In this document: piece after piece, positions 1 to 64,000 of the stretch
Position numbering within the stretch: the stretch's first letter is position 1
How the letters are laid out: the number at the start of each line of letters is the position of its first letter
DNA from: Ylistrum balloti
Taxonomy: Eukaryota
Assembly (NCBI RefSeq): GCF_031769215.1
Contig: NW_026782608.1
Coordinates: 682,001-746,000 of the forward strand
DNA length: 64,000 nt
Direction: 5' to 3'
Made by a program: the position numbers and the translations under genes
The notes under the pieces: generated by a model
Database searches by the model: none
Seen by the model: only the letters and a program-made list of their open reading frames with translations
What the model was told of the DNA's origin: nothing

Positions 1-201
1 GCCCAAATAGTAATCTCCAACACAAAGCTAAAATATTATCCTGAAAAAAAATGAAACCCCACATTGTCCACTTTAACATGACAGGACCAATTTTAGCAAG
101 GATTTTTTTTCATTCCTGATTAAAACTTTCATATATAATGGGGTAATCTAATGAGCAAAAAAATCACCCATGGCCACACTGAAAAACTGTGTACTGCTAC
201 C
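1..201 (-). repeat. Dispersed repeat, copy 1 (inverted relative to 62325-62499)
   Basis: The reverse complement of 1-201 aligns with 62325-62499: GGTAGCAGTAC...GTGGCCATGG...CATTAG.TTACCCCATTAT...TAGCTTTGTGTT.GAGATTACTATTTGGGC. It is truncated by the window edge. Confidence 0.8.
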
Positions 202-434
202 ATAATGAATGTTTATACACTAAGGCTATGGTTAAAGATAATAAATCCTATACCACGCTTATCTATTAGTCATTTCTAAATTTATATCAACCAAGATAGA
301 ATTGTACATCTGTGTGATAGAACAGCTCAACATGAGTACAGATGAGCAATTGCTTATTTAGTCGTTATCCTATCATCTGCACATGAGAACACTGTGCGGA
401 CATCATGTAACATTCTGCGATCCCACAACTGTAC

Positions 435-750
435 AAAACTGAGACCCATTTCACCCAAGGATGCTTCAGACAAAATTTGAACAAAAAGCATCATTCTTAC
501 TGAGGAAGAAGGGTTTGAAAGACCATGCTAAATTTCCAATATTGGACCCTGCCTCTCAAGTCCCTGAGGTTCCAAACACATCATTTACACAAAATTAGTT
601 CCACTGCCCTCAAAGATGATTCTGGTCAAAACATGGCGAGATGTTTTTGATCAGTCACACTTTATAGAAATTGACAGGTGACAGATGGACGTTGGGTGCT
701 GTGCTAATACCATTAGCTCACAAGGCCTTTTGGGTCAAGTTAGCCAAAAA
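435..750 (+). mobile_element. Helentron/HINE-like non-autonomous element fragment (satellite-like body plus 3' hairpin end)
   Basis: Body CCCATTTCACCCAAGGATGCTT...GAGGAAGAAG resembles bivalve satellite monomers. It ends GACAGATGGACG...TAGCTCACAAGGCCTTTTGGGTCAAGTTAGCCAAAAA, a degenerate terminal hairpin followed by an A-run. Confidence 0.55.
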
Positions 751-1670
751 GCATCAAAAGAATGAATAATTCCTTTTATCATATTTTATTCTCAAATAAC
801 ACGTTTTAAAATCACCACAACAATGTTTTTGTAGCATATAAATTTAGGTGCAAACTTAAGATTTGTGTGAAGGAATATGAATATGCTGTAAATTGAATTG
901 AACACATTCAAATAATTTCATGATGTGATATTTAAATACTATGTACAATGATAAATGACAATGTGATCAGTGACATTCAGTAACCAGCTGTCAGAGTACA
1001 TTCAACTTCAGTAAACATTTTACAACACAAGACGGGAAACAGGATGGTGATTGTGAAAGTGTTTATATGCCTACCACTGTGTAACCATGGTCCCATATTT
1101 CATCAACAAACTTGATAGACCAAGGAATCTATGAAAAACTCTGAAAAATTGTGTTCCTAACATTTATTTATTTATACTGATAAGAAAATTGAGTTTTCAC
1201 CATATCACTTTAAAAATGCCCATGAAAATAATCTATGAAATGAGTTTATAGCCATACTTTCCTATTTTACATGTGTAATGTAATACTTTGACAATGACAG
1301 CGTCCCTGCCGACGTCTATGATCAGGAGTGATTCATACATATCAGCCACATGCACTTTTGACAGCAATGCATCATAGCAACGACTGGATTTTAACAGGGA
1401 CTGGAAATTTTCCAATTCATTACAACAAAAAACACAATTTCATATTGACTTAATTGACAAACATATGAATAATTAAGAAAGTCTGTTCCTTTGTGGAAAA
1501 TTTATCCAAATATTTGATGAAGTTGAGGACAGACTCCACTAACAGGACAGACACACTCAAGTCAAACACAGGCTTCCCTCTACACACAGAAATATATCAT
1601 CAGAAGCACAACCTATCACCTTGGTCCTCTTCTTAATTTGCCTTCAAATATTTGTTGTTAAACAGTTAGT

Positions 1671-2808
1671 TTAGTATTCATACAGCTTTGTCCTGTGTAT
1701 ATCTCTATCTGGACATTCACGGTTTCTGTTGTAGTAATAAAAGAACCCATCAACTTTTCTGGTCAGCTTCTTGATGTATCCATTGTGTGGCCATCTTTCT
1801 ATAGGCGGCTGCAACAGAAAATGTTCTACATTCAATAAAAATTCTAAATTGTTGCCTGTGAAAAAGCAAGGAATTTCAAAGCAAAATTGAAACTAAAAAT
1901 ATATCAATGTGACCTGTCACAACAAAGCAGTGAAATGATAAAGAATGTTCTGCATTTTGTTCAATTCAAATTAAAACATTTGCACTAACAAGATATCCAG
2001 GAGGGATTTGGCGCCCACCATTGTTTGATCTTTATTTGCTCTTTGAAAGTTGGATATTTTCTCTCAATTCTCTTCTCTGTTTTTGCTCTTAATGATAAGA
2101 AATTTGAACATTCCTTTGCAGAAATAGTGATGATAATCTTTTGCTGCCAAATCCAAGATGGTTGTCTAAAAGCTATTTTGTTGGGGTTTTTTTCTGATCA
2201 GTCTTAAAATAAAATGGGCACAAGTAGAGACTAAAGGGAAGATGAAAATTGAGAGAGGTCCATTCAGTAGTTCTTGAGAAAAAGAGATAACAATCTTAAC
2301 TAGGAGAAATCCAAAATAGCTGCCTGTCAGTCATTTTGTGTTTCTGATCTGTCCCAAACTCAAACTGGCACTTACTTTAATTTAAATGTGAACCGAGTTA
2401 TATATACATATGGATAACTGAATTTGTATTTTTGTCTGTCACAATTCATAATTGTTTTTCATCCTGCTTACGAAATTCAAGTTCCTTTCCTTTCATTTCA
2501 TGTAGTTAATTCTAAATAGCAAGTTTAAAAAAAAATTTCAAGTTTTTATTACAATTTTGCAAATAAGAACACTGTTATTTTATCTATATGACAGGGTGGA
2601 TTTGTTTCCATTTGATTTAGTTACCAAAAAGAATGGATGTTTGAAAATATGATCACATAAACAAGACTTGTTTAACACTTACAGCATTGGTTCCTAGTGT
2701 CTGGTACTCAACTGCATCCCGCCAGCCAGCCTTTTGAAACCTATAGGCCTCTTCCACCGCCTCGTCCCAGTGTTTGGGTCGAGTCATTTTGACGGGTTGT
2801 GCTGTCAT
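1671..2808 (-). CDS. MEIG1: Meiosis-expressed gene 1 protein (87 aa, 2 coding exons)
   Basis: Exons 2808-2683 ([42 protein letters not shown], donor GTAAGT) and 1808-1671 (acceptor TGTTGCAG; [45 protein letters not shown]), phase 0. The W..E.E..YRFQ.AG.RD..EY and RWP..GY.KKL.R....F.YYN..REC motifs and the length match MEIG1. Not present in the supplied ORF track. A probable non-coding upstream exon ends at 4443 (CAG|GTGAGT). Confidence 0.93.
1987..2390 (+). mobile_element. HINE-like element in the MEIG1 coding intron
   Basis: Starts AACAAGATATCCAGGAGGGATTTGGCGCCCACCATTG. Homologous over about 350 bp to 3257-3570, and shares GGGCACAAGTAGAGAC with the inverted copy near 41240. Confidence 0.6.
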
Positions 2809-3256
2809 TGCTGTGGCTTTCTGTCCTGTCAAAAAAATTTCATATTCATATAAATCAGTAGACTGTCATGTTAACACACTCCTTGATTCTTTCTTTTCAT
2901 TTGGACTTTTATGTATAAAACTATTTCTACTATATGTGTGATTTTCTATTCTTGATAAACTGAGTATAATGCATACCTGTCTATAAATGTCATTTGTCTG
3001 GAATTCCAATGCAACACATTTCATATCAATTGAACCTTTATTTTAAAAAAAAGGTTGTCTTACTCAGCCTTTTAATGGCAAGTTTCACTGTAAATCAACT
3101 AACAGAAATAAACTGAAGCCAGATTCCTGATAGATCTTGTGCCTACCATTGTGGGACATATTTGTACAAATGTACTAGACATGCTTGTATCTTTTTCTTT
3201 TCTTTGAAGCTCTATTGGTATTGATGATATATACAGGTACATATTTCTCTAGAAAA

Positions 3257-3640
3257 AACATCAGATCCCAGAGAGACATTGATGTCCACCATTGAATGAT
3301 CATCATTTGTGCTTTAAAGTTGGACTTTTCCCCCTCTTTCATCTCATTTACTCTTGATTATGAAATTTGGAAATTTCTCTTTAAAAAATAGCAATAGTAA
3401 TCTTTAATTGTCAAATTAAAGATGGTTGTCTGTCAGCCATTTTCACAAGAATTGTTTTAAGGGCTGATGATGGACAGAGGTTGGACACAAGGGAAAGTGA
3501 TTTGAGAAGTCCACCATCTGATACAGCAGTAATTGACTAGATTAGTGACCTGTCAGTCATTCTATTTCCTCATTGACTTCAAAATTGAATAGACACAACA
3601 TATTGGACCAAAGCAAAGGAAACCCAATGGTCAGCACATA
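3257..3640 (+). mobile_element. HINE-like element in the MEIG1 upstream intron
   Basis: AACATCAGATCCCAGAGAGACATTGATGTCCACCATTGAATGATC...AAAGTTGGA...AAGATGGTTGTCT...CCTGTCAGTCATT is collinear with 1987-2340. Confidence 0.55.
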
Positions 3641-4567
3641 TTTCTCAATACATTGTAAATAGTGATAAGGGATGATTAAGGATAGACAGATAGATTAACA
3701 GACCACAGTAAATAGTGATTTGAACAGTTCACCATTGCACCTGATGATTGTGATAAAAATAGATGCAGAAAAATCAAGTGGAGCACTATAACAACAAAGA
3801 AAATAGCCACATGTCAACAGAATCTTAATGTAAACAGACCCAGTGAAAAGTACAAGGGTAAGCATCTCCTTCCTCATTTAAAACTACTGCCATGTAAATT
3901 ATTTCTCTTAACATCAATGGAACCACCAAACAGAAATTAATTATTTCATCACAGAATTAGGTTGGTTTTCTTCAATTTAAATATCCTTGATTATATGTAG
4001 ACTTAGTGACACTTACATCCAATTTGCATTTTGTGTTGACATATACTTCTACTCTATATCATGAGCATTCCTGACACTTTCCACAGTCAATGGGTAATAC
4101 TGTGTGTACACTATGCCTGGGAAAAAGTGAGGGGGGGGGCTGGTTAACCACGTAAATGTCATCAGCATACTCTCATACTCTGACCCCCACACCACAACCA
4201 CAGACACACACAAAGAAAAAGGGGTCATATTCAATAGTAATCCCTTTTTCGGGAGTCCTCCTTGCAGCTCATTATATTGGACGTTCCAAGGAGGAATCCC
4301 AATATGATTAATTCAACAAGTGAGAATATCATACGTATAACTATATTTAGCCTGGTATAATGTTGTGGTCTCAACCATATCAAAATTTATTCAAAACATA
4401 AGTCAGCTTTATTCATGTTACATTTTGTATTTAAACACTCACCTGATGGCACCGTTGGTGTTATAAAAAAATCCACAATATTTTGTTAAACGATACTATA
4501 GGTCAAGATAAACTGATCTTCTATTCCAAACAACTTCGGTATCGTTATATGGTACAACAACAACGAT

Positions 4568-4581
4568 GTATCCACAGTAAC
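4568..4581. promoter_or_regulatory. RFX X-box-like element near the putative MEIG1 first exon
   Basis: GTATCCACAGTAAC fits GTHNYY-n2-RRNAAC (AC instead of AT in the centre). It lies about 125 bp upstream of the 4443 donor of a cilia/sperm-flagellum gene. Confidence 0.35.
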
Positions 4582-7152
4582 ATGGATATCTTTCAACAAG
4601 CTATGCCTCGCTTTAAATGAATGAAACAATGGCTGTCAGCTGTACAGTATCGATATGTAATTGATTATTACATTCGGCAATGTTCGAAGTTACACAAAGT
4701 GTAAATTTGTCAAGCAGGTCATTGTTACAAGTTTTGATACAATGAAATCAATTAAATGTACTGTATATATGCCTGTGCGTTATTTGATATCATATGCAGA
4801 TAACTCACCTAAGTATAACACTCTGTTGACACGAGTGTGTGGCTGTTAGATCGGATTTAGCTTCGCATTCAATAGACCTAACAGCAGATTGTTTTGAATC
4901 CTTTGTTGTGTTACGTTGCCAACACGAGACAACACGAAATTACCCGATTCTGATTGGTTAAAATTAAGATTCAAGGGAGGTAATAACAAATGTAGGTGAC
5001 GCGTTATATTTCCCGCTGTTACTATTGGACTTAGTAGTTCCACGGACTTTAAGACCTATACAGTATATCTAACAGAGGCTAATAACACAATCCATACTGA
5101 AGTATTTGATAAGTAAGCATAGATATATAAATGCTGAATTTCCGACACTATTTACCGAATACGATGAAGCAAACAAGGATATATATTTATATTAACATTA
5201 GATTAACTGACTTACTTTTTCATTTCGATTTTTCTAGATGATAACTACACGTATGCTCTTTCGCTATATTGAGTGTTTCCGACCGTATTTAGATAATAGC
5301 ACCACACAGAGAAACCAAAATATTCCTTTTAGGTGAATAAATACATAAGCGGTGTAGATTATTTATATAGAAAACATTCGCCTCTCCCGTGCCAAAAGGT
5401 CACAGTGGAGAAAAGGGGGAGGGGGCGCAATATTTACGTTCAATTCAGGCAGTCAGTCGTATAGTCCCTTCAAGACGATATACAAATGTAGCATGTTAAA
5501 TGTAAATGCAAATAAATAGTCCTGTCCCTGTGCTGGAAAAAAAATAAAACTCTACATGTTTATTTAATTACAACATATATTTTCTTTTTTAATTGTCATG
5601 CAATCAAACATAGTCGAATTTGCAGTCTAAAAGCGGGAAAATACATTTGAAGAGTAATGAGTATTTTTTGTGCATTTATCTAGGTAGTATAGTGTAATGT
5701 AGTGAAAAATATTGAACTACCAAAATATCTCAAGAACGTGTTTAATTTGACGATAGCGGCTCTTGTTGTCATTTCGAACTATTCACAATACGCTGTAAAC
5801 AGATTAAGCGCGTGATATTACGATCCTCGATTTGATTTTTATACATCACTTAAGGTACATTGACGTACCGGAATAGCCATCAGATCTCATCAATTACGGT
5901 GATTTCGTGTAATTTTATATGCAAATTGAACATACTGACATATGTATTTCTGAAAGCTGTGATTTAGAAAATGAAGTATTTAAAAAAAATATATAATACC
6001 CATTTGTGTATGTGTATCACTTTTTGAAAATATTTTGCTGAAATAACTTACGTTTGTGATGAAGTTGTAATGGTGAACTTCCTCAATTACAAGTTGGCCC
6101 GAAGAGAATACAAAATGGCCATGTCAAGATTGTGAACAAAAAAAGTCTTTATTCTGATTATCAGACGATTTTGACAATATCCATCATAAAATGGAGATTT
6201 ATATAAAACCAATTTAAAGGAGTACTGTGGTGATATTTATTTAAGTTTACTGTAGATCACATGTAGATTGAAGCTGTTTAGCTTTGGTGTAGAGACAATA
6301 TATTAAAGCGCTTTAAGCTATAAAAATTAGGAAAATATTTTGCACTTAACAGAACCCATACATTCTCAGGCGTTGCTCTAGAATCGCTGTTTCATTTCAT
6401 AATGTTTGTAAACTATCAGCTAGATGAAGGTAATTGATTTCTTAAGACTTTCGTTCAGTTCGTACAACATGAACAGCTGTATTTGCGCTTCAAACCCTTA
6501 TTTTATTTCAGTTCTGTTCTTTCGGATCAAACGAAACTATTTTTTTAAGTACAGGATTCTTTTGCTTTTCGTTTTTTTTTTTTTTTGTACCTGTTAACGT
6601 CGTCTTTCAACGCTATCTGGTTCCATTTTCATATGGTTTTAAGTCATTCTCCTTTGTAGTATCATTCAATTCAAATTCCTACATTTTCATTTAGAATTAT
6701 TCGTGATCATAAAATACTTTTCTGTTACAGTTCTGTAGCAATGGTAGACACCAGGTGTTGGACACCTTTGCTCAAGTACATTTTTTATCATTCTTTCCGG
6801 CATAAGTATCACCCAATGGTATTTGAGTTGTCATATGGCACACGAGATCCTGAAAAAATTACATATTTGTCATCACTCATAGTATTTAAACAGGAAAGTT
6901 ATGACCTTCAACCTTGGAGACTGATATTGCTGGAATTCTGTGGTGTCTTACAGCCGGAGTTATTGCCTTGGTTTGTTCCATCGTTGACCAGCATTCTTCA
7001 CCTAATTCACATTTTCGGATGTCTCCCATTACACCATTCAAGCAAATCACTTCTTTACAAGAATTAAGTGTACACTTATTGGTATTATGTAAACCCGCAT
7101 TTTAACCATTGTGTCATTGTGACCGATCTCGTCCACTGATAGTGACATGTCG

Positions 7153-7536
7153 TTCATTAAAATAGAAGTTATTATAACAAAGCCGATAGAAGATTAAAGT
7201 ATGGCTGGTAACATGGACACCTTCATCAGACAAATGACCAATGAGGAACACACTTACACTGACGTACGCAGTGTACAAGATGGTAAGGAATCGGCCCACA
7301 TTTTGGGCTGTACTATAATCATATGTGCACTAAGGTCGAAAATAGTGTGACGAGATGGTAAACAGATTATAGACCAAAAATAGACAAGAGGGTAACAATG
7401 TACTGTGATCAATTCGGCTACGCTTTGCTCAACACTTGGTCATATAAATGTGCGAGAGTATGAGACCCCCTCGTCCCTGTTTAGTCACACTCTAATCTTC
7501 TACTGGTTGTGCTTGAAGAACTTCTATTCTATTGAA
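7153..7536. repeat. Imperfect inverted repeat (54-bp arms), decayed MITE/foldback-like
   Basis: 7153-7206 versus the reverse complement of 7483-7536 gives 41/54 identities by manual count; spacer 276 bp. Confidence 0.6.
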
Positions 7537-9208
7537 ATTACCAACATGAAAAATATTCCAAAAAATGTTGAACTACTAGTATTGTTTTTTATCTGTTAAA
7601 TCATTCTTCAGCCATTGCTACTGTTGTATTCTCGACTTTCACTTCTTGTGATTAGATAATCAAGTTTCCAAACGAAATGGTGCGACGCCAACATTACGCA
7701 GACCTGGCCCTGGTTGCTCAAAGGTTAATTAGAGTTAAACAGTGGTTTATAAAATTTCAAATTGCTGCCACTGAACAAACAAGAGTGTTAAACGCAAAAT
7801 TAACACTCAAAATACATCCATTTGAACTGTCTAAACAAATGTACAGTCATAAAATGACTAATGATGTTCTCAATTTTGTTTCATTAACGTTTGAAAATTT
7901 TCACTAATCACTGGTTATCTCTAACCAGCCTTTAAACAACCAGACAGTAATATTATGACGTCTGTGATGTGTATCAGGACCTATATATTTGATAATATTA
8001 TGACATATATGTAATGTATATTACAATGTATATTTGTGATCAAAGACATGCACATGCGCACACGTTTCAGACTGACCACTTAAACCCTCCCCATCGTCTC
8101 TGTGTTGCTAAATTCCTAAATGAACAAAGAAGTTTGCATGATATCCTGGGCCTCTCATTCCCTCTTATACTGCCCTCTACCTTGATCCGCAGTTGAATTG
8201 ATATGACACCAAAATAGCTGTGTTTACTTTGACTAATGGGTGCGGTAAGGGCTAAACCTTATCAGTTACAATGTGATCAAAACACGACGGGTTACAGGTG
8301 TGTACACCGTTATCGACGACATAACAGGAATACAAGCCCGAAGTAGACGAGATAGGAAGAGACATTAAAATCAATCTAAGTCTAGCATCATTAGCTTCAA
8401 GGAACCGACACACCTCACAGCCCTCCGCTTACACTCAGGTATACATCATAGAACTTTGCTTTCCAAACCTCGAGGGCATGAACATCGTTTTTGCCTGCTT
8501 CTCCTTATTATATTCTTCTTTCGCCGCCGATTCTCAAATACAAATAGATAGGATTTGACTAAATTTCACATGAGTGGTGTGCAAGAGCTTTTTCTTTTCC
8601 TTCAACGGTCATCTGACCGGTCAAACGCGGCATTTGATTGGTCATAATTTAGATACTGTCCGATTTCCATGAAAATAGGTATGTATACGTAAAGGTGACA
8701 TACGTTTTCTAGTTGGACAAGCTGACCGTCACATCCTGATTGACTGACATTTAGATGTATTCTGATTACATTTAATGTTAGAAGAAAACTGGTATATAAG
8801 TATTGTCTGACATCATACTGATGGAGTCCGATATCGGATTTAAGGAAATGGAATGAGTTTCTTATTTGTTTGATGTTTACATATTATCCGATCATGAAAA
8901 TCGATACATTAGTGCTGTCTGACAAAATGACTGTCCTCCTACTGACATCAAGTACAACTGCGGGGGTGTTTAGTGGACATTTGTGTTGGTCACTGATACA
9001 ATAAGTACATTTTTTTAATGTTTATTAGTATTAGAGGGAAAACCCAGTTTTGTGATGACTGATGAGGTAAAACAAACCTAATTTTACATGGGAATGAATT
9101 AAATGAAAATATTTCATTCGTGGCTGTTTTTTGTCATCATTGCGAAAATAATATTCTTCTAATATTTCTCTATATTGGTTTCTTGGTAGGGGATCACATC
9201 CAGCGACC

Positions 9209-12105
9209 ATGAACTTTGCTGTCTTCTTTATACTTTTAACTGTGACCTTTGCCGATGTACATAATGACCTCTTGTCGACCTTGAACTTCCTTCACGAAAG
9301 CGCAGCTTACCAGGCCCTTCCACCGGAACTGAAAGGTCTGACGGAAGAACTAGCATCCACGGCTCAGACGGGTCAACTAACAGCTTATATTGACAAGGTC
9401 GGCTTCTCGTCTGTCCTCAGCCTCCTTAGACGTAAGTTCATCTGGTGCCAAGTATTTTGTTAACTTATGTTGTTAATTTTATAGGAGGTAGTTCGTCTTT
9501 TATATTCAAAACGTTAACTTTGTGAAATTTGACCATGCTATTTTAATGCTCGGTGAAATGTGTTGAAAAAAATTACAATGCCAGGTCGAAACCTAGACTC
9601 CATTGGAATTGAATGTGTGACAAAGTAATACTTATATTCCTGTTATTTTTGTGTCTTTGACAGACTTACCCGTCGATGAAGCTCACGATGTAGAAGACTA
9701 TCTCCTAAAGGTGAACTGACACATTACTTTATGATGCTATTTTTGCACTTTATTACAGCGTTTGGCCGCTATAATACTAAAATGCTATACAGTGTTCCTG
9801 AAAACAACATACACGATATGAAAAGCTACACAGTGACATAAACAAGAAATCTATATGAAGACGGTGAAACAAAGATGCCTTGATAAGTAGAAAAAATGTT
9901 TCATAATGTGCATTATTATCCAATGAATAGGTCCTAACAGACGAGAGCATCGCCTTTCTACAAGCACAACAAGCTGCATCTACCGCCAGTACACAGAGCC
10001 CTCCAGCAACAGACAGAATGGTATTCCTTACAGTCTTTCTCTCTCATACCAGACTATTCATTTAGTCACGTTTAGACTTAATCTCCTTATTTACACCTTT
10101 ATTTACTGCCATTTTCAATATAAACTTGTTTTCCATTCAAGAAAAGGTCGTTGCGGTCAAAATCCGATTCATATCTGCATAATCTGGAGTCCACTAACGC
10201 ATATCAGAGTCTGCCACAGGAGTACAAGGGCGTGCTCAAGTCCCTTCTGACCGCCGCCTACTCCAACACCCTTACCCAGTTCATAGGAAACGACGTGAAC
10301 ATCCTTCCCAGACTCCTTCATCGTACGTAATCACTTCATACTGTATGAAGTTATAATATGTTTTGTTAACTTGATTTTACATGAATACCAAATGTTCTTA
10401 TTTACACATTATGCGATCCGGAAATGAACTTTGAACTGGATTCTAAATCTTATTTCACTTACAATGCTTGATCCTCACTGAACAAATTAAGGTTATATTA
10501 TGTGTACATGCAAGGTTAACTTTGGCAACAAAAGAAGCATAGATACAGCACCTGTTGTAGTAAATCACAATGTATTACGGACACTGAAGACAGTTGTAGA
10601 ATCGTCTTCCTTTACCTGGCATGTTTTCTAATATCCATACAGGTAAGAGGATAATAACGCTATTTTGAATTTTATAAAAAGTAAACAAGGATTTCGTAAT
10701 ATTAAGACCGTTGATTAAGATTATTATCAGTGTTTAACAAAGGGATATGAATTTGTTGACTCCAGACCTGCGTGGGTAAGGTCCTTTAAGTATTCCTGAT
10801 GAAGACTTATTTGGACATATTCACTAGTGTGTGGACGGTGTGGATTTTTCATAGTTCACATATTTCTATTTTACGGTGAATATTTCGTATTATATTAAAA
10901 TGTTTTGTCTTGGTCCCAAGTCTGGTCAAGACTATTATTTTCGTATGGTATAATGTTTCTGTAGGTTCCATGTCTGGTCGCAAGTTAAACATTTGCATGA
11001 TCAAATGATCTTTTAGGTCTCATATCTATCAAGGAATACTACTTTTGTACGATAAAATATTTTGTGTTCGTCTCTGTCTGCCCATTGGTGATACTCTTTT
11101 ACATTAAGATGTTTTGTGTCGGCCCCGTATCTGGAACAGGTTATTTACGGTAATTATAAGAACACATCAAAATCGACATAGAAGCAAATATGATCACTGT
11201 ACGTATCTGGCTTCTGTCACTCTCACAGCACGTGCAAGTAGTAAGACATGCAGTAACAAATACTCATCACCTGTAGTCAGACACCAGATCTCTTCAATAA
11301 AATAAATTTAGATAATAACCACCACTTCATGCAAGCTGAAAACTATATCATTAAACTGTTAAACACTTATATAGGTAGTGTTCGCACGTACATCACCTGC
11401 TGCCATACTTGACATACTCTTACACAAAAAACCATCGCATCCATCCACAATGTTAATGTATATTCAGGACTGGATAATATAAACATATAATATTATTTGT
11501 TGTTTTCTGTCTTCATTGCCTATATATATGGTATCTGCTGTATCTATACAATTGTAACTAGCTACTTTTCGTTACAGATATGAACCCAGGATTAGCCCGT
11601 CGACTCAATGCTTACTTTATACAGGTATGTACAGATATGTGGTAAGGATAACTTGTAACATAAAGAACTTGCCAAAGTACACATGCTTGGCACCAAGATA
11701 CACATGAAGAAAAGATTAGATGAATTCTTCCTAAACAATACAAAAGATTGAAAAATGTGTGAAATACATTGTTATTTTGTATTTACAAACTGTTAAATAC
11801 CACACTCTCTCTGTCTATCTCCCACCTCTCTCTCTCACTCTCTCTCTCTTAATCAAAAATGATATTAAATTATTATTTTGAGACATCTTGAAATGTATAT
11901 ATGCAATTGATTTTGTCTGTTATTGTAATTTGTGCCCAATTCTTTTCCTTTAAGGCAATAAAATATGTTTAAATTAAATACATCGTTAATGAAAGTTATT
12001 AATTTCTTTTAATTGCATCACAATGCACCTATATCCTTACAAAAATTATCAATTTTTCAGCAATTGCGGACAGAGGCGCAACAACATGATGACGATGACG
12101 ACTAG
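9209..12105 (+). CDS. Uncharacterised secreted protein, 210 aa, two tandem homologous helical modules, C-terminal poly-Asp
   Basis: Exons 9209-9431, 9664-9710, 9931-10020, 10142-10322, 11578-11624, 12061-12105; all GT-AG, phases 1,0,0,1,0, 633 nt open to TAG. Signal peptide MNFAVFFILLTVTFA. Modules AYQALPPELKG and AYQSLPQEYKG; ends QHDDDDD*. AATAAA at 12286-12291. Confidence 0.85.
11804..11850. repeat. Imperfect (CT)n microsatellite
   Basis: CACTCTCTCTGTCTATCTCCCACCTCTCTCTCTCACTCTCTCTCTCT in the last intron of the secreted-protein gene. Confidence 0.6.
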
Positions 12106-12861
12106 AGGACTAGTGATGAAAAATGAAATTTAAACTGTTTGAAGATTTATTTACATTATGAATGATATTACGTAATAAGTAAATGTTGATTCACCTCACG
12201 TGATAGACTAGATAAAATATCGCGTACTTAATGACAGGATGGACAGTTTGTCCACTACAGCTTATTTACAAGTTTATTGATACCTAATAAACATTTGTAG
12301 AATTGTCACAGGGGATACAATCGTTTTAAGTTCCCAATACTCTCTATAGAACAGGAATGAGGACATAGATCGAATGGATAGTGCATTGTCAGCATGATTT
12401 TTCATGAATCCTGTAACTCTATACCATTTTTTAAACATAACTCTATTTTCTATAAATTAATCTGCGAAAATGTTTGTTCGATCTGCATTTGTAGGGAAAG
12501 CAATCTTGTTTATAATCGGTGTTTGATCTAAATTGTAAAGGATTAAGAAGACACACAAGTGAATAGCACGTTTTTATACAAAATTGTAATACAGTAGAAC
12601 TAAGTGATATAGGTTAAAGCTAAAGTTTATCGCTGTATCAAATTGATAATTGAATAACAACGAGAATACTTTTCAGTGATATCTTATCAAATATGCATGT
12701 AAACTTACGAATATTACAAACAGAAGAAAGGAAATATATGCTAAATGTCTGTTTTGAAATTTAATATTAATATCCCGTTATGTGATGTAGTTAGTATGCC
12801 TTTCGATGAAGGTCACAGCTACCTATATTTTAAAGACAGGAGCCTTCTAGACACAAGATAA

Positions 12862-13040
12862 GTTTGTTTGTTGATTTGATTGCTTGCTTGCTCGGGTTAT
12901 TGCCCTACGTACAACCAGGGTCATTTCGAGGTGGAGTGCCCTTGTAACAGCTAGCAGCTACTTCATGGAACAACATGTGAGAGGCACGTCGCATGCCATC
13001 CGGAACAGTTGGGAAACACTGTCTTGCCCAAGGACACAAC
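12862..13040 (-). mobile_element. CORE-type tRNA-SINE 3' fragment
   Basis: On the minus strand it reads GTTGTGTCCTTGGGCAAGACAG (CORE-domain signature) and ends in a (CAAG/CAAA)n tail. Confidence 0.55.
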
Positions 13041-15234
13041 CAAGTCAACACAGACTGGTCGATTTTCCAGCTTCCTAACGACTAGAAATTAGAAAATTGA
13101 TCTTTACCTAGCGGTGCTCGTTTTCCTGTTTGCTGTTACTTAAGGAAATATTGCAAAAATATGTAGAATGATATAACGGTATGTTATGTATGTAGCAAAT
13201 ACATATTTCTTTCCTTTTTTATAGTAACTCTCTTCAGATCAATTTTACTACGTTACCAACTGTGCTGTCTAAGTCCGTAATACAGTTAAGGGTCCTATAA
13301 ACACCGCAATAAAATAGCGTACCGAATCCTTATCGAGAGCCGTATAATTATATATTACATTCTATTGTCCGTATCGATGTTTCCATCGTTTAAAAATGAC
13401 AGATGAATTTGGAACAATAGCTCCGCCCACCTAAGGTCAATGGTGCATAAATGATATGAGCTATTAGCAGCGAAGTATCGGATTGTCTCTTCACGTTCTA
13501 ATAAACAAGCTATCCATTCAAAGACATTTTAATATTTTATACAGATGTAATCTAGAGTGAAGTAGTTCTGTAATGAATTTAGGTGTAACGCCCGCATGTA
13601 TAACATCATTACCGATTTATGTAGAGTACAGATCCACTATCAGGAATGTCAGAATCTGTTCATTACACACAGAAACATGAGTTTTATCGACGTTGTTTTT
13701 GTTTTGCAATAAACCAAGAAACATTTCCATAATAGATCGTAGTCTATCCAACTTGAAAAGTTCCGCAAGACTAAAAGTATGATCATAGCGGAGATGTAGT
13801 ATCTTTTTATCTCCGACGTTCCTGCCAAGTCATTTTGACAAATAAAAATTCCTATTTACTCAACAAAAACTACCTGTCAGTGTGCGGGATACATGACGAG
13901 GGACAAACACTTCCTCGAGCAAAACAACCGGAAAACTAAGGAAATTCTAGGTCTATAACCGTACTCTTCTGTGATGGTTTACGTAATACTAATAAGATGT
14001 TCCTTATCAAGGTAAGTTTTATATGCCAACAAATGGCAATTAGTGTCTGGATTTACTAAACATACATTTACGTGGAAATATCTAGTTTTATATACATATG
14101 TTTAAATATATTTTCTCAACGTTTTACTATATCTTGATCACAATAATTGATTTGAAGTTATAACCAGACGCAGGAGTTGGTTATAATATCCCATATATTT
14201 CTTAATGTATCACTTACAAATCCATGTTAATTACACTGATGGAAATCCCTGAAGAAATACACGTACTTGTAACATGATATCCTTTAAAAAGAACACTTAC
14301 TATAGTTAAATATTCATACAATACAACAACTACATATCGGTAGAATGCTATGGAAATAATTCAATCCAATAGTAAAAGTCTGAGTATGATTAAAAAGTGT
14401 TAAGTTAAAACTTGGTGACCAACATCCATACCTGATTTTGTGGTGACATGTGAATCAATCCGATTAGATGTGATATGTCTTCATTATACACCACGTTTGA
14501 ACCGTTTACGTATCATTAAGATTTTAAGAGCTATATTACGTCACCAGAACACTGACATTTGTCGATGAGACTACACCAAGTGATAGAAAGAGTCAAGGAG
14601 ACAGACAACCTGAACAAACCAACCAACCAACGATCTATACAACAAGTAGACTGGTGGTAAATGAAAGTAATGACGTACAGTAGTACAGAAGCTTCTCAAA
14701 TCAATTTGTATAACCAATTATTGGAAATTAAATCTTTATATTTTTTGAAAATAATCAACATATCGGTGTTTTTAATAATATATTATCACAGATATTTTGT
14801 TGATACTGAATTCGGTTACACAATTTAAAAGGTTTGCTTTGTGATTAGTAGGACCATGGTTGTGCTCACTTAAATATCACCACATTTGTGTACTTAACAT
14901 CACCTCGTTAAACTTTGCATGAAAGGATTGTAAATACCTGCATTCGTTGAATTCCTACATTATCAGAATGAGAAAGATTTTTAGGGATAGATATGTAGCA
15001 CCATAGGGCGAGTGAAAGGAGTAAATCTTACAGAAGAATTTGGAACCATACAATGAGTAGGTAACGATCTTATCGCCACAACAGGACGTTATCATAGGTC
15101 TGATAAATATCGGTAGTTGATAAAGAGTTTACGTTGAAACGGAAACACATTTATTTAGCCTTTTCTTATCATTGTAACCGTGCGAATATGCATCAAGTCC
15201 AACAGACCACTCATAAATAGAACACCGAATCCAT

Positions 15235-15785
15235 AGACTACTATTAAATGATACATAAGTTCTACAGACTACGTATAATGGTGCGTCAGTTTCAAAACCT
15301 TCTATCAAATGAGCATCAAACTCGTAGACTACTATTAAATGGTGCATCTGTTCCAAAGACTACTATTAAATGGTGCATCGAATCTATAGACTACTATTAA
15401 ATGGTGCATCTGTTCCAAAGACTACTATTAAATGGTGCATCTGTTCCAAAGGCTACTATTAAATGGTGCATCAAATCCATAGACTACTATTAAATGGTGC
15501 ATCTGTTCCAAAGACTACTATTAAATGGTGCATCTGTTCCAAAGACTACTATTAAATGGTGCATCAAATCCATAGACTACTATTAAATGGTGCATCTGTT
15601 CCAAAGACTACTATTAAATGGTGCATCAAATCCATAGACTACTATTAAATGGTGCATCAAATCCATAGACTACTATTAAATGGTGCATCGAATCCATAGA
15701 CTACTATTAAATGGTGCATCAGTTCTATAGACTACTATAAAATGGTGCATCAGTTCTATAGAGTAGACCTAAATGTTGCATCATT
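15235..15785. repeat. 31-bp minisatellite (about 14 well-conserved copies plus degenerate flanks)
   Basis: Unit AGACTACTATTAAATGGTGCATC plus an 8-bp variable part (TGTTCCAA / AAATCCAT / AGTTCTAT); core 15326-15759. Confidence 0.9.
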
Positions 15786-18281
15786 TGTTACCAATATTCA
15801 AGATATATTTATTGTCCATCCTGTCGTTTGAACAGGTTCCTTTTTGTTTTTGTTTGTTTTCTGTTAGCTCATGTGATCTCTTGATAACAGCGGCATATCC
15901 CTTTTAGCCATTTCATTGTGCTTTACGTTGTATAGTGTCACTGATTTAACGTGTTTTCGATAACTAGACTTTCTATAATAAATAAAATATCAAATTAATC
16001 ATTTCATGATCGATCTTGCGTAACTTCATGAAAACATTCGACAACAAGCAGGCTTGCTATATACATAAAGAACTGGGTAGAATAACTATGATATTCCCTA
16101 ACATCGATGCGTGATGATTTTGATTTCCCTTTTGCATATTTTCCCTTTCTTGATAGCTACAATCCGGCATTTTCATTGCACGGAGGTAACATGTACGTAC
16201 AAGAACTAACACATAACACAGCATTTTAAAAGATGTAGGTTTATGAAAATTATAAGTTAGTTTTACGGTCGTCAAAGTGGTCTGTGAGAAATTGTGTTAT
16301 TGTACAATATGAAACGTTTGCTTGTTGTTCTGCTGTTATATATCTTGGACGTGACATTACTTACTTGGATTGACCTTGATTTCCGTTGGGAATGTTGTTG
16401 CTAAAGCAGAAAGCATAATACGCGTTCTCTTCCGAAACATATGGTCTTATCCTCCTTGTACTTTTTCAAAAGTCTCCGTGTATATCTTTAATGATATTAC
16501 TTTAGTTTTATAGAATTTAAGTTTGGATGCTGATTATATAAACATAAGTTGGTAATTTCTTATTGTTGTTGTGAAAGCAATCTAATTCTAAACATGTCGT
16601 TTTACTATTTAGTAACGATTTATTCGTGTTTTCTCGTCGACTGTCGGGAAGAAACCTTGACCGAAATTCTGCAAACATATTTTTATATTCCCTGGCCGAC
16701 AACGCTTAATTTATCTCTGAAAATAGCAGACATTTACTTCAGGCATCACCCCCGTCTAATTGGACGTATATACTCCTAATCACCCGGACTAATTCTCCAA
16801 TTGCAGCTATACGCGAATCTGCATTAATCTGTCTTCAATGCAACATGCCCACGGACACCCATTAAATCAGGTCTGCAGCTTTTTAAAAAAGTTTTTTTGG
16901 AGCAAGTCTGAAGTTTGATGAGGAGTGTTTGTAGGTTTAGCATCTACAGCACGTGTTATACGTGTCAATTACACGATTGTGAATCCGAGAACCTTCCAAA
17001 CAGACCAGAATACGGGGACATCTGTATTATTCATTTGGCACTAGATACTTTCTCTAGCTTCTTCTAATTTAATTCGAGTCGTCTCCATTTCTTCTGTCTT
17101 CTTATGTTTCAACTGTATGCAATACATACATTTGTAGTTGCAGACACACTCCCTCCCCGATGCATAATAACTGCACAAACATAAGATAATGCTTCATTCT
17201 ATATGCTTTAAGTTTCCTGGAAGCTTGAAGTAAATTTTCCTTTTCATGAATAAACAATAAGATGAGATCAAGTATTCAGCCTCTTAAACAATACTTTTAT
17301 GGATCAGAATGTACAGGGGCCATTAAGAGCTCTTGGTAGACTTGATAAACGGACTGTGAGAATGAGGAGAGATCCATAACACCTTTTCAGCCTTATACGG
17401 AAGACTAAAAAGGCAAAAGTGTGTTAGATAAGATCTCCTTATAAAATGATGACAATAAATCAAGATTCTAATGCAACGACAAATATTGAAATTGAGAAAA
17501 ATCTAGAAATATGAAATTTAGCAAATGAAATAACGATGAGACGAAACATTCTGTCGAATGATAAGAGTGAGCGTGCCTGCACCATTTTCTGTCATGATGT
17601 CATAAATGTATGACGTCATAGTTTTTTAACTTATGACATAGTCAAATGGTTATAGTGGAAATAAATCAATAATCTGTAAGCCTAATACATATATATGAAT
17701 TAGAGAAAAATGGGACTTAAGTTTCTACCTGAAGGTTGCCTATAAGATAAAACAACGTAGGACTGTCAAACATAAATTTTAAGTGACAGTAAAGTTGGCA
17801 CTGTATATTTTAACTTCAAGGACACACAGTGCAGATAAATATTTAGCCATGAAATTAGATTTCATATCGCCAAACTAAACCCCTATACTGAAAAAAAGAA
17901 GATGGAAAGAGGCCAAACGTATCATAAACTAATTTCCATTTCATACAGACGTGGATTTCTGTTACCACACTCAAAAGAAACTGTACCCCAGACTGTAATC
18001 GTGCGATCACAAATTAAAACACGGTATTTAAAATACGAATTCTTAATACTATATCATTGCAGGTTTTTTTATCTTTTATTATTTTTTTATGTGTCGGATT
18101 TCTTAGATTTACATGGTTGTTGTTGTCAGTTGAGCAAAACACAGGTGCTTATTTTCATGACTTTTAAGGGTCTCAGATTTTTTTTATTAATATTTTGTTT
18201 ATGGTTTGGTCAATTTTGTTTGTTATGATTTCTTGAAAAATGGCGAGGGTATAGTAAACCAAGGCAACGTCCTTTATTTTA

Positions 18282-18715
18282 GATATTATAAATGATAAGA
18301 ACATTAGAGAAGACTTAAATTACACCAATTGGCATACCTTGCTAGACGACGGGGAATCATGGGAGGTCTTTACTGAAATAATATCATCATTAGGAGAAGA
18401 AAATGTACCAGTGAGCAAAGTCGAACCTGAATTACCGAAGGAATCTGCAACATTAGATAAGCGTGCACAAGAAGCCATTAGAGAGAAAAAGAGAAATGGT
18501 GCACATTCCAACATTGTTGCACAACTGATAACTGGGAAATGTATAAAATATCAAGAAAACACGCGACATCTTCTAGCAAAGGCATCTAAATAATACCTCT
18601 TTTAAAAAAAGCTCGCCAATCAGATTATAGAAAACCCGAAAGATTTCTGGAAATATGCACGGTCTTAAACCAAAATTAACAAACTAGGTTGTTTGGAGGA
18701 CTCTCAAGGCTAAGC
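18282..18715 (+). mobile_element. Degraded CR1/L2-like LINE ORF2 fragment (APE-RT linker region)
   Basis: Translates DIINDKNIREDLNYTNWHTLLDDGESWEVFTEIISSLGEENVPVSK...EAIREKKR, then after a stop/frameshift KKLANQIIENPKDFWKYARS*TK. The W..F........VP and NPK.FWKY.RS motifs are typical of this region. Confidence 0.7.
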
Positions 18716-19560
18716 AAACATCGGAACGACGATCCCTACATTCTGTATTGTTACGCAATCTGACAACTGATCATACAAGGATACGCCTCCAGAAGTCTAA
18801 AGAGCTTATATTGTTGTTTAAATGACATAACTGACATCATTGAGATATTTGTTACATCATACTACCGATGTTATGTGCGAAAACACTTAAAATATTTCTT
18901 TGCTCTTAAAATCTTTCCTTGTCACCAGTTTTGTGGTTGATTAACAAATCAATGTTGCTTAATGAATGATATTCCATAGATATGTACTAATGGACCAATG
19001 GATGACCTGTTTTCTCAACGATATAAAATGGGATTGTGATAAATGGCCCTACCAGCAGTTAACTGCAAGGAAGAATCTTATTATCTTTTCAAGTAACATA
19101 TCTAATATATCACAAAATGTTTAAACATATTGTGTATTACTTTGAGAAATACATATCCCCATATCGATTCCCATCAACTGCTCTACTAAGATTATTTATA
19201 AACACGGTGCCCTTAAAAGTAAATTCACATTCCAAATTTTAGCTCATTATCTCTACGCATGACAAAACTCGGAAAATCATAGTTTTGGATCAATTTCATT
19301 TTTGTTGAAATGGTTATTTCTCTACTTTAATGGAAGAAATCCGGGAAAACGAACAAAATCAACAATAAAGTCTAATATACCTAAAAGTAAGATAGTGTCT
19401 AACACATTGAACATTTTCAATAGCCTGTTGTCAAAGTAACATAACCTAATAATTAATACGTCTGACCGTCTCAAAAGAAATCCAAATGTAAAGCAGTTTA
19501 TTGGTTTCAATAGTAAATCAAAATGAGAAGATTTCGCAAACTATAAAAAAAAACTGAGAA

Positions 19561-20545
19561 ATTAGACCATAAGTATCACGATTATACAGCTGTATGGCCT
19601 GAGATATTAGACCATAAGTATCACGATTATACAGCTGTATGGCCTGAGATATTAGACCATAAGTATCACGATTATACAGCTGTATGGCCTGAGATATTAG
19701 ACCTTAAGTATCACGATTATACAGCTGTATGGCCTGAGATATTAGAACTTAAGTATCACGATTATACAGCTGTATGGCCTGAGATATTAGAACTTAAGTA
19801 TCACGATTATACAGCTGTATGGCCTGAGATATTAGACCATAAGTATCACGATTATACAGCTGTATGGCCTGAGATATTAGAACTTAAGTATCACGATTAT
19901 ACAGCTGTATGGCCTGAGATATTAGACCTTAAGTATCACGATTATACAGCTGTATGGCCTGAGATATTAGAACTTAAGTATCACGATTATACAGCTGTAT
20001 GGCCTGAGATATTAGAACTTAAGTATCACGATTATACAGCTGTATGGCCTGAGATATTAGACCATAAGTATCACGATTATACAGCTGTATGGCCTGAGAT
20101 ATTAGAACTTAAGTATCACGATTATACAGCTGTATGGCCTGAGATATTAGACCATAAGTATCACGATTATACAGCTGTATGGCCTGAGATATTAGAACTT
20201 AAGTATCACGATTATACAGCTGTATGGCCTGAGATATTAGACCATAAGTATCACGATTATACAGCTGTATGGCCTGAGATATTAGAACTTAAGTATCACG
20301 ATTATACAGCTGTATGGCCTGAGATATTAGACCATAAGTATCACGATTATACAGCTGTATGGCCTGAGATATTAGACCATAAGTATCACGATTATACAGC
20401 TGTATGGTCTGAGATATTAGACCATAAGTATCACGATTATACAGCTGTATGGCCTGAGATATTAGACCATAAGTATCACGATTATACAGCTGTATGGCCT
20501 GAGAAATTAGACCACAAGTATCACGACTATATAGGTGTATGGTGC
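19561..20545. repeat. 45-bp minisatellite, about 22 near-identical copies
   Basis: Unit ATTAGACCATAAGTATCACGATTATACAGCTGTATGGCCTGAGAT with ACCAT/AACTT/ACCTT variants; each copy contains the palindrome ATACAGCTGTAT. Shorter derived repeats follow to about 20705. Confidence 0.97.
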
Positions 20546-22873
20546 TCTAAATTTCTATACAGCTGTATGGTGCAGTATATTTCGATACAGCTGTATTTTA
20601 TATGTTTGGTGCTGTATATTTGAATACAGCTGTATGGTGCAGTATATTTGAATACAACTTAATAGTGCATTATATTTCAATACAGCTGTATGGTGCATTA
20701 TATTTCATTATTTGTGCATCTTATTCTAAATTTGTATCTAAACGTTCTATTCATTTGTGTCTTTTGTAAATTCATCATATATCGATTGATATCATTATGC
20801 CTTTTATAGATAATTATAACAAGACTTCATGTATTTTTTTCTGACAAAGATAAAGACAAAACTGACAACATTTATTGACTATTGGAATGATAACAGTATT
20901 TATTACAACAAAGAAAACATAAGCAGAAGTTATGAATTACAGCCCCGCCACAACGAATGATAACAGTATACTTATGTCGCTACATGTCAATTAAATACAA
21001 GTTTTACTACAGTTTCAATGATCAAAGAAGTAAAATGAATGAGTATATGATAACATGGCCAAATTTTCCAGCGGAAATTCACTTAATGTTCCGTCTTAAC
21101 AAAGTATTTTGCTACATGTAGACGCACCCTTAGGAGGCGCTGATAGTGTTCTATTAAAACAGTTCAATGTTACCAAAGGATATGTCTTCTTCGAAGAAGC
21201 GATCCATTTCATGTCTTCAAAATGTAACTGATTTGTAAACAAAATACTCTTTTTATACTTTCCAAAAACATTAAATTTCCCACTCACCTTCATCTTGTCT
21301 TTATATGAACAAGGAGAAATTACCAAGCAAAATTTAAACAAGTCATTTCAAGTGTTTTGAAATAAATAGCTTTTCTCCAAAATTCAAAAGTGACGGTGCA
21401 TGGAGAAATCCTTGATTCACATCTCGAGTTGTCTGACAGAAAACGCATTGAGGAAGGAAAGCTAGCCACAAGAAGTAGTAGTCAGGTTATGAGTCAGTAT
21501 CTTATACAAACTTAACATTGAGCGGTTAAGAATTCTTTAGTTGCTATGTGTTAAACAAAAGAAGATGATTGCGGTGGTGGATAGATGAATTCTAAAATGA
21601 ACAATAAGTATTTGAAGACAGTGTCCGACTTTGAAGTCACTGAGCAGATTATACGTGCAAGGCGATGATATGGTAGCTTATGTTGTGTAACTAGCAGCCA
21701 ATGTACAGGTGGTGTGACAGGCGATGTTGTGTTTCACAGACAATTTCCTCATACTCCGTTCCTGTAATGTTTTGACCCTATCTGCCTCTCCTCAATATCT
21801 GTGTTCTCCACGACAACGGGCTGAACAACTCTGAAACATTAAACACTTTTGATTAGGTTTGACGGAAACATTCCTAAAATATTTTTAAGATATCGACAGA
21901 TTTGTGGATATTTTCACAATGAGTAATTCCAAAATATGAGTACCTCAGTATTCAAAATATTTGGTTTCATGGCAATATTGATTCCGAAATTATACTTTCA
22001 ATTGCAACAAACATTATGCTTTGATAAACAAAGGAAATAAACTGCTTTACAAAGGGAATGCTATGTGATGGCATGTAAGGTCTAGTATGTGCAATCACCG
22101 TCCTTCAAAAGGAAGGCAAATCTAGATGTCTAAACTTTGATATTTCGTTCAAAGACGATTTAACAGTAAATGTTTTTAAACTGGTAGTCGTTCTAAAGTT
22201 CACCAGTACGTTACCAAGAAAAGTTTAATAAACTGGAGTTATTAAAATATGTGTTTCTATGCATTTATTTGTACATAATCACAACAACAATATTATTGAT
22301 CAATATGGAAAGCATTCTTCACGTTAAATCATGGCATGTGATTCATATAGTTTTCTTTGATATTCATCTTTAAGCTTTAGCAAAGTTTGGCTATAAACAT
22401 TTATTTGCTATTTTCAAACGGACCGACGAAAGCAAAACTTGCTCTTTGCATCTGATCATATCAACTCGGAGATAACAGCATAGATTATTTTCTAATTACC
22501 ATAAAACATCGGGGTTAGGTATAAAAGTCAACATATGAAAGTACCAACATTTTTCTTTTTCAAGCTTTGTATGATAAGACCGCAATACCAAAGAAATAGA
22601 CATATTCCACTGACAAACTGAACGTTGTGTGTATTAGTTCTTTGTCTGCTTCACTCATGACGAGGATAAAGTGTGACAGAATGGTTAATTAGGGGGCCTT
22701 TTTTGTTACGCAGTTGAAGCAGTTACATCATAAGTGCCGAGGCCCGTCACATAACATAGATTACAGACATAGCGTTATCAGAGAGGTATATCGACTTCAA
22801 CCCTATTGTCAAAACATCGTTACTACTCACATAGTACCGTCTGAACAAACAGGGCATTCAGTACAACTTCGGG

Positions 22874-25800
22874 TTAACGAGATGTTTTGAGACTTTTTAT
22901 GTGTGTTTCGATGTTCAATCTGGTGTAATATTATAGTAATAGAAACAATATATCTAGTTGTTAATGTTTTTGAACCTCAGCTGGTATTGAGAGCAACAAA
23001 TATATCAATACCAAACATACAAATGAAAACAGTCCTAAAAGTATCTATTTAAATTAACGAGTTTTTGTTTAGTATACTAAACCAGGGCAACATTATTTTT
23101 TGTCATGGGAATTTCACGAATGTTATTCCTATCATTTGGGAAAATGACATTCCTTATATGGATTGACCAAGATTTACATGGCGGTTGTCGTTGATAAAGC
23201 AGAAGATATTTACTCTTCCGGAATACCTGGTCGTATTCTCATTGTACTTATTCTGGAGTCTCCCTGGAAGTCTTATTTAAATCATATTTTGCCTTAACTT
23301 GGTTGATGTTTTCTTCTGTTAACATGTCGGCATTTGAAGTTAAGCTTGAACATAATGTATCTATTTTTAACTTTGTAGAAAATGTTGTTATTTGTATCTT
23401 TTGTACATTTTCATTGGTCACAAGTCTTTAGATGAGTGACGTTTTAAAGTATCTTTACAGAGTCAAAAGCGGTCACAGAATTAATACGAAGTAACTCCTA
23501 ATGAATATTTCTCTAAATCGCGATGACATTATAAACAAACCTTAAGAAGTTCTGGTTGTTTTTATTATTACTATTGTTGTTGTTTATGTAATTGCTCCAG
23601 AGGTCGTGCTGTCTAGGCAAACAACAAAAATAATATTAATATAGTAACAGGTACCGCTGATATTGCCAAAGTATCATTTGATATACCATGCCAATGTTTT
23701 GTTTAACAGATCTTGGCGACAACAAAAGAGCTTACACATTTTGGCAGATTCCGTGGTACGTTTTCATGATCCTGGGGACCCGCTCTAGAGCCTCTCCTCG
23801 CATGTTCATACACATCAGTCCCGTTGCACATCTATAAATAAAAGATCACTTGAGAGACAAAGCACATTGCGACAAACTATTCAAAGAAAGATGACTACCT
23901 ACAGTAGTGTAATACGCAAAATATCACAAATATTCCATTTTATCTTTCTAACATAACTCCATACTTTATCAGAGGGTCGAGTCGCTGAAACAGAAGATTA
24001 CACGTGCGTTAAGTAGATTAACATCCTTGGATATCATTTAACACTAAGTTTAACTATTTCTACATAGGAATCATGACTCATGTACTATTGTGATACACTC
24101 TTGACCGACTATGCTGAAACTGCACAGTATTACTGATGCAATTACCTTTCTGAATACACTAGACGCCGTGATTACGTAACTTATTAGTATTTTACTACAT
24201 TTCTTAATACTAGACAGCATTGTAACTTCGTAAATCTACACGGTACTATGTTATGACACTTAAACAACAGCATTGTACTATAAAATACAGCATGTTATTG
24301 CATACTTTATAACATTAAACACCATTGTTATTACAACGTATGATAATAAACAGCTTTAGGATATTTTATGGTAGTGCCTACACATTCTTTAATGCAACAC
24401 TGCGCTCTAAATATATGGCATGATATAACTTGATATCAGATTTGCATCACTTGCTACTACTTGACATTGTTCCGGTATCTGAGAGACTGACAAAACCGAG
24501 CAGTTGACAATGCTGTTAAAACCAGGTTCAAAACTGCGGGATTTGTTTTACTCTGGTGCCAGGCATCTTAAGTACGAGATGTGAACAATGCATCATCAGG
24601 TAAACGTGCTCATTTTCAAAGTGCGTGTCATTGTAATGAGTTACAATCATTATCCAAAATTAAACTATTATAGACTTTTTACGAAAGTTTGTAAACGAAA
24701 ACATTGTTTTACAGTTCTTTAAACTTTGTTATTACAAGGTAAAATCGATTATGTGATTGGTTTATGAATTTATCCTGACATTATTTAGTCTCCAAAATGT
24801 TTCAGAGGTACAATGCGAAGTGTAGATTACTTACTTCAGTTGAAATTTTGTGCGGAAAATAATATTGTACCAGTAGATGCCATCTTCAGTTGACTAAAAT
24901 AATTGACCTGTATCAAAGTTGGTCTAAAATGCATCCTGATATATTTCAATATTTTAAAAAGAGGACCAGTAATGAAAGGAAACTGACAACAAATAGAACC
25001 AAGGAACCTGATGTCAACTCACACAGAAACCGCAGGGATGGTGAATGGTTCTAACTCGTAAATAAACAACTGATACTGACTTGTTGAATTACCAAGTAAT
25101 GCTGACTTGTGAAGTTAACTGATACTGACTTGTAACGTTAAATGATACTGACTTGTTGAATTACGAAGTTATACTGACTTGTAAAGTTAACTGATACTGA
25201 CGTGTAAATTTAACTGATAACTTGTTAACTTGATGAATTACCAAGTGATACTGACTTGTAAAGTTAACTGATACTGACTTGTAAATTTAACTGATACTGA
25301 CTTGTAAAGTTAACAGATACTGACTTGATGAATTACCAAGTGATACTGACTTGTAAAGTTAACTGATACTGACTTGTAAATTTAACTGATACTGACTTGT
25401 AAAGTTAACAGATACTGACTTGATGAATTACCAAGTGATACTGACTTGTAAAGTAAATTTAACTGATACTGACTTGTAAATTTAACTGAATTACTGATAC
25501 TGACTTGTAAAGTTAACAGATACTGACTTGATGAATTACCAAGTGATACTGACTTGTAAAGTTAACTGATACTGACTTGTAAATTTAACTGATACTGACC
25601 TATAAAGTTAACTGATACTGACTTGTAAAGTTAACTGATACTTACTTGTAAATTTAACTGATACTGACTTGTTGAATTACCAAGTGATACTGACTTGTAA
25701 AGTTAACTGATACTGACTTGTAAAGTTAACTGATACTGACTTGTTGAATTACCAAGTGATACTGACTTGTAAAGTTAACTGATACTGACTTGTAAAGTTA

Positions 25801-28800
25801 ACTGATACTGACTTGTTGAATTACCAAGTGATACTGACTTGTAAAGTTAAATGATACTGACTTGTTGAATTACCAAGTGATACTGACTTGTAAAGTTAGC
25901 TGATACTGACTTGTAACGTTAACTGATACTGACTTGTAAAGTTAACTGATACTGACTTGTAAAGTTAACTGATACTGACTTGTAAAGTTAACTGATACTG
26001 ACTTGTTGAATTACCAAGTGATACTGACTTGTAAAGTTAACTGATACTGACTTGTTAAGTTAACTGATACTGACTTGTAAAGTTAACTGATACTGACTTG
26101 TTGAATTACCAAGTGATGGTGACTTGTAAAGAAAACAAATGATTCCGACTGCTTCTGATATCTAGTCAAAAAACAAAAAAGGTATACTGACCCGTTAAAG
26201 TTATAAAGTCGATACCGACTGATAAAGTAACCAAAAGGCAGCGATACCGCATCCAAACAAACGACCGTGTCATAGGTATTTAATATAATACATAAAACTC
26301 ATTCGGATGCGTTTTTTCTTCTTTATTTTAATATTAATAAGTATATTATTAATATTAACAAAACTACAAGACTTCATGCGAACCTGTCCTTGAAAATGTA
26401 ATAATACTTTATGCTACTCAGACAGCGATCGACTGAACTAATGACTATTTACGACAAGAGATCGCTATCAGCTCTCACACCTCGACAATAAAATCCAACT
26501 TACAAAACCCTACAACACGATCCAATTGAGCCCGAGTTTCGAGAGTCACCTAACATTAGGATACAGATGCATTAGTCATACAGTATGACGTGAGCCTGAA
26601 GTTTGGTTTGTACGGATTGACTGGCAAAAGAAAACTCGGTCATGCCAACAAAATGACTTGTCTGACCACAGATGGGAACGTAGCACCTCTTAAAGCTGAT
26701 ATCACGTCTAAAGAGGGTTGCACATAGAACATGCATTCCAAGCATTGATATGTACACTTATTTGTGCATTTTGAGCACCCCTCCCGTGCCTTCAGTTGTA
26801 CACTTAAGAGGGTATTTACGTCCATGAAGCACTGAGATAGATCTTTTTACATATAAATGACATTTGTGCTGATACAAACATTAAAAGCTTTATATATGGA
26901 AACTTTTAGACTACACCCATAATTAATATCAAGTTTAAATACTTCACAACGTGTGCGATATGGGTCTTCACTATAATTGTAATTTAAACATTAGCTGTTT
27001 AAAATCACAGTTGATCACACAACAGAAAACTTTAGCAATGTTGCACAGCTTCAACTATTATAGATACAAAACACGTGTGCACTGAATGATGCCATATAAG
27101 TTGTACACCGACATGCTGCATATATCAGAATTTTATTAGTAAAAGGATGAATAAAAATACAGCGGGGTAAAGATGTTAAATACTTATTTAAATCTTTACA
27201 TATTTAAGTATTCTTTAACTTATTTAATGTTATATTTAGGCATTGTTTAAAAGTTAAAGTATACATTTTTCATTCTGACAAACTACGATATCCTAATCTC
27301 TTTACATACTTCTTCGAAGATCCAAATTTTCACGAATTTTCTAACAGCTTCAAGGAAAAAGGCATTTGTCATTGAAGTCAGGAAATGGTCTATAATTTTC
27401 TCTTTATTCAATTTTCAAAGAATTTCTTTATTTCTTGTTTATTCCATCCTCCAGTCATAAATAGAGAAAAGTAGATACATCTCCATACATATTCATTCTA
27501 CGCATGTCTCTGATCTACCCACATACGGATTGTTCGGCCACTTTTGTTCCAAGTCGATAATGGAGCTGATCCTGGCTGAAAATCTAGACATCCCTTTTTT
27601 CTTGTATATAGGTAAACCCCCGTGAAGATTATTTAATCAGCTTCACTATTTATAGAAAACACAGCTACTTTCATTCCAAGTAGTTAATCCTATCCCTTCT
27701 ACGCAGCAGGTTAATCCAACAACCATCCCACTTGATGTTGTAGACATCTTTCTCTACAGATAATCTAACCGCCTTTGTTCTCTGGATAATTACCTTCATT
27801 CTATACAGAAAACACATTAGCTTTATTTCCATTAGGTTATGGTGCTGCTGCTGATTAATGGCACAAAACTTCTGGAAGATAATCCAAACTGATTTTCTTC
27901 TGGGGATAATCCTGACGATTTAATTCGACGAACGGGTTGAATATTGAACCAGCTGGATCATGTTGGGGATTAAAACGTTTCTCCCCCAAAACACGATGTA
28001 AATGATATCTAAATGTTCTAAATTTATGGATAACCTAAGGACGTTTTAAGCATAATGTTATTTCAAATCATAACGGCTACGTTGATGTAAAAATATGATT
28101 GAAATGGTGTAAACAATAAAATGCTAGACCGATGTGAAATGTTAAAACAAGTAGGCTAATGAAACGACAACATAATCAATTAACTAGTGCAACATTATGG
28201 TAATCTGTGTACCGGTATAATAACTTGTGTAATAGTGTAATAACTTGTGTAATAGTATGATAACTTGTGTACCAGTATAATAACTTGTGTAATAGTGTGA
28301 TAACTTGTGTAATAGTGTGATAACTTGTGTACCCGTATAATAACTTGTGTATCAAAATAATAACTTGTGTAACAGTATAATAAATTGTGCAATAGTATAA
28401 TAATTTGTGTACCAGTATAATAACTTGTGTACCAGTATAATGACTTGTGTACCAGTATAATGACTTCTGTACCAGTATAATGACTTGTGTACCATTATAA
28501 TGATTTGTGTACCAGTATGATAACTTGTGTACCAGTATGATAACTTGTGTAATAGTATGATAACTTGTGTACCAGTATAATAACTTGTGTACCAGTATAA
28601 TAACTTGTGTACCAGTATAATGACTTGTGTACCAGTATAATGACTTGTGTAATAGTATGATAACTTGTGTACCAGTATGATAACTTGTGTGATAGTATGA
28701 TAACTTGTGTACCAGTATGATAACTTGTGTGATAGTATGATAACTTGTGTAATAGTATGATAACTTGTGTACCAGTATAATAACTTGTGTACCAGTATAA

Positions 28801-31314
28801 TAACTTGTGTACCAGTATAATGACTTGTGTACCAGTATAATGACTTGTGTAATAGTATGATAACTTGTGTACCAGTATGATAACTTGTGTGATAGTATGA
28901 TAACTTGTGTAATAAATAGTATGATAACTTGTGTACCAGTATAATAACTTGTGTAATAGTATGATAACTTGTGTACCAGTACAATAACTTGTGTACCAGT
29001 ATAATAACTTGTGTAATAGTATGATAACTTGTGTACCAGTATAATAACTTGTGTACCAGTATAATAACTTGTGTAATAGTATGATAACTTGTGTACCAGT
29101 ATAATAATTTGTGTGATAGTATGATAACTTGTGTAATAGTATGATAACTTGTGTACCAGTATAATAACTTGTGTAATAGTATGATAACTTGTGTACCAGT
29201 ATAATAACTTTTGTACCAGTATAATAACTTGAGTACCAGTATAATAACTTGTGTAATAGTATGATAACTTGTGTACCAGTGTGTACCAGTATAATAACTT
29301 GTGTGATAGTATGATAACTTGTGTAGTAGTATGATAACTTGTGTACCAGTATAATAACTTGTATACCAGTATAATAACTTGTGTACCAGTACAATGACTT
29401 GTGTACCAGTATAATAACTTGTGTAATAGTATGATAACTTGACCGATGTAACATTGTAATTATATCATCAAAACAGTTATAATGATTAGGCTAATACAAA
29501 ACAATCATGCTTACTTAACTGATACAAGTTATGATACCCTGACCTGAAGTGACGATAATTGAATAATACAAACGCTATGGTAACTTGACTAATACAAACG
29601 CTATGGTAACTTGACTAATACAAACGCTATGGTAACTTGACTAATATAAATCTTATGGTAACTTGACTAATACAAACGCTATGGTAACTCGACTAATACA
29701 AACGCTATGGTAACTTGATTAATACAAATCTCATGGTAACTTGACTAATACAAACGCTATGGTAACTCGACTAATACAAACGCTATGGTAACTCGACTAA
29801 TACAAACGCTATGGTAACTCGACTAATACAAACGCTATGGTAACTCGACTAATACAAACGCTATGGTAACTCGACTAATACAAACGCTATGGTAACTTGA
29901 CTAATACAAATCTCATGGTAACTTGACTAATACAAACGCTATGGTAACTTAACTAATATAAATATTATGGTAACTTGACTAATACAAACGCTATGGTAAC
30001 TTGACTGATACAAACGCTATGGTAACTTGACTGATACAAACGCTATGGTAACTTGACTGATACAAACGCTATGGTAACTCGACTAATACAAACGCTATGG
30101 TAACTTGACTTATACAAATCTTATGGTAACTCGACTAATACAAATCTTATGGTAACTCGACTAATACAAACGCTATGGTAACTTTACTAATACAAATGCT
30201 ATGGTAACTTGACTGATACAAACGCAATGGTAAAAATATGATAAGTTATGAAACGAAAGATATGATGACTGATTGAATGCGACAGATTACAAATGGACTG
30301 ATATAGATATTACTGATAAAACAGGTTGGGATTACCTCACAGTTTCGGATAACAATGTAATACATTAAACAAAAGACTTTAATAAGTAGTACGCCCTGTA
30401 ACAGCAGATACAAATAGTGACTTCACAAAAACATGACTACGTTTCTATCAGCTTGTTCCGAGAATTTCCTGTTTGTTCAATTCTGTCGGTCAGTTCTGGC
30501 GTAAAAACTGGTTACAATCTATCAATAACGACAAAAAACGACACCGTCTATTTTCAGCGTACAAATAAATAGGATGGTTGTCAGATACATCAGGTAATTC
30601 TCCCTATAGTTCAGTCAGAATGCGTACATGTATAACGGTAACCAAATTGATTAGCTCTAGACCTTGTTTGTTTAGGCAAGATAAATTTAAAGGTGATGAG
30701 TGCATTTAACAAGCTTTTTTGGGTAATGCTATGCAGTTTAATTCGTTGTTTGTCTCTACTATACCTTATTCTAACTTTGTATTAAATTGTGTTATTCACT
30801 TGTGTGTCTTTTGTGCAAATTTGCCTCAATCTCACAATTGCTTAGTGGTTGGAGCCATTACAATTTATTCTTTCAAATAGATAGAAATTTAAAACGAAAC
30901 ACAAACTAAAATATCACTAATGATACTTTTAAAAAACATAAAGAACTCTCACAGAAATGGGATGAAAAGTACAAATTTAAAACGATCTGTTTAAAACGTA
31001 ATATTAAAAAAATCAGAGCCAAGTTTATAGGATGAAAAGGTAAAATATAATGAGACAAATAGATGTCCAAATACAACATGCCCATGCTAGGTTAAATATT
31101 AAAACATACACTACCTGGGACTGTAGGCAGAACAATTTTCTCCAATTCCCCTAGCACATTCATCACAACAGCTGCACGGCAGGGCCACCCTCTCACATCC
31201 TTCCCGAAGTTTGGGGCATATGGTGTGTCCGGTGCATGGGGGACACCGTGGTGCTCCCTGGACTACGATTGTACACACTACACAGAAACAAAGAAACAAC
31301 ACTGAATCTCGCAT
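22874..31314 (-). CDS. Secreted single IGFBP-domain (IB) protein, perlustrin/SIBD-like, about 113 aa
   Basis: Exon 31314-31115 (signal peptide plus CPPC..C..C..PCSCCDEC..C, donor AG|GTAGT, phase 2) and exon 23831-23736 (RCATGLMCMNMRGEALERVPRIMKTYHGICQN, acceptor TTTATAG, donor GTAAGC) together give all 12 IB-domain cysteines. The terminal exon 22919-22874 (VLNIETHIKSLKTSR*) is less certain; an alternative acceptor near 23370 would end the protein QNV*. Confidence 0.85.
23175..23265 (+). mobile_element. Degenerate mollusc-type interspersed repeat fragment
   Basis: CATGGCGGTTGTC...AGCAGAAGATATTTACTCTTCCGGAATACCTGGTC resembles the common molluscan repeat GGATGCTTACTCCTCC..AGCACCTG. A related stretch (TACTTACCCTTCGGAGAGCA) lies near 37655. 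Confidence 0.35.
25068..26130. repeat. 23-bp minisatellite with interspersed 26-bp variant units
   Basis: Unit TAACTGATACTGACTTGTAAAGT; variant ...TGAATTACCAAGTGATACTGACTTG recurs at 95-bp and then 72-bp periods. Confidence 0.95.
26572..28006 (-). pseudogene. Decayed coding remnant in the IB-protein intron, possibly CYLD-like ubiquitin hydrolase
   Basis: Fragments in shifting frames with stops. After an AG at 26833-26832 it reads CFMDVNTLL...CSKC-x7-YQCLEC and then VPICGQTSHFV, compared by eye with CYLD LNITDLL...CRIC-x7-YECREC and AVLCIETSHYV. The upstream pieces (27250-28006) look protein-like but are unassigned. Confidence 0.3.
28200..29440. repeat. 20-bp minisatellite, about 60 copies
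   Basis: Unit GTATAATAACTTGTGTACCA with ATGA/ATAA and TAATA/TACCA/TGATA variants. It generates the spurious ORFs 28195..28392, 28352..28984 and 28495..29454. Confidence 0.97.
29565..30232. repeat. 26-bp minisatellite, about 25 copies
   Basis: Unit CTAATACAAACGCTATGGTAACTTGA with CTCGA and TCTCA/TCTTA variants. Confidence 0.96.
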
Positions 31315-34300
31315 TCCCGGTATTACAGGTAAAGCGGTTCACCAAACGATGTAGACAAGCCGATAATGGTCAACTAAGAAACGTCCTTTACATCTCAATT
31401 ATATTCTGTCGCTCATTGGTATCGAATCGATAATGTATTCGCCAAATCGCGGTGTGAAGGGAGAGACAAACGGCGTCAAACTTATATGAGCTGTATCTCT
31501 TTGTCTAGTAATCAGTAAGACACAGAAGGCGGCAGGGATAGATCTACTTTTTCTTTCTCAAGAGTTTTTTTTTCGTGATCACATGATCGGCGGTGTTTTG
31601 CCAGTTTGTACAGGAGAGTAGAGAAAATAAGATATTCTGTATTCGCTGTCGGTGTAGACACGTTAGTTATGGTTGAAATGGAGCACGACACGACTGCAGT
31701 TTCACGTGCAATGTTCAATTTACGCGTGGGAGGTTTGCGGTATGAGGCGGGTTAGTATCATATTGAGGAGGGGATGCAACTGTCGGAGCAATGACTACTA
31801 TGACAGACACCAGACTTGTGACCTCCCCCACAGACAGATAGCTATCCCGGCTTTTAGTAAACAAAGCTTCCTGCAAAATTCGATAACGGATATGCACATT
31901 GTCAAGTACTGTTTTAAAACCCGCACACGATTTTACGTCTTGCATGCTTATCTACGCCTGATTTTACAAGTCCCGGTTTGGTAATTATTTAAAACTTTAA
32001 GTATACTTACCAGAAGTGGATGTGATATATAAGTGGTATCGTGTTATGTCAGCGTCATCTACGTCCTATTATAAGCAAGAAACACAAAAAAAATGTTATT
32101 ATTCAACAACCTATACAACGCCGAGGTTCGGATTGTATACCTTCAATGTCACTGAAAGTAAATGATAACTTGAGTATACAAGAAATATAACAATAAGTGT
32201 TTAAATCGTAGAATTGATAGTGATCATTCGTATACATCCAAGGATATGATAAAGGGGAAGTGTAGCCATTAAAGAATGTACAGAAAATCTGCTGTAAAAT
32301 CACATATTTACGTGGGGACAATTTTCGTACTTTAAAAAAATTCGTGGACACTTGATTTGGTAGATAAATACAATTCAATTTTAATTAGACTTGTTCTAAC
32401 ATTTCGTTGACGTCTTGGATTAAGAGTACCAACGAAATTAATGAAAATAAATTGTTTTCAAGTAAACTCTTGAAGACTACAGAAAAGTCAACATCTAGTA
32501 GTTAAATTCTTTATTTGGCTTGAGTGTCATTTGTACAATCTTCACACAAATTGTAACTACTAGACCAGTAATATTACAGAAAACATACTTCCTTGGGTTC
32601 AATACGATATGTTCGTTATCCCAGAGTCAGAAAATGAAATCCGATATAATACAGGTATCTGTAATTGTGAATCGGGAGGAGGGCATCGTTTGTGTTTAAT
32701 GACGAGACTGAGCGTAATTAATAAATTGATTAAATCTCTGCAATAATTGAAGCGAGGAACCATAAACAGATATACTCCCAGACCGTCAAGTCATACTTTA
32801 TAACGTAACGGATAGGGGCAAATATATCCTAATATTGCCAATCTGTATATGAAAGTGTCAATCTTTGTTAGACCAAGATCGTAAACGACGTAAGCAAATA
32901 TTTGTTATACAAGATCGTTCACCACAAGAAATATATGACCAATTCAAATCAATAAAGAATCGCATTCAAAAACTATATTTCTATTAATATCATCTTAAGC
33001 TGAAACTATTTTGATGTTTTCTTAATTTGGAGATAATGGCATTTCTTGCTTTGTTACCGATAGAAACCTCTTAAAACCAATATTGATTAATGACTTCACA
33101 AAATTACGATATCCATGTACTTGTTTACATGATAAGGAGGCCTTCTACAGTTCATTGGAAAGCGTTTAATAATTAGTCATTTCAAATGATGATAGACTCA
33201 TTTTATTTTTGGACACTTGAAAAACGCTCGTCATAAAAATGAAAGGAGGATGTCGTGTAATTATTAAATTCTTCAAGCAAACAGATTTTGATATATGTAA
33301 TGGTGTTGTCCAGTTCATCGCTTGACCTTGACCTTAGTTATTCGCATTACATCCGATAAACTAATGTAACATGACCATTTGTTTTATTTTCAAAAGCCAT
33401 CCATTTATTCACCTTCAAGGAAACTGATGTGGGGTTATTTTGATGTCGACAATATCTGCAATCTGCATTCTTCGGCAATGAAATTCACTTTTTTTCAATA
33501 CTATATAGAACTTTAGTAAAGTATATTGTACCCACGGTCTCCCATTGCATGATGCTACTAGACCTGGGATCTTTGTGTTTTCTCTCTTTTTAAATACATG
33601 TATTTTTGCTCTTCCAAATGCCTTCCTTCACACTGCCTCTCTTTTTTTTACTTCAGTTGAGCGTTCGTCCATGTGAGAAAGGCTTACAGTTCTGTCATCT
33701 GTCCGAGATATACCAGAGCCTTTCGAAATGGTAGTTACAACATCTTGTTTAATGTTCAGCATCTTGGAAGTGTAATGACTGGTGACCAGATGGGTAGTCC
33801 TGGGGAGTCTTCGGCAGTACCTTTCAATGTGGTGGCACTATAAACTCGCACTATCACATGAAGGCTTACATGAACGCTGTTCAAGGAACACTATTGTGGA
33901 CAAAAGAATCTAGTATGGTGTTCTTTTTCTCGTAAAAAAAGCAATTTTTAGAGTGGTGATATATATTGCATATCAATATAAGATTCTTTAATTCAAAAGC
34001 TGTGGATGCCTTTCAGTCCTAGCTTATTTTATAGATATTTTCTAACATCAATTCTGATTACGGTAGGAAGTAATCCATTGAAATCAGTAAAAAAAATATC
34101 TATATAGTTTATGATCACCTATTTTCATTTTAGAATTTGGAGAAAAAGAGAGATAATTGGAATTAATCATGTTTAATTGTCGATTTATCTTTACTAGAAT
34201 GACACTGATTGTAGAAAGTGGTTTAAACATAGAACAGAATACGTATACGTAAGTTGTTGGTAACATCTGACTGTACTACTTGTAAATAAAAATTACAGCG

Positions 34301-36244
34301 AAAATTGTTCAAATAGACACACAAGAAAATAGCACCTTTAACTTTAGATTTAGTAGAGCCAAACTATGAATGAGAAATTATCATACACTTGTTTCATCCT
34401 TCTAGAACGCATCAGTGATATTAAGGTCTAGCATTTGAAGCCTAGAAACAAACTTGGAAATCCACGTTATCGGAAGAAAAGTAAAAAGTATATGTGTATA
34501 ACAGAGTGGACATTGATCACAGTTTGAATTATGCCCAATGCAGCATTTTCACCATTTTTTTTTTTACTATTTTATTAATTATTTACAGTAGATTTAAGTA
34601 TGTTTATATGGGATAACACGACATTTTCTGCAAAAGTTGAACGCCAGGTTCCAAACCGATTCATCAGATTTCTTATATATATTATCATATTATAAACGTA
34701 GGCATAAACTGGGATCAAATAGAATGTAAACATAAAAGTATTAAGCTTGGTCATACGAAGGTCATCACAAGACGTAAATAAAAACAAACGGTTTATAGAA
34801 GAATGTATGCTTGGACATTCATACACATTCAGTCATTGTTTTGACGAGTATGGTTTGACAGATGAGAATATGGGGGACCTGTCGTGGCTAAATACTATAT
34901 CTGACATGTAGTTTCTCAAAATACTACGCGATATGCCATGTCTTCACTCACCTGTCAAGGGTTGCGCGGCGATAAGGTTTTTCAGTACACAAAAAAAAAA
35001 AAAAAAAACCACACACACAAACGCGAAAAGTAAATTTCAATACAAATCTATAATAAGATACAGTATGATTGCGATATTAAGTGCCTGAATTGTTGAAACC
35101 TAGACAACTAGGGGAAATTAATATCTTTTTGGTAATTTGCTTTCAGCTTTATTGGTAGTGACAACACATGTTGTACATAATCATAAAGAAAATACCCATT
35201 GTTTCATTTCAGTTCCTATCTGCTTTTAGTTCTCAAGCTATAAAAAGAGTCTCATGTCGTAATAGGAAGTCTGTATTTCCGGAAACTTTTCAATGTGTCA
35301 TAATATAATCCCCTTCGTGTTTCCTGTCTCTATTGTCGTAATTTCATATCTATTTTGAGATCTTGTTTGATTCCATTTTATACACTTATGAGAAAATGGG
35401 AAAGAGAACTGGAAACCTTCTAATTGGATGGTTAGAGTTAAATACCTAGTCCTGCCTTAGTCCCTGATGTTTTCTCTCGACTAGATGTAGGAATTGTAGA
35501 TAAATTTCCAAATTTATACATGAAAGATTACACAAGAATATAAGTATCAGGGGGATAATTCTTCGGGCACCGTCTATCCTTTTTTGCCTTATCATCAGTC
35601 GTTTTCTATCTAAAACTGTCTTTAATCTCTCTATAAAAAGTGTCAAAAACATTGTGTGTTTCAACAATATTCACATGTATAAGACTGCATGTACAATAAG
35701 ATGTTTGATATTAACATTAAAAAAAACCTACATACTTTGAAAGAATGCAAAGATATGAATTTCATGAAGTTAAATAAAAAAAAAGGGGGGGGGGGGTAGG
35801 GGTTATTTGATACTAAAACTATACAGAGAGTGTCGTCAATTTCACTAAATACAGCTAAGATGTTGTATGGCGTTGTTTGTTAAAGTAGGAACAGGTCATC
35901 TATAGTGTAAGAACTAAAGAGTTGTCTTTCCCGGATTTTCATGGTACTACGAAAGTATGTATTTTTGTAACTCGAAAACACTTGATTTTAACAATACTTA
36001 ATTTCTTTTATTAAGTCTTTTTCTACTAGTAACTTGTGCCGTTATAGATCGCGTGTATCTCGGCCTTGAAACCCTAGTCAACTTCAGCGACGCTAGGACC
36101 GACAACGTCATATTTACAAACAACTGCGATGTACTTCGTGAGTGATTGATGACTGAATGCGCAACAAAAGAATTATATTCATTAACTGGCCATGGTTTGA
36201 CCTGTTTTGGACAAGCCATCATCAATTACTATAATCCCCCAATG

Positions 36245-36308
36245 TATATATATAAGTCAACAGAGCCGAACTGAACAATCTTGACGGAGAACTTTCAACA
36301 ACGTAAAG
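36245..36308 (+). promoter_or_regulatory. TATA box and probable non-coding first exon of the sulfatase gene
   Basis: TATATATATAA at 36245-36255, a strong donor AAAG|GTAGGT after 36308, and an acceptor TTTTTTTTCCAG ending at 36763, four nt before the ATG at 36768. Confidence 0.55.
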
Positions 36309-36767
36309 GTAGGTATATTGCTGTTCTTCTTTTAATTTTAGTTCTAAAATTTTATTCCTTTCATAAACTCCGCGGTTAGATATGGTAATAGATATAACTT
36401 GTCGTACTCAGCGTGATGACACGAATCCTCTGGTTTCATAACCACTAATTCTCAATGGAACCTATAACTTTAACAACACGTACAGTTAACATTTGGTTCT
36501 GAAGAATGTTTAAAAAAACGTACAATTACACTTGATACTTCAAACCTGTTTATTTATCAATATAATCAATGGAACTAAGGAAGACAGGTCTGCATAAAAT
36601 TTGGTTTTGTGTTTGATAGCAAGTTTGCTTGCTTTTTTCGTTCTACCATAAATTTTGCTTGTTTAGTCATCAAAATACTATTATAATTACTAATGTTATT
36701 ATAAAGTTCTAATTTGATTGAACTAATTTCTGTATAAAAATATTACATGAATTTTTTTTCCAGAAAT

Positions 36768-39700
36768 ATGTATGACCAACAGCTTCTTTTGGTCATTGTG
36801 ACCATATGTGCCACAAGCATAAACAGTCAGTTCTATTCGGGGAGTGCAGGACATGGAGGAACCTACCAAGGCAGTTTTGGGTACCCGAGGTCAGGTAATA
36901 GCTACCCAGAAGCAGGGGGATACTATGCTGACGCATGGACTGGTTTTCCTACAGGTCATATGCAAAGGATTCGGCGATCAGTTGTTGACACCACCAGACG
37001 AGTTGAAAAGGTAATGTTGATAAATTATAGATAAATGATGTCATTGTTGAATTAGTTAGGTTCAGTAAATCGTAAAATAACGTCATTTTATGATGAGTTG
37101 TCTCAATAGTTGTTTTCAAGTGAAAGTTTTATATAAATGGCATACCATAGTCGAAAAGCGTTGATACATAACTAAACTATAAGTATAGTGGGGGAGACCT
37201 AATTCTACAGCCAAAAACATCTGGAATTTCCAACATTCTGTTAAAGACGATACTCTTCTGAAGGGTGATCGTAACCCCTGGTAGTTCAAGGATGACTTCA
37301 TGATATGTCCCCGTCACTTATGTTAGATATTGACAACATCGCCACCAGTGAAATAATGAGGAATAACAATGTTCATCGGGTATCAAACTCATCAATTGAA
37401 TAATGCTTTATGTCATAATACCTCACGAATGTGTTAATTAATTTGTATTAAGTATTAGTCAGTGTTAGGTCTCCATGTTATACCAATGGGGATTTGTTTT
37501 GAAAACTAATGTAAATATCAGCGTTAGATATGAGACCTTTAAGGTAGTCCTTGATTGGGTATTGCATGAAATGGTCAACAATGGGTGGGGATGATATATA
37601 TATATACTTGTGTAATTTACCTACCAGAGACCAGTCGTAAAATGTAGATACCGGTACTTACCCTTCGGAGAGCAAGGCTTGAGAATTTCCTAGTTAGCAT
37701 TCGAATCGATTTCCAGAATTTCTTTCGGTTATATGGGTATGCTTTGTTCACATGATGCCATGTGATTTTTCATTTCGTTCATTATGTGTTAAGCTTAGGT
37801 GTTCAAACCATCTTTCTGACTGATCCTTCTGTTCTCTTTTGACTCTGTCCTACCTTTTTATTTCAAACAATAATTAGGAAGCCACACAGCAGCAGATAAG
37901 AACAGTTGATAAGACGAAAAGCAGGTGATATCTCATTTGTCTTTCTGCTCGATTCGCCCGTTCATTTTTTTTTTCTAGTTTCTGCGTTTTTGTTTCAAGC
38001 AAGGGTCGAAAGGACACAAAGCAGTCGAAAAATTCTGAAAGTATAGTAGATCACTCGAAAAACTTTTGGAACAAGTCTGTAATTTGGCCCTTCTTCCATT
38101 ATACACGAATTCGCCTCATGCCAATTTCACCCTCGAATGCTTCTATAAAAGGGATGCATAAGTGTAACAAACCTTTCCATGGTCGAAAAGGGCAAAAAAG
38201 GAAATGGAGGGCGAAATTTTTTCATGGTATAATGTATCTAATTGTTTATAATGAATTCGCTTGAATTTGCCTAAAAATCACCTACTAATGTTTACACACT
38301 GTGATGTAACAAAAACATCATTATTTCCAATCAGTGTTAGATTTTAATTTCTGCACCTTTTCAGAGCTTTTGATAACGAATTGGCCGTTGTGACTTTACC
38401 TTTGTAACATGAATACAAATGAACCCTTGAAATAAGTTAATGTACATCATCACTATTGTACAGGTTACAGACCAAGTGTATGTGGCCATGGGTGGTAAGG
38501 CGCTGGGGAACTCCATCATGATAATAGCACCTGATGGTCTGATCATAGTGGACACTTCCGACAGTCATCAAGCTGCCAGCCTGATGCTAGAAGACTTTCG
38601 GAACATCACTTCAGCCCCTGTGAAGGCCATCATCTATACCCATCACCATATGGATCACACTGGAGGTGCCACTGTATGTAACACGTCTTCGAAAACCAAA
38701 AAAGTTTACATCAATTCTAACCTGATTATATTTGACCTTTACTTTCATGTCAATTTTTATGCGATAAACAAATTATAATTCAAAAGGCTAAGCATTAAAA
38801 GCATAGCCATTCGCGTGTTAAATCAATTAACTGATGTTTAATTTAAACAAAGGTTTCCTCTATTTAACTTTGTAAAATATTTACAAAGGAAATATTTCAT
38901 AAAAGACTTCGCTAACACATAACAGAGAATGGTATTAATGGTCTATTTTGTTCACTTCAATAGGGGGAAATATTTTATTTGGTGTGTTTTTGAGAACAAA
39001 ATGAAATATAATTAACAAGATATCACAAGTTGTTTTCATGTATTCATACCTCAGGCCTTTATTGAAAATTCAACTGCGACCCCGGATATTTGGGCTTACA
39101 AGGATCTTCCAAGCGATTTGGAGTCCTACTTCGCGTATGCTTCCAGAGCACGATATGCCAGGACTATGCGCCAGTTTGGTGTGTTCGTCAATGGAAGTCA
39201 GAACTCAATCGATTTCGGGAAAGAAGGGACCACATTTGGATTCGTTTACCCCAACAAATTTCTGAAAGACACGGAAATGGACGTCGTTATCGCAGGTAAA
39301 GTGAATTTCGCAACATCTAACCAAGCTGACCTGCAGTAAATTCTAGTAGCCTTAGACGTATGGCTGAAATGCCATTATAACGTAGTCAATTCTTCACGAT
39401 TTCATAGATTCACTTTCAAATATATTAAAATCTAGACTCATAGATTCACTAACGATTCTTGGAAAGACGACATAGTTTTATAATGCAGTTAAATCATTAG
39501 TTGGCTCTACTTATCTTGTTTTAATGATTTCTATTGTAAGAGTATATCCTCTCGGTCCGATTCGCCAGCTAGATATACACCACAAACTAAACGATATTTC
39601 TTACAAGATACTAACAACAGTATTTCACATATTATACATTACGAAATATTACATAAGGATCCATTTTACATAGTATCAATATGCATCACTATGACAGTGA

Positions 39701-40826
39701 CAGAGGTTCCATTTTTTCCGCAGGATTGAAAGTGCGGCTTGTGAGAGTTGAAGGCGAAACTTCAGACCATATGGGCGTATATATCCCAGAATGGAACATG
39801 TTCATGTGCGGCGATACGTTCTACAATGCCTTTCCCAACATCTATACAATCCGAGGGGCAAAGGTGCGGGATGCCAAGGCTTGGTATAAATCTCTAGACT
39901 ACATCATTGATTTGAATTTGACATACCTAGTACCAAGTCACAGGTCTGCAATAACTGGACAACAAACCATTATGGACATGCTTATCCCTCACAGAGACGG
40001 CATCCAATTCATTCATGACCAGACCCTCCGCTACATCAACAAGGGACTCACGCCAGAAGAAGTCGTTCGCAAAGTAAAACTCCCGCCATCCCTAGCCAAT
40101 GTTTCTACATTGCGAGAAGAGTACGGTATGGTAGGATGGTCTGTCAAAGGGGTCTTCCAAATGTATTTAGGCTGGTTTAGTGGTGACCCTAAAGACCTCT
40201 TTCCCCTCACAACAGGCGAAAAGGCACAACATATGGCCGATCTGGCTGGTGGTGTGAATAACCTGGTCACAGCTGCTCGGGCAGCAGTTGACAAGGGAAA
40301 TGCACAGTGGGCTCTAGAACTAGCCTCTTATGCACTTGCACTGAACGCGTCTGACGATACGGCAATGAAAGTGAAAGTTGACAGTCTGAATGCTATTGCC
40401 GACCAACAAATAAACACGAACGCAATTAACTATCTGAGAACATCCGTCCTCGAGACGATGGGACAGCTGGATCTTTTCGATCAGAGCGCTATCACCACCG
40501 ACCATATCAACTCATTAGACGTCAGACATATATTTGATATATTGCCGTCAGCATTCATGCCAGAAGTCTGCGAAAACGAAAAGTTCACAATTCTGTTGAA
40601 TTTTACAGATACGGGGAGAATACTCTCTCTCCAGAATCGCAATTCTGTTTTAGTCGTGAGGGAAGACAAAGTTCCAGAAGCTTACACTCTCAAAATGGAC
40701 ATCACTGAAAATCGATTCAAAAAGTTTGTTATGACGAGGATCAACCAAGGCCAAACCCCACATATTCTGTTCAAAAGTTATGGATTCCGGTTACTGCAAA
40801 AATGTTTTGACCTTAGAAAAATGTAA
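36768..40826 (+). CDS. Secreted alkyl/aryl sulfatase, SdsA1/BDS1 family (metallo-beta-lactamase fold, dimerisation domain, SCP2-like C-terminus), 598 aa
   Basis: Exons 36768-37010, 38464-38673, 39055-39295, 39724-40826; phases 0,0,1; 1797 nt open. Motifs IVDT, THHHMDH (HxHxDH), GETSDH, GDTF, PNIYTIRG..VRD, YGMV.WS.K..FQMYLGWFSGDP..L.PL. AATAAA at 41009-41014. Confidence 0.9.
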
Positions 40827-41100
40827 TTGGAAATCGTTGAACTATATAAACTGTATATGTGCGCTTATCGTTTAGGATAAGATCAGATTTGGTTGATTCC
40901 TAGACAGATTTCTTGCATCAACACATACGTCCATATATACTTTACATACTTAACAGCATACCCATATATATTTGTTGTATCCTTTATAACATGCAATCCG
41001 GCTTCGTTAATAAATTGTTTACAGTGCTGTGTTGTATGTACATATCATGTAACTTGCAATCAGTGGTGATAAAGATACTAATTATGCAGATTCTGTTGGA

Positions 41101-41300
41101 CTTTTAGCCCACTATTATCAGACGGTCAGCTATAATAATCGTCCTAGGTCTGTGGTCTGTCCGTCATCCATTTTTATTATCACTATTCCTCCAGAAGCAC
41201 TGGATGGATCTTTCTAAAATTCCATGTGTAGGTTCCATTTGGTCTCTACTTGTGCCCGTTCGATTATCAAACAATTTTGGATTGGACAGGTAAAGATTAT
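41101..41300 (-). mobile_element. HINE-like element 3' part, inverted
   Basis: TTTTAGCCCACTATTATCAGACGGTCAGCTA (degenerate terminal hairpin), then GTCTGTCCGTCATCC, then GGTCTCTACTTGTGCCC shared with the copy near 2215. Confidence 0.6.
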
Positions 41301-42361
41301 CAGAGTTCCGAATAAATATGTTCATTTGATGCTCTTTTAAAATCATCTAATATTCAAAATTTATTAAAGTTTAGGGTCAGTGTACGGTCTCTGCTTTGCT
41401 ATAACAATGAAATAACGTGTTTGGTTATTTCAACTTCTGCATCACTAAAAATACTCTATGGAGATAAAACAACATTTTTATCCATTAATAACAAGTGATT
41501 GTTTCTATAATAGAATCATCTTGTCTACCCGACCTATTCAGAGAATTTAACTTCATAGCATGGGTAATTTTTGACATAATAGTATGTACCATGTAAAACA
41601 CTGACAAGGAACTATGAACCGATGCATAGCTTAAAAATAACTTGCATGACAGTCATACACTTGCCCAAAACAGGATGTATCTGTATTGAGTCTAAATACA
41701 ATGCAGTATACAATCAAACTCTGGCATGCAATTCGATATTCTGAAATAGACCATTTGAAAACTTGAAATAGTCAATTTGAAAACTTGGTATTTAAATTCA
41801 AATTTAAATAAATAGCTTAAAACACCACAATTAATATGTGTATATAAGAACACTTTAGGAAAAATTTCCTGTCAAAATTACTGAGATCTAGAGTTAGAAA
41901 TAAGATAAATATCAATGTCAACATTCATGTACACATTTTTTTATGCACATAGACCTCATTTCCTAGAAATCAAACATTTCAGAAAATTCAGATCACACAC
42001 ACGACAACAGTAATAGCTCCTTACTCAAAGAAACATTTTCAACTTGAAAGAAGAGAAAATGAAATGATGTCAACATTACCTTCAATCAAACCAGACAAAT
42101 TTGCCCAGCCCAGACTACAGAAATATATGTAGAGAATGTTGCTGTCCATTATACCAAGTACTACAATATTACCTAAAGTCAATTTGTATGAATATGACAA
42201 GATCATGCATATCAACTTTACATTTTAAATAGCAGTTCTTGCCTTAAGCATAACTTATTCTTGTCACTTCACATTTATTGGTGAAATTTACCAATTAAAT
42301 ACATGACTTCATAGTGCAAAACAAAGTTCATGTGTAATTACACTAATCCAATATGAGTCTT

Positions 42362-43375
42362 GAGAGCACCTGATTCTAGAGAGCAAGGTTAAGTATGATA
42401 AATAACCATTAGCGTTGTTAACCCTGACAACACAATATCCCTGTTACTGACAATACTCACAGCAGCGGACTCTAGAGAGCAAGGTTAAGTATGATAAATA
42501 ACCATTAGCGTTGTTAACCCTGACAACACAATATCCCTGTTACTGACAATACTCACAGCAGCGGACTCTAGAGAGCAAGGTTAAGTATGATAAATAACCA
42601 TTAGCGTTGTTAACCCTGACAACACAATATCCCTGTTACTGACAATACTCACAGCAGCGGACTCTAGAGAGTAAGGTTAAGTATGACAAATAACAATGAG
42701 TGTTGTTAACCCTGACAACACAATATCCCTGTTACTGACAATACTCACAGCAACAGAGTCAAGAGAGTAAGGTTAAGTATGACAAATAACAATGAGTGTT
42801 GTTAACCCTGACAACACAATATCCCTGTTACTGACAATACTCACAGCAACAGAGTCAAGAGAGCAAGGTGTAGTATGACAAATAACAATGAGTGTTGTTA
42901 ACCCTGACAACACAATATCCCTATTACTGACAATACTCACAGCAACAGAGTCAAGAGAGCAAGGTGTAGTATGATAAATAACAATGAGTGTTGTTAACCC
43001 TGACAACACAATATCCCTGTTACTGACAATACTCACAGCAACAGAGTCAAGAGAGCAAGGTGTAGTATGATAAATAACAATGAGTGTTGTTAACCCTGAC
43101 AACACAATATCCCTGTTACTGACAATACTCACAGCAACAGAGTCAAGAGAGCAAGGTGTAGTATGATAAATAACAATGAGTGTTGTTAACCCTGACAACA
43201 CAATATCCCTGTTACTGACAATACTCACAGCAACAGAGTCAAGAGAGCAAGGTGTAGTATGATAAATAACAATGAGTGTTGTTAACCCTGACAACACAAT
43301 ATCCCTGTTACTGACAATACTCACAGCAACAGAGTCAAGAGAGCAAGGTGTAGTATGATAAATAACAATGAGTGT
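42362..43375. repeat. 96-bp tandem repeat, about 10.5 copies, two sequence variants
   Basis: The period of 96 bp was checked (CTAGAGAG at 42376, 42472 and onward). It produces the spurious 32-aa-repeat ORF 42773..43381. Confidence 0.97.
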
Positions 43376-44143
43376 ATGCAAAATTTTTCATTTTATTGAT
43401 GAATAAAAATCTTTTACTCATTTTCTTGTAAACTGAATATTTTCTTTCGTCAACACCACCATAAAAAGTTTTACTTCATAAATATCTACTCTACTCATGA
43501 AATATGATTGTTTTCTTAACCATGGTTTACAGTTACCCACTTATAACATGGATGTAACCAATTGCCCTCCATGATATAAGTCCTAACACTCCGATGACAT
43601 GCTACAAATCAACATGTATTTGTGTATAAACAATGACCTTCAGAAAAATAATTTCCACCTTTAAAACAGAACTTACAAATTTAAATTTCATACTTAAATT
43701 TATTGCCAAAAAGTTCACAAATTACAAAAGATTTACCATGATTTTCAAGTATACCATCAGGAGAGCTGGTGTCATCAAAATTCAAGTAGATAAAAGTCTT
43801 GCCAACATTCTTTAACCTTAACAGTTTTGCATTCAGCAATATCAAAGAGGAATAAATAGTTTTCACTTTGTCTTTTGATTCCATCTGGTGTGTAATACCT
43901 AACAATTTCAAATATTGAGAAATATTTCTTCACCCCAGTTACACTTTAATTTGATTTAAAAAGACTACAAACAGCAGCATTAAATATGACTAAAGTATCA
44001 ACATAACAAAAAAAAACAGAACACTGATTTGCTTTGGCCTCAATCAGATAACTGATTACAGGAACTCAAAGTGACAAAGTATCTTAAAGAATGTGATATC
44101 AGTCAGAAGATTAAATTCCAAGAAATCTCTCAGACTTTCCAAA

Positions 44144-47100
44144 CTATTCAGAAGATATAGCATACTGTTTAGCAGTGGCATTGGCTAGAAGATTGAATGC
44201 TGAAAAATCCACAGTGGCTACAACTTCCTGTGACTGGTCAACCATTGTAATCTGATACACCTGGTCACTAACACCATCCTTGACCACTGCTGTGTTCTTA
44301 GTGCCCTCCTCCAATGTCTCCACTGGCTGTGCACTACTACCTTTGAGTATTACAGTTTGATAAGGCTGACTGGTGCCTGATTGATGCTGTATCTTCTCCA
44401 CTTCATTATTGATTACAGCCTGTAATTGTTCAAGTGCATCCTGCCCCAATAAACTGTTTGTTTCCATTACATAAGTAGTTGTTTCTTTTGGATCTTCAGT
44501 ACTCAACGTTTCCAATATCACTTCCTCTTTCACTACATCCTCCTTTTTAGGCTTATGCTTCTTTAGATGACGATGGTATGTTGACTGGTCATGAAATTTC
44601 TCCTCACACTTGTTGCAACTATAAGGCTTATTACCAATATGAATGTTAAGGTGTTCGTTGAGGTATTGTTGTCGTGTGAAGCGTTTTGGGCATATGTCAC
44701 ATTGGAATGGTTTTTCTCCAGTGTGTCGCAGAATATGGCGATCTAATTCTCCTAAAAAGTAAGAACAATAAAAATACATTATTTACCAACTCCTTTGCTT
44801 TAATATTAATATACGAGAAATCAATCAACTTTTTTTATAGATCAAAATATTTCATGTCATTTGCAAAGAGTGGAAACAACCACTAATGTATATTTAACAA
44901 TGTTCTGGCAAGTAAAATTCACCAAAACCAACACATGTTGCTCAATGAAATCATCCAGATTATTTCTACTTCTACATATTGAACCGTGTCTCGGTTACAC
45001 ATTGTCTTGTCAGTCTACTGTAACAATACAAGTTCTTGGTGTATTAAAATGGGAAATTAAAGACTAAAAGTGGATGTGCACACCTCATATCTAATATTGT
45101 AACAAATTTGTTGTGTTTATTAATATATTTCCAACATGGTCAAAACATTCTTTCTGACTATATCTTCAGAGTCTGCTTGGCAAAATGATGTATCGATTTG
45201 AAATGGAATTGTTACTGTGAAAGAATAATGACATTGAATTAAACCTGGTACTCCAGCATGATAAGCTACGGTTCTGCCAACATGCAACTGATCATATTAC
45301 GGTTTTTTTCTTATATGTATACCTTTAGTGAAGAATGAGAAACTACAGTCTGAACAGTTGTACGTCTTCTCCTCTAGGTGACGTTTTTTGTGTGAGAGGA
45401 GGTTTGCACGCTGCTTGAAGGACTTTCCACACAGCTCACACAAGTGTTTCTTGTCACCAGTGTGTACCATCATGTGCGTTTTCAGTGTGACACTCTGAGT
45501 GAAACCTCTACTGCAGATCTCACACCTGGCCAACAAGTATTAAGCATATTAAACAGGAACATCAAATCACAGAATCAAGAATGCCTGTCACTGGGAAAAC
45601 TATGTACTGACATAAAGAGATATTAAATACCCAAGAGCTGCAGAAGTAGCATTTTATTTGTAAATTTGGGATCAGAGCTTTTTGTTATACTTTGGGTACA
45701 AATTGACTTAGTACAGTAAAGCATATGAAATTTTCCAGGGTTTAACAGCAAGTTTTAAGGACCTTGGAAACATAACTACCCATTCTAGCCCAAAAATGTC
45801 CTAAGAAACCCCTGAGAATGCAAAGTGTGATTCTAACAAGATAGACAACACTCTGATATAATATATAAATAGAATTTCTTTCCCATAAATTAAATTAAAT
45901 GTAAAATAAATTTTTAATGAATTCTACAGTCAGCACATAACACAAAAATGTGCGAAACCAATGTTATTTATGTGTATATTTATATAGAATTTCATTTGTA
46001 CACATAAAATTCAGGTACAATTACAGCAGGTAATTCTAACCTGAAACTATCATCTCCACATTCATTACTACATATGATGCATTGCGTTTTGTTTATTGAT
46101 ACTTTAACATTCTCGACCTATCCTCTAAAAATGGCAATAAAAAGAACCACTTAAAAATCTCAACCTTGCAGTACTTACTGCAAGTTATATAGGTGAAAAT
46201 TTATCTTGTTTATTCATCTTTTCTTTTTATTTATCCTTTTTCTCATTAAAATATGTATACTACTTCAAGTCATTTGATATCTTCATAAAAACATCAACTA
46301 TACTGTATATACGTATTAACAAGGCACTACCTTAGAATCCTATTAATGAGGCACTGCCTTGGAACATTGATTACTAATACTCTTCCCTGTTCTTCATACT
46401 GTTACACTTTAAACGTAAACTTTCTTGGAGATTTATACAACTCACAGTATGGATATATATTTCTATACATAACTTACACATAGGGTTTCTCGCCCGTGTG
46501 AGTCCTGTTGTGTATTATAAGGCTTTTCTTCTCTGTGAAACTTTTTTCACACAGATCACAAGAGAAAGGTTTCTCTCCAGTGTGACTGAGCTCATGCCGT
46601 TTCATATTCTGCTTAGTTGTGAAAGTCTTGTCACATTCTTTACAGGAAAATGGTCTGGCTCCAGTATGCTTTCTCTGGTGAACTAAAATAAAATGTTTTA
46701 AAATAATTAAATACCCGTTTGTTTTGTGGTGTTTTAAAATACAATATTGATGATATGGAAATTGCAAATTTCAGAATTTTTAATTTTGTACTCTGATTAA
46801 ACAGGAAGTATGCAGAGCAAATCTTCACAGTAATTCCTAGCAAATGTAATTAAACAAGAAATCATACAAATGTTTCATGAATTTATTATTTTGATAATGA
46901 CACACAAACCATATCTTGTTGCTAGTCTTACCATGAAGAGCTCCAGAATTTGATAACTTTATTCCACATGTTTTACATTCCCAAACCAATTCAATATTTC
47001 CTAGTTTATTCCTTTCCTCTCGTGGTCGATTCTGAGCATGCTGCCGTTTTCTTGGTTCAGAATTAGAGCTGGTTTCTGGTTTACTCAGACGGTTTCTTCT

Positions 47101-49520
47101 TCTTCTTTTTCTACTGGTTCTCACTGCTTGTTCCTCATCAGCATCATTATTGTCGATGTCTTTACCATCAATTTCCTTATCAATATCTTCACCATACAAA
47201 TAATCCAAAACCTTCTCTGGAGTCAATATGTCTCCCTCCAGATTTATGTTGTCCTTTCTTTGTTTTATTCGTTTACTGGTTCTCCCTGGAGAAGAAGTTC
47301 TCAAATGTTTTCTCTTTTTTTTACTTTTATTACTTTCAGAATGTTCATCATAATTAGGTACAATGTGAGAGTCTGCTTTAGGAAATTGATTGTCTTGGAT
47401 TTCATGAAGAACTTCATCACTATAATCATTCTTGTTAGATCTACTGCTTTTAGGTACAGTCTGTTCATGAGGTGCATCCTTGTTGTCTTGTTTGGAAACA
47501 TTTTCCGCTGTAGGTGATGAATTTACTGAAATGTTATCTACAAACTGGTGAATATTTGAAGGCTCTGCTTTCACAGGTGATGAATAACTCTGAAACTGAC
47601 CCTGCAGTAACATACTAAGTTTTTCTGGCGTCAAAATTTCTCCTTCTGCAAAGTCTTGTGGCAGATGGATTTCTATTGTCTGACTGTCTTCTCTTACTTC
47701 ACACAGAATTTCTGTTGGGACTGTGATTTCTTTTTTCAGCATGCTCACCATACTTTCCTTTGTGGGAGCAGCTGGCACTGCTTCTATTTCAACAATGTCA
47801 TTTCTATTCTGGAGGTATTCTGCATTACTACTAGTCTCATCAAAACTGTTGTGAGTATCAACTTCAAATCTTACATCCTGCTGATTTGTGCCTGTAAACT
47901 GTGAATGCATATCATCCGGTGGACAATACTGTGCCACTGACAGATTCTGACTTGACAAGGTGCTGGTCACAGGAGACTCTGAATATGAAACTTGATTTGA
48001 AGTGGAAACCATGTCAAAAAAGTCTTGAATGTCCGATGAGACCAGCACACTTTCTTCATTTGTAGTGTTTTGATTGGCTTGAATTTGTTGTCTGGAGTCA
48101 TCTGATGGTAGACATTCCTCTTGAATGTTAAAGCTTGGATCATCACTTTTACCTTCATCAGCATCTTCACATCCCTCTTGAATGCTATGAGATGCTTCAT
48201 CATTCTTAATTTCATCAGCACCTTCACATTCTTTCTGACTGTTATTACTAGCTTCATCCTCATTAAATTGATGGCGATCACCAAATTTCTCTGAAATGTT
48301 TACACTTGCATCTTCAGTCTTCTTTCTATCAATGTCAGCAGATTTATTTGATGGGTTAATAGTATTTGATATCACATCCCAGAAGTCATGCAGTTGTCTT
48401 TTCTGAGCATCAGGGATTAATGCCACCATTCCAACTGCTTCTGCCACCTGTTTTGAATAATAAAAAGACTACAATAGTTACCAAACTGAACAAATACTTG
48501 GTGAACAAGTATTGTTATTACATATACATGAAAAATAATATACTATGTAGGATTAATGATAATCATAAAACATCTCAAGAAATAGGAATAACAAATTTTT
48601 TTTACTGACAGATGATGAATAGACGCAAGGTCATTTGAACAATCCACCAGTTAATGATATTGGACTAAAATACATTCTGTATATAATATAACCCCTTCAA
48701 ATGCCTCTGTCCAAACCCCACCCCTAATCCAGCATAATCACCAATTTCACAGACAGAAAGGATAACTGAAGGATTTGGATTAGTTGACAGGTTTTCCATC
48801 TCTGTGACTCCTTCTGTTCCGTGGGTATCATCTCACTAAAAGTCACAAAAGTCAGTGTTCTGGCGATGTTATAACTGAAGGGGTAGCAACTGGGTACTAA
48901 TTAACCAATTTTGTTTGACAAAACATTGTGCAGCTTAATACATACAGTAAAGCACAGTTGGTGGGACAAAATGAAGTATTCAACTAATCCAATGGTTCTA
49001 TCTACTTCTATTTACCCAGCAGTCATGCAGACACTTTTAAATCTGTCAGCACAGCTAGGAAGAAACTAGAGGATCTAGGATGGTGATAAGGGTGTGAATC
49101 TTAAGCATGCATGGCATTGAATTTCGATGCAAATGTAGCAGTATCATTTGGATCAAGAATAGTATCAGAAAAATGTAATATGCTGCGATTAGGGACATAC
49201 ATGTTCCAAGTAGTCCAAGTTATTACCCATATGAGGGGTTGTGTCCAACCTGTCAACAAAGAGATATATATCTCCATGCTTTCTATTTTAGATCACTGAC
49301 TTTGACCAGTAACAATTTTTGAACAAACAAAACATAGCCCCGTGTGTTACTTGTGTCAGTATATCTAACGATTCGTGTCAAGAACAGACTTTAGACAACA
49401 GATGATATTGGGTCATCATACACTGCGATCACACATTTTACATTAATGTATATACGACATTCTTACCTTCGATTTGAAAAGCTCAAGAATGTCTTGTTCT
49501 TTGCTCGGCTTCTCTGCCAT
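44144..49520 (-). CDS. C2H2 zinc-finger protein, 861 aa, 8 tandem fingers after a long acidic low-complexity region
   Basis: Exons 49520-49467 (MAEKPSKEQDILELFKSK), 48447-46932, 46682-46478, 45525-45323, 44751-44144; phases 0,1,2,1; 2586 nt open. Eight CxxC...HxxxH fingers with HTGE(A/D)KP-type linkers. Confidence 0.92.
48608..48670 (+). mobile_element. Solo HINE-like 3' end in zinc-finger intron 1
   Basis: GACGCAAGGTCATTTGAACAATCCACCAGTTAATGATATTGGACTAAAA aligns with the reverse complement of 41101-41165. Confidence 0.4.
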
Positions 49521-49588
49521 GTTTGCCGTTGATAATGTTTTATTTACACTAAAAATATATACTATCCAAATCCAAACACATCAGCCAT

Positions 49589-49617
49589 CGCCATTTTGAT
49601 AAAGCGCCACCTGTAGC
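49589..49617 (-). promoter_or_regulatory. Zinc-finger gene proximal promoter: YY1-type motif plus CTCF-like/E-box motif
   Basis: CGCCATTTT (AAAATGGCG on the minus strand) at 49589-49597 and GCGCCACCTGTAGC at 49604-49617, 70-100 bp upstream of the ATG. Confidence 0.4.
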
Positions 49618-50209
49618 GAATGCCGAAGGGAAATAACTTGCTTGGGTCTGTTCCTCGTCCATTGGTTTCAACCAGGGACGCATAATACGTACCTTACAAC
49701 GTCCCTGGTTTCAACAAACGTTGTGAAAATCACTGATAAATTAATCTAGTAACAAGAGGTCACGTTATAATGATAAAGTATTCCCTAATTTGTATTCGAC
49801 ACCAATGGTAATAATTCCATATGCTCCAACATGTATTCCGATCCCGTTACCATAAAACGAAGCCAAGGTCTAAGTCAGATTCATTTTAGGAAACTGTAGG
49901 GTAGGTAACAAAGCTTATATACCTGTTGGTAAAATTATCGATGGCCTGGGTCTTCCTAAACTTGAGAATTCTCTCAGTGGTTTTATACTGACCCATGTAA
50001 CGGCGAAAAAAACTGTCAAATTCATTGAAAAGTACTGGTCGTTGTTTAGTAAGCTTAACATACCACTTGACATTGAAAGAAGATCAAACTCATTTGTGTA
50101 ATAATCTATGTCCTAATTGGGAAGTTAGTATACTGCACACGCTCTTAACATAACCTACGTAAACACCGAGTTGCATGATCCTAATTTTAATACAAGCAAA
50201 GCTATGCTT

Positions 50210-50808
50210 TAACAGCAGGCAATAACTCAGTACTGAGGGGTCATGGACCCAGACTTTGCCCCTTGTTTTTATATAACTGATGTATATATGCGGGGTTTCA
50301 TTATCCTACCTTAAATGCTAGCTAAGTTATCTTTTGGATCTTTTGGACAATATATTTTACAATGGACAATAACTCATTAAGGGTCAATGGCCCTGAATTT
50401 GGTATGCTGCACATCGTCTTGGCATGATCAATGAATGTATGAATGAAAGTTGTGCTCTAGACAAAAATTGAACGAAGGGCAATGAATCTGAAATTAAGGG
50501 GCTGCTGGTCCTGAAAGTAATAAATTGCACATCATCTTTGCGTGACCAATGTATACTTCAAGTTTCATTATCCTTTGTTAAATGTAAGTAATTTAAAGTT
50601 ATTGTGCTCTAGACACAAAATTTTAATAATGGGCAATAACTCTGTAATTAAAGGGTCAAGGGCTACATTCCCTTAGTATGACCAATGTATCAACCATGTT
50701 TCATGATCCTTGCTTAATTGTGTGTAAAGTTAGGCTCCAAACACAAAAGGTTGGATGGAAATGATGGCAACTATATGCTCCCAAGAAAAAATTTCTGGGG
50801 TGCAAAAA
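50210..50808 (+). mobile_element. HINE-like element carrying degenerate satellite monomers
   Basis: Repeated G(G)GCAATAACTC / TGTGCTCTAGAC / TGACCAATGTAT motifs at 90-170 bp spacing. It ends GGCAACTATATGCTCCCAAGAAAAAATTTCTGGGGTGCAAAAA (hairpin plus A-run). Confidence 0.6.
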
Positions 50809-53800
50809 CTAATTTGAACCAAGAGGTTGAAGAAAATTAAATAATTTAAACATTTTAATGCAATGATATAGGAAATTAAGTCTTAACATGATTTCAGTTA
50901 TCTGTCCTAAATTTGACACTCATTTTAGCATGTTTTAACACCATATAAAAGCATATTGGAGACCCGATTCAATTACACTGAACTTGTTACAAATGATGAA
51001 AATGAATGCATTAATCCACACAATTAAAAGAGTGAATATATTTTGTAAGTATGCAAGAAGTCATGAAAAAGTAACTCAAATTTATTTTTCAGAATAATTG
51101 TTTCATGAAAAAAAATGTAGACCTTAATCGCTCCCCCTAGCAGGCTACATGCCTCGTGACTGTTCTTTCATTCAAAATATTAGGCACACTCTTTTCTTAT
51201 TTATATCAAAATCCAAACCATGATAATTTCTCAATACAATTTATTGTTATTTAGATACAAGATATGGCAAGCATCAATCCTGTTAAGTTGATAAATGATG
51301 TAAATTATGTATAGATTATCAAAATAAGTATTTGTTTCATCAACATATATCAACATTACTGTAACAACACTTCATTAAAACTTTTACTATGACACATAAT
51401 AAGGCTTCAACTGAACACATTGTGTAGTTCTTCAGATACAATTTTTATTAAGTACACAGGTAAGTTAATGTTAATGTAGAAATTAACTATCAATGTCATA
51501 TAATCTTATAATTTTTTCATCCAGTTTAGATTTTGTGTTCCAATTCTCATTAAATGACAATTCCCCTAAAATGCCAAGCTTTTCCATAACAAAAACAGTC
51601 TGTAAATAATTAGCATTATGATAAAACATACACTTGAATAACTACTCCTACATCAACATCCAAAAATACCAATTTCTGACTATTGTTCTTTGTTATTGCA
51701 CATGAACTGTAATTTGTTAGCCACGCTTTATAGTGAAGTCAACATAATTTGGAGGAACCATCTGAAGAAAGAGCTGATATCACACAGTTGTGCCACCCAC
51801 ACATATCTACTGTCATGTAATTAATGATTCTTCTTCTGTAATCTTCAATGAACCACTTAACCTACATTAAGATGTAACATAACATTGAGTATACTGTCCA
51901 GGCTCTGGTTGTTCTGTACGCTGATTACAGATATCTAATCAGATTAGAGGTATATAATAATACAGCTTGTATCCTATTATGAAGCATTGCAATCTATCCA
52001 ATCTTAAAAATGCTAGTTTAATATATCATCAGTGATTTTTACTAATTTACTTGAGGGATATTCTGTATACGCTTCAATATATGTATGCATACTAAGACTT
52101 TTTTAAAATACTGCAATAAGTTTTAGATGCTTATACAACACATGTACAAATCTGGCCCATGATATAGTAAAAAGCCATTATCAGTTAACATAGATAAATC
52201 ATATTATAAAATATTTGATTTCTACAGTAAAACAGTATTCTTGTGAATGAATTCAAAAGAAGAGACATGATAACACCAAAAAAAAAAAAACAGGAATTAT
52301 GATCGTAACAGATTCAAGCTGACTCGCATTTAACATCAAAATATAATTCAAGAGAAAACATAGGTCATCATTTATATTGGACTGTGTCATGCAATATAAC
52401 TATTTTCCATGAAATGAACTTCCATCTTTCTATCGCGTATTTTAACAGAATTTTTAAGGTGGCTTTATATTGTGTGGAAAAAATAACTTTAAATATCAGA
52501 TAAATTACCTTTAAAGTAAGCCTATCTTCAAACCAATTTACTATTTAATCTATTCAAATAAACAAGAAGGGTAAATAAAATTACTGGTAAATGAAATCAG
52601 TGATTGGATGCAAGACATTTGTTTCTTTTTATTATGGCACCTTCTTTGACATATAAAGTAAATGCATGAACACTCTTGTCAACCATATTTAACATAAATT
52701 ACTGTATCCGGGTATATTTAATGTCATACTTAAATAGGCATAAAACTAAATAAGAGTCTAATACATAAACAAATACATTGTACTTACATTGACAACAAAT
52801 ATGTAAATAAAACACATACATGCATGTACAAGATTATATAAACACGTGGAAACATGTCAAAATACAAAATGTAGAATACCGGTATTTGATATGAGAATAC
52901 GATGCTTTGAACATTTTGAGAAAAAATTAAAAAAACAGGAAGAAAATCACAATAACCATTCTAAGTCATCATAAATGCATTTTGGTCATAAAGTAACCAC
53001 TTTAAAAGATCTGGTGGATTCAAATTCAAAAATAAAAGTCAATGACTGGTTTTCAATGATAGAGCTTCATTATAACTCTCATCACATCTTCAGTGTGAGG
53101 CTGGTTGTATGATGGAACTACATGAAGTGTTTAGAAGTATTTGGTGATGTAATACACTTAATTGTTGATTGTTCATCAAACCAATGTCAAAAGACAACTG
53201 TCTCAGATGATTTAATACAAATGCCATGAAGGTTCTGTTTTATCAAACCTTGCTATAAGACCTAAAGAAAACTTTAAAATAATGAAAAATAATAATAACT
53301 GAAGATATGGAACTGTTTTGCCATCATAAAAGGTCAATAACTTTTATAAAATAATGTAAATCCTCATCACCAATCATTTCAGTATGGTGTTTCACCTGAA
53401 CTAACTATTACAGGATTATCTTTGATTTCCAATAAATGTATCTGCAATGTAAAAATAGCCAACCAACAGAAATATCAAAACTGCATTAAATATCAAATCT
53501 GAAAATACCATAACATGCAAAGGTTATATAACAATAATAAAATCAAAAATAAAAGTCAAAACTAAAAAACAAAATAAAATTCACAGATGTATATTATAGT
53601 AAAAACTTAAATAGTGTTGTTAACTCTTTACCTGCCTCCAGTTGACACCTGCCACTTGTGATTTTTGATTTCCAAATGTAAAACATTTACTCAGCTTCTT
53701 AGATCAATTAGAATTTACTTTGGGTACGTTGAAATGCATTTTTAGCATCATCAAATAAAGATACACTAAAGAATTTTGAGAGAAATTAAGTATTTCTACT

Positions 53801-54710
53801 TTTCAAAAGGTCTTTGGTAAACCAACAAGCATAATTAAAGATAAAGTTGCATACTTCTTAATTCTATTTTTTGAACTTTTACAAAACCAAATTCTGAATA
53901 ATTTAGGACAATCTTGAAAAATCAGGATTTGAAGATATCAAATTTAGAAAAATGGGGGTTTTGAAAACATATTTGATGTGGCAACACAACTGAAGATGAT
54001 GTTTTGTGACACTATGTATGAAAAGTGGAGGTGTTGTTTACAGTTACAGCTGCTAGTTCTTATAAGGTATACCTTCCAAATATACAAAACTCAAAGTTAA
54101 CACAGAATATAATTCCTTTGTTAACTGTGCTTCTATGATATATTTCCAATTTTGATAAAAATTGTATCCATTTCTTTATATTTTGATTTCAGGTATCAGC
54201 TATAATGTTATTGATCTGTCATATGTATACATTTCAAGATGTCCTATTGGAATAAACCATGAAATATTTAAAATATCCATTTAAATGTGTAAATACCATT
54301 ATTAAAAAGATAAAACCATCCAATAGCCTATCTCTATATTAAGTTTATAAGATGTATAAAAATTCCACTTGAAAGTTGCTATATATGTTTGATACTAGCA
54401 AAATACACTTCAGCATAAGCAGGCATAAAAGAGCTAAAAATCTAAGATCTAAATAATGGATGCATACAAAAACTATAATAATATAAAGATAAAAATAAAA
54501 AGTAAGTCAGATCTACCTTCCATCACAGAATATATAATTATAACATGAAAAATCAGATCATTTTGTTTCACTAATATTTCTAGTTAAAATACAAAATCTA
54601 TCTTGGTCATATCTTTTCCCCATCGAACAAATTTTTAAGACAATCAGATTTGTTTGTTTTGTTCCTCAATTCATCATCTTGGTACCATGTTTGAAATCAG
54701 TGTTGTCCTT

Positions 54711-57700
54711 CTATGCTCTCTTATCCAGCCAGTCTACCAGGTCATGCAGGACAATGTCTCGGTCTTCTCTGAGCTCCCTGTGTATCTGGTGGTATAAACC
54801 TTTGTAGACCTGGAAAATGAGCAGGAGCTCTCAACAATATACTCATTCCCTGATACCATTTTTAACAAGCTCTGTGGAGGGGTTCTCGAGGTGCTCATTA
54901 CGTAACTTTTCAATTTCAAAAGAGGTCAAGTATTTTTTCTACCTTCAACCTTTACATATTTACTACCAAAAGCTAATTAGAGGTAGAAGTGTTAATTATG
55001 AGATGCCATGATGTAAATATGAATTAAATTTGTTGTGTTGCAGGGTTTATTTTGAATATGGTTGTCACTATTAACCTCGACAGATGACCATGAAAATCTA
55101 AACAAGAGTAGATTTGATTTGGTGTATTGTTGCTTTACATCCTATGACCAGGTCGTTTAAAGACATGCCAGGTTTCGGTGGTGGAGGAAGCCAGAGTTCC
55201 CTGTGAAAAACCACCACCCTGATGCCAGAATCTGGCAACTAGCCCACAAAAGCTTTGAACTTGTGGTCCAGAGGTGGAGGGCTATTGATAAAGACAGTCT
55301 GATGCCTTAACCACTCAGCCACTGCCATCAAAAATAGAACCTGATGATATGTTATTATGTGTCAATATAACCTTCATCAGTTGAAGGATTCACAAGCTAT
55401 CTTGACTTGCACTTAAGCTTTGCAAGCATGGACAAAGTTATTATTATGCATCAAATCGCTCTTCAGTCATCCTTTCACTTGTCCATCCTTATATACAGAA
55501 GTATAATTCAGACACTACTATAGCCCCGACCAATAGTAAGACAGTGACTATTCAAATGACGGGAACGAAAAAAAAAAATTAGATTCACCGTAATGCTAGC
55601 GTGTATGGCCGATGATTAAAAGATTCAAATTTTTTTCATTTTTTTTGTTGTTTTTATCTCCAAACTATCATATATGACTGACAACTTTTACATATAACTA
55701 TGTGAAGGGAGGTAATCCAATATGGCGGATGCAGAACTCGGGAATGATAACCCCAAGAATGGCATGTTCCTGCATATAATGCGCACCCCCTTTTTGACAT
55801 GACAGTTTTAGCTTGAAAAAGTGCACACTGTACACGGAAATTTATGGTAGTTCTTGTAATTTCTGAAGAAGCACGGGATGAATCTTTCTTACATTTCAAA
55901 GGTAGGTTCCCTTTGGTCCTTATTTGCACATACATCATTTAAGGATTGATCAGGGAAAAAAACATGGCCAACATGTGACCAAAGGGTCTGATCATGTTCG
56001 ACTAAAAATAATTTTGAAGAATATTGAGAAAGGAAGAATTCTCTTTGTTTACAGATCTTTGGAATCCCAAAAATAACATGATTTCCTAATTATTGAACAT
56101 ATGTATCTGCTTCTACCACTGTTATATTTAAATACTCTCCTAGCCCATACTCTGGAAGCATCTTTGTGCTGAATGAGTACCCACCTTGATTTGCTTGTCT
56201 TTGCTCTGCGCTTGTTCATGAAGTTGCTGGGAACCCTCAACTGCACAAAGTTTATCCTGGTCTCCATGTAATACAAGAAAAGGCCATTCTACCTTGGGCA
56301 ATGCTTCTTTCATAATATCAAAGGCCTTCAGCATTTCTAAACCCCATCTATAATAATACAGAAAGGAAAATGATCGTCAAGCTTTGTACTTGGATTTATG
56401 AGAAACATATCACAACTTCACAATGTTGATGTAGACACTGACACCAACACTGGTGGAAAAGCAAAATAAACCTGTAAATAGAACATTTGTGATGTACTTC
56501 CACTGACCATTCTTGTATATCCACCCAGTCACATTACAGTATATGTACAGTGCAACATCCCACAACTGATGCTTTTCAAAACCAATCACCTTTTCAAACC
56601 GAACGAAATGACCATGTACGGAATGATGTCCTCTTTATTACTGAAAGAAAACAATCCCAATAAAGACCCCTCTTCATTTCAAATAATAAACCTATTTTTT
56701 GTCTGAAATGACAGAAATTTACTGAAAATCACTTCTGAAAACTGGCTTTACCATGACCTGAGTTCCGACCAGTGGACCGTGAATTCAACGCCTGTGGTGA
56801 CAGTTTTGCCCCAGTATACACAACACCTACCCTGATCAGGAGGATTATAATAAACATAATGTATAGTTATCAGCAATGACAAATTCAAACTATATCGAAC
56901 GACTCCATCGCTTCATCGAAGCAAGAAACAGCTACAGATAAAGTGAAAACAAAAGGCCTAGTGGCTTTGACAGTCACCGGAGATAAGCAATATTGAATAT
57001 AAAGGTTAAAGGGTAGTTATTAAGTGTCAAAAGATCCCTTTTGGCCCCACTCATCAGCCCCTGGGGGTCAGTCAGGATCAATATGGGCATCCCATTAAGC
57101 TGTCATCCTTCATTCATAATTTCAACAAAAGTTTTAATAATTCCAAAGGAAATTTAACAAATTATGCTCAAAAATCTAGTTTTCCTAAATAGACTTGAGT
57201 AAACTTTACCCCCTCCCCATGGAAAATGTGAGACCCTGGGGCCATGAAATTCACAATTTTAGTAAAGTACCTTAAGATGCTTCTATTCATGAAGAGTATT
57301 TGATTCTACCAAATCTGGGTGTTGAGAAGAAGATTTTTGAAATTGAAGTCAATTTGACCCTTTTTTGGTCCCACCAGGAAATGCACAATTCTTTTTTCAT
57401 GTAAAGTCACATTAGTTAGCATGTACATGCTGAAAGTGAATGGAATGATTAATGTATTATAGAGAACAGAATCTGGTCAATTATATCAGAATCTGGACTG
57501 GTTGACTTGCTCCACTTCTACAAACCGAACCCTTCCTAAACCAGCCAAAATATCCATGTCCCATGCATGGTTGCTATGGAGAAGTTCCATTGTATGTATT
57601 GGGGTGCGGCTATCACAAAAGGACTTGCATACAAAAACTGACATATTTGGTCCACAGCACAATGCAACAATGTAGTGTGAACATATAGCCTTAACCCTAT

Positions 57701-60700
57701 GATGTATGTAGACAGGCAGTTACCAAGTCATGTTCAACATTTTGACCACTCATATTCTGCAGTCATCACAAGAAATGTTATTATTCAAACAAAGGAAAAA
57801 CACCAAGAATATTTATATTCAATTTTGTAAAGAAAATTTGATACAAGCCATACAAATCATCAGATCTCATGCTGTACTTACTTTGCCTTCAGACCATTAT
57901 GAAAGACTAAAGGGTCTTCTTCATATTCTTTTACCTATTAAAGACAAAACATCAAATGTTCATCGTAGAAGTACCAGAAACTAAGGCAGCTGAAAATGGC
58001 AAAGAATGAAGGTATCCATGACTATGTTTGTCTTTCATAATAACCTCACATAAAATATCCTTTACTGAGGATGATTTAGACCAAATTTGTAAACAAGAGT
58101 CCATGAGCCTTAATGGTTATTTGACAATAAAACCTTTCAGCAGGGAGAAGGGTTATTTTTTCTCTTTTGAATGAAATCTTACTAAGAAGCTGTTTTCAAA
58201 GATGCAGATGGTAATTTTGGTGAGGGGTAAACACTGATCAATTGATTCAAACTTTCACATCTTACCACTTCATGATCTCTTGATAAATCCTTTGTTTTGA
58301 GCTTCTCAATACACATCTGAGGGAAAATTCTAGCAACTACTTTGCCTGCCATCATCTGAATTTAGAAAGTCAAAAATATAACTGCAACCAAAAAGTTCTT
58401 AAATGATTATGACATTAATTTATATCAGTATCAAGGTACTTTTGAAGTGTTCTGTATCAATGCATCATTTCACAGTGTAGCTATTTTGAATATTAACCAT
58501 TACAGTCAAATAAGTGACTACACTACAGATGATAGAAACAAATTCATCACATATCTATCCTGTTGTCATGACATATGGTAATGTCTTAAATATTGTAAGA
58601 CATCTGTATCAATGCTATTGAGACATCTAACTAAGTGGTGTCTTAATGTCACATCATTGTCTGAGTAGTGAAATGTACTGTTTGTGTGGAAATAAGTCTG
58701 TGTCATAGGGAAATTGATTTGAATTTTTACTTGTTTTTCAGAAATACTGGTTGTATGAAAAAAGAATCTTGTTGATGTAACCTGAAAATTATTAAATTGA
58801 TCAAAGGCTTGTAACATCAAATTATTGAACTCTTTGTTATAAATTCTGTATTAAATCCACACTTGTGTAAGATCCTCTATATTCAATTGATCCTACAATA
58901 AGTCCAGGGGCCAACTTGTCATTACCAGCAGCCAACGTTTTGTTTCTCGGGAATGAGCTTCTAATACAGCAATGGACTTAACTCCTTACCAGACATGGGC
59001 TTAGTGCTAGATAAATACAGTAACAAATACCTTGATTGGTGATATTGCTCCAGGACTTGCTTGGATGGCTGGTCCTAGTAATACAACACCAGTAAAATAG
59101 TCAGGTCTGGACATGGCTGACAACACGCTAATAGCTCCACCCTGTTATACATCAATGATAAATACTGTGTAGACATCAATTCATTCTACTAGATTTTCAG
59201 TGATATTCTAAAATTATCAGAACTTCAGAGGGAAGTACATGTATTAATGTTCAATATTAAACATTGACATCAAGATTATTAGTATTCTCTGTCTCATTTC
59301 AAACAAAACAAGAAAATAGTAATTTCAAATAGGATTTTTATTCTAAAAGAGATCTCCTGATAATGAAAACAGTCAAGTACAAAACTGAATATTTAATAAA
59401 AATATATAAACAAGCAGCAACAACAAAGTCTCAATCTCAGCAAAGATCAGTGAACATACTCTATGGAGTTATGAACATCATTTATCATTTATATCTATCA
59501 TCCTGATTAGTGAAATGCTGTTTAGAGATTTATCCAATTTTGATCCAATTAAATACTATTTATCTGAAGAAACTTTACGTTTGTCACGTCTAAGCTGAAA
59601 AGATCTGAAGACATTTTTGTATATCCAAAATTGAAATATATTTTCCCCATACATATAATCATAAAGTAAGCTGTGGTTGTTTATCTGATCAAATTAAGTC
59701 ATTTTAACTTTTCAACACTTATAGACTTATGCAGCCAATATGGGTTTCTAAAATAATAAAAATTGCATACAGTATCAAACCAAATGGAAACTAATATTAT
59801 TTCCTACAAGGTGCAAGAACTATCTTACAGTTAATTGTTTTATCAAGAAATTGATTAAGTCTGAACAAATACACCTTACCATAGAATGACCAATGAGAAA
59901 AATTGGAGTTTTTTCAGGAAATTTCTCTTTCACTTGATCGATGTGTTGAAAAACATCTGCCACATAGTAATCGAAAGTGTCAATGTGAGATCTTGGTCCC
60001 TCACTTTGGCCATGACCAACTGCAAAATGTTGAAGGGTACATAATAATATCACATTAAGAACTTAACTGAATATTGCAACTCCTCAGAGCAGCAGCCACT
60101 ATCACTAAATGTGTTCAGGCATGACCATGCAACTGGTTATTATAAAATTCTATTTGAACAACATTCATTACACAATAATGAAAATTCAATCAAAAGAAAA
60201 GTACATGTCAGAACATTAGTATCCAAAAACAAATACATGCTGGAGCGTACAATTTGATAATTAATAATTAGTCATCAAGATCACAGGAGAGATTCTGAAA
60301 AGTTCTACCGAGATGACTGATGTCAGAAAAATCATGTTCATAATACATGTACTAGATGTCAAACTAGTGGAGTTGTAAAGCCCTCTGTATGTATCTGATC
60401 AAGAATCAGGTATCAGTGATATTGACGAAGCTGAAGACAGAATAATTAAACATTTAGATAGGAAATCTTTACACTTACCATGATCATGAGCAAAAACATA
60501 AAAACCCTTGTTTATGAGAAGTTCTGCTATTTCCTGATAAAACAAGCAATGCTCAGCAAGGCCATGCGCTACAAATACCAATCCCCTGGAAGCAAAATAA
60601 ATTCATGATACATTTGTATATAAACCAACAGCTTAATAGCTATGGTACCATTAGTTGCTATACCATATATAATAAACCAGTCGTATATATCTGTACCATG

Positions 60701-62274
60701 CTAGAGAATGTCATTGTGAACATGAAATTTTCCATGTAATTACACTTAGTGTACATTCCGACTCTCTTACCCCTGTTGAGAATGTAAGCAACAAGCAACA
60801 TAGATTTAGTCTTTGCCAAGTATCCATCAAGATATTAATATGTAAACTGTACAGAAAACACTGTACCAATTTTTAAGTATTACTGGTAAGGTCAACGTAC
60901 CATTCAAGTACCATTTTTCAAAGCTTATTATAATATCAGTAAGTGAAACTATATTACACATGCACTAGACAATATATGTTATTCGGAAAGTAAAGACTAT
61001 TCTTGACTACTGCAGTTTGTTTTGTCTCATAGTTAAATTTCTTACATCTCAGCTCAACTGGTCTCTACTGTTTGCAACACTGCAGTGTGATAGATGCTCA
61101 TAACCATTAATTACTTTTGTTCAACAAGGGTCACAGTATGGATCCACTATCACATGGTCTTCATTGCTTCAATTTATGTCTACATCTACATGTAACTGAC
61201 CACCTTCAGCAAGCTAAAGATCAGGTTTAGTTAAGAGTAGGTCACAAAAGAACGATGGAATCTGAACTATGAGAGGTAGCCAGAAATTAAACATATGCAG
61301 AAGAAACAGAAAACTATCTACATAGAGTGTAAGGCCCATAATGAAGTAGGACATTAATTCATAAATAAAAGGACAACATGAACCGCACAGTGAACATAAC
61401 ACAAAACTAGTCACAATTATACATCTATTACACTTCATAATTTATAGCTAATTCATCAGTTCACTTACATGGACACTTGTATTTATGTGCAGATAATTAC
61501 AGTGATTCAAGGAAAGCTCTAAATTTAAAGTTATCCACACAATTTAAATTTTATATATGGGCAAAAGGGCCACAGAGAAAATGCTTCCATGACTTAAGAG
61601 TTCTGAAACAAATTGCCCTATAGGGAAATTAAAAAGGTTGGCGTTCAGAGATACACCCAAGCTAACATCAGATCATTATATAGACTTTTATGATATGGTT
61701 GATCAACTTCTGAATGAGTCTAAAGTTACATTTGGTTGGGGAGGAGTGTTAATTCGCTGCCCACACTTTCGATATCCCGGCTAAATCCATGAATCCGTTT
61801 AGTACCCCTCATGGTTTCTCCGAATCTCCTGTCGTTTTACGTAACCATGACCAGTTGTTGAAATTGTTCTTGACCAAAACACACCTTCATAAAAGCCAAC
61901 CTCACTCATTACGGGTTAGGGGACAGACTACCATGCAAATTGGAAAGTTGACGATTTGCTAGATGGTATTTCGAAAATATTCATTAGTAAGGAAACAGCA
62001 ATGCATGCAAACGTATTTCTAACATTGATAAGAAATAAAGAACCCTACTGAACAGCCGCAGGGCAGACCTAGCTAGAACTGTCACATAACTAAAATACCT
62101 ATATTTCCGATTTTGTGACTCTTCAGCTTCATTTCCATTGTTCCAGTATTTGCAGTAAAGTTTCTGTCCACGAGAATTAGTAAGTTTGTCTTCATCAGCT
62201 CCGACTTCATTAGTTTCTTTTGGCTGAACATCTGGGACACCTGCTGACGACTCCATTTTTGTTTTTGTTGTCAT
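54711..62274 (-). CDS. MGLL: Monoglyceride lipase (alpha/beta hydrolase), 312 aa
   Basis: Exons 62274-62099, 60585-60479, 60019-59880, 59141-59031, 58355-58266, 57934-57882, 56347-56185, 54809-54711; all GT-AG, 939 nt open. Motifs GQKLYCKYW, HGLAEH, DHVGHGQSEG, GHSMGG (nucleophile), HGDQDKL (Asp), YHQIH (His). Confidence 0.93.
55111..55328 (-). mobile_element. Near full-length tRNA-derived V-domain-type SINE in the last MGLL intron
   Basis: Minus strand: GGCAGTGGCTGAGTGGTTAAGGC (A box, 55311-55321), GTTCAAAGC (B box, 55252-55260), GGTTTTTCACAGGGAACTCTGGCTTCCTCCACC (V-domain-like), tail GGATGTAAAGCAACAATACACCAAATCAAATC. Confidence 0.7.
56948..57400 (+). mobile_element. HINE-like element in an MGLL intron
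   Basis: 5' end AACAAAAGGCCTAGTGGCTTTGACAGTCACC; body CCCTTTTGGCCCCAC..CAGCCCCTGGGGGTCAG...GGGCCATGAAATTCACAATTTT...GAGAAGAAGATTTTT, typical of bivalve satellite-bearing elements. Confidence 0.6.
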
Positions 62275-62324
62275 TGAAGAGTTCCACACAATATCAATGG
62301 TGGCGGGAAAATTAAACGTGGTCA

Positions 62325-62499
62325 GGTAGCAGTACAGTTTCTCGGTGTGGCCATGGTGGGTTTTTTTTTTGTTCATTAGGTTACCCCATTATAAAGTTTT
62401 TAATTAAAATTTAAAAAATAAATCCTTGATAAAAATTGGTCTTGTCATTTTTTTTCAGAAATAATATTTTAGCTTTGTGTTCGAGATTACTATTTGGGC
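62325..62499 (+). repeat. Dispersed repeat, copy 2, about 50 bp upstream of the MGLL ATG
   Basis: Inverted homolog of 1-201; the shared boundary is GGTAGCAGTAC. Confidence 0.8.
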
Positions 62500-64000
62500 A
62501 ATCTCGAATCTGTGTCTACGCACCGAAAACTAGCTTTACAGGAAGTGAAATTTTCATAGTGTTAACATGTGGTCATATTATGAAGGATTTCCGGGTTGGA
62601 ATTTGCTAAAATGTAAGTACCGTGTTACCACGATCGTGTTTTTGATTTTAAGATAGGTGTTTAGAATAAAATTTCTTCTAGAAACTTCTAGTGTTAGGTT
62701 GGAGTTAGCAGTATTTTTGCATTTGTAGCATTTTTTCAGTTGGTAACCATGACAATCAAATGTCAGAAATCAGAAGAATTTTTTATTTACACAAATTTCA
62801 TCTCTCTACTGTTAATGTAATTGTTATGTAATTTATAAATATATATGAAATGATATATTTTTCATAACCAATCTACTATACCAGTATATCTCAAACATGA
62901 CCAATAATTTCAGGGAAAATGCAAATTAACAGTTTTCTTCTACCTCAGTCTTTCCAGAAAAGCTAACTAGTCAGGTATCTCTGGTACAGGGACATTTAAC
63001 ACTGTTTCCGGGAGAGTAGCATTGTGCAACTACATTTATACTAGTATAGTAATATTACTAATACTATTCTACACATGACCCCCTCACCACCAGCACGTAT
63101 CTACCTTCCTATGAACACACCAGTGGTAATAACAAGTCTGAAAGTCTAGAGGGAGCTCGTCCACCAAGGACCGAAAAGTCGTAATAGTGGACGTAAAACC
63201 CGTTCAAAAAATGAAAATAAATCTAGAGGGAACAAATCAAAGCCGTGGAACTTCCGGGAGATATCAGGACAAGATAAAAACAAAGGGTAATAACCAAAGC
63301 TGTTTAAAACAAAGCCACAGCTGTAAATCCACTAATTTGATTAAAACACAATTTTAAGACACGGTAATAAACGATCGGACATAGATCTATATCTTAGTCC
63401 TTCATATAACCTACCAAATAAATAAATTGAAATTGAATGGAAGATAAAATTTCAGAGATAGCCCCGACTTATCCCTTATTGAGCACTTATGGGACCAGCT
63501 GGTAGGCAGGTTCGACGACGTCAGCGTCCCCGTTACTCTGGCCCTCTTGGAAGAATGGGCCAACACCCAATGAGGAGGATAAACTCACTCATTAACTCCA
63601 TGTATATAACCAGGGCTGTGGAGAGAGCGAACGGGGGACATATCTGGTATTGACTAGCCAGCTCCCACAATCAGCCCATGTCGATTTCAGATTACATAAT
63701 TCTCTTTCATTCAATTACTTCTAAATCACTTACCAGATAGAAATCGTTGATTTTGCTGTTTGTTCTGTATGGATTAATATTCATTCTTACTTTAAAATAT
63801 TGAACATTATACTCGATGTCTTGCCTAGAATCATCATCATTGTTTACCCTGCGTTTCTTTACCCCTTGAGTATATATAACCCTTGTACATTTTATAATCG
63901 TTCTAGCTTCGAGTTCGACAAATAATCACGGATCGTAGTATAAGCAGGACGACGGATCAATCCTCAAAAGTAAAAATATATAAAGTACAGTGATGTTATG

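What the first reader, a model, noticed from the sequence alone, without database searches (positions are those of the whole stretch)
9209..12105. Unannotated secreted two-module protein with a duplicated exon pair, a KR processing site and a poly-Asp tail
Seen: signal peptide; module 1 LNFLHESAAYQALPPELKGLTEELASTAQTGQLTAYIDKVGFSSVLSLLRH-LPVDEAHDVEDYLLK; an Ala/Ser/Thr/Gln linker exon; KRSLR; module 2 LHNLESTNAYQSLPQEYKGVLKSLLTAAYSNTLTQFIGNDVNILPRLLHH-MNPGLARRLNAYFIQ; tail QHDDDDD. The duplication is visible in the gene structure: each module is a phase-1 large exon followed by an exactly 47-bp exon (9664-9710 and 11578-11624). The mature protein has no Cys and looks all-helical, and module 1 is acidic while module 2 is neutral to basic. 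I recognise no family. Inference: a proprotein cleaved at KR into two homologous ~70-aa helical domains, possibly a new secreted family (shell matrix, mucus, adhesive or lipid-binding); the acidic tail would suit Ca2+ binding.
Basis: partly seen in the sequence, partly recalled or inferred. Interest (0 to 1): 0.72.

Follow-up and report, generated by a model that had tools for sequence, protein, structure and literature searches.

The report
Secreted two-module helical protein gene
This is a real, conserved scallop gene for a small secreted protein made of two related helical domains joined by a likely protease-cutting site; it belongs to a mollusc-wide protein family that nobody has described or assigned a function.

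Summary
Six GT/AG exons (9209-12105, +) encode a 210-aa, Cys-free protein. It has a signal-peptide-like start, two homologous helical modules, an RMKR site and a DDDDD end. Each module is a phase-1 exon plus an exactly 47-bp exon.

It is not unannotated: the product equals RefSeq XP_060081350.1, "uncharacterized protein LOC132560697" of the scallop Ylistrum balloti.

Pecten maximus and Mizuhopecten yessoensis have orthologs (71-72% identity) with the same six exons. dN/dS over the module exons is 0.10-0.15.

A profile of the module found about 68 protein clusters. Every named one is a bivalve or gastropod, and all are "uncharacterized". They carry one to seven modules. Y. balloti also has two-module paralogs in tandem arrays.

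There is no Pfam match, no PDB sequence match and no convincing fold match. AlphaFold2 models are confident and all-helical.

A dibasic or RxKR motif lies before nearly every later module across the family. This supports convertase cleavage, but only by inference.

No RNA or proteomic data for this gene could be reached. Tissue and biochemical role remain unknown.

Verdict: a genuine member of an undescribed mollusc secreted-domain family, of moderate interest.

The parts
9209..9431 (+). Exon 1 (223 nt, ends in phase 1). Encodes the signal-peptide-like residues 1-15 (9209-9253) and the large part of module 1 (residues 16-74). The last base, C, is the first base of the His75 codon.
   Evidence: Donor is C|GTAAGT. 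The orthologous exons in Pecten and Mizuhopecten are 226 nt with the same donor.
9664..9710 (+). Exon 2 (47 nt). AC completes His75, followed by 15 codons for the last helix of module 1.
   Evidence: Exactly 47 nt in all three scallops.
9931..10020 (+). Exon 3 (90 nt). Ala/Ser/Thr/Gln-rich linker, residues 91-120. Its last two codons (10015-10020, Arg-Met) are P4-P3 of the RMKR site.
   Evidence: Low AF2 confidence at residues 110-120. Only about 47% identical to the orthologs, against 67-100% for the module exons.
10142..10322 (+). Exon 4 (181 nt, ends in phase 1). Its first two codons (10142-10147, Lys-Arg) complete RMKR. The rest is the large part of module 2 (residues 123-180). The last base, C, starts the His181 codon.
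   Evidence: 181 nt and C|GTACGT in Pecten and Mizuhopecten too. RxKR is conserved.
11578..11624 (+). Exon 5 (47 nt). AT completes His181, followed by 15 codons for the last helix of module 2.
   Evidence: 47 nt in all three scallops, with 93-100% amino-acid identity.
12061..12105 (+). Exon 6. C-terminal tail, residues 197-210, ending in five Asp (12088-12102), then the TAG stop (12103-12105).
   Evidence: The tail is acidic in the orthologs: AADDEED in Pecten, nine Asp in Mizuhopecten.
12286..12291 (+). AATAAA, a candidate polyadenylation signal 181 nt after the stop codon.
   Evidence: Read directly from the sequence. Not tested with transcripts.

Best explanation
The region is the complete coding part of a functional gene, LOC132560697 of the scallop Ylistrum balloti. 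It encodes a 210-aa secreted, cysteine-free protein. After a 15-residue signal peptide come two homologous modules of about 80 residues, each a small bundle of five to six helices. A poorly conserved Ala/Ser/Thr/Gln linker joins them.

The module defines an undescribed family restricted, as far as seen, to bivalves and gastropods. Members carry one to seven modules. Every module is interrupted at the same phase-1 position inside a conserved His codon.

Most likely mechanism (inferred, not shown): the protein is a small polyprotein. In the secretory pathway a furin/prohormone-convertase-type protease would cut after RMKR (residues 119-122). This would release two products:
- an acidic N-terminal product, about 11 kDa, pI 4.4;
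- a near-neutral C-terminal product, about 10 kDa, carrying the poly-Asp end.

The folded modules are the strongly conserved parts, so they, not the linker, are the functional products acting outside the cell. What they bind or signal is unknown. The His- and Asp-rich spacers in relatives make divalent-cation binding the leading guess, but only a guess.
For: Gene model:
- All splice sites are canonical, and each exon translation matches RefSeq product P0001 piecewise.

Conservation:
- Orthologs in Pecten maximus (72%) and Mizuhopecten yessoensis (71%).
- They have the same six exons, including both 47-nt exons and the 181-nt exon 4.
- dN/dS is 0.10-0.15 over the module exons.
- In a second individual's DNA, 1 of 31 substitutions and 0 of 5 indels fall in the 633 exonic nt of the 4201 nt examined.

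Family:
- The profile search gave 70 clusters at E<=1e-3 and 23 at E<=1e-10.
- Named members come from Mizuhopecten, Saccostrea, Mya, Mytilus, Pinctada, Potamilus, Haliotis, Batillaria, Littorina, Plakobranchus and Elysia. All are 'uncharacterized'.
- Own-genome two-module paralogs have the same signal+module first exon, the same C|GTAAGT donors and the same split His codon.
- First and later modules form old separate lineages: 3 label changes on the tree against 14 expected.

Fold:
- AF2 pLDDT is 85.5 (full length) and 89.2 with pTM 0.73 (one module), all helical.

Cleavage:
- RxKR is conserved in the three scallops.
- A dibasic motif is present in 36 of 40 inter-module linkers.
- Inside module cores, [KR]R occurs only 0.26 times per 100 residues.

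Transcription of relatives:
- Uninterrupted three-module ORFs lie on 919- and 932-nt contigs.
- Genomic copies have an intron in every module, so these contigs are spliced transcripts.
Against: - No RNA-seq run holding this locus could be found. The only run is DNA, so splicing and expression of this gene are not directly shown here.
- No proteomic evidence for cleavage exists.
- Four Mytilus-type linkers have only a single Arg, and five junctions in gastropod proteins have no linker or basic site at all. Separation of modules is therefore not universal.
- The 45 junctions counted include near-duplicate proteins and are not independent.
- Signal peptide was judged by eye.
- Function is not constrained by any homology. 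The best structural matches (Z 7.1 or less) are in the range expected for generic helical bundles.
Confidence: 0.7

Rival explanations
1. The protein is secreted but stays intact. It would be a two-domain extracellular structural or matrix protein (shell, mucus, byssus/adhesive or egg coat). The basic cluster in the linker and the acidic tail would serve charge interactions or mineral binding rather than processing.
For: - The acidic tail is conserved among scallops.
- Asp/Ser-rich and His-rich spacers and a Thr-rich mucin-like linker occur in relatives.
- Some family junctions lack any dibasic site.
- Tandem gene arrays are typical of secreted structural or defence proteins.
Against: - The dibasic motif sits at a fixed position, directly before the first helix of later modules, in bivalves and gastropods alike.
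- In scallops it is a full RxKR furin motif.
- Adult-shell-less sacoglossans (Plakobranchus, Elysia) have the most Asp-rich members.
- No motif of the Pinctada member was found in the one readable supplement of the P. fucata shell proteome paper. This is a weak negative.
Confidence: 0.2
2. It is a neuropeptide or prohormone-like precursor of the regulated secretory pathway. The bioactive parts would be short peptides from the linker or tail, and the helical modules would act as pro-regions or granin-like sorting domains.
For: - Signal peptide, dibasic sites and acidic spacers after KR are present.
- Several relatives (Mizuhopecten, Mytilus, Mya and Haliotis members) end in Gly, Gly-Lys or Gly-Arg, the classical amidation signal.
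Against: - The conserved parts are the 75-80-residue folded modules. pN is 0-0.15, and exon 5 is identical between Ylistrum and Pecten.
- The linker exon is only about 47% identical.
- This gene has no C-terminal Gly.
- The paralog is absent from the 63 precursors of the scallop ganglion neuropeptidome supplement.
- The LASGLVamide precursor I suspected is an unrelated multi-copy short-peptide precursor.
Confidence: 0.08
3. It is a gene-prediction artefact or a decaying pseudogene with chance open frames.
Against: - Six exons with canonical sites are conserved in length and phase in three scallop genera.
- dN/dS is about 0.1.
- The AF2 model is confident.
- The family spans two mollusc classes.
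Confidence: 0.02

Closest known systems
Two-module paralogs in the same genome and their orthologs (e.g. Mizuhopecten LOC110450103, Mytilus XP_071122944, Saccostrea LOC133190052, Mya LOC128217387), all 'uncharacterized'
   Same: - The same module, hit by the same profile.
- Signal peptide plus first module in one exon.
- A phase-1 intron splitting a conserved His codon.
- A small second exon per module.
- A dibasic (RR/KR) start of the second-module exon.
   Different: - Only 25-35% identical to the window protein.
- The small exon is 56 nt rather than 47 nt in the first module.
- Several end in an amidation-type Gly instead of an acidic tail.
- In Y. balloti they lie in tandem arrays with a period of about 11 kb.
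Nematode polyprotein allergens/antigens (NPA, e.g. ABA-1). Comparison from general knowledge.
   Same: A secreted polyprotein of small, Cys-poor, all-helical units, separated by RxKR-type convertase sites and released as individual domains.
   Different: - No sequence match in Pfam scans.
- No structural match among the top 50 of about 48,000 PDB representatives.
- Units here are about 80 residues rather than about 130, and there are only two of them.
- Lipid binding is untested.
Insect allergen repeat proteins (Bla g 1 type, Pfam PF06757). Comparison from general knowledge.
   Same: Secreted, Cys-free, tandemly duplicated all-helical repeats of roughly 100 residues.
   Different: - No HMM hit at E<=10.
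- No fold hit.
- Those repeats are not separated by convertase sites.
Neuropeptide/prohormone precursors and granins
   Same: Signal peptide, dibasic or RxKR sites, acidic spacers, and amidation-type C-termini in some relatives.
   Different: - The conserved units are folded 80-residue domains rather than short peptides.
- Not listed among scallop neuropeptide precursors.
Pfam DUF4476 (PF14771), the name UniRef gives to the Mytilus galloprovincialis homolog A0A8B6GV93
   Same: Only the database label on one family member.
   Different: - The current PF14771 model does not hit that Mytilus protein or any other family member at E<=10.
- In the scallop genome it hits neither this gene nor its paralogs.

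Membership tests
   P0001 is hit at E 7.5e-47 with two stretches. It helped build the profile, so that score is partly circular. Independent support: exon 1 alone finds the own-genome paralogs at E 3e-4 across the genome and 3.5e-9 against the loci.
   The window gene has C|GT at 9431 and 10322. The same is seen in the paralog and in the Pecten and Mizuhopecten orthologs. Read-through 'RK/SK/GK' ends in fragmentary models from other species point to the same site.
   The hydrophobic N-terminus was judged by inspection. RMKR lies at residues 119-122. 36 of 40 linkers in the family carry a dibasic site.
Pfam DUF4476 (PF14771) | HMM score above the gathering cut-off of 22.5 bits | tested here: not met
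   No hit at E<=10 for the window protein, the Mytilus protein that carries the name, or the 41 modules. The genome scan hits other loci only, all below the cut-off.
Pfam DUF4473 (PF14747, nematodes) | HMM match | tested here: not met
   This was only a language-model lead, score 0.79, below the tool's own reliability line. There is no Pfam hit. The lead vanished for the mature protein.
Nematode polyprotein allergen (NPA/ABA-1) | Tandem helical units separated by RxKR sites | tested here: met
   Two units with RMKR between them. This is an architectural resemblance only.
Nematode polyprotein allergen (NPA/ABA-1) | Sequence or fold homology of the unit | tested here: not met
   No Pfam hit. Not among the PDB matches listed.
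Nematode polyprotein allergen (NPA/ABA-1) | Fatty-acid/retinol binding | not testable with these tools
   Needs a binding assay.
Neuropeptide precursor | Conserved short peptides flanked by dibasic sites, often with a C-terminal Gly for amidation | tested here: not met
   Conservation lies in the 80-residue modules, not the linker. This gene has no C-terminal Gly. A C-terminal Gly is present in a paralog clade only.
Acidic (Asp-rich) shell matrix proteins | Long Asp-rich domains and presence in shell proteomes | tested here: inconclusive
   Only five terminal Asp residues here. No motif of the Pinctada homolog was found in the single readable supplement of PMC4660305. No paper holds any accession of the family.

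The most novel reading that the evidence does not exclude
The module is a new protein fold family that molluscs deploy as convertase-processed polyproteins of one to seven units. This would be a lophotrochozoan counterpart of the nematode polyprotein carriers. The released ~10-kDa helical bundles would act as extracellular carriers or buffers of metal ions or small ligands, or as hormone-like factors. The amidated C-termini in one clade mark passage through regulated secretory granules.
Probability: 0.3. Interest if true: 0.6.

Novelty: new variant of a known kind. Interest (0 to 1): 0.45.

Why it matters
The gene itself is already in RefSeq, but only as an 'uncharacterized protein'. Three things are new here:
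- It belongs to a coherent, mollusc-wide family of secreted proteins.
- That family has a conserved ~80-residue helical module, a conserved intron position and conserved convertase-type sites.
- No Pfam model, solved structure or paper could be found for it.

Defining the family gives mollusc genome annotators a domain to name. It also gives experimentalists a tractable target: small, Cys-free, confidently modelled domains that should express easily.

If processing and ligand binding are confirmed, it would be a second, independent example of the polyprotein strategy known from nematode NPAs.

Tried and rejected
- **LASGLVamide precursor.** I suspected it because relatives end in -VVG/-LVG. 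The scallop precursor printed in the PMC5996578 supplement is a multi-copy short-peptide precursor with no resemblance. The paralog's motifs are absent from that supplement.
- **DUF4473.** Protein-atlas lead at score 0.79. No HMM support, and the lead disappeared with the mature protein.
- **DUF4476.** A UniRef label on a Mytilus homolog. Not reproducible with the current Pfam model.
- **Fold searches.** Foldseek against PDB with the full-length and single-module models gave nothing below E 0.9. VIA-align against about 48,000 PDB representatives gave a best Z of 7.1, which is generic helical. The ESM Atlas gave TM<=0.61 to unrelated proteins.
- **PDB sequence-profile search.** Nothing below E 0.14.
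- **RNA evidence.** The single run that holds the locus is DNA from another individual.
- **Word-index protein searches with alignments A2 and A3.** These were saturated or blank and added nothing beyond the scallop orthologs.
- **Literature.** No paper in the library holds any accession, LOC number or short motif of the family. The P. fucata shell-proteome supplement has no match.
- **Joining exons.** The joined product was used only as the stored database protein P0001, which a search returned. It was checked against each exon translation separately.
- **Promoter scan.** The bacterial promoter scan is irrelevant for a eukaryotic gene and is disregarded.
Full report
**Observation**

I read window 8900-12400 and checked every proposed exon. 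The coding exons are:
- 9209-9431
- 9664-9710
- 9931-10020
- 10142-10322
- 11578-11624
- 12061-12105

All are flanked by AG...GT. Exons 1 and 4 both end one base into a codon (C|GTAAGT and C|GTACGT). Each is followed by an exactly 47-nt exon whose first two bases complete a His codon. My first script put the end of exon 4 three bases too far. The sequence itself, the orthologs and the piecewise match to the database protein fix it at 10322.

The translations of exons 1 and 4 are 41% identical over 39 residues. E-values within the window are 2e-4 and 8e-5. The product has no Cys. Module 1 is acidic (net -8, pI 4.6), module 2 is basic (net +3, pI 9.5), and the protein ends in five Asp. An AATAAA lies 181 nt past the stop.

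**Handling of the spliced model**

The profile search returned a stored 210-aa protein, P0001. Each exon translation is an exact substring of it, at residues 1-74, 76-90, 91-120, 121-180, 182-196 and 197-210, with His at 75 and 181. All full-length analyses used that stored protein.

**Identity of the gene**

P0001 is RefSeq XP_060081350.1, "uncharacterized protein LOC132560697 [Ylistrum balloti]". The window is from a scallop. The gene is annotated, though without a name or function.

**Reality and constraint**

Orthologs:
- Pecten maximus LOC117331421 is 72% identical and Mizuhopecten yessoensis LOC110460983 is 71% identical.
- Their loci (L022, L023) have the same six exons: 226, 47, 93/90, 181, 47 nt plus a terminal exon, with the same donor motifs.
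- Summed over four indel-free codon blocks of the module exons, dN/dS is 0.10-0.15 with dS 0.7-0.9.
- The linker exon is far less conserved, at about 47% identity.

Run evidence:
- The only public run holding the locus is DNA of another individual.
- Its contigs carry 31 substitutions and 5 indels across the 4201 nt laid.
- Only one substitution (12080 A>G, Gln203Arg) falls in the 633 exonic nt, where about 4.7 would be expected (Poisson P about 0.05).
- No RNA run was available, so splicing of this very gene is not directly shown.

**The family**

Exon 1 finds weak paralogs in the same genome on contigs C40, C1018 and C773. On C40 they form three tandem copies about 11 kb apart.

One copy was dissected. 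It has:
- a signal peptide plus first module in one exon, ending C|GTAAGT;
- a 56-nt small exon beginning AT, so again a split His codon;
- a second-module exon that begins Val-Arg-Arg and also ends C|GTAAGT.

A profile of six module exons (A1) was searched against 1.84 billion representatives. It gave 70 proteins at E<=1e-3 and 23 at E<=1e-10. Two of the 70 (P0038, P0048) are long repetitive proteins and look spurious.

Every member that carries a name is a mollusc protein labelled uncharacterized or hypothetical. The species are Mizuhopecten, Saccostrea, Mya, Mytilus, Pinctada, Potamilus, Haliotis, Batillaria, Littorina, Plakobranchus and Elysia. Members have one to seven modules.

A module tree is poorly resolved. 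Even so, first and later modules cluster by position: 3 label changes against 14 in shuffles, with 0 of 500 shuffles as low. The duplication is therefore old, not specific to this gene. The window's module 2 is a very long branch.

Two three-module homologs lie as uninterrupted ORFs on 919- and 932-nt contigs from a sequencing-run assembly and a JGI sample. Genomic copies have an intron in every module, so these contigs are spliced transcripts. The family is expressed.

**No known family or fold**

- Pfam gave nothing significant for the exons, for 19 full-length members or for 41 isolated modules.
- PDB sequence profiles gave nothing below E 0.14.
- AlphaFold2 with family alignments gave confident all-helical models. 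Full length: pLDDT 85.5, pTM 0.53, with the linker at residues 110-120 poorly defined. Single module: pLDDT 89.2, pTM 0.73, with helices at module residues 2-12, 15-18, 22-36, 40-47, 49-58 and 61-80.
- Foldseek against PDB found nothing below E 0.9.
- An exhaustive VIA-align pass over about 48,000 PDB representatives peaked at Z 7.1. The tool's own notes place this within the background for helical bundles.
- The ESM Atlas gave only unrelated rows.
- UniRef labels one Mytilus homolog "DUF4476 domain-containing". The current PF14771 model hits neither that protein nor the scallop loci.
- A DUF4473 lead from the protein atlas (score 0.79) had no other support.

**Processing**

Residues 119-122 are Arg-Met-Lys-Arg, spanning the exon 3/4 junction. 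This meets the furin minimal consensus R-X-K/R-R (established knowledge). The orthologs have R(K)RSKR and RRSKR at the same place. In Pecten, a NAGNAG acceptor adds or omits one Lys, giving isoforms X1 and X2.

Across the family, the 45 junctions between modules break down as follows:
- 36 carry a dibasic motif, usually directly before the first helix of the next module.
- 4 have a single Arg (Mytilus type).
- 5 have no linker at all.

[KR]R occurs only 0.26 times per 100 residues inside module cores. The junction counts include near-identical proteins, so they overstate independence. The pattern nevertheless holds in both bivalves and gastropods.

In gastropods the basic pair is often followed by Asp-, Asp/Ser- or His-rich spacers. 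Members from six different clusters end in Gly, Gly-Lys or Gly-Arg, the classical amidation signal. The window protein does not.

These features argue that family members pass through convertase processing. That is an inference from sequence only.

**Function**

Nothing constrains it.
- The acidic tail is conserved in charge, but only within scallops.
- The most Asp-rich members come from sacoglossan slugs, which lack an adult shell. This argues against a shell-specific role.
- The paralog is not among the 63 precursors of the scallop ganglion neuropeptidome.
- No paper in the searchable library mentions any accession or motif of the family.

My preferred reading is a small polyprotein whose folded modules are the active extracellular products. 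Divalent-cation or small-ligand binding is a guess.

**Verdict**

This is a genuine, constrained gene and a member of an undescribed mollusc-wide secreted-domain family with prohormone-style architecture. "Unannotated" is wrong. Interest is moderate.

Noticed in passing
G000:C40:425619-450189 (loci L005-L007, L010, L013, L014, L016, L017); also C1018:1767-14204 and C773:394979-403850: Tandem array of two-module paralogs of the window gene: three copies about 11 kb apart on C40. Near-identical copies lie on two other contigs and may be haplotigs or further duplicates. A further small exon-like piece (NDNHDVETYL type) lies about 700 nt upstream of each gene's first exon. I did not place it in a gene model.
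   Followed up: partly
L003 = G000:C417:750861-753986: Long tandem array of an 11-codon (33-nt) unit that reads EYTNILSNL(T/I)(P/S) in an open frame of at least 241 aa. It matched exon 4 only through low complexity.
   Followed up: no
window 39681-40826 (+): A 381-aa open frame with strong Pfam hits to alkyl sulfatase dimerisation (E 1e-34) and C-terminal domains. It fits the alkyl sulfatase gene that another first-stage note places at 36768-37010.
   Followed up: partly
window 44144-44779 (-): A 211-aa open frame with C2H2 zinc-finger domains.
   Followed up: no
window 46837-48447 (-) and 28495-29454 (-): Long open frames of 536 and 319 aa without any Pfam match at E<=1e-3. Nature not examined.
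   Followed up: no
window 12080: A>G difference in another individual's DNA changes Gln203 to Arg. Arg is the residue found at that position in the Pecten and Mizuhopecten orthologs.
   Followed up: partly
L022:7037-7042 (Pecten maximus ortholog): A NAGNAG acceptor at exon 4 explains RefSeq isoforms X1 and X2. They differ by one Lys inside the basic cleavage motif, RKRSKR against RRSKR.
   Followed up: yes
P0036 / P0074: A protein filed in EukProt under the gregarine Digyalum oweni sits in the same 90% cluster as a Littorina saxatilis protein. It is most likely host (periwinkle) contamination of the parasite transcriptome.
   Followed up: no
P0082 (Mytilus galloprovincialis A0A8B6GV93): The UniRef name 'DUF4476 domain-containing protein' is not reproduced by the current Pfam model PF14771.
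   Followed up: yes
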